Assembly (NCBI GenBank): GCA_964441955.1
Contig: CAYTWA010000007.1
Location: forward strand, 71,555-135,554
From: an uncultured Elusimicrobia bacterium
GTDB lineage: Bacteria; Elusimicrobiota; Elusimicrobia; 2-01-FULL-59-12
DNA length: 64,000 nucleotides
Direction: 5' to 3'
The notes beneath the pieces are model-generated. The model made no database searches, was not told where the DNA came from, and was given only the letters and a program-made list of their open reading frames with translations. Positions 1 through 64,000 of this stretch are shown here, piece by piece (the first letter of the stretch is position 1; every line of letters starts with the position of its first letter). Made by a program: the position numbers and the translations under genes.

Positions 1-369
1 CCCTACGGTGTCAAGCTCAACATTCTTCCCAAGATTCAGCCCAACGGAAGCATTGCCATGACTATTGAGGCGGAGGTTAGCGACGTCGACATGCAAAACG
101 CGGTGACTTTTGGCCAAAGCGTCTTGCCGGGCATTCGTATACGAAAAGTGACTTCGGAGTTAACGCTAATGCCGGGAAGCACCCTGACATTAGCGGGGAT
201 GATTCAAACCCAAAAAGAATGGAAACGTCGCGGCGTGCCCTTGCTGATGGATATTCCCGCGCTAGGGTACTTGTTCAGTAAAAAATCGGAAATTCAGCGC
301 CGAACCTCCATTGTTGTGTTCATTACGCCGGTGATCTTGGAAGCGGAGTCGCTCCATGCGCGGTTGTGA
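1..369 (+). CDS. Secretin C-terminal fragment (CpaC/RcpA-like, Tad pilus secretin); 5' end lies outside the window
   Basis: Frame 1 is open from nt 1. The C-terminal 'secretin' motifs (..LTLMPGSTLTLAGMIQ..GVPLLMDIPALGYLFS..IVVFITPVI) are followed by TadE-like, CpaB and CpaF genes. Confidence 0.7.
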   Translation, partial: PYGVKLNILPKIQPNGSIAMTIEAEVSDVDMQNAVTFGQSVLPGIRIRKVTSELTLMPGSTLTLAGMIQTQKEWKRRGVPLLMDIPALGYLFSKKSEIQRRTSIVVFITPVILEAESLHARL

Positions 370-787
370 TCAAAGAGGTCAGTCTCTAGTGGAGGTCGCG
401 CTGGTGATGCCCGTATTCGCTTTTGTGGTCTGGACTCTGGCTCAGTTGGCCTTTTTTTGCATGAACCTCGTGGAACATCAGCGAATGGCTCAGGTGGCGG
501 CCGAGAATTTAACCATCGATAGTTTCATGTCTCGCAGACCGTATCACTGGTTTTATCGCAACCGGGGCACCACTATCCCGGCTTTAGTCAAGACGCGCGT
601 GATGGCTATTCCCGAACAGAAAGACCCTCACGCTTTCGCCGTCATCAAAACCGGTGGGCGGCTTTTTCACGTCCAGGTGACGAGCCAGCTTTTGCCGGGC
701 GCGTTTATGGGTCGGTTTTTGAAATGGGCAAACCAAACGGCGGCGGCGGAGGCCTGGATGGAGCCGGATGCGCCGGAGGGAGATTAA
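356..787 (+). CDS. TadE-like pilus assembly protein
   Basis: N-terminus 'GQSLVEVALVMPVFAFVV' matches the TadE/TadG N-terminal motif. It overlaps the secretin stop and lies in the tad locus. Confidence 0.6.
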   Translation: MRGCDQRGQSLVEVALVMPVFAFVVWTLAQLAFFCMNLVEHQRMAQVAAENLTIDSFMSRRPYHWFYRNRGTTIPALVKTRVMAIPEQKDPHAFAVIKTGGRLFHVQVTSQLLPGAFMGRFLKWANQTAAAEAWMEPDAPEGD

Positions 788-788
788 G

Positions 789-1541
789 ATGGTTTCGAAT
801 CGATCAGAATCCGGTCAATTGAGCTTGCCGATTCTGGCTGTTTTATTTCTTTTTGGAATGTTTATCTGTCTTCATGCCCGCCGATCGTGGGCGACGTATC
901 GGGATATGCGCTTGGATATCACAGCGGATTTGGTGGCCTTAAGCGCATCACGGACGCAAGCGCAAAACCTGAATACGTTGGCTACCATGGAAGATGCTTC
1001 GAACGGGCTGTTTCAAAAACTTCAAATAGGGCCTACGGATGTTGCCCGCATGTCCATGACCTCTTTCGGTAAATTCAATCGATACAAAAAAATGATGAAA
1101 GGTTTAGATCAAAAGTTCATTTGGGACGTCATGAATGCCGCTCGTATAACGGCGAAAGCCAACGGCGCCAAAAATCTCCCTGTTCCGCTTATGAAGGATC
1201 ATCTCGGGCATCTGTTGAAATGGAAGGTTGTCACCATCCAACTCTTTCTGAAGTCGGTGGTCCCAGCGCCCATTCCACCTATTGCCACCGAGGCCTATCT
1301 TGTCCGCACTTGGAAACCGACTGTGACGCAAGCCCAACCGATTCACAAACAAAAGTGGAAGGTCTGCGAAGAGGGTACGTGCAAAACGGGAAAGGCAATT
1401 CTTTGGTTGGATCTGCGATTGATCCCTCTTGGAAATAATGGGGGTTTCCCTCCGTATGATCCGGGTTTCTTGGGGGGCATGGGCGTCCAGTGCATGCTTC
1501 CTCATTTCACATCCAGACAGTTGTCCAAAAATACACGATGA
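789..1541 (+). CDS. Hypothetical Tad-associated membrane protein (TadG-like?); alternative start at 768
   Basis: ORF in the tad operon with a hydrophobic N-terminus 'LSLPILAVLFLFGMFICL'. No firm family assignment. Confidence 0.35.
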   Translation: MVSNRSESGQLSLPILAVLFLFGMFICLHARRSWATYRDMRLDITADLVALSASRTQAQNLNTLATMEDASNGLFQKLQIGPTDVARMSMTSFGKFNRYKKMMKGLDQKFIWDVMNAARITAKANGAKNLPVPLMKDHLGHLLKWKVVTIQLFLKSVVPAPIPPIATEAYLVRTWKPTVTQAQPIHKQKWKVCEEGTCKTGKAILWLDLRLIPLGNNGGFPPYDPGFLGGMGVQCMLPHFTSRQLSKNTR

Positions 1542-1975
1542 ATTCGCGCGGCCAAGCCATGATCGAAGTCGCCGTCTTTATGCTTTTTACCAGCGGTCTG
1601 ATGGTGGGGTTGGTGGTGTTTACGCAGTGGATTCTTCTCCACCAAAAACTTCTACTCACAGCGAAACAGGGAATTCACTTATACAGCTCTGGACGCTTTG
1701 AGAAATCCGATGTGGAGCGGCATATGCGTCGCTACCTTGCCACGAGTCCTCCGTGGATCGATCCATCGCGCGTGCATATTGAAATTAAGCCGCAGGAAGG
1801 TGTTGCAGGATACGTTTACCGTCTGGATCGCGTGTCGGTTCAATACACCCCTTCTCGTGCATGGTTTCACTGGTTGGGCGAACTCGGCACGATTGAAGAA
1901 GTGTGTGTCGTTGCCCATGCCCCCACTTATGCAGCTTCCTATCAGCCTTGGTATGGGCCGGCGGTGCCGTGGTGA
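1538..1975 (+). CDS. TadE-like pilus assembly protein (second copy)
   Basis: Internal Met followed by 'RGQAMIEVAVFMLFTSGLMVGLVVF', a TadE-like N-terminal motif. The track ORF 1490..1975 has a likely spurious 16-aa extension. Confidence 0.55.
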   Translation: MNSRGQAMIEVAVFMLFTSGLMVGLVVFTQWILLHQKLLLTAKQGIHLYSSGRFEKSDVERHMRRYLATSPPWIDPSRVHIEIKPQEGVAGYVYRLDRVSVQYTPSRAWFHWLGELGTIEEVCVVAHAPTYAASYQPWYGPAVPW

Positions 1976-2700
1976 AGAACAAGTCCCTATGGATTCGCGC
2001 CCTCTTGGGCGGCGCCATTCTGGCGGCGTTGATGTGGGTGGAAATTCCTCGTGTTCTGAGTCATGTGCCTATGGGACCTAATGGAGACGTCGCGTTATGG
2101 GTGGCCGACCAGTACATCCCTGCGTATGCCCCTGTGACTCTTAAACATCTTCGAAAGGCTCGCTGGCCACGAGCATACGTTCCGCCGGGGGCACTGCTTG
2201 TCCAAGAATCACTCACCGACAACCTGGAGCGCCCACGGTTCAGCGCAGCGGTGGCGGTGCCCGAAGGACAACCGTTAACGCGAACGCTGCTCTTTGATGC
2301 ACAAAGCGGGGAATCGATTTCCAGCCTGCTCCGGCCGGGCCAAGTCGCCGTGTCGTTTCAAGTGGAGCGGTCTAAAGGGGCGGGAGGCTGGGTGCGCCCG
2401 GGAGATATCGTGGCTGTCTTTTCTGAAACCACTCAGGCCGCCGCAGGCTTACGGCTCATCATGCCCTCCATTACGGTGCTGGCCGTTGACGATAAACGTT
2501 TAAGTCCCGAGCCCGCGAAAGCGACTGTGCATTCCAGTGAGGAGGAAACAATCCCTCAGCCCATCCCTTCTTCTTTGGTGATCACGGTTCGGGCCAATCC
2601 GCTTGAAGCCAGTTCGCTCATCAAAGCGTCCGAACGCGGAAGCGTTCATATTGTCGTGCGTTCTTCGGGAGATGAGTTGCCATGGACCGCGGTCAACTAA
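1972..2700 (+). CDS. cpaB: Flp pilus assembly protein CpaB/RcpC-like (GTG start overlaps the upstream stop)
   Basis: N-terminal TM 'LWIRALLGGAILAALMW' followed by SAF-like/CpaB-like sequence. It lies directly upstream of cpaF. Confidence 0.55.
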   Translation: MKNKSLWIRALLGGAILAALMWVEIPRVLSHVPMGPNGDVALWVADQYIPAYAPVTLKHLRKARWPRAYVPPGALLVQESLTDNLERPRFSAAVAVPEGQPLTRTLLFDAQSGESISSLLRPGQVAVSFQVERSKGAGGWVRPGDIVAVFSETTQAAAGLRLIMPSITVLAVDDKRLSPEPAKATVHSSEEETIPQPIPSSLVITVRANPLEASSLIKASERGSVHIVVRSSGDELPWTAVN

Positions 2701-4499
2701 TTCTTTTTCGCTCGACAGCGCCCCGTGTAGGGCGTGCCTCCTTGATTCGAGAGCTGCGGTGTCAATGGGAACGCCAATCTATTTTCTGCCTTAGCGTCAT
2801 TTTTGAAAAAGAAAACAGCAACGCTTTGGATTTGGCGGAATGGTTAGAGCGGTACCGCCCCTTGTCCCCACTCCTGCAGCGCAATGCACTCCAATCCGCT
2901 CAGTCGTATGGGTTTTTGAAGTTAAAAGAAACAACCCCAGCCGCCCTAAAGGAATGGCTGGGGCTTGCGACGTCTCTTTATCGCTGGGTTCTCGTGTCCG
3001 CCCCTTCCGAGAACTCAGAAAGTTTCGTGACGCTTCTCGATGCCGCAGACCTCCTGGTCACGGTCACCGTTTCGGGCGGACGGCCAGAAGACGATAGCCG
3101 CCTTTTACGGGATTGTCTCGAACGAGAGCGCTTCCCGTTGGCTTTCCATCAATGGGTTATCAATCGAGAGCCAAGAAGCTCAAAGCCATCGCCGATCCAT
3201 CCATTGAGCATTTTGCCGGAAGATCCCTTGCTAGGCATTCGCTGGCGAGAAGCGGTTCGCGGCCTGGCTGAAACCTTCAAACAAAAGCCCGCACTCTTTA
3301 AACCGCAAACGCCCCTTTCGCAAAAAGAGGAAACATCTCGGCAAGTGCTGGAGGATCTCAAAGCCCGAATACAGCCTCAGCTAGTTCAAGCCATGGAGCA
3401 ATCCCCCACTCAAGGAACCGAAAAAGTCCAAGCCGTATTGGCCGCGGCGTTAGTTGATGAAAGCCGTTTGCCGGTTGACCGCCAGCAGCGTGAAGAAGCG
3501 ATGCAACGTGTGCTTGAAGATGTGTTGGGGTTGGGGCCTATAGAGACGTTGCTTAAAGATCCCGAGGTTTCCGAAGTTATGGTTAACGGGCATGGGTGCG
3601 TCTACGTCGAAAAACGCGGAAAGCTGCACCATACGCCAATCCAGCTGGCGTCTGAAGCGCAGCTGCGCACATTGATCGATCGCATTGTGGCGCCGCTGGG
3701 CCGGAGGGTGGATGAATCCATGCCGCTTTGTGATGCGCGCTTAGCCGATGGCTCGCGAGTGAATATCGTATTGCCCCCGTTGGCGCTGGATGGCCCTACG
3801 CTTACCATCCGGAAATTTATGACAAAACGTTTGGCCTTTGATCAATTGGTCGAGTTAGGCTCAATGAGCGCCGCGATGGGAAGATTTTTAAGCGGGGCGG
3901 TGATGTCCCGTAAAAACATTTTGGTGTCGGGGGGGACGGGAAGCGGGAAAACCACGCTGCTCAATGCCCTCTCCTCTGCCATTCCTGACGATGAACGTAT
4001 TGTGACGATTGAAGATGCCGCGGAACTCAGACTTCAAAAACCCCATGTGGTGCGCTTGGAATCCCGTCCGCCTAATGCGGAGGGGCAAGGTGAAATTCCC
4101 ATCCGGCGGTTGGTGATCAATGCGCTCCGTATGCGGCCCGACCGCATTGTGATTGGCGAGTGCCGGGGTGGCGAAGCGCTCGACATGTTGCAGGCCATGA
4201 ACACGGGTCACGATGGGTCGCTGACCACGATTCATGCCAATACACCGCGGGATGCGCTCGGGCGTTTGGAGACCCTCGTGCTCATGGCGGGCATGGACTT
4301 GCCCGTGCGGGTGATCCGTGAACAAATTCGAAGTGCGATTCATCTTATTGTTCAGCAGGCACGTTTGCCTGATGGCTCCAGAAAGGTGACCTCTGTCACC
4401 GAAGTTACGGGGATGGAACAAGAGGTGCTGGTCACACAGGAATTGTTTCGTTTGCGAAACGGCCAGTTTGAAACGACGGGTCTGCGAGCGGCCTCATGA
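2682..4499 (+). CDS. cpaF: Tad pilus ATPase CpaF/TadA with ~200-aa N-terminal extension resembling a degenerate TadZ/CpaE (ParA-like C-terminal half)
   Basis: Walker A '[16 protein letters not shown]' and a T2SSE/VirB11-like core (..[33 protein letters not shown]..). The N-terminal region contains '..[29 protein letters not shown]..'. Confidence 0.85.
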
Positions 4500-5116
4500 T
4501 TATTCTTCTGGCTGTCGCTGGCCTTTCCTTTTTTATTCCCATTCTTTTGAAACGCTACCGCGCTGAAAAGCATCAACAGCTTTTGGCTCGCCAGTTGCGC
4601 GAATCGATAGCGGCGATGTCTCATGCGATGCGCGTGGGCGTTAATTTCCAACAAGCGCTGGCTTATGCCGCCCAAGAAGGAAGCGAGCCCTTGGCTGCCG
4701 AATGGCGACGCGTGCTAAATAACGTTCAAGTGGGCCGGCCTTTGGCCGATGCGTTGGGAGAATTGCCGGCGCGCGTGCCGGTGAGTGCGATGCATTGGTT
4801 TGTGGCGGCGGTTCAAATCACGCAAAGCACTGGGGGTTCGCTGGCGGATGTCTTGGCCACATTGGCCGAGACGCTTCAGGACCGCGAAACGTTGCGCGAT
4901 AAAGTGGCGGCACTCACGGCGCAAGGGAAAGCGTCCGGCATTCTTTTAAGTCTTCTTCCTTTCATTGTGATGGCGGCTCTTTGGGTCATCGTTCCGGATA
5001 TGGCAGGCCCGATGTTTGCCACGATGACCGGGCAGGCGATGTTAGCGGTGGTGATGGTGATGGTGTTTATCGGTGGGCTCATCATCCGCAAAATCGTCAC
5101 GATCGAGGTGGCTTAG
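4496..5116 (+). CDS. tadB: TadB (type II secretion system F-domain membrane protein)
   Basis: T2SSF-like sequence with flanking TM segments. It overlaps the cpaF stop (ATGA). Confidence 0.75.
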   Translation: MIILLAVAGLSFFIPILLKRYRAEKHQQLLARQLRESIAAMSHAMRVGVNFQQALAYAAQEGSEPLAAEWRRVLNNVQVGRPLADALGELPARVPVSAMHWFVAAVQITQSTGGSLADVLATLAETLQDRETLRDKVAALTAQGKASGILLSLLPFIVMAALWVIVPDMAGPMFATMTGQAMLAVVMVMVFIGGLIIRKIVTIEVA

Positions 5117-5117
5117 C

Positions 5118-5633
5118 ATGAGACCGTTATCGTTTTATGTGACCGCGCTTCAAGACTCCCAGAAACGAAAAAAACGATTTGCTCAAATCAGTGCCGCGCT
5201 CCCGGAAGCGCTTGATTTGCTCGTGGTGGTCATGCAGGCTGGGTTGGATTTCCAGGTGGCTTTGGAGGAATATTTAAACCGTGCCCCTAAGGGACCGCTT
5301 TGGGACGAGTTCTCACGTCTTCAGGCAGAAATTCGCACCGGTTCTTCGCGTGTGCAAGCTTTGCGAAGCTTACGGGCACGCGTCCCACTGCCTGCCTTAC
5401 AGGAAACGATGCAAACGCTGATCCAAGGCATGGAATTAGGCTCAAGTCTCACCCCGCTTCTGCGTACGCAAGCCAAGGCTCTGCGCATGCGCCGGTCCTT
5501 AGAAGCAGAAAAGCAAGCCGCGGTGGCGCCGCTAAAGTTAATGTTTCCGTTGTTCGTCTTTATTTTTCCAACGCTCTTTATAGCGCTGCTTGGGCCCGTG
5601 TTTCTGTCCATGTCCAAAGGCGGAATGCCGTGA
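5118..5633 (+). CDS. tadC: TadC (T2SSF-domain membrane protein)
   Basis: T2SSF-like sequence '..LPEALDLLVVVMQAGLDFQVALE..' with a C-terminal TM. Start at the ATG 2 nt after the tadB stop. Confidence 0.7.
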   Translation: MRPLSFYVTALQDSQKRKKRFAQISAALPEALDLLVVVMQAGLDFQVALEEYLNRAPKGPLWDEFSRLQAEIRTGSSRVQALRSLRARVPLPALQETMQTLIQGMELGSSLTPLLRTQAKALRMRRSLEAEKQAAVAPLKLMFPLFVFIFPTLFIALLGPVFLSMSKGGMP

Positions 5634-6553
5634 TGGGGTTGTTTGAAAAACGCGTGGTATTTGGCGCCGCTTTCCTGGCGCTGTCCATTCTTGTCATGGT
5701 CGCAATAGCGCTTCGGCGAACCGGACGCGAAACGCAAGAAGCGCTTCTTTCCCGCTCAATGGGGCCCGTGGTTTCTTTGATTGAAGCCGCGCATCGCGCG
5801 CAAGATGACCCGGCGCTTCAGCGCTTGGTGCATGCCATGGCCGTGTCTCCGGGCATGATCTGGGCCGGGGTTTTGGATGCGAAGGAGAAGCGGTTTGTGG
5901 TGCATAGTGATCCTGTTCAAATCGGCGAGCCTTGGAAGGGTGAATCGGTTTCATGGACAGCGCCCCTAGAAAATGGTGACGCGCTCTGGGGCCATTTGAT
6001 TGTTGGTTTCACTCCAGACGTTTTAGGGCGATTTCAACGACGCCTGTTTCTCTGGGGGGCGGGGGGTGGGGCGGTATTTGTTTTTTTATCGGTCCTCCAA
6101 GCCGGGTATGGGTTTCATCAAAAAAAACGATTTCAGGCAGAAACAAGCGATGCGGCAGCCGTTCAAGATGAGCTGCAAGAAGCGTTGGCGAAGGCTCACC
6201 ATCAAGCACAGGAACGAGACATCGTTTCAAGCCAGTGTCTTCAAAGTGCGTTAGAGCAAATTCCTCGCCCCTGCCTTTTTCTTGACCGGCACCAGCGGGT
6301 GGCCGCTTGCAATTCGATGGCCCCCCTTCTACTGGGCGCAGGGCTTCCCGCCGAATGGATGGGAAGGCCTTGGCAGGACATCCCCATGCTGGCTGACTGC
6401 GGGAAGCCTTTGGCGGAGTCGCTAGAAAACCCTCAGCGGACTTTTCGTGTCACGCTCCTGTCTCGGGGCGTGACCATCGATTGGTGGTCCTTGGCGGCTG
6501 TCTCTGGTATTTCTCCCGGAACATGGGTCACGCTTTATCCGACCTCGACTTGA
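5633..6553 (+). CDS. Hypothetical 2-TM membrane protein, translationally coupled to tadC
   Basis: ATG overlaps the tadC stop (tgATGg). It has two hydrophobic segments. The track ORF 5300..6553 has an implausible upstream extension that overlaps tadC. Confidence 0.4.
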   Translation: MGLFEKRVVFGAAFLALSILVMVAIALRRTGRETQEALLSRSMGPVVSLIEAAHRAQDDPALQRLVHAMAVSPGMIWAGVLDAKEKRFVVHSDPVQIGEPWKGESVSWTAPLENGDALWGHLIVGFTPDVLGRFQRRLFLWGAGGGAVFVFLSVLQAGYGFHQKKRFQAETSDAAAVQDELQEALAKAHHQAQERDIVSSQCLQSALEQIPRPCLFLDRHQRVAACNSMAPLLLGAGLPAEWMGRPWQDIPMLADCGKPLAESLENPQRTFRVTLLSRGVTIDWWSLAAVSGISPGTWVTLYPTST

Positions 6554-6558
6554 TAAAA

Positions 6559-6572
6559 CATACGTACGTATG
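6559..6572. promoter_or_regulatory. Perfect 14-bp palindrome CATACGTACGTATG, 13 bp upstream of the Y-family polymerase start codon (candidate SOS/LexA-type operator)
   Basis: Palindrome read directly in the sequence. Its position relative to a damage-inducible-type gene motivates the call. Confidence 0.4.
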
Positions 6573-6585
6573 ATATCCATGCGGC

Positions 6586-7812
6586 ATGGTTTCCTCCCAT
6601 CAGGTTCGCTGGTTGTTTGTGGATTTCAATGCGTACTTCGCTTCCGTAGAGCAGCAGGAAAATCCGGCGCTTCGCGGAAAGCCGGTAGGGGTGGTGCCGA
6701 TGATGAGCGATTCCACCTGCTGCATCGCCGCCAGTTACGAAGCCAAAGCGTTTGGCATAAAAACCGGGACGAACGTAGCCGAGGCGCGGTCATTGTGCCC
6801 CTCCATCCGCTTCGTCGAGGCGCGACATGGGGTGTATGTGAAATATCACCATGCGTTGGTCGACGCGGTGGATGAATGTATTCCGGTGGAGAGCGTTCTT
6901 TCAATTGATGAAATGGCCTGCCGCCTGACCGGGTCCCAGCAGGAGCTTCCCAACGCTTTGTCCGTAGCGGCTCACATTAAGCAAAACATTCGGCTGCGTG
7001 TCGGGGAATTTCTCAAATGTTCCATCGGGTTAGCCCCGAACCGATATTTGGCCAAAGTGGCCGGTGACATGCGTAAGCCTGACGGCCTCACGGTTATTCG
7101 TCCAGCGGATTTGCCTTTGATTTTGTGGCCGCTTAAACTGCGTGATTTGCCGGGCATAGGACGGCACATGGAAGAGCGGTTGTCCAGACACGGCATCCAC
7201 ACGATGAAAGAATTGTGTTCTCTGGAGTGCGCGCGCCTGCATGAGATATGGGGTGGCGTCGTGGGGGACCGTTTTTATTCCTGGCTCCGTGGAGAGGAAC
7301 CACACGAGCCGGCCACGCAGCGGCGAAGTGTCGGTCACTCCCATGTGCTTGAACCGCAGTGCCGGTCTTTGTCAGGGGCTTACAAGATTGCCCAGCAGCT
7401 CACGGCCAAAGCGGCGGTCCGCCTGCGGCGTATCGGCTGCCGGGCAGACGGCATGTCGGCGGCTATTCAGTTTTTGAAAGGCAATACATGGGCGGCTAAG
7501 ACAAGGCTTGGCGGAACCCAAGATACGCCAACATTCTTGAAAACGCTATCCGCCTTATGGGATGGGACTCCCCCCGGCATTCCCCTGTGGGTCGGCGTGA
7601 CCTTCTTTCCTGTAACCCCGGAGCATCTGCACACCCCTTCCCTATTCGATAACCCCAAGCAAGAACACCTCTGCGAAGTGATGGACCAAATCAACGAACG
7701 GTGGGGGCGCGACATGGCTTATTACGCCGCCTTAAAAGACGCCGAAGGCCGCGCCCCCTCTCGAATTGCCTTCACGCGCATCCCCGACCTTCGGGAATTC
7801 GATGAAGTATAA
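6586..7812 (+). CDS. dinB: Y-family DNA polymerase (DinB/Pol IV-like)
   Basis: 'WLFVDFNAYFASVEQ' and 'SIDEMACRL' match the Y-family palm motifs. The DxD motif reads DFN (second Asp replaced by Asn). Confidence 0.8.
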   Translation: MVSSHQVRWLFVDFNAYFASVEQQENPALRGKPVGVVPMMSDSTCCIAASYEAKAFGIKTGTNVAEARSLCPSIRFVEARHGVYVKYHHALVDAVDECIPVESVLSIDEMACRLTGSQQELPNALSVAAHIKQNIRLRVGEFLKCSIGLAPNRYLAKVAGDMRKPDGLTVIRPADLPLILWPLKLRDLPGIGRHMEERLSRHGIHTMKELCSLECARLHEIWGGVVGDRFYSWLRGEEPHEPATQRRSVGHSHVLEPQCRSLSGAYKIAQQLTAKAAVRLRRIGCRADGMSAAIQFLKGNTWAAKTRLGGTQDTPTFLKTLSALWDGTPPGIPLWVGVTFFPVTPEHLHTPSLFDNPKQEHLCEVMDQINERWGRDMAYYAALKDAEGRAPSRIAFTRIPDLREFDEV

Positions 7813-7823
7813 TTCGCGCATCT

Positions 7824-8288
7824 ATGAGGAGCGTTTTGGCCGCCCTTTCGGCCATTTTCATTTGTGGCACGTTGCATGCCAATCCTGCGCCTGTGGTCGC
7901 TTCAACGTCGCCCATCACCGAGATGCGAAATTCTCAGCTTTATGCGCACAACAAAAATTGGCTGAAAAGTTTTCCTTCCGCTTTCGTGGCGGCCAATATC
8001 CGCGGTGAGAATATGCAGTACGCCGAAAGGCGTTTAGCCGCGTTGGATTTGGTCCGCCAGCAACGAGATTTTGGCGTTGTTTCGGAATTAACTCTGGCGC
8101 TGGAAAAAGGAAGTTTTTTGGATTTTGAGATTCTTAGCATTTTGGAGGACTGGAAAGCCAAACGTGCCGTGCCGCTCCTGGAAAAAATCGCGAAAGACCC
8201 CACGCGTGACAAAACGTTGCGAGACCAAGCTGCGAAATCCGCAAGTTCGATCAGAGGCTTTAAACCGGCACCGCCTCCGAAGTTTTAA
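7824..8288 (+). CDS. Hypothetical secreted protein
   Basis: Signal-peptide-like N-terminus 'MRSVLAALSAIFICGTLHA'. No recognisable domain. Confidence 0.35.
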   Translation: MRSVLAALSAIFICGTLHANPAPVVASTSPITEMRNSQLYAHNKNWLKSFPSAFVAANIRGENMQYAERRLAALDLVRQQRDFGVVSELTLALEKGSFLDFEILSILEDWKAKRAVPLLEKIAKDPTRDKTLRDQAAKSASSIRGFKPAPPPKF

Positions 8289-8303
8289 ATTTGCCCTACT
8301 TTT

Positions 8304-9596
8304 ATGGCTGACGTCAAAATCAAAGCGCTGCAGTGTAAAGAATGCGGGCATCAATTTCCCGCCAAGGCGACGCACGTCTGCGAATTCTGCTTCGGGCCGT
8401 TGGAAGTGGTTTACGATTACGACGCGATCAAAGCCCGCGTCAGCCGCGCCTCGATTGAAAAAGGCCCGCGCAGCCTTTGGCGTTATTGGGATTTCCTGCC
8501 GGTGGAAACGCATGATCCGATCACGATCCAAGAAGGCTACACCCCGTTTTGGCACGCCAAGCATTTGGGCGAGCGCCTTGGCTTAAAAAATCTCTACATC
8601 AAAAACGATTCTGTAAATCCCACGTTCTCGTTTAAAGATCGTGTGGTGTCGACCGCCTTAACGCGTGCCCGAGAACTGGGTTTTGACACGGTGGCGTGCG
8701 CATCGACGGGCAACTTGGCGGGCGCCACCGGTGCTTACGCCGCCCACGCCAAACTGAAATCCTTTGTATTCATCCCCGCCGATCTCGAACCCAGCAAGGT
8801 GGTGGGCGCGGCCATTTACGGTCCCACGATCGTGGGCATCAACGGCAATTACGATCAAGTCAATAAGCTCTGTGCCGAAATCGCCGACATGTTTAAGTGG
8901 GCGTTTGTAAATGTCAACGTTCGTCCCTATTACGCGGAAGGTTCGAAAACGCTCGGCTTTGAAGTGGCCGAACAACTCGGTTGGCGCGCGCCGGATCATT
9001 GCGTTGTCCCCATGGCTAGCGGGTCGCTTTTGACCAAAATTTATAAGGGTCTCCAAGAATTCACCAAGGTGGGTTTGATTGCCGAACATAAGACGCGTAT
9101 GTCGGGGGCCCAAGCCGAAGGGTGCGCTCCGGTGGTGAATGCCTTTAAAGAAAAATCGGACATCATTAAACCGGTCAAACCCAACACGATTGCCAAGTCT
9201 TTGGCCATTGGAAACCCGGCGGATGGTTTTTATGCCCTCGATATCATCCAAAAAACGGGGGGAGCGGCCGAAAGTGTGACCGACCCGCAAATCGTAGATG
9301 GTATTTTCCTTTTGGCTAGCACCGAGGGGGTCTATACGGAGACCGCGGGGGGCGTCACCATTGCAACTTTAAAAAAGCTCGCGGAGTCTGGTAAAATTCG
9401 TCCCGACGAGGTCACGGTGGCCTATATCACAGGGAATGGCTACAAAACTCAGGAAGTCATCGCCGAAAAAGTGAAGAAACCCCTAGTGATCGAACCGTCG
9501 ATCGATCAATTCCGCGAGATTTACGAACAGCTTTCGAAGGAGACATCGCATGGCCATCAAAGTTCGCATTCCAGCCCCGTTACGCAAGCTCACTAA
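8304..9596 (+). CDS. thrC: Threonine synthase-family PLP enzyme with N-terminal Cys4 zinc ribbon
   Basis: PLP-lysine motif 'NPTFSFKDRVVS' of fold-type II PLP enzymes at ThrC length. N-terminal CxxC..CxxC. Confidence 0.8.
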   Translation: MADVKIKALQCKECGHQFPAKATHVCEFCFGPLEVVYDYDAIKARVSRASIEKGPRSLWRYWDFLPVETHDPITIQEGYTPFWHAKHLGERLGLKNLYIKNDSVNPTFSFKDRVVSTALTRARELGFDTVACASTGNLAGATGAYAAHAKLKSFVFIPADLEPSKVVGAAIYGPTIVGINGNYDQVNKLCAEIADMFKWAFVNVNVRPYYAEGSKTLGFEVAEQLGWRAPDHCVVPMASGSLLTKIYKGLQEFTKVGLIAEHKTRMSGAQAEGCAPVVNAFKEKSDIIKPVKPNTIAKSLAIGNPADGFYALDIIQKTGGAAESVTDPQIVDGIFLLASTEGVYTETAGGVTIATLKKLAESGKIRPDEVTVAYITGNGYKTQEVIAEKVKKPLVIEPSIDQFREIYEQLSKETSHGHQSSHSSPVTQAH

Positions 9597-9831
9597 GGAG
9601 CAGCCGGTTGTCGATTGTCAGGGCAAGACGATCGAAGACATTTTGGCCAACCTGGAAAAAAACTACCCGGGCACCAAAGAGCGCATCTGCGATGAAAACG
9701 GCCAAATCCGTCGATTCATCAACGTGTTCGTGAATGGGGAGGACATCCGTTTTAAAGAAGGCGCCAAAACCATAGTGGCGGATGGTGCCGAAATCTCCAT
9801 CATTCCAGCCATCGCGGGTGGCGTGAGTTAG
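9550..9831 (+). CDS. MoaD/ThiS-family small sulfur-carrier-like protein (C-terminus ..IAGGVS)
   Basis: 93 aa with a beta-grasp-like sequence ending in GG plus 2 residues. It overlaps the thrC 3' end. Confidence 0.5.
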   Translation: MAIKVRIPAPLRKLTKEQPVVDCQGKTIEDILANLEKNYPGTKERICDENGQIRRFINVFVNGEDIRFKEGAKTIVADGAEISIIPAIAGGVS

Positions 9832-9834
9832 TTT

Positions 9835-10080
9835 GTGCCAAAAAGACAAGTCGAACTGATTTTTCCGCAAGACCAGATCAAAGAACCGGTCATCTACAAG
9901 ATGGCCAAAGCCATCGATGTCGTTTTCAACATCCGCCGTGCCAAAGTCACCACCCGCACGGGCGAAATCGTCCTAGAGCTCGAAACCAAAGACGACGCCA
10001 CCATGGACAAAGCCATTCAATTCCTCACCACCGCCGGCATCCAAGTCGAACCGATCACCCACTCTACGTTAGAGTCGTAA
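9835..10080 (+). CDS. Small NIL/ACT-like ferredoxin-fold protein (GTG start)
   Basis: 81 aa. The sequence 'VVFNIRRAKVTTRTGEIVLELE' resembles NIL-domain proteins. It is coupled to the MoaD-like gene. Confidence 0.35.
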   Translation: MPKRQVELIFPQDQIKEPVIYKMAKAIDVVFNIRRAKVTTRTGEIVLELETKDDATMDKAIQFLTTAGIQVEPITHSTLES

Positions 10081-10165
10081 GCACGCGAGGGAATCCGGCG
10101 AATCCGGCGGTTCGATACGACACTCACCGGCGGACCCGCCGGCTTCCCTCGCTAATTCACCTCCA
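10081..10165 (+). other. GC-rich nested hairpin (outer stem gcgagggaatccggcg / cgccggcttccctcgc) between the NIL-like gene and recQ
   Basis: Inverted repeat visible in the sequence. There is no T-run, so it is not a canonical intrinsic terminator. Confidence 0.4.
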
Positions 10166-10206
10166 ACGAGGGAATAAAATTGGGCCAAACCACTCTAAGC
10201 CTCACT

Positions 10207-12045
10207 ATGAATAACAACCTATTGAAATCTGTTTTTGGGCATGAGGCTTTTCGACCGGGGCAAGAGCAATTGATTCTGGCTTTGAAAGAGGGGCGAGATC
10301 TTTTGGGGGTGATGGCCACCGGCAGCGGGAAATCGCTTTGTTACCAGTATCCGGCGGTGCAGCGCGGTGGGCGGTGTTTGGTCGTGTCGCCGCTCATCAG
10401 TCTTATGGACGACCAGGTGAATAAGCTAAACCTCTGTGGGGTGGCGGCGGCCACATTGCACAGCCAGGCTTCTTTTTCGCAGCGGCAAGAGGTCTTAAGG
10501 CGCTGGGCGGCTGGGGCGCTCCGGTTTCTTTACGCCGCACCAGAACGGTTTTCAGATGAAGCCTTTATGGCGGCCCTCGAGACGTCCCGTCCGGATTATG
10601 TGGTGGTGGATGAAGCGCACTGCATTTCGCAATGGGGGCATGATTTTCGGCCGGAGTACCGCACGCTAGGCCAGCTCAAAGAACGATTCCGTCTTCCCAT
10701 CGCGGCTTTTACGGCTACCGCCACACCCCAAGTTCAGGAAGAAATCGTCGCCAATCTTAAGCTGGAGCAACCCCTGGTTCGTGTTCACGGGTTTTACCGG
10801 CCCAATCTCGCCTTCTCTGCCGTTATGGAGGCAGGTGCCCGGCAGCGGCTGGAGCGGATCTTGGATGAAACAGATGGGGATGGCGCGGTGATTGTGTATT
10901 GTTCCTCACGTAAACGGGTCGAAGAGTTGGCGGAGGACCTGCACGAGGCCGGCCGCCCCGCCTTTGCTTACCATGCCGGTTTGGATGGAAAGATCCGCGA
11001 AAAGGCGCATCGCCACTTTCGAGACGACGCGCGCGTGGTGCTGGTGGCCACCAATGCCTTTGGAATGGGCGTCGACCGGCCCGATGTGCGCGCGGTGATC
11101 CACGCACAACTTCCGGGGACAATCGAAGCTTATTACCAAGAAGCAGGCCGCGCTGGGCGTGATGGCTTGCCGGCCAAATGCATTCTGATGCACAGCCCAG
11201 GCGATATCGCGATCCACGAATTTTTTAATCGGCAATCGGTGGAGTCGATCCCAGCGGAGCGCCGGGAAGCATGGGAACGGCACAAGCAAGAGCAACTCGA
11301 TCTCATGCGCCGCTACGCCTACAGCGGCAGCTGCCGTCAGCAGGCGATGATGGAATATTTTGGCGATGCGGAAAGGCTCACCCGCGGCTGTGGTCAATGC
11401 GACAACTGCCAAACGCCAGAGGCAGAGCCTGTGGATGATCACACGCAAGAAACGGTACGCGTGTTGTTGTCTGGTGCCGCGCGATTAGAAGGCCGCTTTG
11501 GCAGCGGCCAGTTGACCGATCTTGTCACGGGAAGCGAATCCCAGCAAATCCGTCGTTATGGCCACGAGAAGCTGCCCACCTACGGCCGCTTAAAAGACAT
11601 GAACAAAAAACGCGTCCAAGCGATGATCCAAGCGTTAGTGCGACAGGGCTATATTCGCCAAGAGGGATTGCGCTATCCCGTGCTGGCCATCACCGATACC
11701 GGCCGTGAAGTCATGCACAACCGCACACAAGCGCAGTTGGGAGAATGGGAACCGAAGCCAAAGAAAAAGCGTGGGGACGTAGGGGGTGGGGGAAAGAGGG
11801 CGGGACGTACTTCTTCAAAGGCTGAAAGTCCATTGCGTGAAGCGCTTCGAAATTGGCGACTCATGACCTCGCAGAAATTAGGCGTACCGCCTTACACAAT
11901 CTTTTGGGATCGCACCCTGGACGAACTCTGCGAAAGTCGCCCCACAACTCCGGGCGAATTATTAGCCGTTTGGGGCATGGGCGAACAAAAATGCCGAAAG
12001 TTTGGCGACGAAATACTTAAGCTGGTCGCCTCACAACCGAAATAA
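10207..12045 (+). CDS. recQ: ATP-dependent DNA helicase RecQ
   Basis: '[14 protein letters not shown]', DEAH '[19 protein letters not shown]', RecQ-C zinc cluster '[19 protein letters not shown]', and a C-terminal HRDC. A TTG at 10180 is an alternative start. Confidence 0.9.
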
Positions 12046-12831
12046 TGCGCGAGCGTTCGCAGTGGTGCAATGGGCGATTGTTTCGGTAATAGTGTGTTTA
12101 AGTTCGGCTATTGCGGTGGCGATGGTCCGAATGTGAGAGGGGTCGTTGCGTTGGCCGCGCTGGGTTTGGGGAGGTAAATAGGGGGAGTCGGTTTCCAAGA
12201 CCATGCGTTCCAGCGGCAGGCGGGAGACGTTTTCTTTGAGTTGTTTGGAGTTGGGGTAGGTGACGGGGCCATCGATGCCAAGCATGAAGCCGTGGAGCAG
12301 GTAGGCTTGCGCGTCGGTCCAGCTTCCGGTGAAGCAATGGATGACGCCGTGGGGTTTGGGCAGCGCGTGAGCGCCATTCACGTTGGGGAAGAATTCCAAG
12401 AGGCCTTTTTGAGTGTCTTCGTGGGCCTCTCGGCAGTGAATGACGATCGGTTTGCCGGCTTCCCGTGCCAATTCTAGTTGGCGTTTAAAGAGATAGTCTT
12501 GCTGTTCTTTGGTGTTTTGCATCCGGAAATAATCCAGCCCGAACTCTCCCACCGCCACTACCTTGGGATGCTTCAAGAGTTCTTTTAATCGAGACGAAAC
12601 CGTCGGCCATTCATTGGGGCCGACTTCGTGGGCGTGGTGCGGATGAATGCCTAAGCTCGCATAGACATCGGAATACTTTTCGGCCAACGCGATCGCCGCA
12701 TCCCAAGTTTCGGGAGATTCGGCGATTTCCACAAAGAGGCCAACGCCAGCGCTGCGCGCTTTGGCTAGAACGTCTTCACGATCCGCATCAAATTGGCAGT
12801 CCGCGACGTGGCAGTGGGTATCAACCAGCAT
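12031..12831 (-). CDS. tatD: TatD-family metal-dependent hydrolase/DNase
   Basis: '[36 protein letters not shown]' motifs. The track ORF carries a 68-aa spurious extension. This is the last gene of the tmk-holB-metG-tatD cluster. Confidence 0.85.
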
Positions 12832-14351
12832 TACTTGCGAGGGAAAAGCGGGGCGCCGTGTTGAATGGCTTGGCCGACGGGAATGTCCAGAGCGGAGGGG
12901 TTGTCGAAGAACGCTTTGGCGCGTGTTTGCATATCGTCGGTTTGGCCTAAGCGCTGCCACACGAGCGGAGCGGTTTCGGGGAAGAAGGGAACCATGTAGA
13001 AGACAATCGCTTTTAAGCAAAGCGACACTTCCCAAAGCACTTCTTTAACGGCTTCGGGGGATTCTTTGGCGAGTTTCCATGGCGCTTTGTCTTCAATAAA
13101 TCGATTGACGCGGTCGGCGGCGGCCATCATCGACCCTAACGCGGCGTGAAATTGCAAGTGATCAAGTTGGGTAGCGATTGGTTTTAGATCATCCAGCACC
13201 GCTTGGGCCAACGCTCGGCCTGTTCCCGCAGGAACTTTACCATCGCAGTATTTATCCACCATATTTAGGGCGCGGGAAATGAGATTGCCTAATTTGTTAG
13301 CGAGCGCGGCATTGTAAGTGGTTTTCATCGTCTCTACGGTGAAATCGCCGTCGGCGCCAAATGGAAAAGCGGAAAGAAGCAAAAAGCGAGCGCCGTCGAT
13401 CCCATATTCTTTGATCAATTCCGCTGGGCGTACCACATTGCCCATGCTTTTGGACATTTTCTGGCCATTCACCGTAAAAAAGCCATGGGCGAACACTTTT
13501 TTCGGCATGGGCAAACCCGCGGCGATAAGCACGGCAGGCCAAATGACCGTGTGAAACCATAAGATATCTTTGGCCATTAGATGCAAGTCAGCGGGCCACC
13601 AATGGTCCACGCGCGGTTTGTCATCGGGATAACCGATGGCCGTTAAATAGTTCACCAGTGCGTCGACCCACACGTAGGTGGTTTGTGAGCGGTCCCAAGG
13701 CAGCGGAATTCCCCAGGCCAACGTTGCGCGCGAGATGCTGACATCGTTTACGTCTTGCTTTAATTTCCCGATCACTTCGTTGCGCCTCTCCAATGGATAA
13801 ATTTTGAAGTGATGGGGGTGATCTTCTTGGGTGATCGCGGCCAATAAATCTTCACGAAAATGCGACAACCGGAAAAAGTAATTGTCTTCGGACTGGACTT
13901 CCGGAGGTATCCGGTGGTCTGGGCAAAGTCCGCCAATTAATTCTTCATCCGTATAGAAGCGTTCGCATTGGACGCAATATTTTCCCTGGTAGCGGCCTTG
14001 AAAGATAACGCCCTTATCCCATAGCAGTTTTAAAAGGTGGTGGACCGCTCGCACATGGGCGGGGGAAGTCGTACGAATGAAGGCATCATTGGAAATGGAA
14101 AGGTCTTTCCATGCTTGCTGGAATTGCCCAGAGATATCATCACAATACTCCTGGGGCTCTTTGTTGTGGGCGGCGGCTGCGCGGGCTATTTTAGTGCCGT
14201 GCTCGTCGGTGCCGGTTAAGAAAAAAACTTCGTTTCCCTGCAGGCGGTTCCAACGCGCCAGCACATCGCAGGCCGCGGTAGTGTACGCGTGGCCTATATG
14301 CGGCACGTCGTTCACGTAGTAAATGGGGGTGGTGATGAAAAATTTATTCAT
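12831..14351 (-). CDS. metG: Methionyl-tRNA synthetase (short form)
   Basis: 'PIYYVNDVPHIGHAY' HIGH motif, zinc knuckle 'CVQCERFYTDEELIGGLCPDH' and 'KMSKS'. Real start is MNKFF; the track ORF extension is spurious. Confidence 0.9.
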   Translation of the reverse strand: MNKFFITTPIYYVNDVPHIGHAYTTAACDVLARWNRLQGNEVFFLTGTDEHGTKIARAAAAHNKEPQEYCDDISGQFQQAWKDLSISNDAFIRTTSPAHVRAVHHLLKLLWDKGVIFQGRYQGKYCVQCERFYTDEELIGGLCPDHRIPPEVQSEDNYFFRLSHFREDLLAAITQEDHPHHFKIYPLERRNEVIGKLKQDVNDVSISRATLAWGIPLPWDRSQTTYVWVDALVNYLTAIGYPDDKPRVDHWWPADLHLMAKDILWFHTVIWPAVLIAAGLPMPKKVFAHGFFTVNGQKMSKSMGNVVRPAELIKEYGIDGARFLLLSAFPFGADGDFTVETMKTTYNAALANKLGNLISRALNMVDKYCDGKVPAGTGRALAQAVLDDLKPIATQLDHLQFHAALGSMMAAADRVNRFIEDKAPWKLAKESPEAVKEVLWEVSLCLKAIVFYMVPFFPETAPLVWQRLGQTDDMQTRAKAFFDNPSALDIPVGQAIQHGAPLFPRK

Positions 14352-14362
14352 GATTCCATCCG

Positions 14363-15346
14363 TCATTCCCCGCGGTAGTAAGCGGGGGATCCAAGAGATG
14401 GGCCCCCGATAGTGGCACTCGGGGGTGACGACCTTTCTTTGGACAATTGAAGCAGGAGATTTTCGTACACGAGTGCCGGCTGGACGTTTTGCCGCAGCTG
14501 AGCCAAGGCGGCTTCGATTTGTTGAATGATATGGCGGGAGGCCGCATCCCCGCCGCGGAAAGCTCGGATCGCGGGTGTTAAAAGGTAGCGTAACTTTTGA
14601 TCGATTTCGCAGCGTCCCGGCCGCGAGGCTTTTCCCCGGCCTTCGGTTTTCCCCAGAATTTTCGCTGGGGTCATTCGAGGCACATTTTCCCAAAGGTCTT
14701 CCGCCTCCGCCGCCGCTTGCAGTTCTTCATCACGGCTGATGTGCAAGGCGCGGCCGGGTGATCCCAAGGCCAAGTCGATGAGTCGTGCGCGGTTTTCTTC
14801 GGGCACGCCGCAGCGTTTTAAAACCTCGATCATTTCTTTGTTGTCCAGCGCACCAAAACGAACCGGCTGGCAGCGCGATAAAATCGTCTGAAAAAGTCGG
14901 TCACGGTAGGGCGTTAAAAGGAAAAGTGCCGTATGGTCGGGCGGTTCTTCCAAAATTTTAAGCAGCACGTTGGCCGCATCCGGCGTTAGGCGATGGGCTT
15001 CATCCAAGATCATCACCTTCCATGCGCCTTCCACGGCCGTTTGCAGCAGTCGCCGGCGTTCTTCCAACACAGTTTCAATGCGCAGGCTGATTTGTTTTTC
15101 AATCGGTTCCTTACGGAGTTCGGCTTGGTGCGCCAGGTTGACCACGCGAACATCCGGGTGAATCCCGGCATCGATCTTGCGGCTCTCCTTGTTGAGCACC
15201 TTGGCCATTTCAAGCGCCAGCGTTCGTTTCCCGACACCGTCAGGACCATAAAACAATAATGGATGCGTCGTTTTTTTAGCCAGCCAACGCTGCGCCAGCT
15301 CTACCGCCATGGGTTGGCCGACAATGGTTTCTGCCAACGGACTCAT
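14363..15346 (-). CDS. holB: DNA polymerase III delta-prime subunit (AAA+ clamp-loader)
   Basis: Walker A 'FYGPDGVGKRTLA', 'ILDEAHRLT' and 'SRCQPVRF' sensor motifs. Conserved position between tmk and metG. Confidence 0.8.
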   Translation of the reverse strand: MSPLAETIVGQPMAVELAQRWLAKKTTHPLLFYGPDGVGKRTLALEMAKVLNKESRKIDAGIHPDVRVVNLAHQAELRKEPIEKQISLRIETVLEERRRLLQTAVEGAWKVMILDEAHRLTPDAANVLLKILEEPPDHTALFLLTPYRDRLFQTILSRCQPVRFGALDNKEMIEVLKRCGVPEENRARLIDLALGSPGRALHISRDEELQAAAEAEDLWENVPRMTPAKILGKTEGRGKASRPGRCEIDQKLRYLLTPAIRAFRGGDAASRHIIQQIEAALAQLRQNVQPALVYENLLLQLSKERSSPPSATIGGPSLGSPAYYRGE

Positions 15347-15966
15347 AATTTAAATCGCGCCTTCAAAATAGATTCAATTTGCTCTTGGGCTTTTACGAGG
15401 TGCATGGAAGGGATCATGCGAAATCGTTTGGGGTCTTGTTTGGCTAGAGCTAAATACCCTCGGCGGACTCGTCTATGAAAAGCAATCCCCGCTTTTTCCA
15501 GTCGGTCATGGCCTTTTTTTGCGGAATGAGCCCGCGCTAAGCCTAGCTTTGTCGGAACGTCCAGCAAAATCGTGAGATCGGGTCGAAAACCGTCCGTGGC
15601 GATGTCGTTTAGTATTTGAATCGCCTTGCGGTCCAACCCTCGGCCATAACCCTGGTAGACCAGGGTCGAGTCCGTGTAGCGGTCGCACAGTACGATAGCG
15701 CCCTTCGCTAAAGCGGGGCGAATAATTTGCTCCACATGCTGAGCACGGTCCGCCTCATAAAGGAAGAGTTCGGCCATGGGGGTTAAATCCTTCCCCGTGT
15801 TCAGCAAAATTTGACGAAATTGGCCGGAAAGCGGCGTGCCGCCCGGTTCCCGGGTAATCACTACGCGCCTTTTTGTGCGTTTAAGATAGGCCGCCATCAT
15901 GCGGATGTGCGAACTTTTTCCGCTGCCTTCCGGTCCTTCTAGAGTAATGAAAATTCCTTTTTTCAT
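15343..15966 (-). CDS. tmk: Thymidylate kinase
   Basis: P-loop 'ITLEGPEGSGKSS', 'DRYTDST' and LID region. Confidence 0.9.
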   Translation of the reverse strand: MKKGIFITLEGPEGSGKSSHIRMMAAYLKRTKRRVVITREPGGTPLSGQFRQILLNTGKDLTPMAELFLYEADRAQHVEQIIRPALAKGAIVLCDRYTDSTLVYQGYGRGLDRKAIQILNDIATDGFRPDLTILLDVPTKLGLARAHSAKKGHDRLEKAGIAFHRRVRRGYLALAKQDPKRFRMIPSMHLVKAQEQIESILKARFKL

Positions 15967-17644
15967 GATGGTTCGGCATTATACCTTGGGTTGTTATAAT
16001 CGCCGGGTGAAGCGATTTTTTCTGTTTTTCACCATTTTAGGCATGGTGGGTTGCGCTACCTCCCCCGAAAAAAAACCTAAGCCCGAGGACATTTCTCCCG
16101 CTGCCCACTCCGGCAAGGCGGCGCGGCATATGATCACTTTTGTCCCGCTGACCGATGACGATACGGCGTCTTGGCTATCCCTCTTTAGCCGCTACCCGCG
16201 CCTGCGGATGGTGGTTGCCTTGTCGCCCCGTTTCAAACAGTTTGATAAGCGTCCGGATTTAAAAGCCCGCCTAGACGAGTTGATAAAAGCGGGTCGCCTG
16301 GAACCGGCTTTGCAGTTGCCCAATCCCCCGCTGCTTCCGCTGATGGTGGACCGGTTTCCTGATGATCTTTTGCAGCTGGTGGCCCGTGCGAAAACCGACT
16401 ATTACAAGACCTGGAAAACATTTCCTGCGGGGTTTGTGGTGCCGTATGGCGCCATTTCACCCGCGCTGGTTCGCCAGCTCGAGCGCATGGGATTTTCGTG
16501 GGCCGTGGTTGCGCTGGGCGCTATGGAAACCGATCCCGTGTTTCGTTCCGGACCCTTGACGTTGTGGGATGCGGCGCCCTCGGTGGACCGTGTGGCCACG
16601 TTGGTTCGTGTGTGGGATGACCGCACCATGCCGATGGAAAACAAATTACGTAAAGGGTTGGACGCCTGGGCGCAGGAACTGGAAAAGAAAACCGATATTC
16701 AAGTGATTTTGCCTTCTGATTTCACGGTTCCTGCCGGAGCGTTACCGGACTATGCGGTGTGGAAACAAAAAACATGGGCCGCTTCCGATTGGTCGGCTTG
16801 GGTGGGATCACCGGCCAAAGACGCGGCATGGGCGCAGTTGCGTAAAGCACGTGAAATGTTGGAAAAATTTAAAAATTCCGGTCAAGCCTCCGTCAAACGG
16901 TTGGATATGGCCTATGAGGAATATTTCCAGGCCGCCAATGCCGGTTATTTTTCGGCGATCGGAAATGCGAGTCTGCCTGCAGCGACGTCGGAAGATCGTG
17001 AGCGAGAATTCAAAGCCACACTCGCCTCCATTTACAAAATCATCGGTCAAAACCCGCCCGATAATTTGTTTGAGACGGTGACACCCGTTTCATCTTCTCC
17101 ATCCTCTCTTGCTTCAACCAACGGTATTGTTTTTGAAGATCCCGTGGGCGATGATCGCGGCCATGCCGGCCCGGCGTTTGATCTGAAGCGTCTCGGCGTG
17201 GTCTCTTCTACAAGTTCCCTAACCCTCACCGTTCTTTTCGCGGCGACCGGGGAACCCCGCGTGGATATTTATATCGATTTGAATCAAATGGCGGATGCCG
17301 GTACTACGACGATGCTTCCCGGGGTCGGGTTAGGCGCATCGGGAACTGATGCGTGGGAATTTGCGGTTCGGCTTTCCAGCGCGTCGGCGACGCTGTTTCG
17401 TACCCAGCCGGGCGGAACTTTTGAGCCGGCAGGAATGTTTCCCGTGACAATGAAGGAATCGGCCTTGACCGTTTCGTTGCCTCGTGAGGTGCTCCGTGGA
17501 AGCCCCACACGTTGGGGCTATCAAGTCCTAACGCTTTCTACGGGGGTTGCCGATATGCTGGATCCTCCCGGGATGACGCAAGCCGCTTTCTTCGATACGG
17601 TTGACTCCGGGATTCGAAGTGACGTACCTTTTATACGCCGATGA
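15965..17644 (+). CDS. Lipoprotein of unknown function (possibly glycoside-hydrolase/deacetylase-like); start uncertain (ATG 15965/15968 or GTG 16007)
   Basis: Lipobox-like 'FFLFFTILGMVGC' after a positively charged n-region, followed by a large soluble domain. Confidence 0.4.
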   Translation: MMVRHYTLGCYNRRVKRFFLFFTILGMVGCATSPEKKPKPEDISPAAHSGKAARHMITFVPLTDDDTASWLSLFSRYPRLRMVVALSPRFKQFDKRPDLKARLDELIKAGRLEPALQLPNPPLLPLMVDRFPDDLLQLVARAKTDYYKTWKTFPAGFVVPYGAISPALVRQLERMGFSWAVVALGAMETDPVFRSGPLTLWDAAPSVDRVATLVRVWDDRTMPMENKLRKGLDAWAQELEKKTDIQVILPSDFTVPAGALPDYAVWKQKTWAASDWSAWVGSPAKDAAWAQLRKAREMLEKFKNSGQASVKRLDMAYEEYFQAANAGYFSAIGNASLPAATSEDREREFKATLASIYKIIGQNPPDNLFETVTPVSSSPSSLASTNGIVFEDPVGDDRGHAGPAFDLKRLGVVSSTSSLTLTVLFAATGEPRVDIYIDLNQMADAGTTTMLPGVGLGASGTDAWEFAVRLSSASATLFRTQPGGTFEPAGMFPVTMKESALTVSLPREVLRGSPTRWGYQVLTLSTGVADMLDPPGMTQAAFFDTVDSGIRSDVPFIRR

Positions 17645-19101
17645 AAAGTTGGCCGGTTTTATTTCTTTTGATGCTGGTCTCCTGCAAAGCGCCGGCGGGT
17701 ACCCCGGTGGCCGGGGGTGCGTCGTCCCTTCCCGTTCACCCGGAGGTATTAAACCTCCAAGCCTCCTTTACCAATGTGGCTGAAACGGTGAAGCCGGCGG
17801 TGGTTAGCATTTCGACCGTTCACATCGAGCAAATTCCCGAGGCCCCCATGTTTTTTTTCGGAGACCCGTTTGATTTCTTTTCAGAAGAATATGGAAATCC
17901 TTATCAGAGGCGTGACGCTCCCCGTCAACGGATGCGCCAGTTTCGACAAGAAGGCGTAGGCTCGGGGGTGGTTATTGATGCTGAGGGATTAGTGCTCACC
18001 AATGAGCATGTGGTTCGCGGTGCCGACGAAATTAAAGTTCTTTTCTACGATAAAAACGGTAAAAAAAGCGAATACCCCGGCAAGGTCATTGGGAAAGACG
18101 CGCGGACGGATTTGGCTGTGGTTCGTATTAAAGGCACAACGACGTTTCCCTTTGCCAAGTTGGCCGATTCCGAACAAGTAAAAGTAGGCGACTGGGCTAT
18201 TGCCATCGGCTCCCCCTTTGGTTTGGCGCAAACCGTAACGGCCGGTATCATTTCGGCGGCCCGGCAATCGCTGGCCATTGATGACCGAGAATACCGCAAC
18301 ATGATTCAAACCGATGCGGCCATCAACCGAGGTAATTCGGGCGGGCCTTTGCTCAATATTCGTGGTGAAGTCATCGGCATCAACACAGCCATTTACGCGC
18401 CCTCAGGCGCATTCGCCGGCATCGGGTTTGCCATTCCATCGAATCAAGCCAAACTCATTTTGGATGACCTCGTAATAAAAGGCCGCGTGGTGCGCGGCTG
18501 GTTGGGTGTGGAATTAGGACGCGAAATCACCCCGGCGATGGTCAAAGCTTTTGGTTTGCCGGATGACAAGGGCGCATTGGTGAACAGTGTCATGAAAAAT
18601 TCCCCCGCTGAAAATGCTGGACTAAAGCGCGGGGACGTGGTGCGGCGTTATGAGGGCAAAGAGATCGACGATGCGGCCGCCCTCCAAGCGCTCGTGTCGC
18701 AAACACCGCCGAAAAAGACGGTTTCGCTGGACGTGATTCGTGAACGCAAAATCCTTACGCTCTCCTTGACGTTGGCCGAGCGCCCGGACCAACTTGATGT
18801 GCGCGAGGCGGCGTCCCCTCGCTCCTCAAATGAAGCGAGGGATGATTCCGAAGTGTCCTGGGAAGGGGCACGTTTTGAAGCGGGTGAAGAAGGTGTGACA
18901 GTGACTACAGTAGATCCCAACAGCGCCTCTGCCGCGCTCGGCTTGCTCCCCGGCGATGTGATTCGTGCCGTCAATCAAAGACCTACTCCCGAACCCAAAA
19001 CTTTCGCCAAAGTGGTTAAAAGCGCCAAACTCTCGGATGGCATCGTCTTCGACGTCCTTCGCCAGGGCCGCTCGCTTTATTTAAGTTATACCCGCCCATA
19101 A
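17641..19101 (+). CDS. degP: HtrA/DegP-family periplasmic serine protease with two PDZ domains
   Basis: Signal peptide, catalytic 'TNEHVV', 'DLAVV' and 'GNSGGPL' motifs, and C-terminal PDZ sequences. Confidence 0.9.
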   Translation: MKSWPVLFLLMLVSCKAPAGTPVAGGASSLPVHPEVLNLQASFTNVAETVKPAVVSISTVHIEQIPEAPMFFFGDPFDFFSEEYGNPYQRRDAPRQRMRQFRQEGVGSGVVIDAEGLVLTNEHVVRGADEIKVLFYDKNGKKSEYPGKVIGKDARTDLAVVRIKGTTTFPFAKLADSEQVKVGDWAIAIGSPFGLAQTVTAGIISAARQSLAIDDREYRNMIQTDAAINRGNSGGPLLNIRGEVIGINTAIYAPSGAFAGIGFAIPSNQAKLILDDLVIKGRVVRGWLGVELGREITPAMVKAFGLPDDKGALVNSVMKNSPAENAGLKRGDVVRRYEGKEIDDAAALQALVSQTPPKKTVSLDVIRERKILTLSLTLAERPDQLDVREAASPRSSNEARDDSEVSWEGARFEAGEEGVTVTTVDPNSASAALGLLPGDVIRAVNQRPTPEPKTFAKVVKSAKLSDGIVFDVLRQGRSLYLSYTRP

Positions 19102-19102
19102 A

Positions 19103-20626
19103 TTAAGCGGCTGATCCCAACCTTTCCGGAGGCTTTCGAAGAGAGCCTTCTGGTCCGATGTAGGTTTTGAAATGCATGAAGGCATGTCTAATTTGTTGTC
19201 GAGTAAGATGAAAGTCACCTGTTAATACCGAACGAACCCCAAAAAAAGCATTTTTAGGGTCTCGAAGGTACTTTTCCGCTATGTCCAGTAGGTATGACGC
19301 AAGCTCGGCGTAGTGTTCACCATCCGCAAAACTAAGGAGATCTCGTGCAATTTCCAATGTTTGATCCTCGTTTAGTCCTAGTGAACCCAAATGAGTACCA
19401 AGGTTCACTCTGGCTCCTCGCTGGCCTTGGCGGGTCGGCGCGGTTAAACTCTCACGAATAAACATTTTGGCGGCGAAAAGAATTAGATTTTTGCGCTCCG
19501 GAGTGCACCATTGTTTTTGAATCGCAAAAGCAACAATGCGCTGGTCTAAATAATCTTGGGCTAGGTGTGCTGCGAGAGCGTCGATTTGGTCAATGCGGCC
19601 TGAGAGCTGCGGAAACGATGATTGAGCGACAGAATTTTGTATCGCCGTCTCGAAGGCTAAAACGGCCTCTTCCCCAAAACGAGGAAGAAGAAGTTCCTTA
19701 AATAAGGCTTGTTCTGTGTGAGGGTCGCGACCCGCCGCGATTCTCATCGCCTGAAATAATGCCGCGAAAGCCAAATGCTTATACAAGACATTATTCGGGT
19801 CGAAGAAATCAGAAATCAAATAAATGCCCGAAAGGTTGCCAGTCCCTAAAAAATAAGAGTTTGTTCCTTGAACGGCGCGCGGTGCACCGACCAGCCCGCG
19901 ATTGGGGAAGGATTTTATTTCCAATGAACTTTCTGCCAATAAGTCGACAGCATAATTAAATACGGTAAGTTTGGTTGGCTGAAAAATACCGGATTTGAGG
20001 AAAAACGTCATTAAATATGGATCGATCGTAGAAATGGCCGTTTTGAGTTCATTCGCCATTTGAGGCAAGGTTTGCGCGTGCAGTGAAATCTTCAACGCAG
20101 CGGCCAGCCTCCTTAATATCTGAATTTTGATTAATGTTTGTTCGAGAATGGCTTCCGCGCGGTCTTTAATAATCTGTTGCTCTTCTAGAGAGATCCCCTT
20201 GGAGAAACTCTCACGAGCGGCCTGTGGGGATTCCAGCCATCCCAAGGGGGCGGCTGCCAAAACCACGCTCTTAGCCGCAACCCAGGGAGCGATTGCCAGT
20301 CCTTTCGCCAGCCAAAAATATCCAAAGGCTCCAAGCCCACTGGCTGACAGAATCAGGACTGGAATCACGACTTCTCCCCATTTAAAGAAATCGGAGGTCT
20401 GAGTGTTCAGATTTAAAAAGGCCCATTTCATCAAAGACGCCGCCTTAGGGTCTTTGGGAGGGTGAAAACCAGCGCCGGGTCGCGGTGGAAGGGTCTGAAG
20501 GTTAAAGAAAGAGGGACCAGCGCTCGCTAAGTCGACATTAGGAATAATCGAAATAAAATCTGCAAAATTAGGACCTATGGCTACACAGGTCGCCAAGTAC
20601 AAAAAGCTTATGCGACGCAAAAGCAT
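19103..20626 (-). CDS. Hypothetical membrane/secreted protein (lower-GC gene)
   Basis: 507-aa ORF with a signal/TM N-terminus. The base composition is visibly more AT-rich than its neighbours. No domain recognised. Confidence 0.4.
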   Translation of the reverse strand: MLLRRISFLYLATCVAIGPNFADFISIIPNVDLASAGPSFFNLQTLPPRPGAGFHPPKDPKAASLMKWAFLNLNTQTSDFFKWGEVVIPVLILSASGLGAFGYFWLAKGLAIAPWVAAKSVVLAAAPLGWLESPQAARESFSKGISLEEQQIIKDRAEAILEQTLIKIQILRRLAAALKISLHAQTLPQMANELKTAISTIDPYLMTFFLKSGIFQPTKLTVFNYAVDLLAESSLEIKSFPNRGLVGAPRAVQGTNSYFLGTGNLSGIYLISDFFDPNNVLYKHLAFAALFQAMRIAAGRDPHTEQALFKELLLPRFGEEAVLAFETAIQNSVAQSSFPQLSGRIDQIDALAAHLAQDYLDQRIVAFAIQKQWCTPERKNLILFAAKMFIRESLTAPTRQGQRGARVNLGTHLGSLGLNEDQTLEIARDLLSFADGEHYAELASYLLDIAEKYLRDPKNAFFGVRSVLTGDFHLTRQQIRHAFMHFKTYIGPEGSLRKPPERLGSAA

Positions 20627-20718
20627 AGATAGACTCTCTCAAATGACTGTTACGAATAGATTAATCATAAGGCCTATTTTTGCATAAGCGTATTGGCGTC
20701 AACGAATGGGCCTTAAGA

Positions 20719-22206
20719 TCAGGCGGCGGCTTGCTGTTGGGTGGGGGGCCAGATGCGGAAGATGTCGCCTTTTTCGTTTTGCTCGAGGCCTTTGGGAATC
20801 CAAAAAGTAAAGGTAGAGCCTTCACCGACTTTGGAGCGGACGGAAATTTCGCCGTGATGAGCTTCTACGATGTTTTTGCAATTGGCTAGCCCAAGCCCTG
20901 TGCCGCCGCGCGTCCCCCGGACTTGCTCGAAACGTTTAAACATCCGGTCCATGAATTCTGGCGGAATGCCGGGACCCGTATCGATCACCTGGCACTGAAT
21001 CCGGTCTTTAAGTTCCACAAATTTGACCGTCACAAAACCGCTGTCCGGCGTAAATTTGATGGCGTTGGAAATCAAATTGACAATCACCCGCTCAATCAAT
21101 GAAGGGTCCAGCTTCATGGCGGCCACCTCTTCAGGCATGTCGAGCGTTAAAGTGATGTGCTTCTTAGCCGCTTCCGTATGGAGAATTTCTACAGTGGGGG
21201 GCACCACTTGGCGCATATCCACCTCCGCCAAGGCCAACTTCAGTTTGCCCGCGGAAATTTTGGCGGAGTCCAAAAGGTTTGAGATGATGTGCAAAAGTTT
21301 TGTGGAGGCGTTCTCCATGATATGGATCATCTTCTTCTGCTCGGGCGTGATGGGGCCGGCCATTTCTTCGCCGAGGACCTGAAGGTAGCCGCGTATGGCG
21401 GTCATCGGGCTTCGCAAGTCATGGGTTAGAGACTGCAGGAAGTCATCTTTGAGCGCTTCCAATTCTTTCTCGGCGGTAATGTTTCGCAGGGAAAGGACGA
21501 TCCAATAAGCGGTTTCGCTACCCTCCGGGGCATTGACCAACGTAACCGAAAGGCCGTAAAAACGACGAATGGTTTCTTGCGACAAATCGATCATGCGCGC
21601 GCTCTTCGGGCGGTCGCCTTCAATGGATTCTCGAAGCGATACGCCGAGACGATCGTCTTTCACAAACCCCCAGATGGGCCGGCCCGCCAGCGCCTCTTTG
21701 TTTTCTTCCTCCAAGCCTAAAATGGATAGCGCCTTGGGATTAATGAGCTGAACCTGGCCTTCTGGGTCGGTCAAAATAATGCCATCTTCGCTGGAATAAA
21801 TAACGCCTTCGATTTTGGCTTTCTCGGTCACCACTTCATCCACGCGTACTTCGCTGTAGCGACGCATATCTTCGCACATCCGGTTAAACGCACCGGCCAA
21901 GTCTTGAAGTTCATCATGCGTGTGAATGTCCACCAGGGTGGAAAAATCCCCTTTGCCGATGCGCTGCACGCCGTGCATGAGGGCGCCAAGGGGTTTGGCG
22001 ATATGCCGTGCTAAAAGAAACGCACAACCTAATGAAAGGGTTGTGACGGCCATCAGCCCAAGCAAGCTAAACCAGAAATGCTCTTCGTAAAAGCGAAAGA
22101 CCAGGCTGGTCATAAACGCGACCGGTAATAAGGAAGATATTCCACACAACAGCAATAACTTGGCGTTAATCGTCATGCGGAACAGACGTTCGGAAAACCG
22201 TTTCAT
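20719..22206 (-). CDS. Sensor histidine kinase (TM-HAMP-PAS-HisKA-HATPase)
   Basis: H-box 'LTHDLRSPMTAI', N/G boxes 'NLISNAIKFT' and 'DTGPGIP..GGTGLGL'. Real start is MKRFSERL; the track's 108-aa extension overlaps znuB and is spurious. Confidence 0.8.
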   Translation of the reverse strand: MKRFSERLFRMTINAKLLLLCGISSLLPVAFMTSLVFRFYEEHFWFSLLGLMAVTTLSLGCAFLLARHIAKPLGALMHGVQRIGKGDFSTLVDIHTHDELQDLAGAFNRMCEDMRRYSEVRVDEVVTEKAKIEGVIYSSEDGIILTDPEGQVQLINPKALSILGLEEENKEALAGRPIWGFVKDDRLGVSLRESIEGDRPKSARMIDLSQETIRRFYGLSVTLVNAPEGSETAYWIVLSLRNITAEKELEALKDDFLQSLTHDLRSPMTAIRGYLQVLGEEMAGPITPEQKKMIHIMENASTKLLHIISNLLDSAKISAGKLKLALAEVDMRQVVPPTVEILHTEAAKKHITLTLDMPEEVAAMKLDPSLIERVIVNLISNAIKFTPDSGFVTVKFVELKDRIQCQVIDTGPGIPPEFMDRMFKRFEQVRGTRGGTGLGLANCKNIVEAHHGEISVRSKVGEGSTFTFWIPKGLEQNEKGDIFRIWPPTQQQAAA

Positions 22207-22229
22207 CGACGAAGGGTAGCCCTCGAACG

Positions 22230-23099
22230 TTAGGACTTCAAGAAGATTCTTTTTGTTAAAACGCAGATTCCTAGAAGGGTGACCGTGGCCAAAATAGCCG
22301 TTGGGCCCAGGGGGGTATCGTAGTGATACGACGCGTAAAATCCAGCAAATCCGCCTACCCCCCCTAGGCAAGAAGAAAGCCAAAAGAAGGTCCCCATTCG
22401 CCGGCAAAACCGGCGAGCCGCTAAGGGGGGAATAATTAAAAATGCAAACGTCGGCATTGGCCCTACGATTAAAACGCCCACGGATAACGCTATTCCGATG
22501 ATGAGGTAAAGGAGCGTATCCCAAACCCAAACGTTTTCACCCATCACACGCGCCGTTTCGCGGTCAAACGACACAAATAGAAAATGCCGGTTAAAAATCA
22601 AGAGAAGAAACGAGAGCACGCTGAATACCCCGAGCAGCAAATGAAGATCCTGAGGGCTCACGGATACAATTTCCCCATGAAGCATGTTTAAGACTTCAAT
22701 TTTTCCAGTTGGATTGGCGAAGACGAGCATAATTGCCAAGGCGTAAGCGCCTGCCCACACGGCCCCGATGCGGCTTTCTGCGCTCCCCGTTCCACGACGT
22801 TCAAAAATGGCCAAAACCATAATGGCGGCCAACGTACAAACGGCGGAACCAGCCAACGCGAGCGCACGGTCGTGCGCTTCGCCGGGGTGCAGGGACCATG
22901 TAATCCCCAGTCCCTCCAAGAAAAAGACAAAAGAAATCCCGGCCGCAGATACTTGCGGCAAAGCCGCCCCCAGCAGCACCATCCGCCGCAAAAGAAAGTA
23001 TGTTCCGATCAGAGGGCAAAAAAAGCCTACCGCTAAACTTCCCAAAAGGGCATTTTGCAGCAAGAAACCATGACGAAATAAATCCCAGAAATCGTTCAT
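22230..23099 (-). CDS. znuB: Metal (Zn/Mn) ABC transporter permease, ZnuB-like
   Basis: Multi-TM ABC-3 permease-like sequence adjacent to znuC and znuA. Confidence 0.8.
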   Translation of the reverse strand: MNDFWDLFRHGFLLQNALLGSLAVGFFCPLIGTYFLLRRMVLLGAALPQVSAAGISFVFFLEGLGITWSLHPGEAHDRALALAGSAVCTLAAIMVLAIFERRGTGSAESRIGAVWAGAYALAIMLVFANPTGKIEVLNMLHGEIVSVSPQDLHLLLGVFSVLSFLLLIFNRHFLFVSFDRETARVMGENVWVWDTLLYLIIGIALSVGVLIVGPMPTFAFLIIPPLAARRFCRRMGTFFWLSSCLGGVGGFAGFYASYHYDTPLGPTAILATVTLLGICVLTKRIFLKS

Positions 23100-23758
23100 C
23101 GCAGCAACTCTTGGGCGACGGTGCCATTTTCCACACGCAGGGTTTGTTTGACGCGTTTTTTTAGGACGTCAATTCTGTGTGTCACCATTAATATGGCCAA
23201 TCGATCCTCACTGTTTAGTTCGGATAACAACGTCAAAATGCTTTCTTCTGCGATAGGGTCCACGCCGGCGGTTGGTTCATCCAGAATAAGGAGCCGGGGT
23301 TTGGCGGCCAAGGCGCGGGCCATCAAAATACGCTGGCGCTGGCCTCCGGAGAGTTCAGCAAAAAGGCGCGACGCGTGGCTCTCCATGCCCACACGCTCAA
23401 GACAAGCTTTAACGCGAAGATGATCGGCTTTTTGAGGTCGGCGATACCACGGCAAAAGCCCGGTCAAACCCATAGCCGCTACGTCGTAGGCGGTGAGAGG
23501 ATAAATGGGGTCTAAGGTGTCGCGCTGGGGCACATATCCGATACGGTTTGTTAAGGAGGGGGCGCGCTGCGCCTCGCCTTGGAGGGCGGGCAATAGCCCT
23601 AAGAGGCCACGAAACATCGTGGTTTTCCCGGCCCCATTTGGACCAACGATGGCCCAAAAACTCCCTTCATGAACGGAAAAATTCACCCTTTCTAAAACGG
23701 GTTTCCCGCAGTACCCAAACGAAACGTTTTTAAGTTCAATCAACGCATCGCTGGGCAT
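23096..23758 (-). CDS. znuC: Metal ABC transporter ATP-binding protein, ZnuC-like
   Basis: Walker A 'GPNGAGKTT', signature 'LSGGQRQR' and Walker B 'LILDEP'. Confidence 0.85.
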   Translation of the reverse strand: MPSDALIELKNVSFGYCGKPVLERVNFSVHEGSFWAIVGPNGAGKTTMFRGLLGLLPALQGEAQRAPSLTNRIGYVPQRDTLDPIYPLTAYDVAAMGLTGLLPWYRRPQKADHLRVKACLERVGMESHASRLFAELSGGQRQRILMARALAAKPRLLILDEPTAGVDPIAEESILTLLSELNSEDRLAILMVTHRIDVLKKRVKQTLRVENGTVAQELLR

Positions 23759-23770
23759 AGACCAGGAGGG

Positions 23771-23983
23771 TTAATTGGTATGGCGTAGGTAGTGGTGGCG
23801 GTCGTGAATCAAAGCGTGACGGTCGACTTCAAACGCCACCTCGTTTACGCGGTCGCGAAACCACAAAAATTGTTCGGGAGTTAAGGAAAGGTCGTGGTCG
23901 GCCGTCCGCACATGCACGCAGTGGCAATTGTCGCAGGCAAAAATGTCCATCTTTGGTTCATGGTTATGTTTTTTTCGTTTCAT
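23771..23983 (-). CDS. Small His/Cys-rich protein (70 aa) embedded in the znu operon
   Basis: 'HNHEPK..CDNCHCVHV..HALIHDRHHYLRH' contains many metal-ligand residues. It sits between znuA and znuC. Confidence 0.35.
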   Translation of the reverse strand: MKRKKHNHEPKMDIFACDNCHCVHVRTADHDLSLTPEQFLWFRDRVNEVAFEVDRHALIHDRHHYLRHTN

Positions 23984-24022
23984 GGAAGGTCCTCTCTCAA
24001 GGAAAGATTGAACGGGCCTATT

Positions 24023-24919
24023 TTAACCCTTTATGGCATCTAGTATCGAGCGAATGTTGTGATCGATAAAGCCAAAGTAATCTTGGGTGCCTGGAAAGGC
24101 GCCCCCCATCGTGGCAATTTCGGCGATGTGGGCGCCGGTTTGTTGCGCGATCCACTCCGCTGTTTTGGGGCCGTATTGAATTTCTCGAACCAAAACGTTC
24201 ACGTTTTCCACTCTCATGGTATGGATTAAACGCTCCAGGTACGCAGGGGTTGGCGGAATGCCGGGCTTGGGTTCCACCGTTCCCATAGACTGCAGCCCCA
24301 AAAAGTCTGAGAGATAAACCAAATCGGGGTGATGCGTCACCACTTTAAGTCCCCGGAGAGGTTTCGATGCTTCACGCCATGCCAGCAGCTTAAGGGTGAG
24401 TTCATTTTTAAAGGCGTTTCGATTTTTTTCGAACTCCGCTCGGTGTGTTGAGTCCAGGCGTGATAACCCCTCCATAATGGTGTCGGCGATCGTAAACCCT
24501 TGGCGCGGGTCCATCGTGTAATGGGGATTCCCGAAGGGGTGTAATTCCCCTTGGGCGCGAGAAAGGTCCTCTGGGACTTCGAGCGGCTTGATCCCCTTGC
24601 TGCAGTCGATGTGTCCGTCGCGGCCTTTTAAGAGTTTAGGGTTTTGCGCGGTTTCTAAGAGCGCCGGCAAAAAAGCGTGTTCCAATTCCAGTCCGACTAA
24701 AACCACGGCGTCGGCTCGGTTTAGTTTCGGAATGAAACTTGGGCGTTGAGGGACGTTATGAATGTCTTCCCTCCCGCGCGCCAGGCTTTCGACCTGAACG
24801 TGCTCGCCGCCGATGCGGCGTGTGATGTCGGCCAGTTCCGGAACGGTCGTGACGACGCGAAGAGATGCGGCTTGCGTGAACGAGACGAGTCCTAATAGCA
24901 AAATAAGCAAACGTTTCAT
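24023..24919 (-). CDS. znuA: Periplasmic metal-binding protein, ZnuA/TroA-like
   Basis: Signal peptide and a cluster-9 SBP-like sequence with a His-rich stretch. It is adjacent to znuCB. Confidence 0.8.
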   Translation of the reverse strand: MKRLLILLLGLVSFTQAASLRVVTTVPELADITRRIGGEHVQVESLARGREDIHNVPQRPSFIPKLNRADAVVLVGLELEHAFLPALLETAQNPKLLKGRDGHIDCSKGIKPLEVPEDLSRAQGELHPFGNPHYTMDPRQGFTIADTIMEGLSRLDSTHRAEFEKNRNAFKNELTLKLLAWREASKPLRGLKVVTHHPDLVYLSDFLGLQSMGTVEPKPGIPPTPAYLERLIHTMRVENVNVLVREIQYGPKTAEWIAQQTGAHIAEIATMGGAFPGTQDYFGFIDHNIRSILDAIKG

Positions 24920-24927
24920 ATTCCTCC

Positions 24928-26139
24928 CTAGCGATCCTTAAATAAATGGACGTGTGTCCCGATCGAGCCAAACCATTGCAAAAACACTTGGTGGTCGGCT
25001 TTGGTGCCATCGTTTATTTTTACTTTGGAGACCTGTAAGCGAATCCGCTGAAATTCCGATGGCAGGAAGTTCAGGGTTATCCCATAGGTGTGGGTGGTTT
25101 GGCGTCGGTTATTGAGGTCGTTGGCGATATCCACAAAACCACCCGTGCTCCAACGGGGCGCAAAACGCCAGTCCACATAGGAGTACCCACCGAGAGCCTG
25201 TTTACGCTCGAACGTATCCGTGTCACCGGCGCCATCGCCATCGGTATCAAGGGCCGACTCCTGACGGCGTCGTTCGTCATTGCGGAATACTTCGGTTCCC
25301 CAAAGGAACTTTCCCACTTGATGGGCGCCCGTGGGTTCATAGCGGAAAGTGAGATCAAAAGCATTCAGCCAGCGGGGAGTAGCCAAGGCATCGTTTCGTA
25401 CACCCCCGATATAAAACTGACGCGGGGTTAAGGCATTGCTGATTCCTACATCGACCCCTGAAATATCCCCTAACGGAATATAGGTAAACAAGCGCTGAAG
25501 ATACGTCATGGCCTCTGCCCCTCTGCCTTTGGAATGTCCATCCGCCTCGGAGGGAACGGTTTGTTTAAGCCGTGTGTTTTCAGCTCCGATTTTCTTGTAG
25601 GCCCCCAGCGTGCCTTGCAGAAAGAAGGGGGTTTTAAATAGATGGATCACTTCCGCTCCTTCCGCTTGCCCTTCGCCACCCACAAAATTTTCCAAGGATG
25701 CCGTTCGGTTGACAAACGGCAATTCGTGGTCGTGCCAGTGGGGGAGGCGTCCAAAGTTGACAAAAAAGCGCCCCCCGCGAACGGTTAAATTCCATGGCAG
25801 CGAAGTGGTCACAAAGGCGGCTTCTTCCACTTCGATTTCATCCGGCGTGCCGTTGATGATGGCGTAGAGGTTGGCAAACGGATCTACCGCGGCGGTCATA
25901 TTCAATTCAGCCGAACGAAATCGAAAGTCCGAACGCTCGTTTCGTGTGGATTGAAAGGCGGTGTCCAACACTAACCCCAAGGCTGGGTTAAATGCGCTTA
26001 GGTTGGATGGAACGCTCGAGACATCAAGCGGATTGATGGTTGTGGGGCGTATCCCGCTAGCTTCCGCAGCCAAGAGCGTGCCGGTCGTAAAAAGTGCCAA
26101 TCCAGCAAGAATGGCACGTAGGGCGTACACGTGTTTCAT
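24928..26139 (-). CDS. Outer-membrane beta-barrel protein, putatively metal-regulated
   Basis: Signal peptide 'MKHVYALRAILAGLALFTTGTLLA', alternating beta-strand pattern and a C-terminal aromatic residue. Real start is MKHV. Confidence 0.5.
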   Translation of the reverse strand: MKHVYALRAILAGLALFTTGTLLAAEASGIRPTTINPLDVSSVPSNLSAFNPALGLVLDTAFQSTRNERSDFRFRSAELNMTAAVDPFANLYAIINGTPDEIEVEEAAFVTTSLPWNLTVRGGRFFVNFGRLPHWHDHELPFVNRTASLENFVGGEGQAEGAEVIHLFKTPFFLQGTLGAYKKIGAENTRLKQTVPSEADGHSKGRGAEAMTYLQRLFTYIPLGDISGVDVGISNALTPRQFYIGGVRNDALATPRWLNAFDLTFRYEPTGAHQVGKFLWGTEVFRNDERRRQESALDTDGDGAGDTDTFERKQALGGYSYVDWRFAPRWSTGGFVDIANDLNNRRQTTHTYGITLNFLPSEFQRIRLQVSKVKINDGTKADHQVFLQWFGSIGTHVHLFKDR

Positions 26140-26245
26140 GGTGTCCTCCATAAAGTGAGATATAAACAAAGCGTTAATAGGCTTTAAAAACACTAACGGA
26201 CCCAGCCGCTAGGGTAACATCAGAACAACGGATCAGAACAGATGA

Positions 26246-26542
26246 TTAGAGGGCTGCTGGAGGTGAAAGGCCGTGCGAGGTTGAAGCGAAAACGTGGTAT
26301 TGCGCTGGCGAAAAATCAACGGTGGACCCTAAAACGCTGAAATGAATTACAAAAACGGAATCCGCAGGAGTTAAGGCGGGTGTTTGATGGGCGATTTTGC
26401 AAACGGAGCAATCCGTTGCCCGGGTGGCCCCCAGTTCTTTATGCGCATGGGCCCATTCCGCGGCCGTAAAGCCCAGGAATCCCGCCAAAACAACCAAGCC
26501 GATGAAGCGTCTGAATAACATCATACGCAGTAGAAGTATCAA
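26246..26542 (-). CDS. Small secreted hypothetical protein
   Basis: Hydrophobic N-terminus. It contains 'CSVCKIAHQ'. Confidence 0.3.
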   Translation of the reverse strand: MILLLRMMLFRRFIGLVVLAGFLGFTAAEWAHAHKELGATRATDCSVCKIAHQTPALTPADSVFVIHFSVLGSTVDFSPAQYHVFASTSHGLSPPAAL

Positions 26543-26569
26543 AACCGACAGATAGGAGTCAAATGATTT

Positions 26570-28204
26570 TCAGTAGCCGCTGTAAAGAATAAGCGAACAA
26601 ATGATGAACACTAAAATGGCAAACGTCCAATGAATACCGCGGGTCATGGCATCGCGTTTAAGGGTTTCCACCTGAAGGTCGCGAAGTTCCAGGTAGGGGG
26701 TTTTCTTCCCGCGGAGCCACCCGTGAACGACGGCGTCTTTGTCGTTGAGCTTTGCCAGGTTTGAGACGCCGAAAAGCCCCGCGGCCAAATTCCACCCGGA
26801 GTGGCGATCCAACGGGAGAGCTTTTTCATCAACCCGTAAATGCCACACCATCGAGGCTTTTTCTTTAGCGCCGACGAGTCGCCCTTTAAACTCCTGCAGC
26901 GATCTTTTGGAATAGAGCACCTCGATTTTAGGCATACGCGCTAAGGACCAAGTCCAAACCATCCAAGTGGCGGCATAAAACCATTCGAATTCGTAGGCGG
27001 TCAGCCAATGAAGGAGGAGTGCCCCAACGGGCAGCACGGTAGGTAAAACAAGCAGGGCTCGCTGCTTAAACGGTCGTTTGGGAAGCGATTCCACCATTTG
27101 AGGCAACGCGGGTTTGGGAGGCTCCTGAGGTTTTGGCGTGGGTGTGACTATGGGGGGCGGCACCGGTTTTGGCGCTGGCACTGGTTTTGGTGTTTCGACA
27201 GGCTTAGGAAGTTCCGCGGGGTTAGGTGTTTTTTTCTTGTCGTCATCCCCGCGGATGGGTAGCGGGGATTCAGTGTCTTTAGGCGACGTCTTCGCCGTCG
27301 GTTGGGCGGTTTTTTTAGGTCCGGAAAACAATTGGCTGAAAAAGCCTGGCTTCTTTTGAGCCGTGGAAACAAAAGGTTTGGCTTTGGGTGGCTCAACGGG
27401 CTTTACCGGTGTGGGTGGTGGAGCAGGAATCTCCACGGGTTTTTCAGTTTCAAGCGGTTTAGCGGGCTCGGCTGGAGGAGCGGTTTCTGGTTTGGCTAAT
27501 TCCGCGGGCTTTACAGGTACGGGTGTCGGGTCTGGGATCGGTGTCGATATCGGGAGCGGCGTTGGTTCAGGTGCAGACATCGGCAAAGGCTCCACACTTT
27601 TAACCACCGGCTCTTCTTTTATCTTCGGCTCAATTTTCTTGGGCGTGTCTGAGGGTTTCTTTTCTTCTTTACTGACTCGCTTAACCGCTTTCTCGCTTTC
27701 TTTGGCCGGGGGCATGTTCGCGCCCAAACGGTCCGCGGTTTTTTCGAGCGACTTGGCCATGGACTTCAAAGCTTTGGCCAAGGGATTGGGTTTTATGGGT
27801 TCTACTTCTAAGGTTTCCATGCGCGGTTTGGCCTCATGCGCCGCCAATTCCACTTGTTCGCGAAGGGAACGTTCCAGCGCGCGGTCAAAAACGGCCAAGG
27901 TGCGAAAATCAATCCAAACCCCGCGGTCTGAGGGGCAAAACGTGAAAATGAGCCCGGCCGTTTTCGAGCGGCCTTGCTGCAGCTTGCCGTTGCATTTCGG
28001 GCACGAACGGGCCGTGGCCAACTTGTAGTCGTATGCTTCCTCGAAAGCGGTTTTAAAACGGGCATGGTCATCACTAAAGCCGTCCAGCGTGCTTTGGTCG
28101 GACCAAAGGAAGGCGCAAGACGGGCACTGGTACACCGTGCCATGCGTGGTTTTGCGCGCCTGCAACTCCATCCCATCACAAGTCGGGCATTTCATTGGGG
28201 ACAA
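26570..28204 (-). CDS. Membrane protein with two N-terminal zinc ribbons and a long Pro/Lys/Glu-rich low-complexity linker
   Basis: 'CPTCDG..CPSC' and 'CPKCNG..C' ribbons. About 200 aa of PxxP/PKP repeats, then TM segments and a C-terminal domain. Confidence 0.6.
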   Translation of the reverse strand: MSPMKCPTCDGMELQARKTTHGTVYQCPSCAFLWSDQSTLDGFSDDHARFKTAFEEAYDYKLATARSCPKCNGKLQQGRSKTAGLIFTFCPSDRGVWIDFRTLAVFDRALERSLREQVELAAHEAKPRMETLEVEPIKPNPLAKALKSMAKSLEKTADRLGANMPPAKESEKAVKRVSKEEKKPSDTPKKIEPKIKEEPVVKSVEPLPMSAPEPTPLPISTPIPDPTPVPVKPAELAKPETAPPAEPAKPLETEKPVEIPAPPPTPVKPVEPPKAKPFVSTAQKKPGFFSQLFSGPKKTAQPTAKTSPKDTESPLPIRGDDDKKKTPNPAELPKPVETPKPVPAPKPVPPPIVTPTPKPQEPPKPALPQMVESLPKRPFKQRALLVLPTVLPVGALLLHWLTAYEFEWFYAATWMVWTWSLARMPKIEVLYSKRSLQEFKGRLVGAKEKASMVWHLRVDEKALPLDRHSGWNLAAGLFGVSNLAKLNDKDAVVHGWLRGKKTPYLELRDLQVETLKRDAMTRGIHWTFAILVFIICSLILYSGY

Positions 28205-28209
28205 GGATA

Positions 28210-28608
28210 TCAGGTCCAGTCGGCCATTTTAAGGTGGGGAATGCGTGAGAATTCCCTGGTGTTGTGTGTGATGAGGGTTGAATTCAAGCTTAAGGCATGT
28301 GAAGCAATGAGGAGGTCGTAGGCGCCGATAGGCACACCGCGACGTTCCAGGTCCACGCGCAGGCGCCCGAAATGATCGGCGCAAGAGGTGTCCAGAGGAA
28401 GAACCGGAATGGCGGCCGTCAGTTCGTGAATGGTGCTTAAGTTTGTTGCCACGCGTTGGCTTTTTCGGGCGCCGTAAATTAACTCCAGATAAGTGACGAC
28501 CGACATCCCCGTTTCTCCGGCAGGCAGTTTTTCAAATCGAGCCAGGAGAGCGGGTGAACTTTTTTTGGCGATGTAAATGCAGATATTGGTGTCGAGAAGG
28601 TAGCGCAT
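28210..28608 (-). CDS. vapC: VapC PIN-domain toxin
   Basis: 'MRYLLDTNICIY' plus conserved acidic residues of the PIN fold. Confidence 0.85.
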   Translation of the reverse strand: MRYLLDTNICIYIAKKSSPALLARFEKLPAGETGMSVVTYLELIYGARKSQRVATNLSTIHELTAAIPVLPLDTSCADHFGRLRVDLERRGVPIGAYDLLIASHALSLNSTLITHNTREFSRIPHLKMADWT

Positions 28609-28838
28609 TACAAGCGGGCACGTTTTTGAGGCTTGGGTTGCTGGCGCCCCTCTGCGAAGAAGTCACTCGAAAGGCGAGTTAAAAGCGCATAGGCATGAGC
28701 AAGCGAGTGGGGTTTTTCGCGGATCACCAGATCAGCCCCCTTCCTGAAAATTTCCACTCGTTTACAGGTCAAGTGAAACTTTCGAGGAATGCGAACCGCT
28801 TGAGAGTTTCCACTTCGAAACACTTTGGTTGTCGCCAT
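28608..28838 (-). CDS. vapB: VapB antitoxin (AbrB/SpoVT-like)
   Basis: 'VFRSGNSQAVRIPRKF' swapped-hairpin motif immediately upstream of vapC. The track ORF has an 11-aa extension. Confidence 0.7.
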   Translation of the reverse strand: MATTKVFRSGNSQAVRIPRKFHLTCKRVEIFRKGADLVIREKPHSLAHAYALLTRLSSDFFAEGRQQPKPQKRARL

Positions 28839-28877
28839 GCGTGAAGTATACACGCCATGTATATACGTCACAAGGGC

Positions 28878-29549
28878 TTATTTTAGATTGGAGATGTGGT
28901 ACGTGGCCGAAGGGTCGAAAGGGCCGCCGTCGCGTTTGAGGCGGCCTTGGGTTTGAAGCTGGGTTAGCAGGCGTGCCATGCTGCGGCGGGGGATGGCCAG
29001 CGCCTCGGACAAGGCTTTGGGGGTTTGCGGGCCGTTGGCGCGGACGTATGAAACGATTTGCTCTTCTTCCGAAGCGTCAGAAGGGGGTAAGCCCGCGGCG
29101 CTGGGGGAGCCACCCGTCACCGCCTGGCGTGCCCGCGGTGTCCGGCGAAACTGGCGAAGCGCATAGGCGCCGAAGAAGACGCTGATCACTTTAATGGTGG
29201 TTTCTTTAAGTTCCGGCGGCATCGGGCGAGTGGGGTCGGCAATCCGCCAAACCCCCGCTGCCAACAACAGCAACACCCAAACCGTGATGATCGGCCCGCC
29301 TTTTCTAATCTTCTCCGGCCAGCCCCCCGCGTCTTCGGGTTCCGTGTCTTTCATCCAGCGCTTGATCTCGGGGGCCCCCGCATACGCCACCAAGAAGACC
29401 ATATAAATATCGCTCCACGAATCCGGCGAGTAAAACGCCCCCCGGGTCCACAAATAGAGCGCATTCAAGGTTATGAGAAACGCCGTGCCCCCCAAGGCAA
29501 AAGGTCTCATAAACAAGCTGCCATCCTTCGTTTGCGGTAACTCTGCCAA
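28878..29549 (-). CDS. Membrane-anchored winged-helix (MarR/ArsR-like) protein, paralog 1
   Basis: 3-4 N-terminal TM helices and a C-terminal '..EEQIVSYVRANGPQTPKALSEALAIPRRSMARLLTQLQTQGRL' wHTH. About 45% identity to the ORF at 50052..50726. Confidence 0.55.
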   Translation of the reverse strand: MAELPQTKDGSLFMRPFALGGTAFLITLNALYLWTRGAFYSPDSWSDIYMVFLVAYAGAPEIKRWMKDTEPEDAGGWPEKIRKGGPIITVWVLLLLAAGVWRIADPTRPMPPELKETTIKVISVFFGAYALRQFRRTPRARQAVTGGSPSAAGLPPSDASEEEQIVSYVRANGPQTPKALSEALAIPRRSMARLLTQLQTQGRLKRDGGPFDPSATYHISNLK

Positions 29550-29570
29550 AGTAATGGAATTATAGTGATT

Positions 29571-29671
29571 TTGGCATGGTTCCTGGCAGGGTTCTGCTTG
29601 CGACAGTAATTTAGTGCCAAAATCTCATTTGGCAGGGTTATTAAGACTATTTGGCATGGTTTGGCAGGGTT
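29571..29671 (+). repeat. Array of five direct repeats TGGCA(T/G)GGTT (starts 29572, 29584, 29630, 29652, 29662), plus two inverted TGCCAAA half-sites at 29541 and 29614, in the divergent promoter region
   Basis: Read directly in the sequence. The last two copies are tandem at a 10-bp period. Confidence 0.6.
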
Positions 29672-29707
29672 GCGCCGTGGCGTCTTTTTGGATATTATGA
29701 AGCCACC

Positions 29708-30481
29708 ATGTCAGCCTTAGTCTTATCCAACATTTCTAAAATTTACCGCCGGTCTCACCTGGGCCGGACGAAAGAAACCGCGGCCATTCAGAGTTTGTCC
29801 CTCGAGGTGCGCGCGGGGGAAGTGTTTGGGCTGCTCGGCTTAAACGGGTCTGGGAAAACCACGACCATCAAAATGCTTTTGGGGCTTTTGCGGCCTACCC
29901 AGGGAACGATCCAGGTTCTTGGCCGCGCCATGCCCGACCGCCAGGTGCTCGCGCGTGTGGGGTATCTTCCCGAAGCGGCGTATTTATGCAAATGGATGAC
30001 TGGCCGCGAAGCGGTAACGCTTTTTGCCACGCTTTCTGGGATCCCGGCGTCTTCTCGAAAAAAGGCCGTTACCGATATTCTGGAACGTGTGGGAATGACC
30101 GTGGCGGCCGACCGCAAAATTGGCGAATATTCCAAAGGGATGCTGCAGCGTATCGGCATGGCACAAGCACTCGTCCATGACCCCGAACTGTTGATTTTTG
30201 ATGAACCCATCACCGGACTAGATCCTTTGGCGGTCAAGGATATGCGCCAGTTGGTGGCGTGGCTCAAAGCCAAAGGCAAAACCGTTTTCTTTTCCTCGCA
30301 CGATATGTCGGAAGTCGAAAAACTTTGTGACCGCGTCGGCATTTTAGCGGGCGGGCACCTGGCGCTCACCGCCGAACAAAAAGACTGGCGCGACCGCCCC
30401 GGACATTTAGAAGAGCTTTTTACCGCCACCGTTAAACGATCCGATGCGATCGGAATGCTTCAATTCAATGAAGGAGAATAA
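29708..30481 (+). CDS. ABC transporter ATP-binding protein (ABC-2 exporter type)
   Basis: Walker A 'GLNGSGKTT', signature 'YSKGMLQR' and Walker B 'LIFDEP'. Confidence 0.85.
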   Translation: MSALVLSNISKIYRRSHLGRTKETAAIQSLSLEVRAGEVFGLLGLNGSGKTTTIKMLLGLLRPTQGTIQVLGRAMPDRQVLARVGYLPEAAYLCKWMTGREAVTLFATLSGIPASSRKKAVTDILERVGMTVAADRKIGEYSKGMLQRIGMAQALVHDPELLIFDEPITGLDPLAVKDMRQLVAWLKAKGKTVFFSSHDMSEVEKLCDRVGILAGGHLALTAEQKDWRDRPGHLEELFTATVKRSDAIGMLQFNEGE

Positions 30482-30488
30482 GTTGGGG

Positions 30489-30555
30489 CAGAGGGAGTGG
30501 GAGTCGAGGTTGTTTTTATTGAAAGGGCCCTTAACCTCGACTCCCACTCCCTCTG
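30489..30555 (+). other. Perfect 23-bp-stem hairpin (cagagggagtgggagtcgaggtt / aacctcgactcccactccctctg, 21-nt loop) between the ABC ATPase and permease genes
   Basis: Exact reverse complement verified by eye. Confidence 0.7.
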
Positions 30556-30571
30556 TCGTTGCTTCTACCTA

Positions 30572-31336
30572 ATGGACCGTCTTTTCAGCATCATCCGCTA
30601 CACTTTTCAAGAGCATTGGCGCAACCGCGTTTATTTGACGGTGATTCTCTTTGGCGCCATCTTGCTGGGCGGGGCCTTGGTGGTTTCTAGTTTGGCGGTG
30701 GATGCACGCCTGCGCATGCTGAGCGATTTGGGTTTGGCGGCCATTGAATTTATTTCGCTCATCGCTGTGGTATTTGTGACGGTCAATTTAATTCTCCAAG
30801 AAGTAGAAAGCCGAACCATTTACTTGCTGCTGTCGCATCCCTTGCCGCGCTGGCAATATTTGCTGGGGCGCTATGCGGGCACCCTCTTGGCCATAGGGGT
30901 CGGCATGCTGGCGATGGCGGCGCTCCATGCAGGGCTTTTAGGTTTATTTGGATTTACGGCTTTTAAAACGTATGCCGTTTCGCTATTGTGCGCGGTCGCC
31001 AAAGTGCAAGTGGTGGGAGCGGCAGCCTTGTTCTTATCTCTGTTGGCCACCTCGGCGCCCACGGCGATGACGTTTACGTTATTTCTTTGGATGGCCGGTC
31101 ACTTTTCCAGCGAAATGAAATTTTTAGCCGAACGGTCGGCTAACCCGCTGATCAAAGTCGGGGTCTCATTTTTTTATTACGTAGCGCCTAACTTTAGCTA
31201 CTTCAACTATCGCGACTTTGCCGATGCAGTGGCTCCCTCCTATGCCTGGTTTGGTTGGTTGGCCGGTTACACCGCCGCCTATACCGTTGTGTGTTTGGCC
31301 CTTTCTCATGTCCTTTTTGCGAAGCGCGAATTCTAA
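30572..31336 (+). CDS. ABC-2 family transporter permease
   Basis: Six hydrophobic segments downstream of the ATPase. Start is at MDRLFSII. Confidence 0.6.
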   Translation: MDRLFSIIRYTFQEHWRNRVYLTVILFGAILLGGALVVSSLAVDARLRMLSDLGLAAIEFISLIAVVFVTVNLILQEVESRTIYLLLSHPLPRWQYLLGRYAGTLLAIGVGMLAMAALHAGLLGLFGFTAFKTYAVSLLCAVAKVQVVGAAALFLSLLATSAPTAMTFTLFLWMAGHFSSEMKFLAERSANPLIKVGVSFFYYVAPNFSYFNYRDFADAVAPSYAWFGWLAGYTAAYTVVCLALSHVLFAKREF

Positions 31337-32051
31337 AGTTCTTTTCGGGGCGCTTCTCCTAGGGGGCATCAGCCTTCGGGGGTTGCATCATGCTTACGCG
31401 CTGCCTTGGCCTCCCCTTTCGACGTTTTCGGCTGGCCCCGAAGCACTTCAAGATATGTCGTTGGTGGTAGGCGGGTTTCGTCGTTTAGCGGCGGATATGG
31501 CCTGGGTGCAAATGCTGCAGTATATGGGCACCTCGTGGGCGCGCACGCAAGCTGATGAACACGGTCATGAAGGCCATCATCACGATTTGTACGACATCAC
31601 GGAAAAACAAGAAGGCGCCTATGGTCGGCTTAAAGAATTAGCGCTTCGTATCGGGTGGTTGGATCCGTATTTTAAAGAAGCCTACTTGTATGCCGCAGGA
31701 ATTTTGGCCTGGTCCCCCATGGTTGACCGGCCCGAAGAAGCGGTATACGTCCTTCAAGAGGGTCAGCGCGCCAGCCCCGACTATTGGCCCTTTAAAACCT
31801 ATATGGCGGCCATTCTCTACAAAAAGCAGGCTCGCGCCTCGGAAATGACGCATTTATTAGAAGACTCCATCCGCCAACCCGGCTGCCCGACGATGGTCAA
31901 ATCGATCTTAGCCAATTACTACAAATCCCAGAAACGCTACGCCGACGCATTGCGAGTGTGGCAACGGGTCCTAGAAAACCCATCCGATGCCGTCTACCAT
32001 GACACCGCCCGCCGGCAAATGGACCAGCTCATCCCCATGCTTGGGAAATAA
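31308..32051 (+). CDS. Hypothetical secreted protein with His-rich segment (HEGHHHD)
   Basis: Signal-like N-terminus. It overlaps the permease 3' end. Confidence 0.35.
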   Translation: MSFLRSANSKVLFGALLLGGISLRGLHHAYALPWPPLSTFSAGPEALQDMSLVVGGFRRLAADMAWVQMLQYMGTSWARTQADEHGHEGHHHDLYDITEKQEGAYGRLKELALRIGWLDPYFKEAYLYAAGILAWSPMVDRPEEAVYVLQEGQRASPDYWPFKTYMAAILYKKQARASEMTHLLEDSIRQPGCPTMVKSILANYYKSQKRYADALRVWQRVLENPSDAVYHDTARRQMDQLIPMLGK

Positions 32052-32072
32052 GTCCAAAAAAACCGGTAACGT

Positions 32073-32089
32073 TAAATTAACGTTTACGC
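32073..32089. promoter_or_regulatory. 17-bp palindrome AACGTTAAaTTAACGTT
   Basis: Perfect 8-bp arms around a single central base, in the convergent intergenic region. Confidence 0.4.
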
Positions 32090-32292
32090 CACGAGGTTGT
32101 AACACGATATTGTTACTCTCGTTTCATGACGATCAGACAAATCCTTTTGGGTGTGGCGGCCGCGGGGGCGACAGCGGCGCTCATGGTGCACCGGCTGCCT
32201 GAACACAAACCGGCGAAGCCGCTTAGAATCGTCAAGGGAAGTTTTGACTTCAAAGAAGTTTCAAGTCCTACCCCGCGAAAACAAAAACCCTC

Positions 32293-34302
32293 TCAGCCGT
32301 TTAAAACCGCACGCGCCTGAGCGCGCTCTTGGGCGTCACCCATAATGACCAGGATGTCGTTAGCCAAAAGAACGGTGTCGGCTTTTGGGTTGGCCAGCAG
32401 TTTTCCTCGCCGATAAATGCCCACCACCGTAGCGCCCGTTTTTTCACGCAGGCCAACCGCTCGTAAATGGCGTTCCACGACAGGGCTTTCGGGTTCCAAA
32501 TAAATTTTTTCCATCAGTTCGTCTTCTGAGGTGATTTCATTTTCGTGCCGAGTGAGTGCGGCCAAACGCAACGGTTCGCTGGTGGTTAACCCCACAAGAT
32601 GGTCCAGAAAGCCTTCCAAAACCACATACCCTTTTCGGTAGAGGCCTCGCAGAAGATAGGTCATCGCGGGCAGAATCACAAGCGTCGCCGCCCACAAACG
32701 AGGGTCGGCAAAATCACTTCGTGCCCGTAAAAACCAAGCCAGTGTGAGTAGCCCCATCAACAGTGTTTCCGTCGCCGTGTAGGCCTTGTGAATGGGGAGG
32801 ACGCTCAGGAGGCGCGTGGCGCGCAAACGCACAATGCTTTCCGTGAGTGCCAGAAGCAAGAAGTGGTTGATGTAATATACGACCGCTAAAAATAGCGGCA
32901 CCAAAAGCAAATACGCAGCGCTCCATAAAAGAGCGGGAATAAAGCGTTCTTGATGAAGTACGCCCGCCGCCCGACCCGTAAGCAAATAAACAGCCATCCA
33001 AAGGGCGATATAAAGTCCCAGCCGAAACATATACCGCGACAATATCGTGCCTGTTGGAGAGGGGGCGCGGTTTCTAAACCGCTCTATGCGTGCCAGGTAG
33101 CCGTCTTGAAGATGTTGCAATGGTTTCGGAGTAAGCCGGATGACGATGGCTGAAAGGGCTTCGGCGTGGCGAATAAAAAAGGGTGTGGTAAACGCCGTCA
33201 CGGAAGCCACGGCCACGGCCAAAGGATAAAGAAAATCGCCCGCTTTGGGGCTTGCGAGTGCCAGCGATCCAAAGACAAACGAAAATTCCCCGATTTGGCT
33301 GAGGGTAAACCCCGTTTGGAGCGCCGTCGATACCGAATGCCCAGCCAAAAATGTTCCAGAAGAGACGAACAGGATTTTCCCCGTTATGGTGACGAGTGTG
33401 ACAAGCACGATGGGCCCGGCATACGCGTAGAGCATTTGAGGGTCGAGCAGCATGCCGGCCGAAACAAAAAAGATTGCGGTGAAAAGGTCACGCACAGGCT
33501 GAAACCATGTTTCAATCGGGCCGCATTCTGGGGTGACCCCGACGATCGTGCCGATCAAAAAAGCGCCCAGAGCCACCGAGTAACCCGCCTCGGAGGCGGC
33601 GAGCGCGCCGAGCAAACAAAGGCCTAAACTAAGAACCCCTAACGTTTCCATCGATTTGGTGCGCGCCGCCCACTGGGTCAAGCGCGGGACAAGCGCCAAC
33701 CCTACCACGCCGAACAAAATGACGAAAAAACTCACGCGCAGAAGTGAAGCAATCAAGGTGCTGCCCCCCACGCCCAGGCCACTGATTAAGCCGCTGACCA
33801 CCGTGAGCAGCAAAACGGCGGCCACATCTTCGAGAATTAAAATTCCAAGGGCCGTATCGGAACCGCCGCTGCGGAACAATTTGAGATCCGTTAATACTTT
33901 CACGATCACCGAAGTGCTGCTGATGCACATGATGGCGCCTAGGATGACGCTTTCGGTACCGTTCCATCCAAAGAAGCGGCCTAAAAAATACCCTACGAGC
34001 GCCATGGCCGGAACTTCCAAAAGGGTAGTGATGGCGGCGGATGGCCCTACCCGCCGCAGCCGTGGGAGGCTAAATTCAAACCCCAATGAAAACAGTAAAA
34101 ACACAATGCCGAGGCTTGCCATGGTGTGAATGCTGTGTAAGTCTTTGACAAAGGCAAACGGCGGGGTGTGCGGGCCGATGAGCAAGCCCGCCAGCAGGTA
34201 GCCTAATACCGCGGGTTGGTTCAGTTTTCGAAACAACAAGGTGACGGCGGCGGCGGCCGCCATGACCACTGAAAAGTCTCGTAAAAAAACCGTTTCGGTC
34301 AT
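32293..34302 (-). CDS. Monovalent cation:proton antiporter (CPA2/Kef-type) with C-terminal RCK_C/TrkA-C domain
   Basis: About 12 TM segments and a C-terminal '..HLRAVGLREKTGATVVGIYRRGKLLANPKADTVLLANDILVIMG' RCK_C-like sequence. Real start is MTETVFL. Confidence 0.75.
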   Translation of the reverse strand: MTETVFLRDFSVVMAAAAAVTLLFRKLNQPAVLGYLLAGLLIGPHTPPFAFVKDLHSIHTMASLGIVFLLFSLGFEFSLPRLRRVGPSAAITTLLEVPAMALVGYFLGRFFGWNGTESVILGAIMCISSTSVIVKVLTDLKLFRSGGSDTALGILILEDVAAVLLLTVVSGLISGLGVGGSTLIASLLRVSFFVILFGVVGLALVPRLTQWAARTKSMETLGVLSLGLCLLGALAASEAGYSVALGAFLIGTIVGVTPECGPIETWFQPVRDLFTAIFFVSAGMLLDPQMLYAYAGPIVLVTLVTITGKILFVSSGTFLAGHSVSTALQTGFTLSQIGEFSFVFGSLALASPKAGDFLYPLAVAVASVTAFTTPFFIRHAEALSAIVIRLTPKPLQHLQDGYLARIERFRNRAPSPTGTILSRYMFRLGLYIALWMAVYLLTGRAAGVLHQERFIPALLWSAAYLLLVPLFLAVVYYINHFLLLALTESIVRLRATRLLSVLPIHKAYTATETLLMGLLTLAWFLRARSDFADPRLWAATLVILPAMTYLLRGLYRKGYVVLEGFLDHLVGLTTSEPLRLAALTRHENEITSEDELMEKIYLEPESPVVERHLRAVGLREKTGATVVGIYRRGKLLANPKADTVLLANDILVIMGDAQERAQARAVLNG

Positions 34303-36143
34303 TGGAACCCTAGGAGACGGCCCCCTTGAAACACCGCAAACGATGCCAGGTACGCATAGGCGTTCATATAAAGGAACATCACAAGGGGCACTTTCCATCC
34401 CCCCGTTTCCCTTCGTATGACCGCGAGCGTTGACGAACATTGCATGGCGAAGACAAAAAACACCATCAGCGACACAGCCGCTAAGGGTGAAAGGTCGCTG
34501 CGGATGGCTTGTTGAAGGCTGGCTGTATCGGCGCTTGCCGACACGTGATAAATCGTGGCCAATGAGCTTACCATCACCTCGCGCGCCACTTGAGCGGAGA
34601 GCAAGCCCACGCCGATTTTCCAATTAAAACCCAGCGGTTGGAGGAGCGGTTCCAAGAGATGGCCGATTTTGCCGGCGAAGGAATGCTCGATCCCCTCCGC
34701 GCCGGGATGCTGCGGGAAGGTCGCCAGAAACCACAGCACGATGCTGGCGCCCAGAATGATGGTCCCGGCGCGGCGCAAGAAAACTTTTGCCCTATCCCAC
34801 ATAATAAGGAAAACCGTTTTCGCCATCGGTAAGCGATAGGGGGGAATTTCCAAAAAAAACGGGGTGCGGTCGGATTTTAAAATGGAGCTTTTTAAGATCC
34901 AGGCGGTCATCATGGCCGCGAGAAAACCCATGACATAGAGCCCCAGAAGCGTGGCGGCCCGCAAACCCAAAATGCCGGGGATCACCGGAATGTTCGGGAC
35001 GAAGGCGCTAATGAGCAAGGTGTACACCGGCAGACGCGCGCTGCAGGTCATAAAGGGAGCGATCAATATGGTCGCCAGGCGCTCGCGTTTGTTTTCGATG
35101 GTCCGTGTGGCCATGATGCCAGGGACCGCGCAGGCGTAGGATGAAATGAGCGGAAGAAAAGATTTGCCTTGCAAGCCCACGGAGGACAGGGCGCGGTCCA
35201 TCACCAGCGCGGCGCGCGTTAGATACCCCGATTGTTCGAGCGCGGCGATGAAAAAAAAGACGATGAGAATTTGCGGTAGAAAAATGACAACAGACCCCAC
35301 TCCGGGAACGATGCCCTCGGTAATAAGGCGCGCCCAGAGCGTCGGGGGAAGTATGGACTGCAAGGCTCCAGATGCCCATCCAAAAAACCCATCGATGCCA
35401 TCCATAAGCGGCTGTGCCCATGTAAAAATGGATTGGAACACGACTAAAACCACGGCGGCAAACATGAACGGCCCCCCGATGCGGTGCATTAGGATGTTGT
35501 CTAAACGGTCGGACAAGACAGGCGAGGTTAAATCATTCTTAAGGACTGATCGGGTGATTTGTTTCGCTTGGATCCGGCGTTTAAGAATGTCCGCTTCGGT
35601 GGGCAAGAGAAGCTTTCCCGGACTGTCGTGCTGCGTTTTCTTCCCGTGCCACGCGTCGAGGGTTTCATAGAGAACGTTAAGCCCTGTTCCCTTCGTGGCC
35701 GAAATAGCAATCACCGGCGCATTCAACAGCTTCGATAACAAGCCCCCGTCAATGGCGGAGCCACGCAAAGCCAGCTCATCGGTCATGTTGAGTAAGACAA
35801 CGCAAGGGATGCCCGTTTCTAAAATTTGCAGGGTGAGAAACAAACTTTTTTCCAAACTGGTGCTGTCGATAATGCTTAAGACGCCGTTTGGAATCGGCGT
35901 TTGCGGTTGAAGCCCCAGCAGGACTTGGGCCGCCACGCGTTCCTCTTCGGAATTAGGAGAAAGGCTGTACGTGCCCGGTAAATCAATCAACTGGATGTCG
36001 CGGCCCTTTATTCGGAACACCCCTGTTTTTTGTTCTACGGTAACGCCCGCATAGTTCGCCACTTTTTGGCGAAGTCCCGTAAGGCGGTTAAAGAGCGTTG
36101 TTTTCCCGGAATTAGGGTTGCCAGCCACGGCCAGCGTTATCAT
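34299..36143 (-). CDS. feoB: Ferrous iron transporter FeoB
   Basis: G-domain 'GNPNSGKTTLFNRLTG..DLPGTYSL' and a gate/membrane domain. Confidence 0.9.
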   Translation of the reverse strand: MITLAVAGNPNSGKTTLFNRLTGLRQKVANYAGVTVEQKTGVFRIKGRDIQLIDLPGTYSLSPNSEEERVAAQVLLGLQPQTPIPNGVLSIIDSTSLEKSLFLTLQILETGIPCVVLLNMTDELALRGSAIDGGLLSKLLNAPVIAISATKGTGLNVLYETLDAWHGKKTQHDSPGKLLLPTEADILKRRIQAKQITRSVLKNDLTSPVLSDRLDNILMHRIGGPFMFAAVVLVVFQSIFTWAQPLMDGIDGFFGWASGALQSILPPTLWARLITEGIVPGVGSVVIFLPQILIVFFFIAALEQSGYLTRAALVMDRALSSVGLQGKSFLPLISSYACAVPGIMATRTIENKRERLATILIAPFMTCSARLPVYTLLISAFVPNIPVIPGILGLRAATLLGLYVMGFLAAMMTAWILKSSILKSDRTPFFLEIPPYRLPMAKTVFLIMWDRAKVFLRRAGTIILGASIVLWFLATFPQHPGAEGIEHSFAGKIGHLLEPLLQPLGFNWKIGVGLLSAQVAREVMVSSLATIYHVSASADTASLQQAIRSDLSPLAAVSLMVFFVFAMQCSSTLAVIRRETGGWKVPLVMFLYMNAYAYLASFAVFQGGRLLGFQ

Positions 36144-36373
36144 CGAAGGTGAACGTGCTCGGCATCCGACCGCCGGATCGCCAAACAATACCCCATGACC
36201 TCAATAGCCATAGGTCCGCCCAAGGGGGCTAAGCGCAGCACCTTAACCGGTTCGCCCGGACATAGCCCCAGCTGCATCAGCCGATAAGCGGTTTCCGGAT
36301 GAGACGACAAACGTTCAATGATGCCGGTTTGCCCGGGTTTAAGATGCGTGAGGCGATGAGGCGGTGTAGTCAT
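36140..36373 (-). CDS. feoA: FeoA
   Basis: 77-aa SH3-like FeoA sequence 'LKPGQTGIIERL..GEPVKVLRLAPLGGPMAIEV'. Overlaps the feoB start. Confidence 0.7.
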   Translation of the reverse strand: MTTPPHRLTHLKPGQTGIIERLSSHPETAYRLMQLGLCPGEPVKVLRLAPLGGPMAIEVMGYCLAIRRSDAEHVHLR

Positions 36374-37176
36374 GGTCGATGAATGGTGCCAATGCCTGTG
36401 TGCCGGGCGGTGTTTTGCGGCCACAGGGGAGACATCCAAATGTGAGGGCGTTGGTTTGCCCATTCGACAAAAAAAGCTTCAAGTTGGGGAAATTTAGCTA
36501 CTCGGCGCAGCCCTTCTTCTGGACCCAATACAAAAAGCGCCGTGGACCAGGCGTCGGCTTGTGCTGCGCTTGGCGCGATGACCGTGACGCTTCGCCTGGC
36601 GTTCATGGGTTTGAGGGTTCGAGGGTCTAGAATGTGGCCTCCTTTCTCGAAAGGGGCGCTCGTGCTGATGGACCCGCGGCGTTTCATCCAAAATTCAGGA
36701 AGCTCGTCACGTCCCCAGCCGGGAATCTCGATGACGACAATTTCACTGACGTGGTCCTCCCGGTCCCAAAACAAAAGCTGCCCGCCAAAATCCATTCGAA
36801 ACGAAAAAATATCGGAAAACGCGACGAGGCGCATTTGTGCTTGGTCCAATGCAAAACCCTTCCCAAACGCGCCCAAATCCCATTGTCCCTGAAGTTGGGG
36901 GTTAAACGCACCTTGGGTTTCATCGTGATAATGCCGGGCAAGCTTCAGGGCTTCGCGTGTCGAAGAAGAAAGGTCGGCCTCGGCAAGGAGGCCTTGGTTA
37001 AGTCTATACAAGTCGCTTTCTCCACGAAAAACCGAAAGCCGTTCTTCCCATTGTTGAATCGTATCGAGCGCCACTTCTTTCGCTTTTTCAACGCTTTCCT
37101 GGCAGGTGCCTTGGACCGACATTTGCAGCAAGGTCCCCATGACATATCGAATCCCTTCCGCAACAAAAAAACGCAA
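36370..37176 (-). CDS. apbE: ApbE-family FAD:protein FMN transferase (no signal peptide)
   Basis: 'MGTLLQMSV' ApbE hallmark and overall similarity. Confidence 0.65.
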   Translation of the reverse strand: MRFFVAEGIRYVMGTLLQMSVQGTCQESVEKAKEVALDTIQQWEERLSVFRGESDLYRLNQGLLAEADLSSSTREALKLARHYHDETQGAFNPQLQGQWDLGAFGKGFALDQAQMRLVAFSDIFSFRMDFGGQLLFWDREDHVSEIVVIEIPGWGRDELPEFWMKRRGSISTSAPFEKGGHILDPRTLKPMNARRSVTVIAPSAAQADAWSTALFVLGPEEGLRRVAKFPQLEAFFVEWANQRPHIWMSPLWPQNTARHTGIGTIHRP

Positions 37177-37177
37177 C

Positions 37178-37684
37178 TTAGGCCCGTCCCCGTGACCCTT
37201 TCTGGGCAGGGGCCGGCCGCTGCAAATACATCACGAGGGCTGTAAGCAAAAACCCAATCATTCCTTGGAGGGTTAAAAATGAAAGAATTTTCAAAACCGC
37301 GAACCCTGGATGTGCAAACCGCACCAACCACCCTGCGGCTTCTAACAAAAGAGCTGACCCAAAAGACGTGCTTATAAAGAAGGCTTTAAACGCGTTTGAA
37401 AAGGGGGCAAAAATCAGTAAATGGGTCAGCAGCAGCATGACTAAAGCCATCATCGGCAGGTGCATATGGGTGACTTCTAGCATGGCGTGTGCGGAGCGGG
37501 GCGGAAGGAATCTTGCCTCAGAGCCGTTGTAATAGTCCACAACACTTTGAGCGGTAAGGCCCATTTTCGAAAAATAAAAATAGAAGTTGGTGATCCAAAA
37601 ACCGGCCAACAGCAGGCATGTCCACATCAGCGTCAAGCGCATCATGGGGTGGTTTTGAAACCCGCCTTTTTCCAGGTATTTCAT
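37178..37684 (-). CDS. 4-TM membrane protein of unknown function
   Basis: Hydrophobicity pattern. Coupled to its neighbours with overlaps of 0-4 nt. Confidence 0.45.
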   Translation of the reverse strand: MKYLEKGGFQNHPMMRLTLMWTCLLLAGFWITNFYFYFSKMGLTAQSVVDYYNGSEARFLPPRSAHAMLEVTHMHLPMMALVMLLLTHLLIFAPFSNAFKAFFISTSFGSALLLEAAGWLVRFAHPGFAVLKILSFLTLQGMIGFLLTALVMYLQRPAPAQKGSRGRA

Positions 37685-38229
37685 TTCGTTTTTATAATCT
37701 CCTGATGCAGGGCCAACGTTTGCCTCAGCCCATCTGCCACGGCCTGACAGGTTAGTGTTGCGCCCGTCACATTTGGGATGTCGCGGCGCAAACGGACCGG
37801 TTCGGTGTGTTTGCGCCCGGTCAGTAAATCAAACCAGGTGCGTCGGGGCAAATAATCCTCAGGCTCAAAAAACGAGAGTACCTCGACGCGGGACACCGTT
37901 CCATCCGGGCGAACGACAATCATGAGGGTCATCGGCATGGTCCGCACTAGACGGGTTTCAAAAAAAGCGGTGCCTAGAATTTTTCCGTCGCGCGTTCCGA
38001 TGTAATACGAATAGACAAGTGATTCCAGGCGAGTTTTAGATTTCGATTGAATTGATTCCGCCTGGTCGGGGGTCAGAAACGCGGTTCGGCGGTCAATGGA
38101 GGCTCCGGCCTCAAATACTTTGGCCAGAGCCTCCTCTTGGCTCATGAAAAGCCTGGCGTGAGCTCCCTGCGTGGCGGGCACGACGAGCGCAGGAACGCTT
38201 AGAAGCCATGTCAATCGCTCCCATCCCAT
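37681..38229 (-). CDS. Secreted FMN-binding domain protein (FMN_bind; flavinylation motif TGATLT)
   Basis: Signal peptide. 'DIPNVTGATLTCQAV' matches the [ST]GAT[ST] covalent FMN attachment motif of NqrC/RnfG-type domains. Confidence 0.6.
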   Translation of the reverse strand: MGWERLTWLLSVPALVVPATQGAHARLFMSQEEALAKVFEAGASIDRRTAFLTPDQAESIQSKSKTRLESLVYSYYIGTRDGKILGTAFFETRLVRTMPMTLMIVVRPDGTVSRVEVLSFFEPEDYLPRRTWFDLLTGRKHTEPVRLRRDIPNVTGATLTCQAVADGLRQTLALHQEIIKTK

Positions 38230-39561
38230 TTAGAAGATATACCCCAGCGCGAAGTTGACTTGATTGACCCCGGTTTCGGCCTGATTGTCGAGGTCTTGCC
38301 ATTCGCCTTTTACGACCACTTGGGGGATGGGCTTATAGGTCAAACCAACGGTGTACTCCGTACGGCTGTTGGCGGCACTTTTCGTATAGCCCCCGGGAAC
38401 GCGCTGCTGCGTATCGTAGCGTTCATAACGAAAGAAGGGCGCGAGGTAATGATTGGTATTCATGAGGGAAAACACATTGTAAGCGACCTGGGCATAGCCC
38501 CCGAAAAGGCGTTCGCCGACCGAGCAGGTGCCGCTCGTGCAAGGGGTTGCCATGCCCCGGTTGATGAGCGCGGCGTCACCGATGGTTCCTTGAGCATAAA
38601 GACCGCGCAGTTCAACTCCGCTTCGTTCCAAGGACGCATGCGCCTCCCAAAGCGTGATGGGCGCATCGACTTCTTGGTTGTTGACCGTGGCATTCTGCCC
38701 GGCTTGGCCTGTATATAAGGAAGCGCCTATCTGGGTGTTGGGTAAACCGACATAGTCAAGCCGTCCCACCCAGGCCACATCTTCTGCAAAACTACGAGCG
38801 CCTTTGGAGCGGCCGTTTCGAATACCGGAAGAAGCCGAGAAACCGCTGACGCCAGTTCCGTTAGTTGCCTGGAGGCCGGCCAGCACGTACGACCGGTAAC
38901 TAAAAGGCCCCACATCGCCAAATACGCCAACGCCGTTTTCGCGCCAGGTGGAGGGAATAATGGATTGTTCCACAGAGGGCCGCACAGCGCCGTGGTAGGC
39001 GGTCGGCTCATGGAGCTCATTGGTAAACCCCATAGGGACTAGCATCATGCCGGCGCGCAGCGCGGCGGGTTTAGTCAATATAAAATCAAGATAGGCAAAT
39101 TCTATGCTGACTTCTCCACGCGGCGTCTGGGAGGTGCTGGCGTTGTCCGTGGAGGCATGTTCATATTCAATTTCCGAATTGAAAAGAATTTTGTCGTTGA
39201 ATTTAAAGCCCGCATAAAGAACGGCGCGTAGAAAGTCCAAATCCCTTCGCGATCCCGAGGCGGTTCCGTTGTCGCGCTCATTGTCGAATTCGCGCAGCAC
39301 CATTTCGCCGTAACCGCCAAGCGACACGCCGCGGTTCACATGGTAAACCTTCGAGGCGGCGGGCGAAAGCCCAAATTTGGGCTCATAAACGGCCGGTGTC
39401 TTTTCGGAAGCGGCGCCCAGCTTTGATTTTTCAAGTTCCTGGGTTAAGGCATCCACCTTTCGTTCCATTTCGATTTTCCACTGCGCGTCGGCCGTAGGTT
39501 CCTCCGCATGGGCCCATCCCAAAACCCCCGTCAACATCCCCAGCCTCATCCATCGTTTCAC
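38230..39561 (-). CDS. Outer-membrane porin (OprP/OprO-like beta-barrel)
   Basis: Signal peptide 'MKRWMRLGMLTGVLGWAHA', coiled N-terminal segment, beta-strand pattern and C-terminal 'ALGYIF'. Confidence 0.55.
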   Translation of the reverse strand: MKRWMRLGMLTGVLGWAHAEEPTADAQWKIEMERKVDALTQELEKSKLGAASEKTPAVYEPKFGLSPAASKVYHVNRGVSLGGYGEMVLREFDNERDNGTASGSRRDLDFLRAVLYAGFKFNDKILFNSEIEYEHASTDNASTSQTPRGEVSIEFAYLDFILTKPAALRAGMMLVPMGFTNELHEPTAYHGAVRPSVEQSIIPSTWRENGVGVFGDVGPFSYRSYVLAGLQATNGTGVSGFSASSGIRNGRSKGARSFAEDVAWVGRLDYVGLPNTQIGASLYTGQAGQNATVNNQEVDAPITLWEAHASLERSGVELRGLYAQGTIGDAALINRGMATPCTSGTCSVGERLFGGYAQVAYNVFSLMNTNHYLAPFFRYERYDTQQRVPGGYTKSAANSRTEYTVGLTYKPIPQVVVKGEWQDLDNQAETGVNQVNFALGYIF

Positions 39562-39962
39562 GGTTTGACTCCTTGGTAGTAAAGTGGCATCTCATGTGCT
39601 CTTGGCCTTGCTAAGCTTAAGCATAATAGTTATATTGAAACCATGTTTCAATAGAAACAGATCGCAAGACGCCATTCTCGACGTAGTCAGGGTCATTTAT
39701 TAACAATAATGTCTATTTAGAAAAGTTTGAATCGGCTTCTGATATTCGCTGCGGATGCGATCGGCTTCTAGCTCGCCGTGTGACGGAAGGCTATGAACTT
39801 AAATGCAGCCGTTGCAAGGCCGTCTGGTTTTTACCGGGAGATTTGGCTGAACGGCCCCTACTGCTGCAAAGCGCCCCTAAAAAGACATCGTGAGGAGAAC
39901 GAATCCGGCGCGGCGCCCCGGAGTTGCCTTAATACCCCCCCGAGGCGCCGCTGGCGTCTTGA

Positions 39963-40262
39963 TTATTTCGTTACTTTCTTTTCCATCATTTTGTCGAACT
40001 TAACCATTTGTTCCGGCGTTAAAAGCGCGCGTATTTGGTCCCGCGCCTCTTTTTCGGCCGCGTCGATCTTTTCATACTTTTGGGCTTTAATAGAATGGAC
40101 TTGGGTTTTTTGATCGGGCGTTAATTTTAAGTCAGCCGCGAACCTATCAAGTTTTTTACCGCGTTCCTCCGCCGTCATGGTGTCTTCATAAGCGTGGGTG
40201 AGATGCGGAACAGCGGCGCCCAGCAGCATTGCGGCCGCAAGGCCTGTGGTGAAGTTTTTCAT
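39963..40262 (-). CDS. Periplasmic LTXXQ-motif protein (Spy/CpxP/ZraP family)
   Basis: Signal peptide and two LTxxQ motifs ('LKLTPDQK', 'LLTPEQM'). Confidence 0.6.
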   Translation of the reverse strand: MKNFTTGLAAAMLLGAAVPHLTHAYEDTMTAEERGKKLDRFAADLKLTPDQKTQVHSIKAQKYEKIDAAEKEARDQIRALLTPEQMVKFDKMMEKKVTK

Positions 40263-40362
40263 GGTGTCCTCCGTGAATTTTAAGCGTCTGGGTAATTAGA
40301 CAGACACTTTACTTTGCGGTTACAACTGGTTTTCAAGAGGCCGTTTCAGTATAAACACGCCT

Positions 40363-40716
40363 ATGGCCGCTTTAGAAAAAGGAAAACAGGCTCCGAACTG
40401 GAAATTTAAAGACCAGGAGGGGAAAACCCACGCGCTTTGGGATTTTAGGCAAAAGCATCACACCATCCTTATCTACGAGCCCAAAACGACGGTTGAAAAG
40501 GCGAGGCAATGGCAGCAGGCTATTCACGCCGACCGCCAGCAATGGGACTGGCTTAATGTCCGTTTCTTTATTTTGAAAAAAGCGCCTGCGGAGCTTTTGC
40601 CCGGCGCTTATGTGATCGACCGATATGGGCGTCTTTGGAATTATTTCTCATCGGACCATTGGAGTTTCGCCGACCTGGAAAAAGATTTGATTTATTATGA
40701 AGCGAGGCATTGCTAA
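40363..40716 (+). CDS. Thioredoxin/peroxiredoxin-fold-like small protein lacking catalytic Cys, immediately upstream of top6B
   Basis: 'KGKQAPNWKFKDQEGKTHALWDFRQKHHTILIY' resembles a peroxiredoxin N-terminus, but there is no CxxC or peroxidatic Cys. Confidence 0.35.
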   Translation: MAALEKGKQAPNWKFKDQEGKTHALWDFRQKHHTILIYEPKTTVEKARQWQQAIHADRQQWDWLNVRFFILKKAPAELLPGAYVIDRYGRLWNYFSSDHWSFADLEKDLIYYEARHC

Positions 40717-40719
40717 GGA

Positions 40720-42336
40720 ATGGCCTTAAAAAAGAAACTCCCTGTCCAAAAAGAAGCCCCGGCGCTAAAGCCCCTTAAAAAAGAAGCCGCGACCGAAGCC
40801 GACCGCCAAGCCGCTAAGCAGCGGGATATCTCTGTCTCCGAATTTTTTCTAAAAAATCGTCATCTGTTGGGGTTTGATAACGCCAAAAAAGCGCTGCTCA
40901 CGACAATTAAGGAAGCGGTGGATAACAGTTTGGATGCCTGCGAAGAAGCCAAAATCCTTCCGGAAATTTATGTCGAGGTCAAAGGACTGGACCAGGCGGA
41001 TCGTTTTGTCGTGATCGTGGAAGACAATGGCCCCGGCATTGTAAAGGAACAAATCCCCAGCATCTTTGCCAAACTGCTCTACGGGTCTAAATTTCATGCC
41101 ATGAAGCAGGCGCGCGGCCAACAGGGGATCGGCATTTCAGCGGCTGGCATGTATGGCCAACTGACTACAGGCGTGCCGACTCGCATCACCTCTCGCATCT
41201 CGGCCAAGAAGCCGGCGCATTATTTTGAACTCCAAATTGATACGGCTAAAAACAAGCCCACGATCGTCAAAGACGAAGTGATTCACTGGAAAAAACCGCA
41301 TGGCACGAAGGTGCAAATCGAACTAGAAGCAAAATACCAAAAGGGCCCGCGCTCGGTGGATGATTACATCCGCCAAACGGCGCTCGCCAACCCGCACGCG
41401 ACGATTCACTTTAAAAGCCCCGAAGGCGACAAGGCGGACTACAAGGCGGCGACTAAAAAGTTGCCTGTTGCGTCGAAAGAAATCAAGCCGCATCCGCATG
41501 GGGTGGAGCTTGGCATCTTAATGAAAATGCTCAAATCCACCAACGCCCGAAAAGTGGGAGCATTTTTATCGAAAGATTTTGCCCGAGTTTCGCCGCGTGT
41601 GGCGCATGCGATCTTAAAAGCGGCGGGGATTGAGGCGGATGCCAAACCAGCCGAGATCGCCCATCAAGAAGCCGACAAACTTCACCGCGCCATAAGCGCC
41701 ACGAAATTGATGAACCCCCCGACCAATTGCCTCTCTCCTATCGGTGAAGCGGCGATGCTTGCTGGGATTAAGGAAAACGTCGAAGCCGACTTTTACACCG
41801 CTTTGACGCGGCCGCCTTCGGTGTACCGCGGCAACCCGTTTCAAATTGAAGTGGCCCTTGCTTATGGCGGTAAGATGCCGCCCGAGGAACTGGCCCAGCT
41901 GCTGCGGTTTGCCAACCGCGTGCCGCTTCTCTATCAGCAAAGTGCGTGCGCCACCACCAAAAGCGTTTTGCAGATGGGTTGGAAAAACTATGGCGTCAAC
42001 CAATCGAAAGGGGCGCTGCCTACGGCCCCGCTTATGATAGCGGTTCACATGGCGAGCGTTTGGGTGCCCTTTACCTCGGAATCCAAGGAAGCGATCGCTT
42101 CCTACGAGGAAATCATTAAAGAAATCAAATTGGCGCTTCAAGAATGCGGACGCCGGCTGGATGCCTATTTGCGCCGCGGCGCGCGCGAAGCGGAGGCGAA
42201 GCGCAAACGCGACTACATTAAGTCCTACCTGCCGCACATCGGCATCGGCTTGCGTGAGATATTAGGCTTCAAGGAAAAAGAGCAGAAGAAGGTTTTGAAT
42301 TTGCTCATCGACATCCTGGAAAAGGAGCGCGCCTAA
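40720..42336 (+). CDS. top6B: DNA topoisomerase VI subunit B (GHKL/Bergerat ATPase)
   Basis: N-box 'EAVDNSLDA', G-boxes 'DNGPGI' and 'GQQGIGISAA', H2TH and transducer regions. Confidence 0.85.
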   Translation: MALKKKLPVQKEAPALKPLKKEAATEADRQAAKQRDISVSEFFLKNRHLLGFDNAKKALLTTIKEAVDNSLDACEEAKILPEIYVEVKGLDQADRFVVIVEDNGPGIVKEQIPSIFAKLLYGSKFHAMKQARGQQGIGISAAGMYGQLTTGVPTRITSRISAKKPAHYFELQIDTAKNKPTIVKDEVIHWKKPHGTKVQIELEAKYQKGPRSVDDYIRQTALANPHATIHFKSPEGDKADYKAATKKLPVASKEIKPHPHGVELGILMKMLKSTNARKVGAFLSKDFARVSPRVAHAILKAAGIEADAKPAEIAHQEADKLHRAISATKLMNPPTNCLSPIGEAAMLAGIKENVEADFYTALTRPPSVYRGNPFQIEVALAYGGKMPPEELAQLLRFANRVPLLYQQSACATTKSVLQMGWKNYGVNQSKGALPTAPLMIAVHMASVWVPFTSESKEAIASYEEIIKEIKLALQECGRRLDAYLRRGAREAEAKRKRDYIKSYLPHIGIGLREILGFKEKEQKKVLNLLIDILEKERA

Positions 42337-43427
42337 TGGACCGATCCACCGAAAAGTTAATTCACCAGGACGCCGAAAAGCTGTACCAGGAAATTTTGAA
42401 GAAAAAAATACCGATGCTGGACTTCCCCATGCGCAGCCTTGAGAACGTCACCTACGACAAGAAGAAGGGCTATTTTGAAATCGGGGATCGCGTGGTGGAA
42501 CGCACGCTGTCCTACAACACGATTAAAACCTTCGCGCAAACGGTTCGCATGATGGCGCTCTCGCATGAGATCGTCAAAAAAGACGATATGGCCACCAAAC
42601 GGGAGGCGTATTACGTCTCTAAAAATTGGGGCGAAGCGCGTTTTACCGAACAGCCGGAGTCCGACACGATCATGGACGACATCGAAGCTCATTTTCGTTT
42701 GAACCGGGAGAAGCTGGGTTTTATTCCGGAGGAAAAAGGCGGCGACATCGTGGGGAAACTCACCGTCATCGACAAAGACCCCAACACCGGCAAAGAGATC
42801 CGCATCGACTGTACGGGTTTTGGCTCCGGCGCTTATTCCATTCCAACCGATTGCGAGGGGCTTAAGTTTGAAACCAAAGCCAAATACATTTTGGCCATCG
42901 AAACGGCCGGCATGTTTCAGCGGCTTGTGAAGCATAACTTCTACACCACGGATAACTGCATTTTAATTTCCATGGGCGGAGTGCCGACGCGTGCATGCCG
43001 CCGGTTTATTCGCCGCTTAGCCGATGAACACAAGCTTCCGGTGTACGCCTTCGTGGACGGCGATCCGTACGGCATGACGAACATTTACCGAACGCTGAAG
43101 GTGGGGTCGGGCAATAACGCGCATTTAAACACCTTCTTTTGCGTTCCACAGGCGAGTTACCTAGGCGTAACCCCACAGGACATCATCGACTTTAAACTAA
43201 AAGACGCCACACACCCTCTCGCCGAAGTCGACATCAAGCGCGCCAAAGACGCCTTAAAAAGCGATCCCTTCATCAAGGCGCACAAACCGTGGCGAGACGC
43301 CATCGAACAGATGCTCGAAATGGGTGTGCGCGTCGAACAGCAGGCCTTCGCCAAACACGGCCTTAACCACGTGATCGAAAAATATCTGCCCATCAAACTG
43401 AAAAAGCCCTCCAAATTTTTGCCCTGA
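42336..43427 (+). CDS. top6A: DNA topoisomerase VI subunit A (Spo11-like; WHD + Toprim)
   Basis: 'KREAYYVSKNW' carries the catalytic Tyr. Toprim 'LAIETAGMF..FVDGDPYG'. Start overlaps the top6B stop. Confidence 0.85.
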   Translation: MDRSTEKLIHQDAEKLYQEILKKKIPMLDFPMRSLENVTYDKKKGYFEIGDRVVERTLSYNTIKTFAQTVRMMALSHEIVKKDDMATKREAYYVSKNWGEARFTEQPESDTIMDDIEAHFRLNREKLGFIPEEKGGDIVGKLTVIDKDPNTGKEIRIDCTGFGSGAYSIPTDCEGLKFETKAKYILAIETAGMFQRLVKHNFYTTDNCILISMGGVPTRACRRFIRRLADEHKLPVYAFVDGDPYGMTNIYRTLKVGSGNNAHLNTFFCVPQASYLGVTPQDIIDFKLKDATHPLAEVDIKRAKDALKSDPFIKAHKPWRDAIEQMLEMGVRVEQQAFAKHGLNHVIEKYLPIKLKKPSKFLP

Positions 43428-43500
43428 CTTTCTGTAACCTCTCCGTTCGAAATCTGTCTTAACAGACAGTTCTCAAAACGTTTTAATTCCGGAGGGTCCA

Positions 43501-44070
43501 ATGTCTATGTTAAACCTTAAGTCTAAGACCGATGCGATTTCGATGCTGATGGAGGATCACGAAAAAGTCAAAGGCCTCTTTGATCAGTTTGAAAAAGCAG
43601 ACAACCACTCGCAAAAAATGAAGTGCGTTGAAAAAGCCATCGAAGAATTAAAGGTACACGCCGCCATCGAAGAAGAAATTTTTTACCCAGCCGTGCGCCA
43701 GAAATTAGACGACCCTGAAGGCATCATGGAAGAGGCTGATGAAGAGCACCATGTCGCCAAAGTGCTCATCGCCGAACTCGACATGATGACCGGCAAAGAA
43801 GAACACTGGGAAGCAAAGTTCACCGTTTTAGCGGAAAATATCCGCCACCATATTAAGGAGGAAGAAGGCGAGATGCTGCCCGAGGCACGGAAAACGCCGA
43901 TTGATTTCGAAGCCTTAGGCGCTCAAATGATGGCGCGGAAAAAAGAACTTCAGGAAAAGGGCGTCCCGCCGGATGCCGAAGCCAAAATGGTGAAAAAAAG
44001 CGGCTTACGCGGAGACAGCCCTGCAAAACACGCGCAGAAAAAAGTGACTGTGCCCCTTCAGTCCAACTAA
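43501..44070 (+). CDS. Hemerythrin HHE cation-binding domain protein
   Basis: 'MEDHEKV..LKVHAAIEEEIFYP..EEHHVAK..HHIKEEEGEM' His/Glu ligand pattern. Confidence 0.75.
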   Translation: MSMLNLKSKTDAISMLMEDHEKVKGLFDQFEKADNHSQKMKCVEKAIEELKVHAAIEEEIFYPAVRQKLDDPEGIMEEADEEHHVAKVLIAELDMMTGKEEHWEAKFTVLAENIRHHIKEEEGEMLPEARKTPIDFEALGAQMMARKKELQEKGVPPDAEAKMVKKSGLRGDSPAKHAQKKVTVPLQSN

Positions 44071-44198
44071 CCCATACGGCGGCGCATAGACTCGTGCAGC
44101 CGCGCCCTTTCCGCCCGTAGGGTGCGTCTTATGAGGATGGGTCAGCGTGACGTTTGCCTTTTGGCATACCCGCCAGCCATACTATGATCCGTTTTGTG

Positions 44199-44228
44199 AA
44201 ACGGATATTTTGTTTTGGGTTGATGCTT
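44199..44228 (+). terminator. Rho-independent terminator candidate (ccgttt-tgtg-aaacgg + T-rich tail)
   Basis: Hairpin plus 'atattttgtttt', downstream of the hemerythrin gene. Confidence 0.45.
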
Positions 44229-44623
44229 TTATTTCTTCCTTTGGATCTTTTTGCCCGTGGGATGGCCTTGGCAGACCCGTTTTTCCCCTGCGCTGTTCAC
44301 CAATGCCGCTGCTCGAATCGTCTAAAGTGCCTAACGCGCTGCTGTTGTTTCCCAGGCAACAAAAAGGAACGCCGCGACGCGCGCCCCAAAATGAAAAGTT
44401 GCGGCGGGTTTGACGAACAAGCCGATGCGTCTTCGCTTCGTATTGTCGTCACACCCTCGCCGTGGATGCTGCGTTTGCAAGCTGTTCACCACGTCGAAGA
44501 CCTTCCTTTGACCTGCCAGACGCTTGTTTTTGATATCCCCACGCCGCCACCCAACTTCGCCGCCTCCTAAGCCGTTCATTATTTATCGGTTATTGGTTTC
44601 TAAAACCTTCATAGGAGGCTTTT

Positions 44624-45595
44624 ATGATTTTGGCATTTCTCTTGTTGTTTTTTTCCGCCGGAGCTTGGGCGAGCTGCGGCTGCGTCGCCGGTTGCCCGTT
44701 GGACATCCGCAGTGCTCAGGAATGGCGTGCAAAAGAAGTGCGAGTGGGGTATGAGTTCGAATTCATGGATCAAAACCAACCGCGCATCGGTACGCACAAG
44801 GCCGCGGTGGGTGAAAGGAGGGGGCATCACGATGAAGAGCGAAGCATCAATCGCATCCATCGCCTCACGGTGTCAGCCGCCGTCACCAATCGCTGGAGCG
44901 TGGACTTAGCCCTTCCTTACATCAGCCGAAGCCACCGGCACATCCACAACCACGACGATGGCGACACCATGGCCCAAGGGTGGGATTTTGGCGGTATCGG
45001 GGATCTTTCCGTGCGCACACGCTACACCATTTGGAAGCCCAGTGAAAAGCACCAGCCTACCCTGTCGCTGATCGCTGGGCTTGAGGCGCCGACGGGTAAA
45101 ACCCATGTCGACAATCACGATGGGAGCCATGCCGAGCCGTCCATAACCCCCGGGTCGGACTCGTGGGATTTTCTGGCGGGGTTTTCGACTCTTCAGCAGT
45201 ACCGTGCCCCCATGGTGTCTGGAGGTGATGGGCTGCTGCCGGTGTTCTTTAGCCTCACCCATCAGTGGAACGGCCAAGGCCATGAGGATTACCGTTTAGG
45301 ACGGGTGCTCACGCTTTCCGCGGGCACTGTCTATCCGGTGCTCACGCAATGGGGGGTGGTGACGCAGTTAAACGTCGTCCATAAAGGAAAAGAGGATGCC
45401 GGATCGACCAACGAAGAAGTAGGGAAGACAGGCGGCGAGTTCCTTTATGTGACTCCCGGCCTTCAGTGGCGTCCGACGACCGCCTTGGATATTTCGGCCT
45501 TGGTTCAGCTGCCTGTGCATCAACGTGTAAACGAAATCCAACTCACATCCCAGTACAACGTGCTCGTGAGCGTAGGGTATCGCTTCCAGCTGTAA
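44624..45595 (+). CDS. Outer-membrane beta-barrel protein (MetA-pathway/transporter-like OMP) with Cys cluster after the signal peptide and a His-rich loop
   Basis: Signal peptide, 'CGCVAGC', 'HRHIHNHDDGD' and C-terminal 'VSVGYRFQL'. Confidence 0.5.
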   Translation: MILAFLLLFFSAGAWASCGCVAGCPLDIRSAQEWRAKEVRVGYEFEFMDQNQPRIGTHKAAVGERRGHHDEERSINRIHRLTVSAAVTNRWSVDLALPYISRSHRHIHNHDDGDTMAQGWDFGGIGDLSVRTRYTIWKPSEKHQPTLSLIAGLEAPTGKTHVDNHDGSHAEPSITPGSDSWDFLAGFSTLQQYRAPMVSGGDGLLPVFFSLTHQWNGQGHEDYRLGRVLTLSAGTVYPVLTQWGVVTQLNVVHKGKEDAGSTNEEVGKTGGEFLYVTPGLQWRPTTALDISALVQLPVHQRVNEIQLTSQYNVLVSVGYRFQL

Positions 45596-45667
45596 ACGTA
45601 TCGACGCGCTCTGCTGCCGTTTGAATTGGACGTCATGAAAGCGGCACAGACCGCCTCAGCTTAAATT

Positions 45668-45725
45668 GGGGACGGAGCCAAAGATCGTACACATTGCTCT
45701 TTTAGGTCCGTCCCCCTTTTCTATT
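45668..45725 (+). terminator. Rho-independent terminator (GGGGACGGA...TCCGTCCCC + TTTTTCTATTTT)
   Basis: 9-bp GC stem followed by a T-run, immediately after the OMP gene. Confidence 0.6.
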
Positions 45726-45743
45726 TTCCGGATTCGGCGCGAT

Positions 45744-46526
45744 CTAAAAATGGCGCTGGGTAATCGAGGAAGGATCGAAGAGGAAACTTGGGGATTGAGG
45801 ATCCTCGTCTAATTTAAAAAGAATGTCCACAAGCCGGCAGACGCTCGCTGAAAAATCCAGCGACCAATGGTCGTCGTAAATCTCTCCTCGGTCGCCCATG
45901 CGTCGCACGCGATAGCCCCCGTTCTCACGTTTAAATGTGATATCGGCCATAAAGTGCTCAAAGGCGAAATCGTTGTTGTCTTTGATCAGACCGTCTAGAG
46001 CGTTCACCCATTGATCACGCGGAGGCATTATTAATAGTGGCATAAGTCTGGGTTTTTGGGTTTGCGTCAGAGAGCGAACCATCAAGTCTTGCACCAATTC
46101 GTGAGTCATGACGACATGCCGGGGTTCGGTGCGGCCGAGGAAGCCAGGTTTATTGGCGAGGGTAAAGAAACAGTGGCCCAGCCTGTCCAAAAACTTGTGC
46201 ACTAACAAATAGGCAACGTTGACGTTATCGGCAAAGTTATATCGGTTCACAATTTTTGTGCCCTCGCGCGTTATTTCGCTGATTCGACGAGACGTCAGAG
46301 GGGGTTGCCCGGCTTTGATGAGACGATATCCTTCCAGATGGCGGTCCTCGATCGTTGTCAGAACCGTTTCCATGTCCCTGATTTCCAGCGAATCAGGTGT
46401 GGGCGCATGCAAAATGGCTGATTGATCTAGGCGGGGGTAAGACGTAATTTGCCATTGGAAAGCGTCTCTTAAATCTTTCGGCGTGACGACGATCGGGTCT
46501 AGACGGTTCCAAATTTCAATCTTCAT
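45744..46526 (-). CDS. Hypothetical protein (260 aa)
   Basis: Intact ORF with normal codon usage. No recognisable motif. Confidence 0.4.
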   Translation of the reverse strand: MKIEIWNRLDPIVVTPKDLRDAFQWQITSYPRLDQSAILHAPTPDSLEIRDMETVLTTIEDRHLEGYRLIKAGQPPLTSRRISEITREGTKIVNRYNFADNVNVAYLLVHKFLDRLGHCFFTLANKPGFLGRTEPRHVVMTHELVQDLMVRSLTQTQKPRLMPLLIMPPRDQWVNALDGLIKDNNDFAFEHFMADITFKRENGGYRVRRMGDRGEIYDDHWSLDFSASVCRLVDILFKLDEDPQSPSFLFDPSSITQRHF

Positions 46527-46721
46527 GGGCTAAATTTTAGCATCCCACCCTGCGAGTCATCGCCCAAATCCTCCGGTAATTCTTATGACTCGACAGTGAT
46601 TTTGAAAAACGCTTCACCAGAATGGTGAAAAATCTCTGCCGTCATCCCGGCAAGCCGTCCCTCTTACAACTGAGGGACTGTCCCTTCCGATAGATTCAAA
46701 GGAATGGGACGTAAGCCGGGA

Positions 46722-46741
46722 CCTGCCTGCCGGCAGGCAGG
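46722..46741. promoter_or_regulatory. Perfect 20-bp palindrome CCTGCCTGCCGGCAGGCAGG in the divergent intergenic region
   Basis: Verified self-reverse-complementary. Confidence 0.5.
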
Positions 46742-46910
46742 ATCCAGTGGCGTTGACGTCGAAGACGCTGGACCCCGTACCCGAACAGGGCACGTACCCA
46801 TCCTTTGAGCAAGAAAGGAAAGGGTACGGCTAACAATCCGCCGGGGTGACGACATAAAAATCGATCCTTGTCGGAGGATTTGGGTATAGAGGTTTCTTTC
46901 CCATTTTCCC

Positions 46911-46926
46911 AGATATGACGCGCGTC
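46911..46926. promoter_or_regulatory. Perfect 16-bp palindrome TATGACGCGCGTCATA, ~38 bp upstream of the yceI-like start
   Basis: Verified. A nearby inverted repeat TTCACCA-gaa-TGGTGAA lies at 46613..46629. Confidence 0.5.
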
Positions 46927-46963
46927 ATAGTGCGCGCATGCGTCTCCTGTTACCCTAAACCCC

Positions 46964-47593
46964 GTGAAAAACTTTTTTCTACTTTTAACGGGATTGGTCT
47001 TAACAGGGGTGTCCTCGGCCGTGGCCGCCGACACGCTGTTTTACACGTTGGGGCTTCGGCCGGATAGCCGTCTTTACTTAACCGGAGACTCCACTCTTCA
47101 TCCGTACGGCAGTACGTCGACCCTCACCCAGGTGACGGCGGTTTTAAGTTCGGTGTCGACATCAACCGCCTTAATGGATGTGGCGCGGCAGGCTCCGTTT
47201 CAAAAATTTGAAGTCACGGTCCCCGTTCAGGGCCTTAAATCCGGCGATTCGGGGTTAGATAAAAACTTATACAAAGCCATGAAGGTTACGCAATATCCAG
47301 AGATCTATTTTGTCTTAGACCATTATGAAAAACAGCCGGAAATTCCCGATAGTCCCCTGTCATTTAAAGCCTCCGGCCGCCTCACCATAGCGGGGGTTCA
47401 CAAAGACATCGTCTTAACTGGCAAAGCGCAGCCCCATAACGGCGTTCTCCTCGTGGAAGGCCAGTATGACCTGCGCATGTCGGACTACGGTATTAAGCCG
47501 CCGACTTTACTGCTCGGTGCCATTCGTGTCGCAGACCCCGTGGTTATCCATTTCCATTTACTTTTCGAACTCATTAAAGGAGCGACAGAATGA
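46964..47593 (+). CDS. YceI-family periplasmic (polyisoprenoid-binding) protein
   Basis: Signal peptide and a YceI-like beta-barrel sequence '..VTQYPEIYF..GRLTIAGVHKDIVL..'. Confidence 0.7.
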   Translation: MKNFFLLLTGLVLTGVSSAVAADTLFYTLGLRPDSRLYLTGDSTLHPYGSTSTLTQVTAVLSSVSTSTALMDVARQAPFQKFEVTVPVQGLKSGDSGLDKNLYKAMKVTQYPEIYFVLDHYEKQPEIPDSPLSFKASGRLTIAGVHKDIVLTGKAQPHNGVLLVEGQYDLRMSDYGIKPPTLLLGAIRVADPVVIHFHLLFELIKGATE

Positions 47594-48915
47594 AAAGAAT
47601 ACCGTCGTACCTCATCCTCGGTGCACTGTTGGGGGGCTTGGCGTCTTCTGGCTTTTCGATGGGCATCGACGTCGTCAACAACGACAAGTTAAGCCTCGTC
47701 ATCGGGGGCCGCATTCAAGTCGTCGGTTATGGGCAGCAGGTTAAAGACCCCGCGCTGGCCGACTCGCGGATATTTCTCTTCATGAAGCAGGCGCGCTTAA
47801 ATGTCCATGGGCAGGTCGAAGGCATTAAGTACAACACCGAATGGGTGGGAGCCGCCGAAGACGTCAACGGGTCGAATGCGGGGCTGACGCTGCTGGACTA
47901 TATGTTTGATGTTCCGGTTTACCGGACCGAGTCCACGTGGTTTCGTATCGGGCAATTTAAAGTTCCTTACGGCCGCGAAAACATTGCCGATGAAGCCCAA
48001 TTCCAATTCGTCGATAACTCACTTCTTTTCAAGGGGTTCAACCTAGGAAGGGATTTGGGTGCTGTCATCCACACGTACAAAGGGACCTTCGCGGGTGCCT
48101 TCGGCGCTTTTACAGGGGGTTCGCGCGACGTTCCTCTGCGCTTCTTGCCTGAACAGCTGGGCGTTCCCATGCTGGTGGCGCGAGTGGGATACAACGATGG
48201 TTTGGATAAAGACATTTTTACGGTGGCTCAGAATGACTTAAGCCCCACGCGGACAACCAAGGCGACGTACTTAAACGCCATGTACTTTAAAGACACGCTG
48301 ATTGGACACTCCACCGTCTTAGCGGCGCGAACATCCGAAAAGTCGTGGCTGTTAAACCCCAATTGGAACCCCTACATTGTGCGTGGGGCGCCGGTCGCCG
48401 GCACGCCCGCGACCGCAAGCCGCTTAGACCGCGGGCAATTCTTCCAGATGGGTTGGGATGCCGCGGCGCGCGGCACGTTGGAGGGTGGATGGGTTTGGTC
48501 GTCTGAAGCGCAAATCGACCATGGTCAATACGCAAACGACTACGGGAAAATTGACTTAACCGGCGCTCGGGTCCAAGCCGGTTTGCTTAAAAACAAGACC
48601 GAAGTTGCTTTGCGCTATTCGATTGTGCTGCCGGACGACACGTTTGCGGCCACCTACGGAGGACGGCGCACGACGGGTTCCTCTCCCATTCATGAAGTGG
48701 TGCCGGCGGTGACCTATTATGTGCGTGGGCATGATTTCAAAGTAGTGCTGGATGCGCCCGTCTTAATCGACGTGCCGGTTTTTGTTGAAAACCGCGTGGG
48801 CAGTTACGTGTCGACCGAACAGCCTGACCAATCTACGCTCAATACGGGGGTTAAAGGGTATATGGAGCGGCAAACGGTTCCCGAAGTGCGTGTGATGTTT
48901 CAACTCGCCTTCTAA
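47590..48915 (+). CDS. Outer-membrane porin (phosphate-selective porin O/P-like)
   Basis: Signal peptide, beta-strand periodicity and C-terminal 'VMFQLAF'. Overlaps the yceI stop. Confidence 0.55.
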   Translation: MKRIPSYLILGALLGGLASSGFSMGIDVVNNDKLSLVIGGRIQVVGYGQQVKDPALADSRIFLFMKQARLNVHGQVEGIKYNTEWVGAAEDVNGSNAGLTLLDYMFDVPVYRTESTWFRIGQFKVPYGRENIADEAQFQFVDNSLLFKGFNLGRDLGAVIHTYKGTFAGAFGAFTGGSRDVPLRFLPEQLGVPMLVARVGYNDGLDKDIFTVAQNDLSPTRTTKATYLNAMYFKDTLIGHSTVLAARTSEKSWLLNPNWNPYIVRGAPVAGTPATASRLDRGQFFQMGWDAAARGTLEGGWVWSSEAQIDHGQYANDYGKIDLTGARVQAGLLKNKTEVALRYSIVLPDDTFAATYGGRRTTGSSPIHEVVPAVTYYVRGHDFKVVLDAPVLIDVPVFVENRVGSYVSTEQPDQSTLNTGVKGYMERQTVPEVRVMFQLAF

Positions 48916-48940
48916 ATTAAAACTCGTGCGTCGTTGGGTC

Positions 48941-49519
48941 ATGATGGCGCGGCCGGCCCTGGTGGTGCTCCTGTCTTTTTCTAGAGCCGCCAGGGCCGCA
49001 GACGTTTATCTGACCTTAAATGCGCAGGGTCAGGGGACCTACGTGGTCGAGGCGCGCTTTTGGACCGCAAGCGACCTACCGGGGGTGTGGGGGGTGCTCA
49101 CCGATTATACCCGCCTTCCCACATTTATCCCCTCGCTAAAAGAAAGCGAGCTTCAGCACAAAACCACGGACTTTCTTGTCCTTAAACAAGAGGCCGTGGG
49201 GCGCGCTTTGGGGGTTTTTAACCGGCACCTGCACGTGCGGCTTCACATCACGGAAAAAGAGAACAGGGAAATTACCTTCAAGGACACGGCGCGCCGAGAT
49301 TTTGTCTCATATTATGGGTCTTGGCAGATAGACCCCGCCTTAGAGGGGGGCACCTGGGTGACCTATCACCTCATCGCGCAGCCCGCCTTTTATGCGCCGT
49401 CTTTTATCGCCCGAAAATCCTTTCGAACCAATGCCAAAGAGCTTCTGATGTCCGTAGAAGCCGAAATCGCCCGCCGGGAACATCTCAAGAGTAAACTTCT
49501 ATGCTGTTCCAAAGATTAG
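48941..49519 (+). CDS. Secreted SRPBCC (START/polyketide-cyclase-like) lipid-binding protein; alternative GTG start at 48926
   Basis: Signal peptide and SRPBCC-like length and pattern. Confidence 0.4.
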   Translation: MMARPALVVLLSFSRAARAADVYLTLNAQGQGTYVVEARFWTASDLPGVWGVLTDYTRLPTFIPSLKESELQHKTTDFLVLKQEAVGRALGVFNRHLHVRLHITEKENREITFKDTARRDFVSYYGSWQIDPALEGGTWVTYHLIAQPAFYAPSFIARKSFRTNAKELLMSVEAEIARREHLKSKLLCCSKD

Positions 49520-50055
49520 CTGCCGCGGTCTTTTTGATGGTATTTCTGCCGCTCTTTGGCTGGGCCGCTCAAAACGCGGAAAGGGCGCGACAGTTTATCG
49601 TCATGGGTTATCAAGGCTTGGTCCAAGAAGTCGCTGAAAACCGGCGAGGGGCGTATCTCAACACGCTAATCGATTTGTTGAAGATTCCATCCGATCAACA
49701 ACCCCAGGCCATCGAGAAAATTGAAGTAGCCGCCAAAGCCTATCCGAACATCATGGATTTTGCGGATCATGTGCTGGCGCAGGAGCCTCTGCTTGGAGTC
49801 TTGAACTCCACGGCAGCTGTTTCAGCAGCCATCCCCGCTCTCCCGGCTAGTGCCACCTTTTATACGGGACCCGGTCTCGAAAACGCCCTTAAGCATTTGG
49901 CTAAAGGAATGAGCGTCACGGTGTATACGAAGTCCGATGAAACTGTAAAAGGAAAAGTGGCTGACTACGATTCCCGCCGTTTATGGCTTAGAACACCGGC
50001 CATGAAATCCTTCAGGCTTCAAGACATCCAAGCCCTTGAGGCTCCGGACCTTTAA
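49501..50055 (+). CDS. Hypothetical secreted protein
   Basis: Signal peptide 'AAVFLMVFLPLFGWAAQ'. Overlaps the upstream gene. Confidence 0.35.
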   Translation: MLFQRLAAAVFLMVFLPLFGWAAQNAERARQFIVMGYQGLVQEVAENRRGAYLNTLIDLLKIPSDQQPQAIEKIEVAAKAYPNIMDFADHVLAQEPLLGVLNSTAAVSAAIPALPASATFYTGPGLENALKHLAKGMSVTVYTKSDETVKGKVADYDSRRLWLRTPAMKSFRLQDIQALEAPDL

Positions 50056-50726
50056 GGGTGTGGCGACGCGGCATAGGTTGGGTTTGGGTCGCGCGGGGAT
50101 GTGGCCTTTCGCGTGATGCGGTTCTGGTTTAATAATTCAGTTAGTGAGCGGGCCAGCGTACTGCGGGTGAGGTTTAAATCCACGCGCAAGGTTTTAGGGG
50201 TGGAAGGGCCGCGTGTGGTGAGATAGTCCATCACCTGCGCGTTGGTGTCTGCGACCTCTTCACTTGGGTTTAAATCCTCTTGCACTTGGCCGCGGCGCAC
50301 AGAGCGGCGGCGGATTTGGCGCAGAGCGTAGGTCCCAAAGAAAAGCCCCATCACCTGAAGTAAAATCGTCTTTAGCTCGGGCGGCATGGGCACGGTGGAG
50401 TCATGAATGCGCCACAGCACCGCCGCCGCCCAGAGCAAAAACCACAGCGTCACCAGGGGCCCGCCTTTTCGAATTCGTTCGTTCCACCCCTGGGGGTCTT
50501 GGTCTTGCCCTTGAGACCAGCGCTTAATTTCCGGTCCACCCGCGTAGGTCGCCAGAACAAAAAAATACACATCCGCCACCGCATCGGGAGAGTGAAAAGC
50601 CCCGCGAGTCACCATATAAAGCCCTATATACCCCGCCAAATAAGCCGTCATCCCAATTGCAAACGGCCGCATATAGAGGCTGCCATCGGAGGAGGGCTGA
50701 AGGGGGGTGTTTTCCAACTGACTCAT
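50052..50726 (-). CDS. Membrane-anchored winged-helix protein, paralog 2
   Basis: Same architecture as 28878..29549 and ~45% identity to it ('SDGSLYMRPFA..RGAF.SPD..YAG.PEIKRW..RIRKGGP..PMPPELK..'). Confidence 0.55.
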   Translation of the reverse strand: MSQLENTPLQPSSDGSLYMRPFAIGMTAYLAGYIGLYMVTRGAFHSPDAVADVYFFVLATYAGGPEIKRWSQGQDQDPQGWNERIRKGGPLVTLWFLLWAAAVLWRIHDSTVPMPPELKTILLQVMGLFFGTYALRQIRRRSVRRGQVQEDLNPSEEVADTNAQVMDYLTTRGPSTPKTLRVDLNLTRSTLARSLTELLNQNRITRKATSPRDPNPTYAASPHP

Positions 50727-50747
50727 GTGCCCAAGTATAGGTAATAA

Positions 50748-50837
50748 ATGAGGCAGTCATGAGGCAGTTAGTTCCTAAGAGGGAAAACGCCGGTTTTCTG
50801 AAAATATGAGGCAGTTATGAGGCAGTTGTGAGGCAGT
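50748..50837 (+). repeat. Five direct repeats (A/G)TGAGGCAGT at 11-bp period (50748, 50759, 50806, 50817, 50828) upstream of paralog 2
   Basis: Read directly in the sequence. Confidence 0.65.
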
Positions 50838-50969
50838 AATAATCTGCTTTGGTTATGAAAACTGACACACCCCCCTAAAAACACTCAAAGGCCCACCGTA
50901 TCATTGACATTCGACCGGTAAGCCCATAGACTTCTAATCGATGCCAAACCCGCAGCGGCGAAAGCGTTC

Positions 50970-51713
50970 ATGATGTCTTTTGGCTCTATTGAAGGGTCTG
51001 TGGCTTTGCTCATTGGGGGGCCTGCTCTCTTGGGCTGGGGGCTGCGCACCTTTCAAAAAATGCGTTTTCTTCAAAACGTGCCTCGTTCAAAAGTACGCTC
51101 GGCCGCGATGGGAATTGTGGAATTACACGGCCAAGCGCGTATCGCCCAACCCCTGGTGTCCCCTGTGTCTAATCGGCCGTGCTGTTGGTGGCGCTGCCAA
51201 GAACAGGAATACCAAGTGCATGGCAAGCAATCCCGGTGGGTGACGCTCTCCGATACAAACAGCTTGAATTCTTTTTTTCTTGAAGATGAAACGGGACGCG
51301 TTCGAATAGACCCGGCCGATGCCGAGTTGCACATACCCAGCACGACGACCCCTTCCGGTTTCAATCGCCGTCATATCGAACAAATCATTTTTGAGTATTC
51401 CCCGTTATACGTCATAGGGTTTAGACGCTCGGCCCCTGGGCAGGGGGAAGACCGGATCGTCATTGGTTCGGCGCCGGGCAGCTTATATATTTTATCGACG
51501 TACGATGAAAAAAACCTTATCCTGCGTTGGAAGTGGGCCGTGCCCTCCGCCATTGGGGGAGGAATGGGCTTAACAGTTTTTGGCCTTTATCTTTCCCAGA
51601 AGGCCGATTTCCCCATTTGGCTTGCGGCCGGTGCGCTGGCTGTCGGCGCGATCGTCGCGCTAATTACAGATGCGAAAGGAGCCTTTCAATGGCGCTTATC
51701 CCGTTGGTCGTAA
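50970..51713 (+). CDS. Hypothetical membrane protein (N- and C-terminal TM), upstream partner of LemA
   Basis: ORF with TM segments at both ends. Overlaps the lemA start. Confidence 0.35.
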   Translation: MMSFGSIEGSVALLIGGPALLGWGLRTFQKMRFLQNVPRSKVRSAAMGIVELHGQARIAQPLVSPVSNRPCCWWRCQEQEYQVHGKQSRWVTLSDTNSLNSFFLEDETGRVRIDPADAELHIPSTTTPSGFNRRHIEQIIFEYSPLYVIGFRRSAPGQGEDRIVIGSAPGSLYILSTYDEKNLILRWKWAVPSAIGGGMGLTVFGLYLSQKADFPIWLAAGALAVGAIVALITDAKGAFQWRLSRWS

Positions 51714-52246
51714 TGGTGCTGGTCGTGTTGGTGGTTGGGGTTTATATCACCAGTCTTTATAACGGTTTGGTGATGCTTAAAAACAACATCGAAAAAGCCT
51801 GGTCCAATATCGACGTGCTTTTAAAACAACGCCATGATGAATTGCCCAAGCTCGTCGAAGTCTGCAAAGGGTATATGGCGCATGAAAGCGGCGCGTTGGA
51901 GAAAGTGATGAACGCTCGGCAAGGTCTTATAAGCGCCCAAGGCCCCACGGCCAAAGGCGAGGCGGAAGGTCAGCTGCAGGGCGCGCTGCGGCAGCTTTTT
52001 GCTTTGGCGGAGAGTTATCCCGATTTGAAGGCGCAGGCGTCGTTCGCGCAGCTCCAAACGCGGATTTCATCTTTGGAATCGGAAATCGCCGACCGAAGGG
52101 AGTTCTATAACGAGTCGGTGAACACCTACAATATCCGCATCGAATCGATCCCTGACACCTTTTTAGCCAAATTCCTCACCTACACTAAGAAAGAAATGTT
52201 TAAGGTCGACGTTCACGAGCGAAACGACGTGAAGATCCGCTTTTAA
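51689..52246 (+). CDS. lemA: LemA-family protein
   Basis: N-terminal TM and LemA-like sequence 'YNGLVMLKNNIEKAWSNIDVLLKQRHDELP..ESYPDLKA'. Confidence 0.75.
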   Translation: MALIPLVVMVLVVLVVGVYITSLYNGLVMLKNNIEKAWSNIDVLLKQRHDELPKLVEVCKGYMAHESGALEKVMNARQGLISAQGPTAKGEAEGQLQGALRQLFALAESYPDLKAQASFAQLQTRISSLESEIADRREFYNESVNTYNIRIESIPDTFLAKFLTYTKKEMFKVDVHERNDVKIRF

Positions 52247-52306
52247 CGGCGTTTGATGCCGAGGCAAGTAGGAATGCTATCATCCTGCTAGCATAAGGAG
52301 GATGGC

Positions 52307-52543
52307 ATGCCTAACATCTTGATTCGCAACGTTCCTCAAAAAACCATTCGATATGCCAAGCGGTTGGCGCGCCAACACCGAACCTCTCTTCAGGAAGAAA
52401 TTAGAACTTTAGTGGTTCAGGCATTGGATACTCGGATGGGGTCGTGGTCTGCCGCGGCCGATCGTATTCGGCGCCGATTTGAAAAAGAAGGAAAGCATTT
52501 TTCAAATTCAGTTGATCTGATTCGTGAAGACAGGATGCGGTAA
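52307..52543 (+). CDS. Ribbon-helix-helix antitoxin (FitA/StbC-like)
   Basis: 'MPNILIRNVPQKTIRYAKRLARQHRTSLQEEIRTLV' RHH-like. Immediately upstream of a PIN gene. Confidence 0.55.
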   Translation: MPNILIRNVPQKTIRYAKRLARQHRTSLQEEIRTLVVQALDTRMGSWSAAADRIRRRFEKEGKHFSNSVDLIREDRMR

Positions 52544-52551
52544 GGCAGCAC

Positions 52552-52998
52552 GTGCAATTGGTTTTGGACGCTTCTGTGGCGATTAAGTGGTATCTGCCAG
52601 AAGAGAACACAAAAGACGCTATCGAATTGAAAGAATGGGTCCAGCGGGGGTCGCACACATTTGTCGCGCCTTCTCTGTTTTATTCTGAATTGACTAATAT
52701 CTTGTGGAAACGTGTTGTTTTGAGACATGAAATGGATCGTCAGCGAGGGCGAGAAATTATTCATAAGGTGCTTCAAATGCCGCTTCAGGTGGTCCCTTCT
52801 CAGGACCTCATCTCTGATGCGTTTGAGATCGCCGCTCAGCACGGATGTTCCGCTTATGACGCACTTTATTTAGCCGTTTTGGCGCCGCAAGAATCCCGCT
52901 ATGTGACGGCCGATGTGGCTTTGATTCGACGAATGTCGAAAACGGGTTTGGCTTCACGCATCGTCTCGTTGGTCGAGTGGAAAAAGAGGTTATCTTAA
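52552..52998 (+). CDS. PIN-domain toxin (VapC-like), GTG start
   Basis: 'LVLDASVAIKWY' plus conserved acidic residues. Confidence 0.75.
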   Translation: MQLVLDASVAIKWYLPEENTKDAIELKEWVQRGSHTFVAPSLFYSELTNILWKRVVLRHEMDRQRGREIIHKVLQMPLQVVPSQDLISDAFEIAAQHGCSAYDALYLAVLAPQESRYVTADVALIRRMSKTGLASRIVSLVEWKKRLS

Positions 52999-53979
52999 AT
53001 GTGGATTGTGACCGGCGGGGCCGGGTTTATTGGTAGTGCAATGCTTTGGAAGCTGAATCAGGAAGGGATCGATAACATTTTGGTTGTCGACCGCCTCGAT
53101 TCTACGGATAAGTGGAAAAACCTGATCGGCAAGCGCTTCGCTGATTACTTGGAGGCCGATGATTTCGTAGCCGCCCTGGAAGCGGGGAAGCTAAGAAGTG
53201 CCAAGGGGATCATCCATTTCGGCGCTTGCTCTTCCACCACCGAGACGAACGCCTCTTTCCTCATAAAGAACAATTACGAGTACACCAAACGCTTGGCTAT
53301 TTGGGCGCTCGCCCATAAAAAGCCTTTTCTCTATGCTTCGAGCGCCGCCACGTATGGGGATGGAGCTCTGGGGTACACCACGGACGATGCCACCACAGAG
53401 AAACTACGGCCTCTCAACATGTACGGCTACTCCAAGCATCTTTTTGATTTGTGGGCCCTGCGCGAAGGGGTCGCCAAAAAACTGACGGGCATCAAGTTTT
53501 TCAACGTGTTTGGGCCGAACGAATATCACAAAGGCGATATGCGCTCCGTGGTCTGCAAAGCCTACGAGCAGATAAAAAAAGATGGAAAGATTCGTCTCTT
53601 TAAGTCCTACCGTTCGGATTATCGCGACGGCGAGCAGCAGCGCGACTTTTTCTACGTCAAAGACGCCGTCCAGGTGGTATGGGAATTGATGAAAAATAAA
53701 AACCCGCCGGCCGGCAAGCAGGGACCGGGTGGGCTTTACAATTTTGGGGCTGGCCTTGCTCGTAGCTGGAACGATTTAGCCCATGCCATCTTTCGCGCAT
53801 TAGGCAAAACCCCGAACATTGAATACATCGATATGCCCGAGACATTAAGACCGAAGTATCAGTACCATACCAAAGCGGATATGAGTTGGCGGAAATCCGG
53901 CAAGCCATTGATGAGCTTGGAAGAGGGCGTTGCCGACTACGTCCAAAACTATTTAGCGAAAGAAAACCCGTACCTATGA
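52999..53979 (+). CDS. hldD: ADP-L-glycero-D-manno-heptose 6-epimerase
   Basis: 'IVTGGAGFIGS' Rossmann motif, 'YGYSK' catalytic motif and HldD-like length. Confidence 0.85.
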   Translation: MWIVTGGAGFIGSAMLWKLNQEGIDNILVVDRLDSTDKWKNLIGKRFADYLEADDFVAALEAGKLRSAKGIIHFGACSSTTETNASFLIKNNYEYTKRLAIWALAHKKPFLYASSAATYGDGALGYTTDDATTEKLRPLNMYGYSKHLFDLWALREGVAKKLTGIKFFNVFGPNEYHKGDMRSVVCKAYEQIKKDGKIRLFKSYRSDYRDGEQQRDFFYVKDAVQVVWELMKNKNPPAGKQGPGGLYNFGAGLARSWNDLAHAIFRALGKTPNIEYIDMPETLRPKYQYHTKADMSWRKSGKPLMSLEEGVADYVQNYLAKENPYL

Positions 53980-54566
53980 AAAAACGAATGGCACGCATCA
54001 TGCGCGAAACCCGCGAGACGCAAATTGACCTCCAATTAAACTTGGATGGCACGGGGGCGTCGCGCATTTCCACGGGTGTCCGCTTTCTCGACCACATGCT
54101 GGAAGCGTTTGCCAAGCATGGACACTTTGACCTCGTTTTAAATGCCAAAGGCGACGGTATCGATGATGACCATCACTTGGTCGAAGATATTGGAATATGC
54201 CTGGGCGAAGCTATTGCCAAAGCGGTGGGGGATAAAAAGGGGACCCATCGCTACGGCAACTTTTACCTGCCGATGGACGAGAGCTTAAGTTATGTGGCCA
54301 TCGACCTCTGCAACCGCGCGTACTTCGTTTGGAAGGTGAAATGGATGAAGTCGACCATCGGCTCGTTTGACGGCGATCTTTTGGAGCATTTCTTTGAGTC
54401 TGTCGCGCAAAATGCCCGCATGAACCTGCATATGGCCTTAAAATACGGCAAGCAGCCGCATCACATCGCCGAAAGCCTATTCAAGGGTTTTGCCCGCGCC
54501 CTAGCCCAAGCCGTCTCCTACAACCCCCGCGTCAAAGGTATCCCCTCAACTAAAGGCAAGCTGTAG
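53976..54566 (+). CDS. hisB: Imidazoleglycerol-phosphate dehydratase
   Basis: 'RETRETQI..LDHML..HGHFDL..DDHH..EDIGI' IGPD motifs. Start overlaps the hldD stop. Confidence 0.85.
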   Translation: MKKRMARIMRETRETQIDLQLNLDGTGASRISTGVRFLDHMLEAFAKHGHFDLVLNAKGDGIDDDHHLVEDIGICLGEAIAKAVGDKKGTHRYGNFYLPMDESLSYVAIDLCNRAYFVWKVKWMKSTIGSFDGDLLEHFFESVAQNARMNLHMALKYGKQPHHIAESLFKGFARALAQAVSYNPRVKGIPSTKGKL

Positions 54567-54593
54567 TCTAGAGAAATCTCAAATTGTGATAGC

Positions 54594-54720
54594 CACCCGT
54601 CCGGTCGGGGGGAGGGATCGTATAAGCGCAGGCCGAACCCACTCCGTCTTTAACTTCTATTAGGAAAGGAGTGGGATGGGGCAGGCCGGAGCGTTACGAT
54701 CCCTCCCCCGACCGGCTGGT
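54594..54720 (+). other. Large imperfect palindrome/extended hairpin (ccggtcggggggagggatcgta ... tacgatccctcccccgaccgg) between hisB and sulP
   Basis: 22-nt near-perfect outer arms with partially complementary inner segments. Confidence 0.5.
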
Positions 54721-54779
54721 GACGGAGTAGGACGTGGAGTTACATGGGTTCTTTGCCTATGAACTAGAATAAAAGACCG

Positions 54780-56000
54780 ATGTTCATTCCAAAACTGATT
54801 GTTTGTTTTCGTGAAGGCTATTCCTTCAAGCAATGGCTTCAAGACCTTCAAGCGGGGTTTGTGGTGGGGCTGGTGGCATTGCCATTGGCGATGGCCTTTG
54901 CCATTGCCAGCGGCTTGCCGCCGGAACGCGGACTCTATACCGCGATTGTGGCCGGGTTTTTAATTTCAGCGCTCGGGGGAAGCCGTGTGCAAATCGGCGG
55001 CCCCACCGGCGCATTCGTTTCGGTGGTTGCCGGTATCGTCGCGCAGCATGGCTATGAGGGGCTAGCGATCGCCACCTTCATGGGCGGCGTTATCTTAATT
55101 GTGATGGGCTTAAGCCGTTTGGGCACGTGGGTAAAATACATTCCGAACCCAGTCATCACAGGGTTTACCTCGGGTATTGCCGTCGTCATTTTTCGTGGCC
55201 AACTATCCGAAATAATCGGGCGACACCATGCGCCATGGAACCCTTGGGCATTGGCGCTATCCACGAGTACCGCTCTTGGAATATTTCTGTGGCCGAAATC
55301 CTGGAAAAAGTTTCCCGCGCCTGTGGCCGCCCTTTTGGGCATGACCGCGATCGCCGCTTTGGCCCATCTCCCCGTGGAAACCATTCAAAGTCGCTTCGGC
55401 GCCGTTGCGCAAACGCTCCCGGCGCCCTCCTGGCCAGACCTGTCGCTTGCGCACATTGGCCAGCTGCTTCCCGCGGCCATCACCATCGCACTGTTGGGTG
55501 CCATTGAATCCTTATTATCGGCTATGGTGGCCGACCGTATGATGAGTGGACGTCACAAATCTAATCTAGAGTTGGTCTCTCAAGGAATCGCCAACATGGT
55601 CTCCCCGATTTTTGGCGGGATCCCGGCGACCGGCGCCATTGCGCGCACCGCCACCAACATTCAAAATGGCGGGCGAACGCCGGTTGCCGGGATGACGCAC
55701 GCCTTGGTTTTGTTGGGAATCATTGGGGTAGCCGGTGCCTGGGTGGCCTACATTCCCATGGCGGTCCTCAGCGGAATATTGATTGTCGTGTGCTTCCATA
55801 TGTTTGATGGGCGAAGGTTCCGCTCGCATCTTAAAGACCCTGTGCATGAGCGCGTGGTGCTGCTGGCGACATTCCTTTTAACCGTGACGGTTAACTTGAC
55901 GGTCGCCGTAAGCGCAGGCTTAGCATTGGCGGCCGTTTTTGAGGTGATTAAGCGACGAGGTTCTCCGGCTTGCCCGCCAAAAACACCTGGATGTTGCTGA
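54780..56000 (+). CDS. SulP-family anion transporter membrane domain lacking a C-terminal STAS domain
   Basis: SulP TM-core similarity. The ORF ends at 406 aa and overlaps a convergent gene. Confidence 0.7.
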   Translation: MFIPKLIVCFREGYSFKQWLQDLQAGFVVGLVALPLAMAFAIASGLPPERGLYTAIVAGFLISALGGSRVQIGGPTGAFVSVVAGIVAQHGYEGLAIATFMGGVILIVMGLSRLGTWVKYIPNPVITGFTSGIAVVIFRGQLSEIIGRHHAPWNPWALALSTSTALGIFLWPKSWKKFPAPVAALLGMTAIAALAHLPVETIQSRFGAVAQTLPAPSWPDLSLAHIGQLLPAAITIALLGAIESLLSAMVADRMMSGRHKSNLELVSQGIANMVSPIFGGIPATGAIARTATNIQNGGRTPVAGMTHALVLLGIIGVAGAWVAYIPMAVLSGILIVVCFHMFDGRRFRSHLKDPVHERVVLLATFLLTVTVNLTVAVSAGLALAAVFEVIKRRGSPACPPKTPGCC

Positions 56001-56952
56001 CGGTCGTATCCAAGATGCGCTGCAAGGCTTCTTTGGAATCGAAGGCGATGTGGGGCGTGATAATGACGTTGTCGCGGTTTAGGAGGATATGGTTTTGAAG
56101 CAGCGTTTTCATTTGGTCTCCGGAGAAATCCTTCGCCAGAATTTGGCGTTCTTCCTTAATTAGGTCTTCGCCTTCCAATACGTCCAGCCCGGCGCCCGCC
56201 AAAATTCCCTGATCCAGCGCCAAAGCCAGCGCTTCAGTCTCGACTAAGCCGCCCCGTGCGGTGTTGATCAAAAGCGCGCCCTTCTTCAATTTGTTGATAT
56301 TGCCTTTGTTGATTAAGTGATGGGTGTGCTTGTTATAGGGGGCATGGAGGCTGATAATGTCGGCCCTGGCGAGCAGTTGATCGAGGGACACATAGGCAAA
56401 TCCCAACGTGTCGGCCAGAAACTCGCTTTTTTTTGGATCAAAAGCCACAACGTTCATGCCAAACCCTTTGGCGATGCGAATGGCATGAATTCCAATGTGT
56501 CCCGTTCCCACGATCCCAATGGTTTTGCCTTTCAGATCAAATCCTTGAAGACCTTTAAACGAGAAATTTCCGCGAATCGTCCGAAGATAGCCTTCGTGCG
56601 TTTTGCGGGAAAGGGCCAAAATCAATGCAAAGGTATGCTCCGCCACAGTATTTTCACCGTAGAAGGGCACATTGGCTACGGCGATGCGCCGCTTTTTACA
56701 AGCGGCAAGATCAATGTGGTCGTACCCAGTCGACCGTGTGGCAATCAATTTGAGCCGCGGCATTTGACGCAGTGTTTGAGCCGTGACACGAGAATAGATG
56801 AAAACGGACAAGACCTCCAACGACCGCAAGGCCGGCCCTTTCACATCCGAGGGCTTATCTTCAAAGAAATGCAGGGCGTGGCGTGAGAGCCCGCATTTCT
56901 TCAAATAGGCGGTTTCGTCAGGGGCGGATTCGAAAAAAGCGATAGAGGCCAT
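55948..56952 (-). CDS. D-isomer-specific 2-hydroxyacid dehydrogenase (D-lactate dehydrogenase-like)
   Basis: NAD-binding 'GIVGTGHIGIHAIRIAKGFGMNV', catalytic-region similarity and '..ITPHIAF'. Confidence 0.8.
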   Translation of the reverse strand: MASIAFFESAPDETAYLKKCGLSRHALHFFEDKPSDVKGPALRSLEVLSVFIYSRVTAQTLRQMPRLKLIATRSTGYDHIDLAACKKRRIAVANVPFYGENTVAEHTFALILALSRKTHEGYLRTIRGNFSFKGLQGFDLKGKTIGIVGTGHIGIHAIRIAKGFGMNVVAFDPKKSEFLADTLGFAYVSLDQLLARADIISLHAPYNKHTHHLINKGNINKLKKGALLINTARGGLVETEALALALDQGILAGAGLDVLEGEDLIKEERQILAKDFSGDQMKTLLQNHILLNRDNVIITPHIAFDSKEALQRILDTTVSNIQVFLAGKPENLVA

Positions 56953-56966
56953 GAGGGGCTCCTATC

Positions 56967-57787
56967 TTATGAATTTTTGGGTGCCGGCTTGAGGGGAGGG
57001 GCCGAGACGCTGCTTTTGAAAACGATGGTTTTGTTCTTTCCCGCCGCCTTGGCGTTGTACAAGGCTTGGTCGGAAGCATTCAAGAAACTGTCCTTATCGA
57101 AAATGCCCGCGGCCGTGTCCGGATAGGTGGCCAAGCCAATACTCAGTGTTACTTTGGCGGACATTTGTTGAAAGGTAAATAGCGTCGATTCCACAGCTTT
57201 TCGAATCCGTTCGCCAATCACCTCCGCCACGTCCGCTTCGGCATGCGGCATCAACACCATGAATTCTTCACCGCCATAACGACCCACGATGTCGATGCGC
57301 CGCACTTGGTCGCGAATGATTTGCGCGATTTGGGCGAGCACATGGTCGCCAAAGGGATGGCCGTGGGTGTCGTTAACGGTTTTAAAGTTGTCGATATCCA
57401 GCATGAGACAACTTAAAGGGGTTTTGTAGCGTTCCACACGTTCGACTTCCTGTGCGAGCATTTCTTGAATATGGCGGTGGTTGTAGACGCCGGTCAATCC
57501 GTCGGTAATGGCTAGGAGATTTAGCGTGGAAACGGTCCCTTGCGCTTTTTCGTTTTCGTCTTTTAAGACATCATTGTTGCGTCCCAAAAAAAAGCCGAAC
57601 AAAGCAAAGGCCGTCACTGTGCCAAGCGTCATATACAAATAAAACCCGCCCACACTGGCCCACTCGCTTTGAAACCATGCCCAAAGCCCCGTATGGTACG
57701 TGGCCACAAATCGCCAAACCAAAGCGCCTGCGGGCGCCCCTAGACCTAAAACAGCCCCTAACAAGGCAAATCGTTCTTCATTGCGCA
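56967..57787 (-). CDS. Membrane-anchored GGDEF diguanylate cyclase
   Basis: 'RYGGEEF' active-site motif and N-terminal TM helices. GAGGTG SD precedes the chosen start; the track start at 57851 is an alternative. Confidence 0.8.
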
Positions 57788-57901
57788 TGAAGCGCCACCT
57801 CTTACTATTAAGATACCGCGATAGTGCAGCCTTGTTTATGACGGCGGTCATACGCGTATTTTTTGATGGATGAGGATGGAAAGCCGGTTGCGGCGAAGTC
57901 G

Positions 57902-58582
57902 TTAGCAGCGCATCAAAGCCACTTCTTTTTGAAGCGCATCGAGGTTCTTAAGCGTGATGGCCCCACGGATAGACGAGACCCAGCCTTTTTTAGTGAAGGA
58001 GGAGAGAGTCCGAATGGCGGTTTCCACGGTCGTTCCCGAAAGTTCACCCACTTCGCGCTTGGTCATCGGTATCTTGGCTCCGTGTTGTTTGTACAAGCGA
58101 AGCAAAGTCATGGCGATGCGTTTTTCGACCGGCTCTTGCCCCTGGCAGCTAAGGTCGCGTACGTTGTTTAGCCGTTCGCTGCACAGGGAACAAACCCCTT
58201 TCATCATGGCGGGGGAATGGTTGTAAGCCTGCAGGAAGGCTTGGTCGGCAATTTGAATGACCGTGGTGGGGGTCGCTGCCACGGCCGTGCATGGGTAGCT
58301 TCGGCTGTTACCCCCCATACGGCAAAGCGTACCGAAAAGTTCCTTAGGTCCCAGGCTTTCGATAGCAAACGAGTGGCCAGTCGATGTGAATTTAAAGATT
58401 TGAATTCGACCGTCCTGCAAAACCCAGACGCTATCCGCCGCGTCCCCTTCCGCATAAAGGGTTTCCCCCTTTTTATAAGAGCGCTGTCGGGCGCCTTTTT
58501 CCAGGCGAGCTAATTCGTCCGCGGGAAGGGACCGGAATGGGTCGGCTTGGGAGAGGAACGTATGGATAGAGGAGATCCCCAT
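57902..58582 (-). CDS. Crp/Fnr-family transcriptional regulator
   Basis: cNMP-binding-like N-terminal domain and C-terminal HTH '..REVGELSGTTVETAIRTLSSF..'. Confidence 0.75.
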   Translation of the reverse strand: MGISSIHTFLSQADPFRSLPADELARLEKGARQRSYKKGETLYAEGDAADSVWVLQDGRIQIFKFTSTGHSFAIESLGPKELFGTLCRMGGNSRSYPCTAVAATPTTVIQIADQAFLQAYNHSPAMMKGVCSLCSERLNNVRDLSCQGQEPVEKRIAMTLLRLYKQHGAKIPMTKREVGELSGTTVETAIRTLSSFTKKGWVSSIRGAITLKNLDALQKEVALMRC

Positions 58583-58602
58583 GGGAGTGGGGACATCTTA
58601 TC

Positions 58603-59067
58603 TCACCCGCGTTTGCGCGCCAAGCGGGAAAAACCCTCCTGGCCGCGATGGAACTCCGTGAGGTAGGGGCCGAAGGTCTTACCGATAGCGCCATGCAGCT
58701 GACGTTTAATCAGCAGCCAGGCCGAGGTGTCGGCATCCAAACAAAAATCGTTGAACAAATGCGCCTCGATGTCGGTGTAAAAACCAACGACGCCCTTCTT
58801 CAATTTAAACTGACGTGCGCCGTCGTGTTCGCACGTGCGGCGTTCGTGGACCCATTTGCGAAAATGAGTCCGCAAGGTTTTGGAAATGTCCGATGGCTTG
58901 ACGGGGGCCACCCCGACGGCCCGGTACTGCGCCAAGAGGCGGGCCACCCGCCCGCCTAATTCCTTCAAAATATCCTGGACGTTTTCCCCTGGCGGTAAGC
59001 GAAATTGAAGCGTTTGCACCCGCATAAGGTAGCGGGGAATTTCACAAGAGACTATGACGGCCCTCAT
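58603..59067 (-). CDS. Hypothetical protein, translationally coupled to the upstream phosphoesterase gene
   Basis: ORF overlapping the stop of 59064..61337 by 4 nt. No recognisable motif. Confidence 0.3.
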   Translation of the reverse strand: MRAVIVSCEIPRYLMRVQTLQFRLPPGENVQDILKELGGRVARLLAQYRAVGVAPVKPSDISKTLRTHFRKWVHERRTCEHDGARQFKLKKGVVGFYTDIEAHLFNDFCLDADTSAWLLIKRQLHGAIGKTFGPYLTEFHRGQEGFSRLARKRG

Positions 59068-61337
59068 AGAAGCGTTTTCTGAAATGCCACATCCACGACT
59101 ACAGGTAAATGGTCTGAGGCAATCTTTTCAAGCTCCGTATCCGGAATATCTACTCCGGTTACGGTTAAATCTTCCGAAACGAAAACGTGGTCGATGCATC
59201 CTACCGGAAAGCGGCCAAACCAGGTTTTCTTCGAAGGATATCCGGCGTGCCGCAGCTGGGCGTCGTGCAGGCGTTTTTGGAAAAGGCGCCAGGTGGGCGA
59301 CCCTGGCCATGCGTTCATGTCTCCTAGAACGATGACCGGGTAGCGGCAGTCGGGGTGGCCCACCCAGTCCGTGCCCATTAACGCTTCGGCTTGCCGCCGC
59401 GATTGGGGCGCCCAAATGCTTAAGTGTGTGTTGACGATTTGCACCTCTCGGCCGTGGAGATGGACAGTGGCCCAAAGTGCTCCACGCCGCTCGGAATCAC
59501 TGAAAGTGGGTTCACCGGGCAGGCGGCCTTGTCGCACCAAACGCATCGGATGACGGCTTAAAATCGCATCGCCGAATTGCTCGTGCTCCTCCTGAACAGC
59601 GGGAAAAAAGAATTGGTGCATGCCTAAAAGATGAGCCAGTGTGCCGGCTTGGTCCGTCTGGCCGGATCTTTTCCGGCCGACGTCTAGTTCTTGAAGCGCC
59701 ACGACGTCGGGGTGGTGTGTTGCGATCACGCGCGCCACGCGCTCGATCGAAAGTCGGCCATCCATGCCGCGGCAGCCATGCACGTTATACGTCATCACCC
59801 GAAAGTGTCCAGGAGCTCGCATGCGGACGACCCGCGTGGGGGCTTGTTCCGTATCTTTCCCTAAAATGTGAAGCGCGGCCTGACGCAAATCCCAAGGTCT
59901 TAGAAATGCTCGGTGTCCCGAGGGGAGGGCTGTGTCGGATGGAAGCAGCGCAAACGCTTGCGTTTCATGTGAACCGGGACCCCCATGAGATCCGTTTACG
60001 GCTTCCCACGTCACGGATTTTTTTCCCGGTTGCCATCCGAGGAGAACCAAGTCCCCAGCATCGGGGTGGTGGGCGAGCGACACCAAATCGCCCGCGAGTT
60101 CGCCATGGAACGGATGGTTTTGGCCAAGCAGGCGATCCGCTTGACCCGGAAGACCAAGCTGGCCTTCTTGCGTCCATGCGTGGGCCAAGCCAGGATGCCC
60201 GGCGCTCAAAATACAAGGAATCGGTCTTTCGGCGATCAGCTGCGAAGCCAACGCAGACCGTTCAGCGGCCGTTGGGCGAGATGCCAGGTAGATATGGCCC
60301 ACCGGCCCCATGGTGGCCGTTGCGGCAACCCTCAGGTGCTGCTTCGAGGCGGCGCGACTGGCCGTGACGGCGAGCGATTCACCGCTTAAGTCTCGGTAGG
60401 CGATGGCCTCTTCCTGCCCATGGTCGGAATACACCCAGACGTCATAGAGACGATGGGAGGAGCGGTGGGCGGCTTTCCAAATGTCTTGCACCACGCGGTC
60501 GATGCCTTTAAGCGCCCAGGCGGCGAATGCTGATGAAGGCCCGCGGCGGTGTGCGTATTCGTCATAGCCCACCAGATTGAGATGAATCACCGGCAGGCCC
60601 CGGACAATGTCGATGATCGCCGCGGCGGCAATAAATTCACGCAAGAGTCCGCAAACAGTCAAACGTGAAACAATAAATCCAAGCTCTTTTGCGATGTTTT
60701 GGCCTTTCAGAATGCCGGAAATCGCCATCGTTACGGCCAATGTGGATTCCATGATGAAATAAAGGAGTCCGCGAGGGGAAAGACCTACGCGTAGCAACAG
60801 AAGAACCGTGGCAAAGAGTCGCCTCGCCTGTAGGCCGTGCCCCCATCCTACGGACGCCATGCAGAAATGGGCTTCTTTGGCGCCCCCGGTAAAAATGTCC
60901 GAATAAGCAGACCCCCCTTCTAAAAGCGGAAGGCCTTGCTGCGCCAGTTTTTTTTCTAAACGTGCCGCCGTGTCCGGTTCAAAAAAATTCACCAGGCGAC
61001 TCAGGCCGCGGTCGAAATACTGGAAGGCCGGCACAGCGCCGCGCACACCGTAAAAAAGTTCACCCTGAATGGCTGGTGTCGATGCTGGCAAGCCGGTGTA
61101 AAGGGGATGTAGCGCGTAGCGCTCGCCGCGGATCAGCCGGCGGATGAACGGAAGCCGCCCTTCCGCCACGGCGCTTTCCAAACAGCGCAGCGAAAGGCCA
61201 TCGATTTGAATCATGACCAAACCCCGGCCCAGGTCCTTCGGCGATGCAGAAGGAAGCCGCCACACCCAGGCAATCCACTGAGCGGGGTTCAAAAACCGGC
61301 CCAACCGCCGCACAACGGTTTCTATCCAGCCAATCAT
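59064..61337 (-). CDS. Two-domain phosphoesterase: N-terminal alkaline-phosphatase-superfamily (NPP/type I phosphodiesterase-like, with embedded hydrophobic segments) + C-terminal endonuclease/exonuclease/phosphatase (EEP) domain
   Basis: 'MIQIDGLSL..YTGLPASTPAIQGELFYG..LVGYDEYAHRRG..VYSDHGQ' are AP-superfamily metal-site motifs. 'MTYNVHGCRG..VVALQELD..IVNTHLS..GDMNA..IDHVFVS' are EEP motifs. Confidence 0.6.
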   Translation of the reverse strand: MIGWIETVVRRLGRFLNPAQWIAWVWRLPSASPKDLGRGLVMIQIDGLSLRCLESAVAEGRLPFIRRLIRGERYALHPLYTGLPASTPAIQGELFYGVRGAVPAFQYFDRGLSRLVNFFEPDTAARLEKKLAQQGLPLLEGGSAYSDIFTGGAKEAHFCMASVGWGHGLQARRLFATVLLLLRVGLSPRGLLYFIMESTLAVTMAISGILKGQNIAKELGFIVSRLTVCGLLREFIAAAAIIDIVRGLPVIHLNLVGYDEYAHRRGPSSAFAAWALKGIDRVVQDIWKAAHRSSHRLYDVWVYSDHGQEEAIAYRDLSGESLAVTASRAASKQHLRVAATATMGPVGHIYLASRPTAAERSALASQLIAERPIPCILSAGHPGLAHAWTQEGQLGLPGQADRLLGQNHPFHGELAGDLVSLAHHPDAGDLVLLGWQPGKKSVTWEAVNGSHGGPGSHETQAFALLPSDTALPSGHRAFLRPWDLRQAALHILGKDTEQAPTRVVRMRAPGHFRVMTYNVHGCRGMDGRLSIERVARVIATHHPDVVALQELDVGRKRSGQTDQAGTLAHLLGMHQFFFPAVQEEHEQFGDAILSRHPMRLVRQGRLPGEPTFSDSERRGALWATVHLHGREVQIVNTHLSIWAPQSRRQAEALMGTDWVGHPDCRYPVIVLGDMNAWPGSPTWRLFQKRLHDAQLRHAGYPSKKTWFGRFPVGCIDHVFVSEDLTVTGVDIPDTELEKIASDHLPVVVDVAFQKTLL

Positions 61338-61441
61338 CCGAAGACATCCTATCGACCCTTCCCGTTGCCGACTATGACGGTCGTCATGGACCTGCCCGGA
61401 CGAAAGGTTTACGCTAGAGGCGAAACGGACGGGCAGGGGGT

Positions 61442-62398
61442 GTGGTCATGGTCAACAAACTTCCGTCGGCAGTGCGTAGCCTTCATCTTAATACAGCCCA
61501 GTGTTTGGACGATGTCGCCAATAAGGCGGCTTTGCTGGCTTGGGACGGGCTGCTCCGAGAAAACCATTCCACCGCGTATGACCCCCACTGTTTCCCTACG
61601 CTGGCGAAAACCATCCATCGTATCCTTCAGCGCCGCATCGACACCTGTCCCCTTTGTGAAGACCCCCGACAATGCGACCCCTGGGCGCGGACGGGTGGTG
61701 TTCCGCTTCATTCCACAGTCTCTACGGTGTCGTGCATGGGGCATCGCGCGCGAGTTGAAAAGGAGACGAGCGATTCCTTGGAACAGCTTCGCAGGGAACT
61801 TGAAAACGAAGCCACCTTGTTTTTAACTGGGGGCCATCAGCCTCGCGCCACACCATCTCCGTTGTTGACGGAGATGGTGCATCGTGCGATGGAAAACACC
61901 GTGTCGTATCTCAAAGAAAACGTTGCCTGTTCCCGCTGCGAAAACGTGCGTAACGTCCGAATCCAAAAAGAAATCAAGGCGTCGAAGGGGGGAGCCATGC
62001 TGAAAGCAGAGCTAGGGCAGGAATTGGTTCTCGAAGTGCTTAACGATATCGGCGTGTTGGCGGAAATCACCCAGGTGGTCTCGGACAAAGGCATCAGCCT
62101 TCGTGCGGTGTCTAGCTGGGTGAAAGGGGCCGACGGCCTCATTCACCTGGTGACAGATGATAACCTGAGAGCAGGGGATGCGCTGCGCAAGAAAAAATTC
62201 AAAGTCCGAGAGGAAAAGGTCATCCTAGCCGAGCTGCCGAACAAGCCCGGTATGCTTAAACGGTTGACGGAACGACTCGAGGCCGAGCAAATCGACATCC
62301 ACCACCTCTATGCTACCGCTGATGGAATCGACAAATGTCTGGTTGTTTTTTCCTCATCCGACAACGACCGGGCGATGGTGGAGATCAACCGAGCATAA
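61442..62398 (+). CDS. Tandem ACT-domain protein with Cys-containing N-terminal domain
   Basis: C-terminal '..ELVLEVLNDIGVLAEITQVVSDKGISLR..' and '..VILAELPNKPGMLKRLTERLEAEQIDIHHL' are ACT-like. N-terminal 'CPLCEDPRQC' and 'CSRCENV'. Confidence 0.5.
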   Translation: MVMVNKLPSAVRSLHLNTAQCLDDVANKAALLAWDGLLRENHSTAYDPHCFPTLAKTIHRILQRRIDTCPLCEDPRQCDPWARTGGVPLHSTVSTVSCMGHRARVEKETSDSLEQLRRELENEATLFLTGGHQPRATPSPLLTEMVHRAMENTVSYLKENVACSRCENVRNVRIQKEIKASKGGAMLKAELGQELVLEVLNDIGVLAEITQVVSDKGISLRAVSSWVKGADGLIHLVTDDNLRAGDALRKKKFKVREEKVILAELPNKPGMLKRLTERLEAEQIDIHHLYATADGIDKCLVVFSSSDNDRAMVEINRA

Positions 62399-62415
62399 AC
62401 TGGGTCCGCTTCTGA

Positions 62416-62715
62416 TCACGAGGCGTCGCAGGTGCCTTCTCGAAAAAAGGGCTGCCCCAGAATACGGCCGGTGAATCGATACCCGTACACCCCTGATTTT
62501 GGAAAGGTAATGCTTCCTTTGAGGAGATGGCCCTCGCGGTGTTCTTCTAAAGTCAGCTCGAGGCGCTGGTAAAACCCATCCGCATGAAACTCGGCCGCGG
62601 CGCCGTCACTGACCCCGCAACAGGAGGGGATGTGGGCGGCCAATTGGATTTCCACGTCATAGGCCAGCGGCGTGGTGTTGGGAATAAAACGGACGTTTTG
62701 TATGGGTTCGGTCAT
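62416..62715 (-). CDS. Hypothetical small protein
   Basis: 99-aa ORF. No motif recognised. Confidence 0.3.
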   Translation of the reverse strand: MTEPIQNVRFIPNTTPLAYDVEIQLAAHIPSCCGVSDGAAAEFHADGFYQRLELTLEEHREGHLLKGSITFPKSGVYGYRFTGRILGQPFFREGTCDAS

Positions 62716-62814
62716 GGTGCTCTCCGCTGAGGTAGCGTAGCGTATTGTTTTTTGAATTGGATATGACCGGCATCATAGTGCTTTACCCTCAGAGGCCCTA
62801 CATTATTCCCGCAC

Positions 62815-63606
62815 ATGACCACTACAACGGAATTCGAGAATAGATTTTACGAGCTCTTCTTGGCGTTCTTTCACCGCGCGGAAGCGCATCGCCGGTGGAA
62901 TCTGCAAGGGGATATTCCCTGGAAAGAAGCCAACCCGTCTATTTCTGATAACGTCGCACTTATTGCGGAATCGTTTATGGCAGTGGAGCTTTATTTGCCG
63001 GATTACACCCGGCGCATCATGGAGCTCGTGCGCCAAAGCCGCGGCCGGGCGTGGTTCCAGGCCAATTGGGGCTACGAAGAATGCAAACACTCGCTAGGTT
63101 TGGAAATGTGGCTGGTGGCTTCCGGCAAGCGAAAAACAAAAGAAATTAGGGAGTTTAGTTCCACGGTGCTCGAGCGCGTGTGGGATCTTCCCTTTGAGAC
63201 GCCCCGGCAGATGATGATTTACACCACCTTTCAAGAGTTGGCCACAGGCCTTAATTACCGACGCCTGCGTGAGCACGCGATTCAGCAAAACGACCCAGCC
63301 CTTACGAAACTCTTAAGTCTCATCGCGGCCGATGAGTCGGCGCACTACCAGTTTTTTCAAGATGGCGTAAAACTCTACCTGGAAACCGATCGCGACAAAA
63401 CATTGGAAGACATTCAGCGCGTCTTAACCCTTTTTCGCATGCCCGCACAAGATTTGATTCCCGATTGGGAACACCGAGGGAAGGTGATTGTGGGTGAAAA
63501 AGTGTTCAGCGACCGTATCTTCCTAAAAGACATTGTTTTCCCTGTCCTTAAAGTGTTGGGAACGAGCCGTGAGGAGCTGAAAGCGCTTACGGCTGTCCCT
63601 GCGTGA
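62815..63606 (+). CDS. Acyl-ACP desaturase-like ferritin-fold diiron protein
   Basis: Two E..EExxH-type motifs ('GYEECKHS', 'AADESAHY') spaced as in soluble acyl-ACP desaturases. Confidence 0.55.
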   Translation: MTTTTEFENRFYELFLAFFHRAEAHRRWNLQGDIPWKEANPSISDNVALIAESFMAVELYLPDYTRRIMELVRQSRGRAWFQANWGYEECKHSLGLEMWLVASGKRKTKEIREFSSTVLERVWDLPFETPRQMMIYTTFQELATGLNYRRLREHAIQQNDPALTKLLSLIAADESAHYQFFQDGVKLYLETDRDKTLEDIQRVLTLFRMPAQDLIPDWEHRGKVIVGEKVFSDRIFLKDIVFPVLKVLGTSREELKALTAVPA

Positions 63607-63638
63607 TATCCTCCCGAAGATTTGGTGTGAGGGGGGGC

Positions 63639-64000
63639 ATGGATCGGTCTCGATATCTTCTTTTCTGGGTGTTGACTTGGGCCTCGCAGGCCGTCGCGGT
63701 GGAGCCGCAGGGCTTGGATCGCCTGGTGGACGCGGCTTTGGCCGGCAGTGCTCAAATAAAAGGAGTCAGCGCGCGAGCGGCTGAAGCTCAAGCGGATGTG
63801 CAGGAGGCGCGGCGGCGACGGCTTCCAACGCTGTCTGCGCGCAGTTCCTGGACTCGCGGCGACCAACCGGTGTATGTCTTTGGTTCACTTTTGGAACAGG
63901 GGCGTTTTGGCCCTGGCCACTTTGCCATCCCTTCACTGAACAATCCCCATGATCTCACCAACATTAAAAGCGGTTTGGATGTGGAGGTCCCACTCTTCAC
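63639..64000 (+). CDS. TolC-family outer-membrane efflux protein (N-terminal fragment; continues beyond the window)
   Basis: Signal peptide followed by 'LDRLVDAALAGSAQIKGVSARAAEAQADVQEARRRRLPTLSA', typical of OEP N-termini. Confidence 0.55.
   Translation, partial: MDRSRYLLFWVLTWASQAVAVEPQGLDRLVDAALAGSAQIKGVSARAAEAQADVQEARRRRLPTLSARSSWTRGDQPVYVFGSLLEQGRFGPGHFAIPSLNNPHDLTNIKSGLDVEVPLF

Follow-up and report, generated by a model that had tools for sequence, protein, structure and literature searches.

Putative membrane-tethered winged-helix autoregulators with diverged direct-repeat arrays at their own promoters in Elusimicrobia

Introduction

To our knowledge, membrane-bound one-component regulators are few, and nearly all of the well-studied ones follow the ToxR plan. 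In ToxR, TcpP and CadC, a winged helix of the OmpR/PhoB type is kept permanently at the cytoplasmic membrane without a phosphorelay, with the DNA-binding domain at the N-terminus followed by one membrane helix and a periplasmic sensor. Response regulators of the OmpR/PhoB type typically read direct repeats with a period of 10–11 bp, and the pho box of PhoB ends 5–10 nt upstream of the −10 hexamer. A different plan is found in BcrR of Enterococcus faecalis, a regulator that resides in the membrane and senses bacitracin. It has several membrane helices but hardly any extracellular part, carries an XRE-type N-terminal HTH, binds inverted repeats and controls the adjacent ABC transporter. Among systems that act on their own promoters, parC of plasmid R1 flanks the promoter of the ParR gene with two blocks of direct repeats whose period is 11 bp. 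At ompU, the direct repeats bound by ToxR (TNAAA-N5-TNAAT) lie at −51 to −37 (PMC7496328), and ArnR and ArnR1 of Sulfolobus are multi-helix one-component regulators with almost no extracellular domain, where sensing is thought to take place in or at the membrane (PMC6396743).

Here we describe two related genes, the focal gene and paralog 1, in one 64-kb stretch of Elusimicrobia DNA (the window), together with their relatives elsewhere. As far as we know, gene regulation in the phylum Elusimicrobiota is essentially unstudied. Like ToxR, TcpP and CadC, the focal protein would hold a winged helix permanently at the cytoplasmic membrane with no phosphorelay, and its putative sites resemble those of ToxR in being short direct repeats, spaced by roughly one turn of the helix, that adjoin or cover the −35 region (−42 and −31 at the focal gene, with 12 loci alike). 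In contrast to the ToxR group, the protein ends with its DNA-binding domain, the membrane part has four helices joined by outer loops of only 7–8 residues, the winged helix is minimal and MarR/ArsR/Zalpha-like with no sequence relationship to the OmpR/PhoB type, and the detectable sites of the family lie at its own promoters only. Trans_reg_C matched neither paralog and was not among the 25 families listed for the 72 relatives scanned.

BcrR and ArnR/ArnR1 share with the focal protein a one-component design with several membrane helices and a tiny outer part, and the ABC transporter adjacent to paralog 1 may be a target as it is for BcrR. However, their HTH is N-terminal and their membrane helices C-terminal, the reverse of the order found here, and the inverted repeats of BcrR contrast with the direct repeats of this family. 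No homology to BcrR or ArnR was detected, and there was no HTH_3 or XRE match. The family also appears to share with ParR-parC and with antitoxins two blocks of 11-bp-period direct repeats at the binder's own promoter (here 3 + 2 copies upstream of the −10 hexamer, with one more at the start), self-specific action in cis and diverging specificity. ParR and most antitoxins are soluble and have ribbon-helix-helix (RHH) or other folds, whereas the winged helix of this family is fused to a membrane part, and the focal locus differs from ParR-parC in being chromosomal, with no plasmid or phage relatives. No ParM/ParA, replication initiator or conserved toxin partner stands beside the family genes in the loci read.

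Results

A compact membrane part fused to a C-terminal winged helix

The features of both window loci are collected in Table 1. The focal protein has 22 close homologs at E ≤ 0.001 among 5.8e9 protein clusters, a profile search gave ~370 hits, and its AF2 model has a mean pLDDT of 81.7. The four helices of the membrane part span aa 16–39, 48–72, 89–108 and 116–150, with hydrophobic cores of KD 1.47–2.15 over 15 aa. Lysines and arginines cluster in loop 2 and past helix 4, and the modelled topology is N-in/C-in. Invariant alignment columns form the motifs YAGxPEIKRW, IRKGGP, PMPPELK and FFGTYALRQ. A flexible linker, arginine-rich and acidic, leads from the membrane helices to the winged helix, which the AF2 model and structure comparison show to be of the minimal type, with three helices and a hairpin.

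Table 1. Coordinates of features at the focal and paralog-1 loci (positions in the window).
Feature	Position	Strand	Basis
Focal gene, 224 aa: membrane part, then C-terminal winged helix	50052..50726	(-)	ORF, homologs, AF2 model
Membrane part, aa 16-139, four hydrophobic helices	50310..50681	(-)	AF2 and hydropathy
C-terminal minimal winged helix, aa 154-220	50067..50267	(-)	recognition helix begins RSTLAR
Inverted motif copy TGAGTCAGT, 8/9 match, ORF bases 2-10	50717..50725	(-)	motif search
-10 hexamer TATACT, 7 nt 5' of ATG	50734..50739	(-)	promoter inspection
Proximal direct pair, ACTGCCTCA x2 on gene strand, at -31 and -42 from start codon	50749..50768	(-)	motif search
Distal cluster, three ACTGCCTCA at -89, -100, -111	50807..50837	(-)	motif search
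Sigma-70-type promoter TTGACA-17-TAGACT of GIDE-like/LemA genes	50904..50932	(+)	consensus scan
GIDE-like membrane protein, divergent	50970-51713	(+)	Pfam
LemA, divergent	51689-52246	(+)	Pfam
FitA-like RHH antitoxin and PIN toxin, 1.6 kb from focal gene	52307..52998	(+)	gene calls
Paralog 1, 223 aa, TTG start, recognition helix begins RRSMAR	28878..29549	(-)	tblastn, ORF
Putative paralog-1 operator, gene-strand motif ACC(C/A)TGCCA	29540..29670	(-)	motif search, repeat finder
Toxin-antitoxin pair downstream of paralog 1: 87-aa antitoxin-sized ORF, then PIN toxin	28210..28871	(-)	ORFs, neighbour annotation

The closest solved folds to the winged helix are MarR/ArsR/DeoR-type repressors and Zalpha domains. 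About 65 residues align to MarR structures, but the dimerisation helices of MarR are absent, and the palindromic operators of MarR contrast with the direct repeats and membrane fusion seen here. Zalpha domains are defined by two recognition-helix residues, an Asn and a Tyr, which touch the backbone of the Z-form. When aligned with HMMER, the PKZ Zalpha reads KSTVNRHLY, the family consensus RRTLTRLLA and the focal protein RSTLARSLT, so that Asn is replaced by Thr/Ala and Tyr by Ala/Thr. With these key residues replaced, and with motifs that do not alternate purine and pyrimidine, we rejected Z-DNA binding.

Neither the focal protein nor paralog 1 reached the cut-off of any Pfam or NCBIfam family, and the two MarR_2 scores, 15.3 and 17.9 bits, fell short of the 27 required. 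Public protein sources gave the membrane/winged-helix family no informative name and literature searches returned no description of it, which bears out the proposal, made from a sequence-only reading of this DNA, that the regulator family is undescribed. The novelty is the C-terminal winged helix behind a compact four-helix membrane module, the module itself being unmatched by Pfam, NCBIfam or solved structures; a PDB fold search with the membrane part had no match. The two parts have also evolved differently. Among the nine closest loci the membrane parts are 70–90% identical, whereas the winged helices are just 36–61% identical, two orthologous pairs excepted.

Repeat arrays surround the start of both window genes

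Upstream of the focal gene, exact TGAGGCAGT occurs on the + strand at 50749, 50760, 50807, 50818 and 50829, with spacings of 11, 47, 11 and 11. These five copies, in the 2 + 3 arrangement with an 11-bp period that had been read from the sequence, all lie within 89 bp, and no other exact copy was found on either strand of the window, where chance alone would give about 0.5 (128000/4^9, for the 128 kb of both strands). Allowing one mismatch gave 15 matches in the window against 9.6 expected, which alone is not significant. The proximal pair overlies the −35 region (−42 to −23). A sixth copy, inverted and with one mismatch, overlaps the start codon at both the focal gene and paralog 1 and was absent from the earlier account. 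At the focal gene its centre lies 33 bp (three turns of 11 bp) away from the closer copy of the proximal pair, so that the two flank the −10 hexamer on one face of the helix. Because the −10 hexamer adjoins the ATG and there is no Shine-Dalgarno sequence at the focal start codon, the focal mRNA is probably leaderless. A consensus sigma-70 scan of the gene strand at both window loci found no complete promoter with a −35, and an Rfam scan of the focal intergenic region gave no match at E ≤ 1.

A tblastn search of the window found a single paralog, aligned over 28890–29531 (−) at 47–48% identity (E 5e-59). It has the orientation of the focal gene, and the start codons are 21,177 bp apart, so the previously proposed paralog of the same architecture and orientation, ~45% identical and ~21 kb away, was correctly placed (identity 48%). 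Five copies of TGGCA(G/T)GGT start at 29572, 29584, 29630, 29652 and 29662, forming a proximal pair (29572–29580 and 29584–29592) and three distal copies (29630–29638, 29652–29660 and 29662–29670), with pairs spaced 12 and 10 bp rather than 11. The −10 hexamer TATAAT lies at 29559–29564, and the inverted copy TGGCAGAGT, with one mismatch, crosses the start codon at 29540–29548. A repeat finder independently detected a 13-nt arm at 29538–29550 that is 92% complementary to 29628–29640. The idea that both arrays share a GGCAG core did not survive, as this sequence is literal in just 3 of the 5 paralog-1 copies, and what the family conserves in register is another part of the motif.

The layout recurs in 12 of 13 close-clade loci

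We compared 13 loci of the close clade, 12 of which have a common layout that only L011 lacks. From the distal end, the order is distal cluster, proximal direct pair, weak −35, −10 hexamer and start codon. In all 12 layout loci the proximal pair starts at −42 to −45 and −30 to −32, although its promoter-proximal copy is degenerate in L006, and the pair ends 5–10 nt upstream of the −10 hexamer. The last direct distal copy falls at −87 to −92 in 10 of the 12 (−80 in L004, −105 in L007), and the proximal and distal blocks are separated by 44–49 bp in most loci and by 60 bp in L007. The −35 hexamers are mostly poor, with no more than 4/6 matches in 11 of 12 loci and 1–3/6 in six.

The start codon follows the −10 hexamer by 5–12 nt in all 12 layout loci, which implies leaderless mRNA. 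In 12/12 loci this start codon shares the reading frame of the conserved MRP motif, at offsets of 39–63 nt that are all multiples of 3. An inverted copy with at most two mismatches to the locus's own motif sits at the start codon in 8 of the 12; the start-codon copy is poor in L100, L007 and L015. Among 120 class permutations, the true assignment of start-codon copies to motif classes had the lowest mismatch sum (26; the permutations averaged 43).

The focal motif, with its orientation and spacing, recurs upstream of the 73% ortholog in another genome. The distant relatives L012–L014 (~20–25% identity) have Shine-Dalgarno sequences and lack this layout, which confines the operator grammar to the close clade. 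In place of the 9-mer layout L014 carries five NCARTTA 7-mers in tandem, and L012 lies directly behind AbiEii.

The 9-mer changes with the recognition helix

Although the positions are fixed, the 9-mer varies among loci, and it follows the first residues of the recognition helix rather than overall relatedness. ACTGC(C/G)TCA is paired with helices beginning xRST (focal gene, L004, L015 and L100), ACTGAGCCA with PRR(T/S)V helices (L005, L006, L008 and L010), AGTGACTCA with the PRSSV helix of L007, and ACC(A/C)TGCCA with PRR(S/T)xA helices (paralog 1 and L098). In the winged helix, L015 and L100 reach 54–59% identity to L005 and L006, compared with 38–48% to the focal protein and L004, and nevertheless they have the RST residues and the motif in common with the latter. 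This covariation spans five motif classes from perhaps five or six genomes, among which orthologous loci are not independent.

Tandem pairs of any of the five class motifs were found upstream of the cognate gene only, in a scan of 155 kb of family loci. Dispersed copies, which the sequence-only reading had named as evidence against itself, did not appear, since tandem pairs were confined to cognate promoters in these 155 kb and the exact copies are local. The pattern of a layout constant in 12 of 13 loci and a 9-mer that changes with the recognition helix is consistent with the earlier suggestion that the duplicated regulators have diverged in operator specificity. As judged from the arrays, the best reading is that each paralog has its own word, that the operators are mutually orthogonal, and that no paralog would recognize the promoters of the others.

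Neighbouring genes vary, with toxin-antitoxin genes recurrent

The divergent GIDE-like gene has its own promoter ~67 bp beyond the focal array, and the GIDE-like/LemA pair, which gene calls on the same DNA also show, is absent beside the other family loci. Upstream of the 73% ortholog, and of five further relatives, stands an unrelated gene in the same direction, and the full array is retained. Given that the neighbouring genes are not conserved, we found no support for a divergent membrane operon as the general partner or target, as had been proposed. The array keeps its position with respect to the −10 hexamer and start codon of the regulator gene while the neighbours vary, and it is therefore most likely an autoregulatory operator in the first place. 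The distal pair of paralog 1 abuts a weak candidate −35 on the ABC-2 operon side, and paralog 1 could possibly control this operon as a local feature rather than a family property. Large ORFs (653–1315 aa) beside seven relatives were considered as a conserved partner gene and rejected, for they have no BLAST similarity to one another or to the window at E 1e-3; no Pfam domain in them scored above threshold. The ABC-2 transporter is no conserved neighbour either, although an ABC-2 set lies 3 kb from L010.

Toxin-antitoxin genes stand beside nearly every family copy, those of distant relatives included. In the window, the pair behind paralog 1 is probably co-transcribed with it, given the 6-nt gap, and the only two PIN proteins among 65 ORFs scanned lie one by each paralog. 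The surroundings are chromosomal, with housekeeping genes such as MetRS, HisB and thymidylate kinase. Several copies seem to be co-resident in one genome, namely the two in the window with P0013 (same samples) and three in MAG JBGPLV01.

Discussion

We consider it probable that these proteins are membrane-tethered one-component autoregulators with fast-diverging, mutually orthogonal operators. In this model, four N-terminal transmembrane helices would hold the C-terminal winged helix, via the linker, at the cytoplasmic face of the membrane, where it would read a 9-bp word (ACTGCCTCA in the focal copy) placed around its own promoter. The predicted sites are the direct pair at −42 to −23, the inverted copy at +2 to +10 and three in-phase distal copies at −111 to −81. 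Several protomers may bind side by side, and an 11-bp period would suit domains that reach the DNA from the membrane side only. Autoregulation from the membrane is the most likely role, and the bound protomers would set transcription of their own gene; repression is the most likely mode, as sites lie on both sides of the −10 hexamer and over the start. The conserved membrane part, which implies a common envelope signal or activity, would tune site occupancy upon an intramembrane or envelope signal, and same-strand downstream genes such as the toxin-antitoxin pair behind paralog 1 could be carried along. Of all this, the repeats with their constant geometry, the covariation of motif and helix, the confinement to cognate promoters, the fold and the lack of a family name are observed, whereas we infer DNA binding by the focal protein, the leaderless start, the membrane topology, the sign of regulation and the existence of a signal.

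Some features fit this model poorly. Winged helices of the MarR, ArsR and Zalpha kind usually dimerize on palindromes, or bind Z-DNA, and do not as a rule read head-to-tail repeats. The 44–49 bp between the two blocks in most loci do not make up full helical turns, and one flat assembly on the membrane side could therefore cover both only if the DNA were bent. Leaderless initiation at TTG (paralog 1) and GTG (L015) is unusual and counts against the model. So does the fact that the gene itself is the only detectable target in the 64-kb window, which leaves no obvious regulatory output.

The weak −35 hexamers fit activation as much as repression. It is possible, if doubtful, that the bound proximal pair substitutes for the missing −35 and recruits RNA polymerase in class II positive autoregulation, as with PhoB or ToxR/TcpP, with the start-site copy merely capping the level. 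The lack of a complete promoter on the gene strand and the poor −35 (≤4/6 in 11/12 loci) speak for this, as does a perfect TTGACA that the same organism uses for the neighbouring gene, and the proximal pair ends in the position of a pho box. ToxR, too, acts as an activator when bound to direct repeats (−51 to −37; PMC7496328). However, a conserved site over +2 to +10 is typical of repression, and the winged helix is not of the OmpR/PhoB type.

The same self-restricted sites could belong to something other than a signalling regulator. We think it unlikely that the gene is a self-specific cassette with an addiction, segregation or defence-like role, where the membrane part is a dose-sensitive or toxic effector, or a tether for the locus, and the fused DNA-binding domain restrains its own expression as antitoxins and ParR do at their promoters. 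Orthogonal specificities would then evolve because they spare co-resident copies mutual interference. A conserved membrane part joined to a diverged winged helix (70–90% against 36–61% identity) is typical of immunity or incompatibility determinants; the sites of each copy occur at itself only across the 155 kb of family loci, several copies seem to share a genome, and the two 11-bp direct-repeat blocks at the binder's own promoter recall parC/ParR of plasmid R1. Toxin-antitoxin genes lie by nearly every copy, with both PIN modules of the window at the paralogs, but this adjacency may just mark a permissive insertion spot. Against a cassette, the surroundings are chromosomal housekeeping genes, no partition ATPase or Rep protein was among the best-represented 25 of 87 Pfam families, and no relatives of the focal protein were found in 72,556 plasmids, 50,697 phages or IMG/VR, for which reason we also rejected a plasmid, phage or viral origin. 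Matches in PADLOC and PHROGs were weak and involved the winged helix only (CasR, Csa3, Ren-like), which likewise excluded a known defence or phage family, and the GC content was unremarkable, with no convincing signal of horizontal transfer.

It is quite improbable that the arrays are the sites of another protein, such as an OmpR/PhoB-type response regulator with the membrane proteins as its targets. Direct repeats of 11 bp over a −35 are indeed the classical response-regulator layout, and MarR/ArsR-type winged helices normally favour palindromes. However, the motif follows the recognition helix of the adjacent protein independently of relatedness, which would require at least five co-diverging external regulators, and the arrays accompany the gene into unrelated neighbourhoods. 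In a metagenome scan for ACTGCCTCANNACTGCCTCA, none of 82 loci encoded a family member, and these are therefore background matches; a protein-pattern scan of the metagenome contigs gave no match. A reading of the repeats as dispersed REP-like elements, or as low-complexity sequence that arose by chance, can practically be dismissed: the one-mismatch excess and the 82 exact two-copy matches might be read that way, but there are five exact copies in 89 bp and none elsewhere in the window, and motif, orientation and spacing recur at the 73% ortholog in another genome.

The recurrent toxin-antitoxin neighbours pose a question of their own. Should the cassette reading prove true, which we doubt, the family would be a new single-gene autoregulated element for membrane-DNA anchoring or for an addiction- or defence-like role, and a natural library of orthogonal repressor-operator pairs, each copy by a toxin-antitoxin module. 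For the autoregulator that we favour, the main value lies in an operator grammar that is readable: the word varies while its positions do not, and two or three residues of the recognition helix follow the word. This specificity code is directly testable through swaps of residues and sites, and the family offers a set of naturally orthogonal protein-operator pairs. It also raises the question of how a protein anchored in the membrane can assemble over the five or six sites that surround a leaderless promoter.

Repeat arrays at the two window paralogs

The exact word TGAGGCAGT occurs five times in the 64-kb window, all on the + strand, as two copies, a 47-bp step and three copies, with an 11-bp period inside each group. 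This confirms at exact positions the five copies, 11-bp spacing and 2+3 arrangement reported by the sequence-only reading and, with approximately 0.5 copies expected on both strands of the window, is far beyond chance. All five are located within the 243 bp that separate the focal gene from the divergent ORF starting at 50970. Using tblastn on the window, we recovered a single paralog (paralog 1; 48% identity, E 5e-59), in the same orientation and with a start codon 21.2 kb from the focal one, close to the earlier estimates of about 21 kb and 45%. It is preceded by five copies of TGGCA(G/T)GGT. A sixth, inverted copy, missed earlier, overlaps each start codon, and that of paralog 1 was found independently by a repeat finder as a 13-nt arm (29538-29550) that is 92% complementary to 29628-29640. 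The spacer between the focal proximal and distal blocks also holds a 16-bp palindrome, which might form a small hairpin or bind another dimeric factor; it is not conserved in L004, an orthologous locus.

Coordinates of features in the window and in loci bearing relatives (L-numbers)
Feature	Locus	Position	Strand	Remark
Focal gene	window	50052-50726	-	224 aa
Paralog 1	window	28878-29549	-	TTG start
Exact repeats	window	50749, 50760, 50807, 50818, 50829	+	TGAGGCAGT
Inverted start-codon copy, focal	window	50717-50725		TGAGTCAGT, 1 mismatch
Inverted start-codon copy, paralog 1	window	29540-29548		TGGCAGAGT, 1 mismatch
Palindrome	window	50782-50797	+	GAAAACGCCGGTTTTC
GIDE-like/LemA promoter	window	50904-50932		TTGACA-17-TAGACT
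Convergent ORF	window	49501-50055	+	184 aa
ATPase-gene TATTAT/ATG region	window	29693-29710	+
Toxin-antitoxin (TA) genes	window	28210-28871	-
TA genes	window	52307-52998	+
TA genes	L004	3909-5202
TA genes	L005	4790-5131
TA genes	L006	3960-4633
TA genes	L008	1720-3174
TA genes	L010	5594-6156
TA genes	L099	180-865
TA genes	L012	2364-3991
TA genes	L013	5674-5916
TA entry	L014	4154-4699		nucleotidyltransferase
Near-palindromes	L008	~3180-3290		TATACCCGATTGGGTATA, TATACCCGAATGGGTATA
Tandem 7-mers	L014	~1190-1225		NCARTTA, five copies
Topoisomerase VI B	window	40720-42336	+	Topo-VIb_trans, E 1e-60
Topoisomerase VI A	window	42336-43427	+	TOP6A Toprim, E 2e-55
Zinc-ribbon protein	window	26570-28204	-	544 aa
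Doubtful 5′ call	L015	4001-4075
Doubtful 5′ call	L100	912-991
Doubtful 5′ call	L010	4947-5000
Doubtful 5′ call	L011	4968-5000

The putative sites are confined to cognate genes

We scanned 155 kb of family-bearing DNA for any class motif in tandem (two copies spaced 10-13, with no more than two mismatches in total) and found such pairs solely upstream of the cognate gene, with no cross-site at the counterpart promoter of either window paralog. With five exact copies in the window and cognate-only tandem pairs, the repeats are not dispersed elements, a case the sequence-only reading had allowed for. Its proposal that the divergent membrane operons are targets did not hold as a family feature. 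Neighbouring genes show no conservation: the upstream one is co-directional in L004 (the 73% ortholog), L005, L006, L015, L098 and L100, and four of these neighbours are large ORFs with no BLAST similarity to one another or to the window. The focal divergent GIDE-like/LemA pair has its own promoter approximately 67 bp past the distal cluster, so the arrays belong to the regulator's own promoter. We read the putative operators as autoregulatory elements that move together with their gene, and the divergent membrane operons as incidental.

Control of the ABC-2 operon by paralog 1 may be a local case: a weak candidate -35 (TTGCGC) directly adjoins the paralog-1 distal pair and is followed by 17 nt, TATTAT, 9 nt and the ATG at 29708, although this candidate promoter was not called by consensus scan. 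The ABC transporter ATPase gene that begins there, divergent from paralog 1, thus has a -10-like TATTAT close to its ATG and lacks a Shine-Dalgarno sequence, which suggests that leaderless starts may be common in this organism.

One layout around the start codon

The close clade (at least 46% identity) comprises 13 loci: the two window genes, L004-L008, L010, L011, L015 and L098-L100. Each was anchored on a conserved MRP motif, and positions are given relative to the start codon's first base. One layout is common to 12 of the 13, the exception being L011, where the preceding ORF runs right up to the gene. In the 12, a distal cluster with 2-5 copies spans about -124 to -74 (last direct copy at -87 to -92 in ten loci; four loci have an additional inverted copy, at -76 or -74) and is separated by roughly 45 bp, 44-49 bp in most loci, from a proximal direct pair starting at -42 to -45 and -30 to -32, the promoter-proximal copy being degenerate in L006. 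A -10 hexamer (TATAAT, TATACT or TACTAT) follows the pair by 5-10 nt, and the start codon lies 5-12 nt beyond it without a Shine-Dalgarno sequence. In 8 of the 12 loci, the locus's own motif recurs in inverted form over +2 to +10 with at most two mismatches. MRP follows the start codon in frame in all 12 (offsets of 39-63 nt, all multiples of three), which argues that translation begins there, and the mRNA would be leaderless or nearly so. The proximal pair covers the -35 position, where the match to TTGACA is mostly poor (at most 4/6 in 11 of 12 loci), and at neither window locus did a consensus scan call a complete sigma-70 promoter on the gene strand. By arithmetic, 33 bp, or three 11-bp turns, separate the midpoint of the promoter-proximal repeat (-27) from that of the start-site copy (+6), so both copies bracket the -10 on one helix face.

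Public gene calls look wrong at the 5′ end for several members. Those for P0006 and P0007 begin upstream and read through the operator repeats, giving an ELPHELRH-type N-terminal extension, while P0009 and P0020 are called from the internal MRP methionine, as are P0011 and P0018 judging from the alignment. At L014, five tandem 7-mers lie just upstream of a -10 and a Shine-Dalgarno sequence, with no 11-bp grammar; this array belongs to a distant relative, P0172 (about 23-25% identical), and may represent another way of building an operator in the wider family.

The repeat word changes with the recognition helix

Repeat words and the start of the recognition helix, by class
Word	Strand	Loci	Helix begins
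ACTGC(C/G)TCA	gene	focal, L004, L015, L100	xRST
ACTGAGCCA (A/G at position 1, C/G at position 2)	gene	L005, L006, L008, L010	PRR(T/S)V
AGTGACTCA	gene	L007	PRSSV
ACC(A/C)TGCCA	gene	paralog 1, L098	PRR(S/T)xA
ACTTGGCCA	gene	L099	PRRTLS

The word changes with the recognition helix, and sites for one window paralog are absent from the promoter of the other, which supports the earlier view of paralogs with diverged operators of their own. The winged helices of L015 and L100 are 54-59% identical to those of L005 and L006 versus 38-48% to focal and L004; nonetheless, both loci carry RST and the focal-type word, so the pairing is not simply descent. The start-codon copy covaries as well: the true class assignment gave the lowest mismatch sum of all 120 class permutations (26 versus a mean of 43). 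This copy shapes the N-terminal residues, with ORF starts of ATGAGTCAG (M-S-Q, focal), ATGACGCAG (M-T-Q, L004), ATGGCGCAG (M-A-Q, L005, L006 and L010), TTGGCAGAG (M-A-E, paralog 1) and ATGGCAGGG (M-A-G, L098). Such covariation, seen in a small sample of five classes from perhaps five or six genomes whose orthologs are not independent, is the signature expected if the adjacent protein reads the sites.

A predicted membrane-anchored winged-helix family

No Pfam or NCBIfam model matched the focal protein at cut-off, and weak winged-helix matches (MarR_2, HVO_A0261_N, Sta1/Lrs14) were confined to residues ~160-211. An AlphaFold2 model from 23 input sequences (mean pLDDT 81.7) has four helices (16-39, 48-72, 89-108 and 116-150), a low-confidence linker and a three-helix-plus-hairpin domain (154-220, pLDDT 96-98). 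The hydrophobic core in all four helices and the Lys/Arg clusters (five residues in the loop after helix 2, six after helix 4) fit a four-span N-in/C-in topology with a cytoplasmic winged helix, and the outer loops would be just 7-8 residues. Among the nine closest loci the membrane part is 70-90% identical, indicating strong constraint consistent with a common signal, partner or activity; the winged helix is just 36-61% identical, two orthologous pairs excepted.

A search of 5.8 billion clusters returned 22 proteins at E<=0.001, every one at or below E 2e-36 and labelled at best "hypothetical protein" or "uncharacterized membrane protein". Without models or informative names, the family stands as undescribed, as first proposed. 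An exhaustive profile search of 1.84 billion representatives gave 368 matches at E<=0.001 (83 at E<=1e-10); approximately 70 of the best 150 are full length with the same domain order, the rest being fragments, stand-alone winged helices or multi-winged-helix proteins. The membrane part matched no Pfam family in 72 aligned relatives, among the 25 families listed. Genome-resolved relatives are limited to JBGPLV01, an Elusimicrobiota MAG with three paralogs (73, 63 and 61% identity), which makes that phylum the probable source of the window. The two samples that yielded the window protein also contain a third paralog, P0013, and paralog 1 has no exact match in the protein collection.

Toxin-antitoxin genes and other neighbours

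TA genes adjoin nearly every family member, distant relatives (20-25% identity) included. They comprise VapBC/FitA-PIN, AbiEi/AbiEii, BrnT, Phd-PIN, HipBA and a TacA-like antitoxin, and the L014 nucleotidyltransferase is of a kind occurring in TA pairs. PIN proteins account for 2 of the 65 window ORFs scanned, one beside each paralog. This adjacency may reflect function or a common insertion hot spot. An antitoxin-sized ORF and a PIN toxin follow paralog 1 by 6 nt, and other close downstream genes are AbiEi/AbiEii (L004), Phd/PIN (L006) and Bax1-I (L007); genes downstream of relatives also include uroporphyrinogen decarboxylase and 4-alpha-glucanotransferase. The focal copy has no passenger: the next ORF is convergent and the stop codons overlap by 4 bp (50052-50055), leaving no room for a terminator between them, and L002 and L003 share this arrangement.

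The near-palindromes at L008 lie upstream of a divergent HipB-like gene, in the interval separating the HipBA-like operon from P0013; they resemble HipB-type operators and differ from P0013's own AGTGAGCCA/ACTGAGCCA sites. The window also encodes adjacent topoisomerase VI B and A genes in an apparently bacterial genome and, just downstream of the paralog-1/TA block, a protein whose N-terminal TFIIB-type zinc ribbon is followed by a long low-complexity stretch rich in Pro, Lys and Glu and then by a hydrophobic C-terminal region.

Discussion

We infer DNA binding, the sign of regulation, the signal and the membrane topology. Membrane-anchored protomers would contact the DNA with their winged helices from a single side, on which the 11-bp period would set successive words, and a filled proximal pair and start-site copy would bracket the -10 and cover the start; negative autoregulation is thus favoured. 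The main alternative is PhoB/ToxR-like activation by the proximal pair at the weak -35. The distal cluster would add cooperativity or looping, and since the distance of 44-49 bp in most loci does not amount to a whole number of turns, this would require DNA bending. Same-strand downstream genes with short gaps would ride on the family gene's promoter, and the diversifying DNA-binding end may keep co-resident copies orthogonal.

The functional likeness is to membrane-bound one-component regulators. BcrR is a multi-span member of this group. ArnR is also multi-span (PMC6396743), and the ToxR direct repeats are TNAAA-N5-TNAAT at -51 to -37 (PMC7496328). The family belongs to none of them: its domains come in the opposite order, its winged helix differs from the OmpR/PhoB type and it has four spans with no periplasmic domain; no sequence relationship to them was detected. 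Membership of the MarR family was ruled out by score, dimerisation helices and operator symmetry, and a Zalpha domain by key residues. The self-specific block arrangement is like that of ParR/parC and antitoxin operators; unlike ParR/parC, the family has no partner ATPase in the loci read and its genomic context is housekeeping, with no relatives in plasmid, phage or viral collections. The operator grammar and specificity residues lend themselves to direct testing. A conserved membrane part combined with a diverging DNA-binding end, self-only sites and TA neighbours is atypical of ordinary sensors.

What the first reader, a model, noticed from the sequence alone, without database searches (positions are those of the whole stretch)
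55948..61337. Minus-strand operon: NPP+EEP two-domain phosphoesterase - hypothetical - Crp/Fnr - GGDEF - D-2-hydroxyacid dehydrogenase
The 757-aa first gene fuses an alkaline-phosphatase-superfamily phosphodiesterase/pyrophosphatase core, interrupted by hydrophobic segments, to a C-terminal EEP nuclease/phosphatase domain. I do not recognise this pairing as a standard architecture. It is translationally coupled (ATGA) to an unknown 154-aa protein. These are followed at short spacing by a cNMP-type regulator, a membrane diguanylate cyclase and a dehydrogenase. The arrangement hints at a (cyclic) nucleotide or phospholipid-headgroup turnover pathway wired to c-di-GMP signalling.
Basis: partly seen in the sequence, partly recalled or inferred. 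Interest (0 to 1): 0.55.

Follow-up and report, generated by a model that had tools for sequence, protein, structure and literature searches.

The report
Widespread uncharacterised two-domain phosphoesterase beside signalling genes
The unusual-looking two-domain phosphate-ester-cleaving enzyme is real, but it belongs to a large uncharacterised family found in hundreds of bacterial species that normally sits with sugar- and lipid-handling genes, so its position next to c-di-GMP signalling genes here is a local juxtaposition, probably under shared regulation, and not a conserved pathway.

Summary
All five minus-strand genes exist as described: a 757-aa NPP-type alkaline-phosphatase-superfamily + EEP fusion, a 154-aa unknown, a Crp/Fnr regulator, a membrane GGDEF cyclase and a D-2-hydroxyacid dehydrogenase.

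The fusion is not a frameshift artefact and is not rare. At least 1,783 protein clusters and at least 567 reference species encode it at full length, with both active sites invariant, and no studied member was found.

Its conserved neighbours are different genes. A GT4 glycosyltransferase lies directly upstream in 75 of 80 loci. A 750-aa protein with no Pfam match, predicted to have a GH94/GH15-like fold, is present in 62 of 80. A DedA/VTT membrane protein is present in 45 of 80. None of these is in the window. Crp, GGDEF, dehydrogenase and ORF154 genes are essentially absent near other family members (2, 6, 0 and 0 of 80).

Separately, Crp–GGDEF–dehydrogenase with an ORF154 homologue is syntenic in another organism that has no fusion gene next to it. 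The block is therefore two modules placed side by side.

What links them is a lineage-specific FNR-geometry palindrome, ATGAC-N4-GTCAT, upstream of the fusion, ORF154 and GGDEF genes. It also lies upstream of their homologues in related genomes. This suggests one regulon of several transcription units.

The substrate is unknown. I favour a membrane-proximal phospholipid or glycoconjugate head group.

The parts
59064..61337 (-). 757-aa two-domain phosphoesterase: NPP-type AP-superfamily domain plus EEP domain. It is a member of a large uncharacterised family.
   Evidence: ORF. Pfam PF01663 + PF03372. At least 1,783 homologues, of which the top 120 are all full length with both domains. AF2 model pLDDT 84.8, pTM 0.86.
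59868..61226 (-). N-terminal NPP-like alkaline-phosphatase-superfamily domain (about residues 38-490). Invariant putative metal ligands are D46, D259, H263, D305, H306 and H451, with T87 as the putative nucleophile.
   Evidence: Invariant columns in 46 sequences. The IDGL, YDEQAH and SDHG motifs align to the equivalent motifs of Xanthomonas NPP 2gsn/7mw8, E about 4e-4. Pfam is above cutoff.
60600..60860 (-). Four-helix hydrophobic/amphipathic insertion (residues 160-246) inside the AP domain. It is probably a membrane-dipping hairpin or a lid.
   Evidence: AF2 helices 160-171, 174-186, 188-210 and 215-246. Family-mean hydropathy reaches 2.1 for residues 175-212. R189, E197, R225, R233, D243 and R246 are invariant.
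59103..59801 (-). C-terminal EEP (endonuclease/exonuclease/phosphatase) domain, residues 513-745. N518, E550, D673, N675, D742 and H743 are invariant.
   Evidence: Pfam PF03372, model positions 1-225 of 225, E=1e-24. Foldseek hits: 4ruw, Tdp2, nocturnin and CNOT6L, E=1e-16 to 1e-13. Invariant columns.
58603..59067 (-). ORF154, a small basic protein from a very rare family. The likely true start is ATG 59025 or GTG 59019.
   Evidence: Only itself was found among 5.8e9 proteins. Two relatives were found among 1.8e9 representatives. The pairwise alignment with P0122 gives E=3e-13 and begins at ORF154 residue 20.
57902..58582 (-). Crp/Fnr-family regulator without the FNR N-terminal cysteine extension. 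Its recognition helix, TVETAIR, aligns with FNR TVETISR.
   Evidence: Pfam cNMP_binding + HTH_Crp_2. BLASTP against E. coli FNR gives E=4e-15, with the alignment starting at FNR residue 31. It is 41% identical to the syntenic gene in L088.
56967..57851 (-). Membrane-anchored diguanylate cyclase with two N-terminal hydrophobic helices, a GGEEF motif and an RxxD I-site. The likely start is M22 at 57788.
   Evidence: Pfam GGDEF E=1e-45. Hydropathy. It is 51% identical to the L088 orthologue, which starts at window residue 27. L090 has a 273-aa gene call.
55948..56952 (-). NAD-dependent D-2-hydroxyacid dehydrogenase family protein of unassigned specificity.
   Evidence: Pfam 2-Hacid_dh_C E=7e-55. 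All NCBIfam hits are below their cutoffs. It is 70% identical to the syntenic gene in L088.
61374..61387 (.). Palindromic box ATGACGGTCGTCAT (ATGAC-N4-GTCAT), 37-50 nt upstream of the fusion start codon. It lies in the 104-bp divergent intergenic region.
   Evidence: Exact match. The window has 3 exact matches against 0.05 expected. The closest relative L001 has a 1-mismatch copy 68-81 nt upstream of its fusion gene.
59054..59067 (.). Box copy with one mismatch. It overlaps the fusion stop codon and lies 29-42 nt upstream of the homology-supported ORF154 start.
   Evidence: Exact copies lie 47-60 nt and 46-59 nt upstream of the ORF154 homologues in L088 and L092.
57838..57851 (.). Exact box copy, 50-63 nt upstream of the probable GGDEF start (57788).
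   Evidence: The same site is in L090 at 2999-3012, ahead of the gene call at 3062.

Best explanation
Shown:
- The 757-aa gene encodes a bona fide member of a large, phylogenetically broad and so far uncharacterised family of two-domain phosphoesterases.
- The N-terminal half is an NPP-type alkaline-phosphatase-superfamily domain. It has a complete two-metal site and an invariant Thr, and it is interrupted by a hydrophobic helical insertion.
- The C-terminal half is a complete EEP domain.
- In most genomes the gene is the last gene of a four-gene module: DedA/VTT membrane protein, a 750-aa GH94/GH15-like glycoside hydrolase or phosphorylase, a GT4 glycosyltransferase, then the fusion. The fusion's start overlaps the GT4 stop.
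- In the window's lineage the gene is separated from that module. It lies next to an independently conserved signalling cassette made of the ORF154-family gene, a Crp/Fnr regulator, a membrane diguanylate cyclase and a D-2-hydroxyacid dehydrogenase.
- The same FNR-geometry palindrome, ATGAC-N4-GTCAT, precedes the fusion, ORF154 and GGDEF genes here. It also precedes their homologues in related genomes.

Inferred:
- The five genes are not one biochemical pathway. They are two modules, probably forming at least three transcription units, co-regulated as part of a lineage-specific regulon. The adjacent Crp/Fnr protein is the most likely binder of the box.
- The enzyme sits at the cytoplasmic face of the inner membrane, held there by its hydrophobic hairpin.
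- It performs two consecutive phosphoester cleavages on a phospholipid or glycoconjugate head group. One domain cuts the diester and the other removes the remaining phosphate.
- In the canonical module this would feed or edit the product of the glycolipid-synthase-like GT4.
For: Family and architecture:
- 46 aligned sequences keep D46, T87, D259, H263, D305, H306 and H451, and also N518, E550, D673, N675, D742 and H743.
- confident AF2 model. EEP fold confirmed. NPP metal motifs aligned to 2gsn.
- at least 567 species encode the family.

Canonical partners:
- GT4 in 75/80 loci, the 750-aa protein in 62/80, VTT in 45/80.
- the GT4's best models are monoglucosyl-DAG synthase (1.8e-38) and GlcNAc-phosphatidylglycerol synthase (9e-36), both below cutoff.
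- the 750-aa partner folds like GH94 phosphorylases and GH15 glucoamylase.
- a PP-binding/AMP-binding/PlsC-acyltransferase protein adjoins the module in 7 loci.
- residues 175-212 are hydrophobic across the whole family.

Juxtaposition:
- none of the partner genes is in the window.
- Crp 2/80, GGDEF 6/80, dehydrogenase 0/80, ORF154 0/80.
- the closest relative has RtcB and archease instead.
- L088 carries the ORF154 homologue and Crp-GGDEF-dehydrogenase in the same order (41%, 51% and 70% identity) with no fusion gene next to P0122.
- L092 carries an ORF154 homologue with neither module nearby.

Regulon:
- 3 exact boxes in 64 kb against 0.05 expected, compared with 1 in 1.15 Mb of distant loci.
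- boxes lie upstream of the P0122 and P0244 genes, a Usp gene, the L001 fusion homologue and an ACT gene.
- the FNR residues E209 and R213 are conserved in the window regulator.
Against: - No biochemical data exist for any member, so the substrate class is inferred from neighbours that this window lacks.
- The closest solved EEP structures act on nucleotides or nucleic acids (Tdp2, nocturnin, CNOT6L, PDE12) and not on lipids.
- The hydrophobic insertion carries invariant charged residues and could be a lid and not a membrane anchor. No dedicated topology predictor was available.
- The window shows only 64 kb of a 141.8-kb contig, so GT4 and its partners may lie elsewhere in the genome.
- The window clade may have changed function after losing the partners.
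- Binding of the box by this particular Crp/Fnr protein is untested. L001 has boxes but no Crp gene within 10 kb.
- Tight spacing on one strand is still compatible with read-through co-transcription of all five genes.
Confidence: 0.45

Rival explanations
1. The five genes form one dedicated operon in which the fusion enzyme degrades (cyclic) nucleotides, and that turnover is functionally tied to the Crp-type cNMP sensor and the diguanylate cyclase.
For: - The genes are on one strand with tight spacing.
- PF01663-family enzymes can be cyclic-dinucleotide phosphodiesterases (AtaC, PMC7132281, found).
- The EEP domain's nearest solved structures act on nucleotides or nucleic acids.
- A shared upstream box links the fusion gene with the signalling genes.
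Against: - The linkage is not conserved: GGDEF 6/80, Crp 2/80, dehydrogenase 0/80 and ORF154 0/80.
- The closest relative lacks these genes.
- The signalling trio is conserved in L088 with no fusion gene next to P0122.
- The family's dominant partners are carbohydrate and membrane genes.
- No c-di-GMP riboswitch or other Rfam family is present.
Confidence: 0.1
2. The enzyme acts on soluble sugar phosphates or nucleotide sugars, not on lipids. It would work with the GT4 and the phosphorylase-like partner in making or recycling a soluble glycoside such as a compatible solute or an oligosaccharide, for example by removing the phosphate from a glycosyl-phosphate intermediate.
For: - The 750-aa partner resembles disaccharide phosphorylases and glucoamylase.
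- One locus carries a TreT-like trehalose synthase next to the module.
- EEP relatives include a mannose-6-phosphatase, 4c1r/3mpr.
- NPPs are known to hydrolyse nucleotide sugars (general knowledge of the family).
Against: - The hydrophobic insertion is conserved across the family.
- A DedA/VTT membrane partner is present in 45/80 loci.
- The GT4's best matches are lipid glycosyltransferases.
- An Aas-like acyltransferase is adjacent in 7 loci.
- Known compatible-solute phosphatases are small HAD or histidine phosphatases.
Confidence: 0.2
3. The enzyme is an RNA or DNA end-processing enzyme. It would remove 3'-phosphate, 2',3'-cyclic phosphate or adducts, and work with the RtcB ligase.
For: - RtcB and archease lie directly downstream on the same strand in the closest relative L001/L002.
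- RtcB is adjacent in L007/L062 and L035.
- The nearest EEP structures are Tdp2 and CCR4-type nucleases.
Against: - RtcB is present in only 2 of 80 surveyed loci plus L001 and is absent from the window.
- The dominant partners are GT4, the GH-like protein and DedA.
- The hydrophobic insertion and the lack of any nucleic-acid-binding domain argue against it.
Confidence: 0.1

Closest known systems
Bacterial nucleotide pyrophosphatase/phosphodiesterase (Xanthomonas NPP, PDB 2gsn) and the wider PF01663 family. By general knowledge this family includes the c-di-AMP phosphodiesterase AtaC and the eukaryotic GPI ethanolamine-phosphate transferases.
   Same: The Pfam score is above cutoff. The IDGL, (Y/V)DExxH and SDHG metal-ligand motifs align. 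There is an invariant Thr in a PSxTxP-like context (its equivalence to the NPP nucleophile is inferred).
   Different: Only about 65 residues align significantly. An insertion of about 90 residues of hydrophobic helices lies between the nucleophile and the second metal motif. The domain is fused to an EEP domain. There is no signal peptide. The substrate is unknown.
EEP superfamily enzymes (PF03372): 4ruw (uncharacterised), Tdp2, nocturnin, CCR4/CNOT6L and the Bacteroides mannose-6-phosphatase 4c1r.
   Same: The Pfam match covers the full model. The fold is confirmed by Foldseek (probability 1.0). The catalytic Asn, Glu, Asp and His set is invariant.
   Different: Identity is 16-25%. No known EEP enzyme carries an N-terminal NPP domain. 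The fold hits do not discriminate specificity, because their E-values are all within about two logs.
PlcP-Agt lipid-remodelling pair: a phospholipase C plus a GT4 glycolipid synthase, used under phosphate limitation in marine and soil bacteria. This comparison rests on general knowledge, and related papers appeared.
   Same: In the canonical module a phosphoesterase gene is directly coupled to a GT4 whose best matches are diacylglycerol or phospholipid glycosyltransferases. The logic would be analogous: cleave a phospholipid head group, then glycosylate.
   Different: PlcP is a calcineurin-type metallophosphoesterase, not AP or EEP. The module here also carries a GH94/GH15-like protein and a DedA protein. 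The window itself has no GT4. No link to phosphate starvation was tested.
FNR/CRP-type regulators and their TGA-N6-TCA boxes (E. coli FNR box TTGAT-N4-ATCAA).
   Same: The domain architecture is the same. The recognition-helix residues equivalent to FNR E209 and R213 are conserved. The box has the same 5-N4-5 geometry and TGA/TCA core, and it lies 29-81 nt upstream of start codons.
   Different: The half-site is ATGAC, not TTGAT. The regulator has no N-terminal Cys cluster, so it is not an Fe-S oxygen sensor. Its ligand is unknown. Binding has not been shown.

Membership tests
Alkaline-phosphatase superfamily, NPP branch (PF01663) | Profile match above the curated cutoff | tested here: met
   34.8 bits against a cutoff of 23, E=1.8e-8, but the match is partial (model positions 163-258 of 342). 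PF01663 is precomputed for all of the top 120 homologues.
Alkaline-phosphatase superfamily, NPP branch (PF01663) | Two-metal site ligands (Asp; Asp+His; Asp+His; His) | tested here: met
   D46, D259/H263, D305/H306 and H451 are invariant in 46 sequences. Three of the motifs align to the corresponding motifs of Xanthomonas NPP.
Alkaline-phosphatase superfamily, NPP branch (PF01663) | Thr/Ser nucleophile after the first beta-strand/helix | tested here: inconclusive
   T87 is invariant in the motif P-S-x-T-P, but that segment did not align to an NPP structure. The equivalence is inferred.
Alkaline-phosphatase superfamily, NPP branch (PF01663) | AP alpha/beta core fold | not testable with these tools
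EEP superfamily (PF03372) | Full-length profile match, catalytic residues and fold | tested here: met
   E=1e-24 over model positions 1-225 of 225. N518, E550, D673, N675, D742 and H743 are invariant. Foldseek probability is 1.0 to 4ruw, Tdp2 and nocturnin.
Cyclic-dinucleotide phosphodiesterase coupled to a cyclase | Conserved genomic linkage with cyclase or effector genes | tested here: not met
   GGDEF lies within about 8 kb in 6 of 80 loci and Crp in 2 of 80, at scattered positions. Both are absent in the closest relative.
Cyclic-dinucleotide phosphodiesterase coupled to a cyclase | Hydrolytic activity on c-di-GMP or c-di-AMP, or specific homology to AtaC | not tested
   No AtaC sequence or assay was available. 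EAL and HD-GYP domains are absent.
Single five-gene operon | Same strand, short gaps, no internal signals | tested here: inconclusive
   The genes are on one strand with gaps of -4 to 50 nt. Consensus scans are at chance level. Conserved boxes precede three of the genes.
Single five-gene operon | Gene order conserved in relatives | tested here: not met
   The fusion is never linked to the other four genes elsewhere. Only Crp-GGDEF-dehydrogenase, plus ORF154 at a distance, is conserved.
Canonical VTT / GH-like / GT4 / AP+EEP module | GT4 immediately upstream, with the 750-aa partner and VTT | tested here: not met
   tblastn of all partners against the 64-kb window found nothing at E<=1e-3. The rest of the genome was not available.
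CRP/FNR transcription factors | cNMP-binding fold plus C-terminal HTH with recognition-helix Glu and Arg | tested here: met
   Pfam hits at 1.1e-18 and 1.6e-14. TVETAIR aligns with FNR TVETISR.
FNR proper (oxygen-sensing) | N-terminal Cys cluster for the [4Fe-4S] centre | tested here: not met
   The alignment starts at FNR residue 31, and the window protein has no Cys in its first 80 residues.
Active diguanylate cyclase (GGDEF) | GG(D/E)EF active site and RxxD inhibitory site | tested here: met
   Pfam GGDEF covers model positions 1-161 of 161, E=1e-45.

The most novel reading that the evidence does not exclude
The AP+EEP fusion, the GH94/GH15-like 750-aa protein that has no Pfam match, the GT4 and the DedA protein together define a widespread, undescribed pathway. 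It would build or remodel a phosphate-linked glycolipid or glycoconjugate at the inner membrane. In the window's lineage the phosphoesterase would have been detached from that pathway and recruited into a Crp/Fnr-controlled stress regulon that also includes a diguanylate cyclase, Usp and ACT genes.
Probability: 0.3. Interest if true: 0.65.

Novelty: new variant of a known kind. Interest (0 to 1): 0.4.

Why it matters
Both catalytic domains belong to classical phosphoesterase superfamilies, so the chemistry is not exotic. What stands out is the family itself. It is present in at least 567 species across many phyla, including Pseudomonadota, Desulfobacterota, Nitrospirota, Nitrospinota, Omnitrophota, Elusimicrobiota, Sumerlaeota and Planctomycetota. 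It is embedded in a tightly conserved four-gene module, and two of that module's large proteins carry no functional annotation at all. That makes it a concrete and tractable target for finding a new membrane glycolipid or glycoconjugate pathway, because cultured carriers exist.

For this window the practical result is a correction. The attractive link to c-di-GMP reflects gene neighbourhood, and probably shared regulation, in one lineage. It should not be used to annotate the enzyme's substrate.

The ATGAC-N4-GTCAT box is a usable handle for defining a regulon in a poorly studied lineage related to Elusimicrobia.

Tried and rejected
1. Frameshift-joined genes: rejected. There is a single ORF, and homologues of about 800 aa cover 94-100% of the query.

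3. Literature: searches for the domain pair by name and by accession, for module keywords, for lipid remodelling and for GlcNAc-phosphatidylglycerol found no paper on this family. The only relevant lead was AtaC.

4. ORF154 as a spurious ORF: rejected. P0122 aligns over nearly the full length, and the upstream box is conserved in three genomes.

5. The N-terminal 185 residues of the divergent ORF 61442-62398 as a paralogue of ORF154/P0122 (shared CPLC...DPW and YL-EN-AC-C motifs): only marginal, with E=0.02-0.05. Left open.

6. The truncated gene upstream of P0122 in L088 as a fusion homologue: rejected.

7. A riboswitch or other RNA in the block: none found.

8. The palindrome as an RNA hairpin hiding start codons: considered unlikely. 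The stem would be only 4-5 bp with a 4-nt loop, and most copies lie upstream of start codons, not on them.

9. The source organism could not be named. The cluster look-up gave no accessions, and the exact protein is not in the contig index. The lineage is inferred only from the best hit, to an Elusimicrobia MAG.

Full report
**1. What is in the sequence**

Pfam assigns them as follows:
- 757-aa protein: PF01663 (type I phosphodiesterase/nucleotide pyrophosphatase), residues 251-354, E=1.8e-8, above cutoff; and PF03372 (endonuclease/exonuclease/phosphatase, EEP), residues 515-743 over the whole model, E=1e-24.
- 154-aa protein: nothing.
- 226-aa protein: cNMP_binding + HTH_Crp_2.
- 294-aa protein: GGDEF, E=1e-45.
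- 334-aa protein: both D-2-hydroxyacid dehydrogenase domains.

NCBIfam gave no equivalog-level name for any of them. Gaps between the genes are -4, 20, 50 and 14 nt. Composition is unremarkable.

**2. The fusion is genuine, intact and common**

A search of the 5.8-billion-protein collection returned at least 1,783 homologues. Only 8,000 candidates were scored, so this is a lower bound. The top 120 are all 757-844 aa, cover 94-100% of the query and carry both Pfam domains. They come from Elusimicrobia, Methylobacter and other Gammaproteobacteria, Deltaproteobacteria, Nitrospinae and Nitrospirota. Their only name is 'endonuclease/exonuclease/phosphatase family protein'. The closest relative, P0002, is 64% identical and comes from an Elusimicrobia MAG.

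In an alignment of 46 members these residues are invariant:
- D46 (in the motif IDGL), T87 (PSxTP), D259 and H263 (YDExxH), D305 and H306 (SDHG) and H451;
- N518, E550, D673, N675, D742 and H743 in the EEP half.

A profile of the N-terminal half alone aligns its IDGL, YDEQAH and SDHG motifs to the corresponding motifs of Xanthomonas NPP (2gsn, 7mw8; E about 4e-4). Both active sites therefore look functional.

AlphaFold with this alignment gives a confident model (pLDDT 84.8, pTM 0.86). Foldseek confirms the EEP fold, with 4ruw, Tdp2, nocturnin and CNOT6L at E=1e-16 to 1e-13.

The 'hydrophobic segments' are a four-helix insertion at residues 160-246. Across the family, residues 175-212 are strongly hydrophobic, with mean Kyte-Doolittle values up to 2.1. 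They contain invariant R189 and E197. Residues 219-245 are amphipathic, with invariant R225, R233, D243 and R246. There is no signal peptide. I read the insertion as a membrane-dipping hairpin or a lid, and this is not proven.

No solved structure or paper describes a member.

**3. What the family normally sits with**

Four distant members share one arrangement: DedA/VTT protein, a protein of about 750 aa with no Pfam hit, a GT4 glycosyltransferase whose stop overlaps the fusion's start, then the fusion.

A tblastn census of 80 reference-genome loci gave these counts:

| Gene | Loci (of 80) |
|---|---|
| GT4 directly upstream | 75 |
| 750-aa protein | 62 |
| VTT | 45 |

Many of the gaps are caused by contig ends.

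- The GT4's best NCBIfam models, both below cutoff, are alpha-monoglucosyl-diacylglycerol synthase (1.8e-38) and GlcNAc-phosphatidylglycerol synthase (9e-36).
- The 750-aa partner is 'hypothetical' in every source. Its AlphaFold model (pLDDT 73.9) matches GH94 cellobionic-acid and cellobiose phosphorylases (7e-15) and bacterial GH15 glucoamylase (3e-13).
- An unbiased clustering of all flanking ORFs found one more recurrent neighbour. It is a PP-binding/AMP-binding/PlsC-acyltransferase protein, which is the domain set of acyl-ACP synthetase/lysophospholipid acyltransferases (Aas type). It occurs in 7 loci and also in L007.

The family's ancestral setting is therefore carbohydrate and membrane chemistry.

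**4. What the window's neighbours really are**

- None of GT4, the 750-aa protein, VTT, RtcB or archease is present anywhere in the 64-kb window.
- In the 80 loci, ORF154 and the dehydrogenase never occur. Crp occurs in 2 and GGDEF in 6, at scattered positions.
- The closest relative is followed by RtcB and archease.
- ORF154 finds only itself by word-indexed search. Two weak relatives appear in the index-free search. P0122 aligns with it over nearly the full length (pairwise E=3e-13), so it is a real protein from a rare family.
- The P0122 contig (L088) carries, further downstream, Crp, GGDEF and 2-hydroxyacid dehydrogenase genes in the same order as the window, at 41%, 51% and 70% identity. 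The gene fragment upstream of P0122 is not a fusion homologue.
- A third genome (L092) has an ORF154 homologue next to Usp and Ada genes, with neither the fusion nor the trio within the available flanks of about 1.9 kb upstream and 10 kb downstream.

The window's block is thus a juxtaposition of an 'orphaned' family member and an independently conserved signalling cassette.

**5. A shared cis-element**

While checking the gene junctions I found the near-palindrome ATGAC-N4-GTCAT (extended form ATGACGnnCGTCATAGT). Its copies in the window are:

| Position | Match | Location |
|---|---|---|
| 61374-61387 | exact | 37-50 nt upstream of the fusion ATG |
| 59054-59067 | 1 mismatch | on the fusion stop codon |
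| 57838-57851 | exact | at the first in-frame ATG of the GGDEF ORF |
| 46915-46928 | exact | 36-49 nt upstream of ORF 46964 |
| 62763-62776 | 1 mismatch | 39-52 nt upstream of a desaturase-like gene |

That is three exact copies in 64 kb against 0.05 expected. The 1.15 Mb of distant loci hold one.

Homology indicates that ORF154 starts at ATG 59025 or GTG 59019 and that the GGDEF gene starts at M22, 57788. With those starts, the two in-block copies lie in intergenic DNA, 29-42 and 50-63 nt upstream of their genes.

The box recurs where it should if it is functional:
- exact copies 47-60 nt upstream of P0122 (L088) and 46-59 nt upstream of P0244 (L092);
- a 1-mismatch copy 68-81 nt upstream of the fusion homologue in L001, and an exact copy upstream of that genome's ACT gene;
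- a copy upstream of a Usp gene in L088.

Its TGA-N6-TCA core and 5-N4-5 geometry are those of FNR/CRP boxes (general knowledge). The window regulator aligns with E. coli FNR (E=4e-15). The recognition helix TVETAIR aligns with FNR TVETISR, so the E209 and R213 equivalents are kept. The alignment begins at FNR residue 31, so the N-terminal Cys cluster is missing.

I infer a lineage-specific regulon, most simply controlled by this Crp/Fnr protein, that includes the fusion gene. I also infer that the 'operon' is probably at least three transcription units. Consensus promoter and terminator scans were uninformative, and no Rfam family is present.

**6. Mechanism**

Shown:
- two intact phosphoesterase active sites in one chain;
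- a conserved hydrophobic insertion;
- a family context of GT4, a GH-like protein, DedA and sometimes an acyltransferase;
- local co-occurrence with the box.

Inferred:
- The enzyme is held at the cytoplasmic face of the membrane.
- It carries out two successive phosphoester cleavages on a phospholipid or glycoconjugate head group, first the diester and then the monoester.
- In the canonical module this supplies or edits the GT4's lipid-linked product.
- In this lineage expression is tied to a stress or signalling regulon.

I put about 0.85 on the 'two modules plus shared box' architecture. I put about 0.35-0.4 on the lipid or glycoconjugate substrate class. Overall confidence is 0.45.

Rivals:
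- soluble sugar-phosphate or nucleotide-sugar metabolism, 0.2;
- RNA or DNA end processing linked to RtcB, 0.1.

The nucleotide-type rivals draw some support from the EEP domain's nearest structures, which are Tdp2, nocturnin, CNOT6L and PDE12. They also have the AtaC precedent for PF01663 enzymes (PMC7132281).

**7. Verdict**

The gene is a new, locally rearranged member of a large uncharacterised two-domain phosphoesterase family. The link to c-di-GMP is neighbourhood and probable co-regulation in one lineage, not a conserved pathway. The family and its four-gene module deserve experimental attention more than this particular locus does.

Noticed in passing
window 46915-46928, 57838-57851, 59054-59067, 61374-61387, 62763-62776; L001 9920-9933, 14940-14953, 17710-17723, 18426-18439; L088 496-509, 2031-2044; L092 1836-1849, 2886-2899: A lineage-specific palindrome, ATGAC-N4-GTCAT, lies 29-120 nt upstream of diverse genes. 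These include the fusion, ORF154-family, GGDEF, ACT, Usp, OmpA-like and desaturase-like genes and a secreted 209-aa protein. It is about 50-100 times enriched relative to distant loci. It probably marks a Crp/Fnr-type regulon.
   Followed up: yes
L004 2412-4718 and its homologues in 62 of 80 loci (P0124-P0243): A very large family of proteins of about 750 aa (at least 4,720 clusters) has no Pfam or NCBIfam model and is named only 'hypothetical'. Its predicted fold is a beta-sandwich plus (alpha/alpha)6 barrel like GH94 phosphorylases and GH15 glucoamylase. The N-terminal 100 residues or so are highly conserved but modelled with low confidence.
   Followed up: partly
L001 12430-14326; L007 9085-11012; L035 864-2613: RtcB RNA ligase and archease lie next to the fusion gene in three separate genomes. 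In the closest relative of the window protein they are on the same strand with a 42-nt gap. This is more than expected by chance but far rarer than the GT4 linkage.
   Followed up: partly
window 61442-62398 (+): A 318-aa ORF diverges from the fusion gene. Its C-terminal 133 aa or so form an ACT-domain protein like the 133-aa ACT gene in L001. Its N-terminal 185 aa or so have no family, but they carry CPLC...DPW and YL-EN-AC-C motifs reminiscent of the C-terminus of P0122 and P0123 (E=0.02-0.05). It may be two genes or a fusion.
   Followed up: partly
window 58603-59067; L088 556-1092; L092 1895-2455: The ORF154 family is extremely rare, with three clusters found among 1.8 billion representatives. 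In the other two genomes it sits next to universal stress protein (Usp) genes, always behind the palindromic box.
   Followed up: partly
window 54780-56000 (+) against 55948-56952 (-): The SulP-family sulfate permease gene converges on the dehydrogenase gene, and their 3' ends overlap by 53 nt.
   Followed up: no
L059 and L066 (contigs labelled 'Halobacteria archaeon'): Two MAG contigs labelled as haloarchaeal carry the complete bacterial-type module. Their proteins are 64-70% identical to the Methylobacter proteins (L004) used as queries, so the contigs are probably mis-binned.
   Followed up: no
L017 10403-13255 and six other loci; L007 1-2455: A protein of 909-951 aa combining PP-binding, AMP-binding and PlsC-acyltransferase domains (acyl-ACP synthetase/lysophospholipid acyltransferase type) directly adjoins the module in a subset of genomes. 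This hints at lipid re-acylation.
   Followed up: partly
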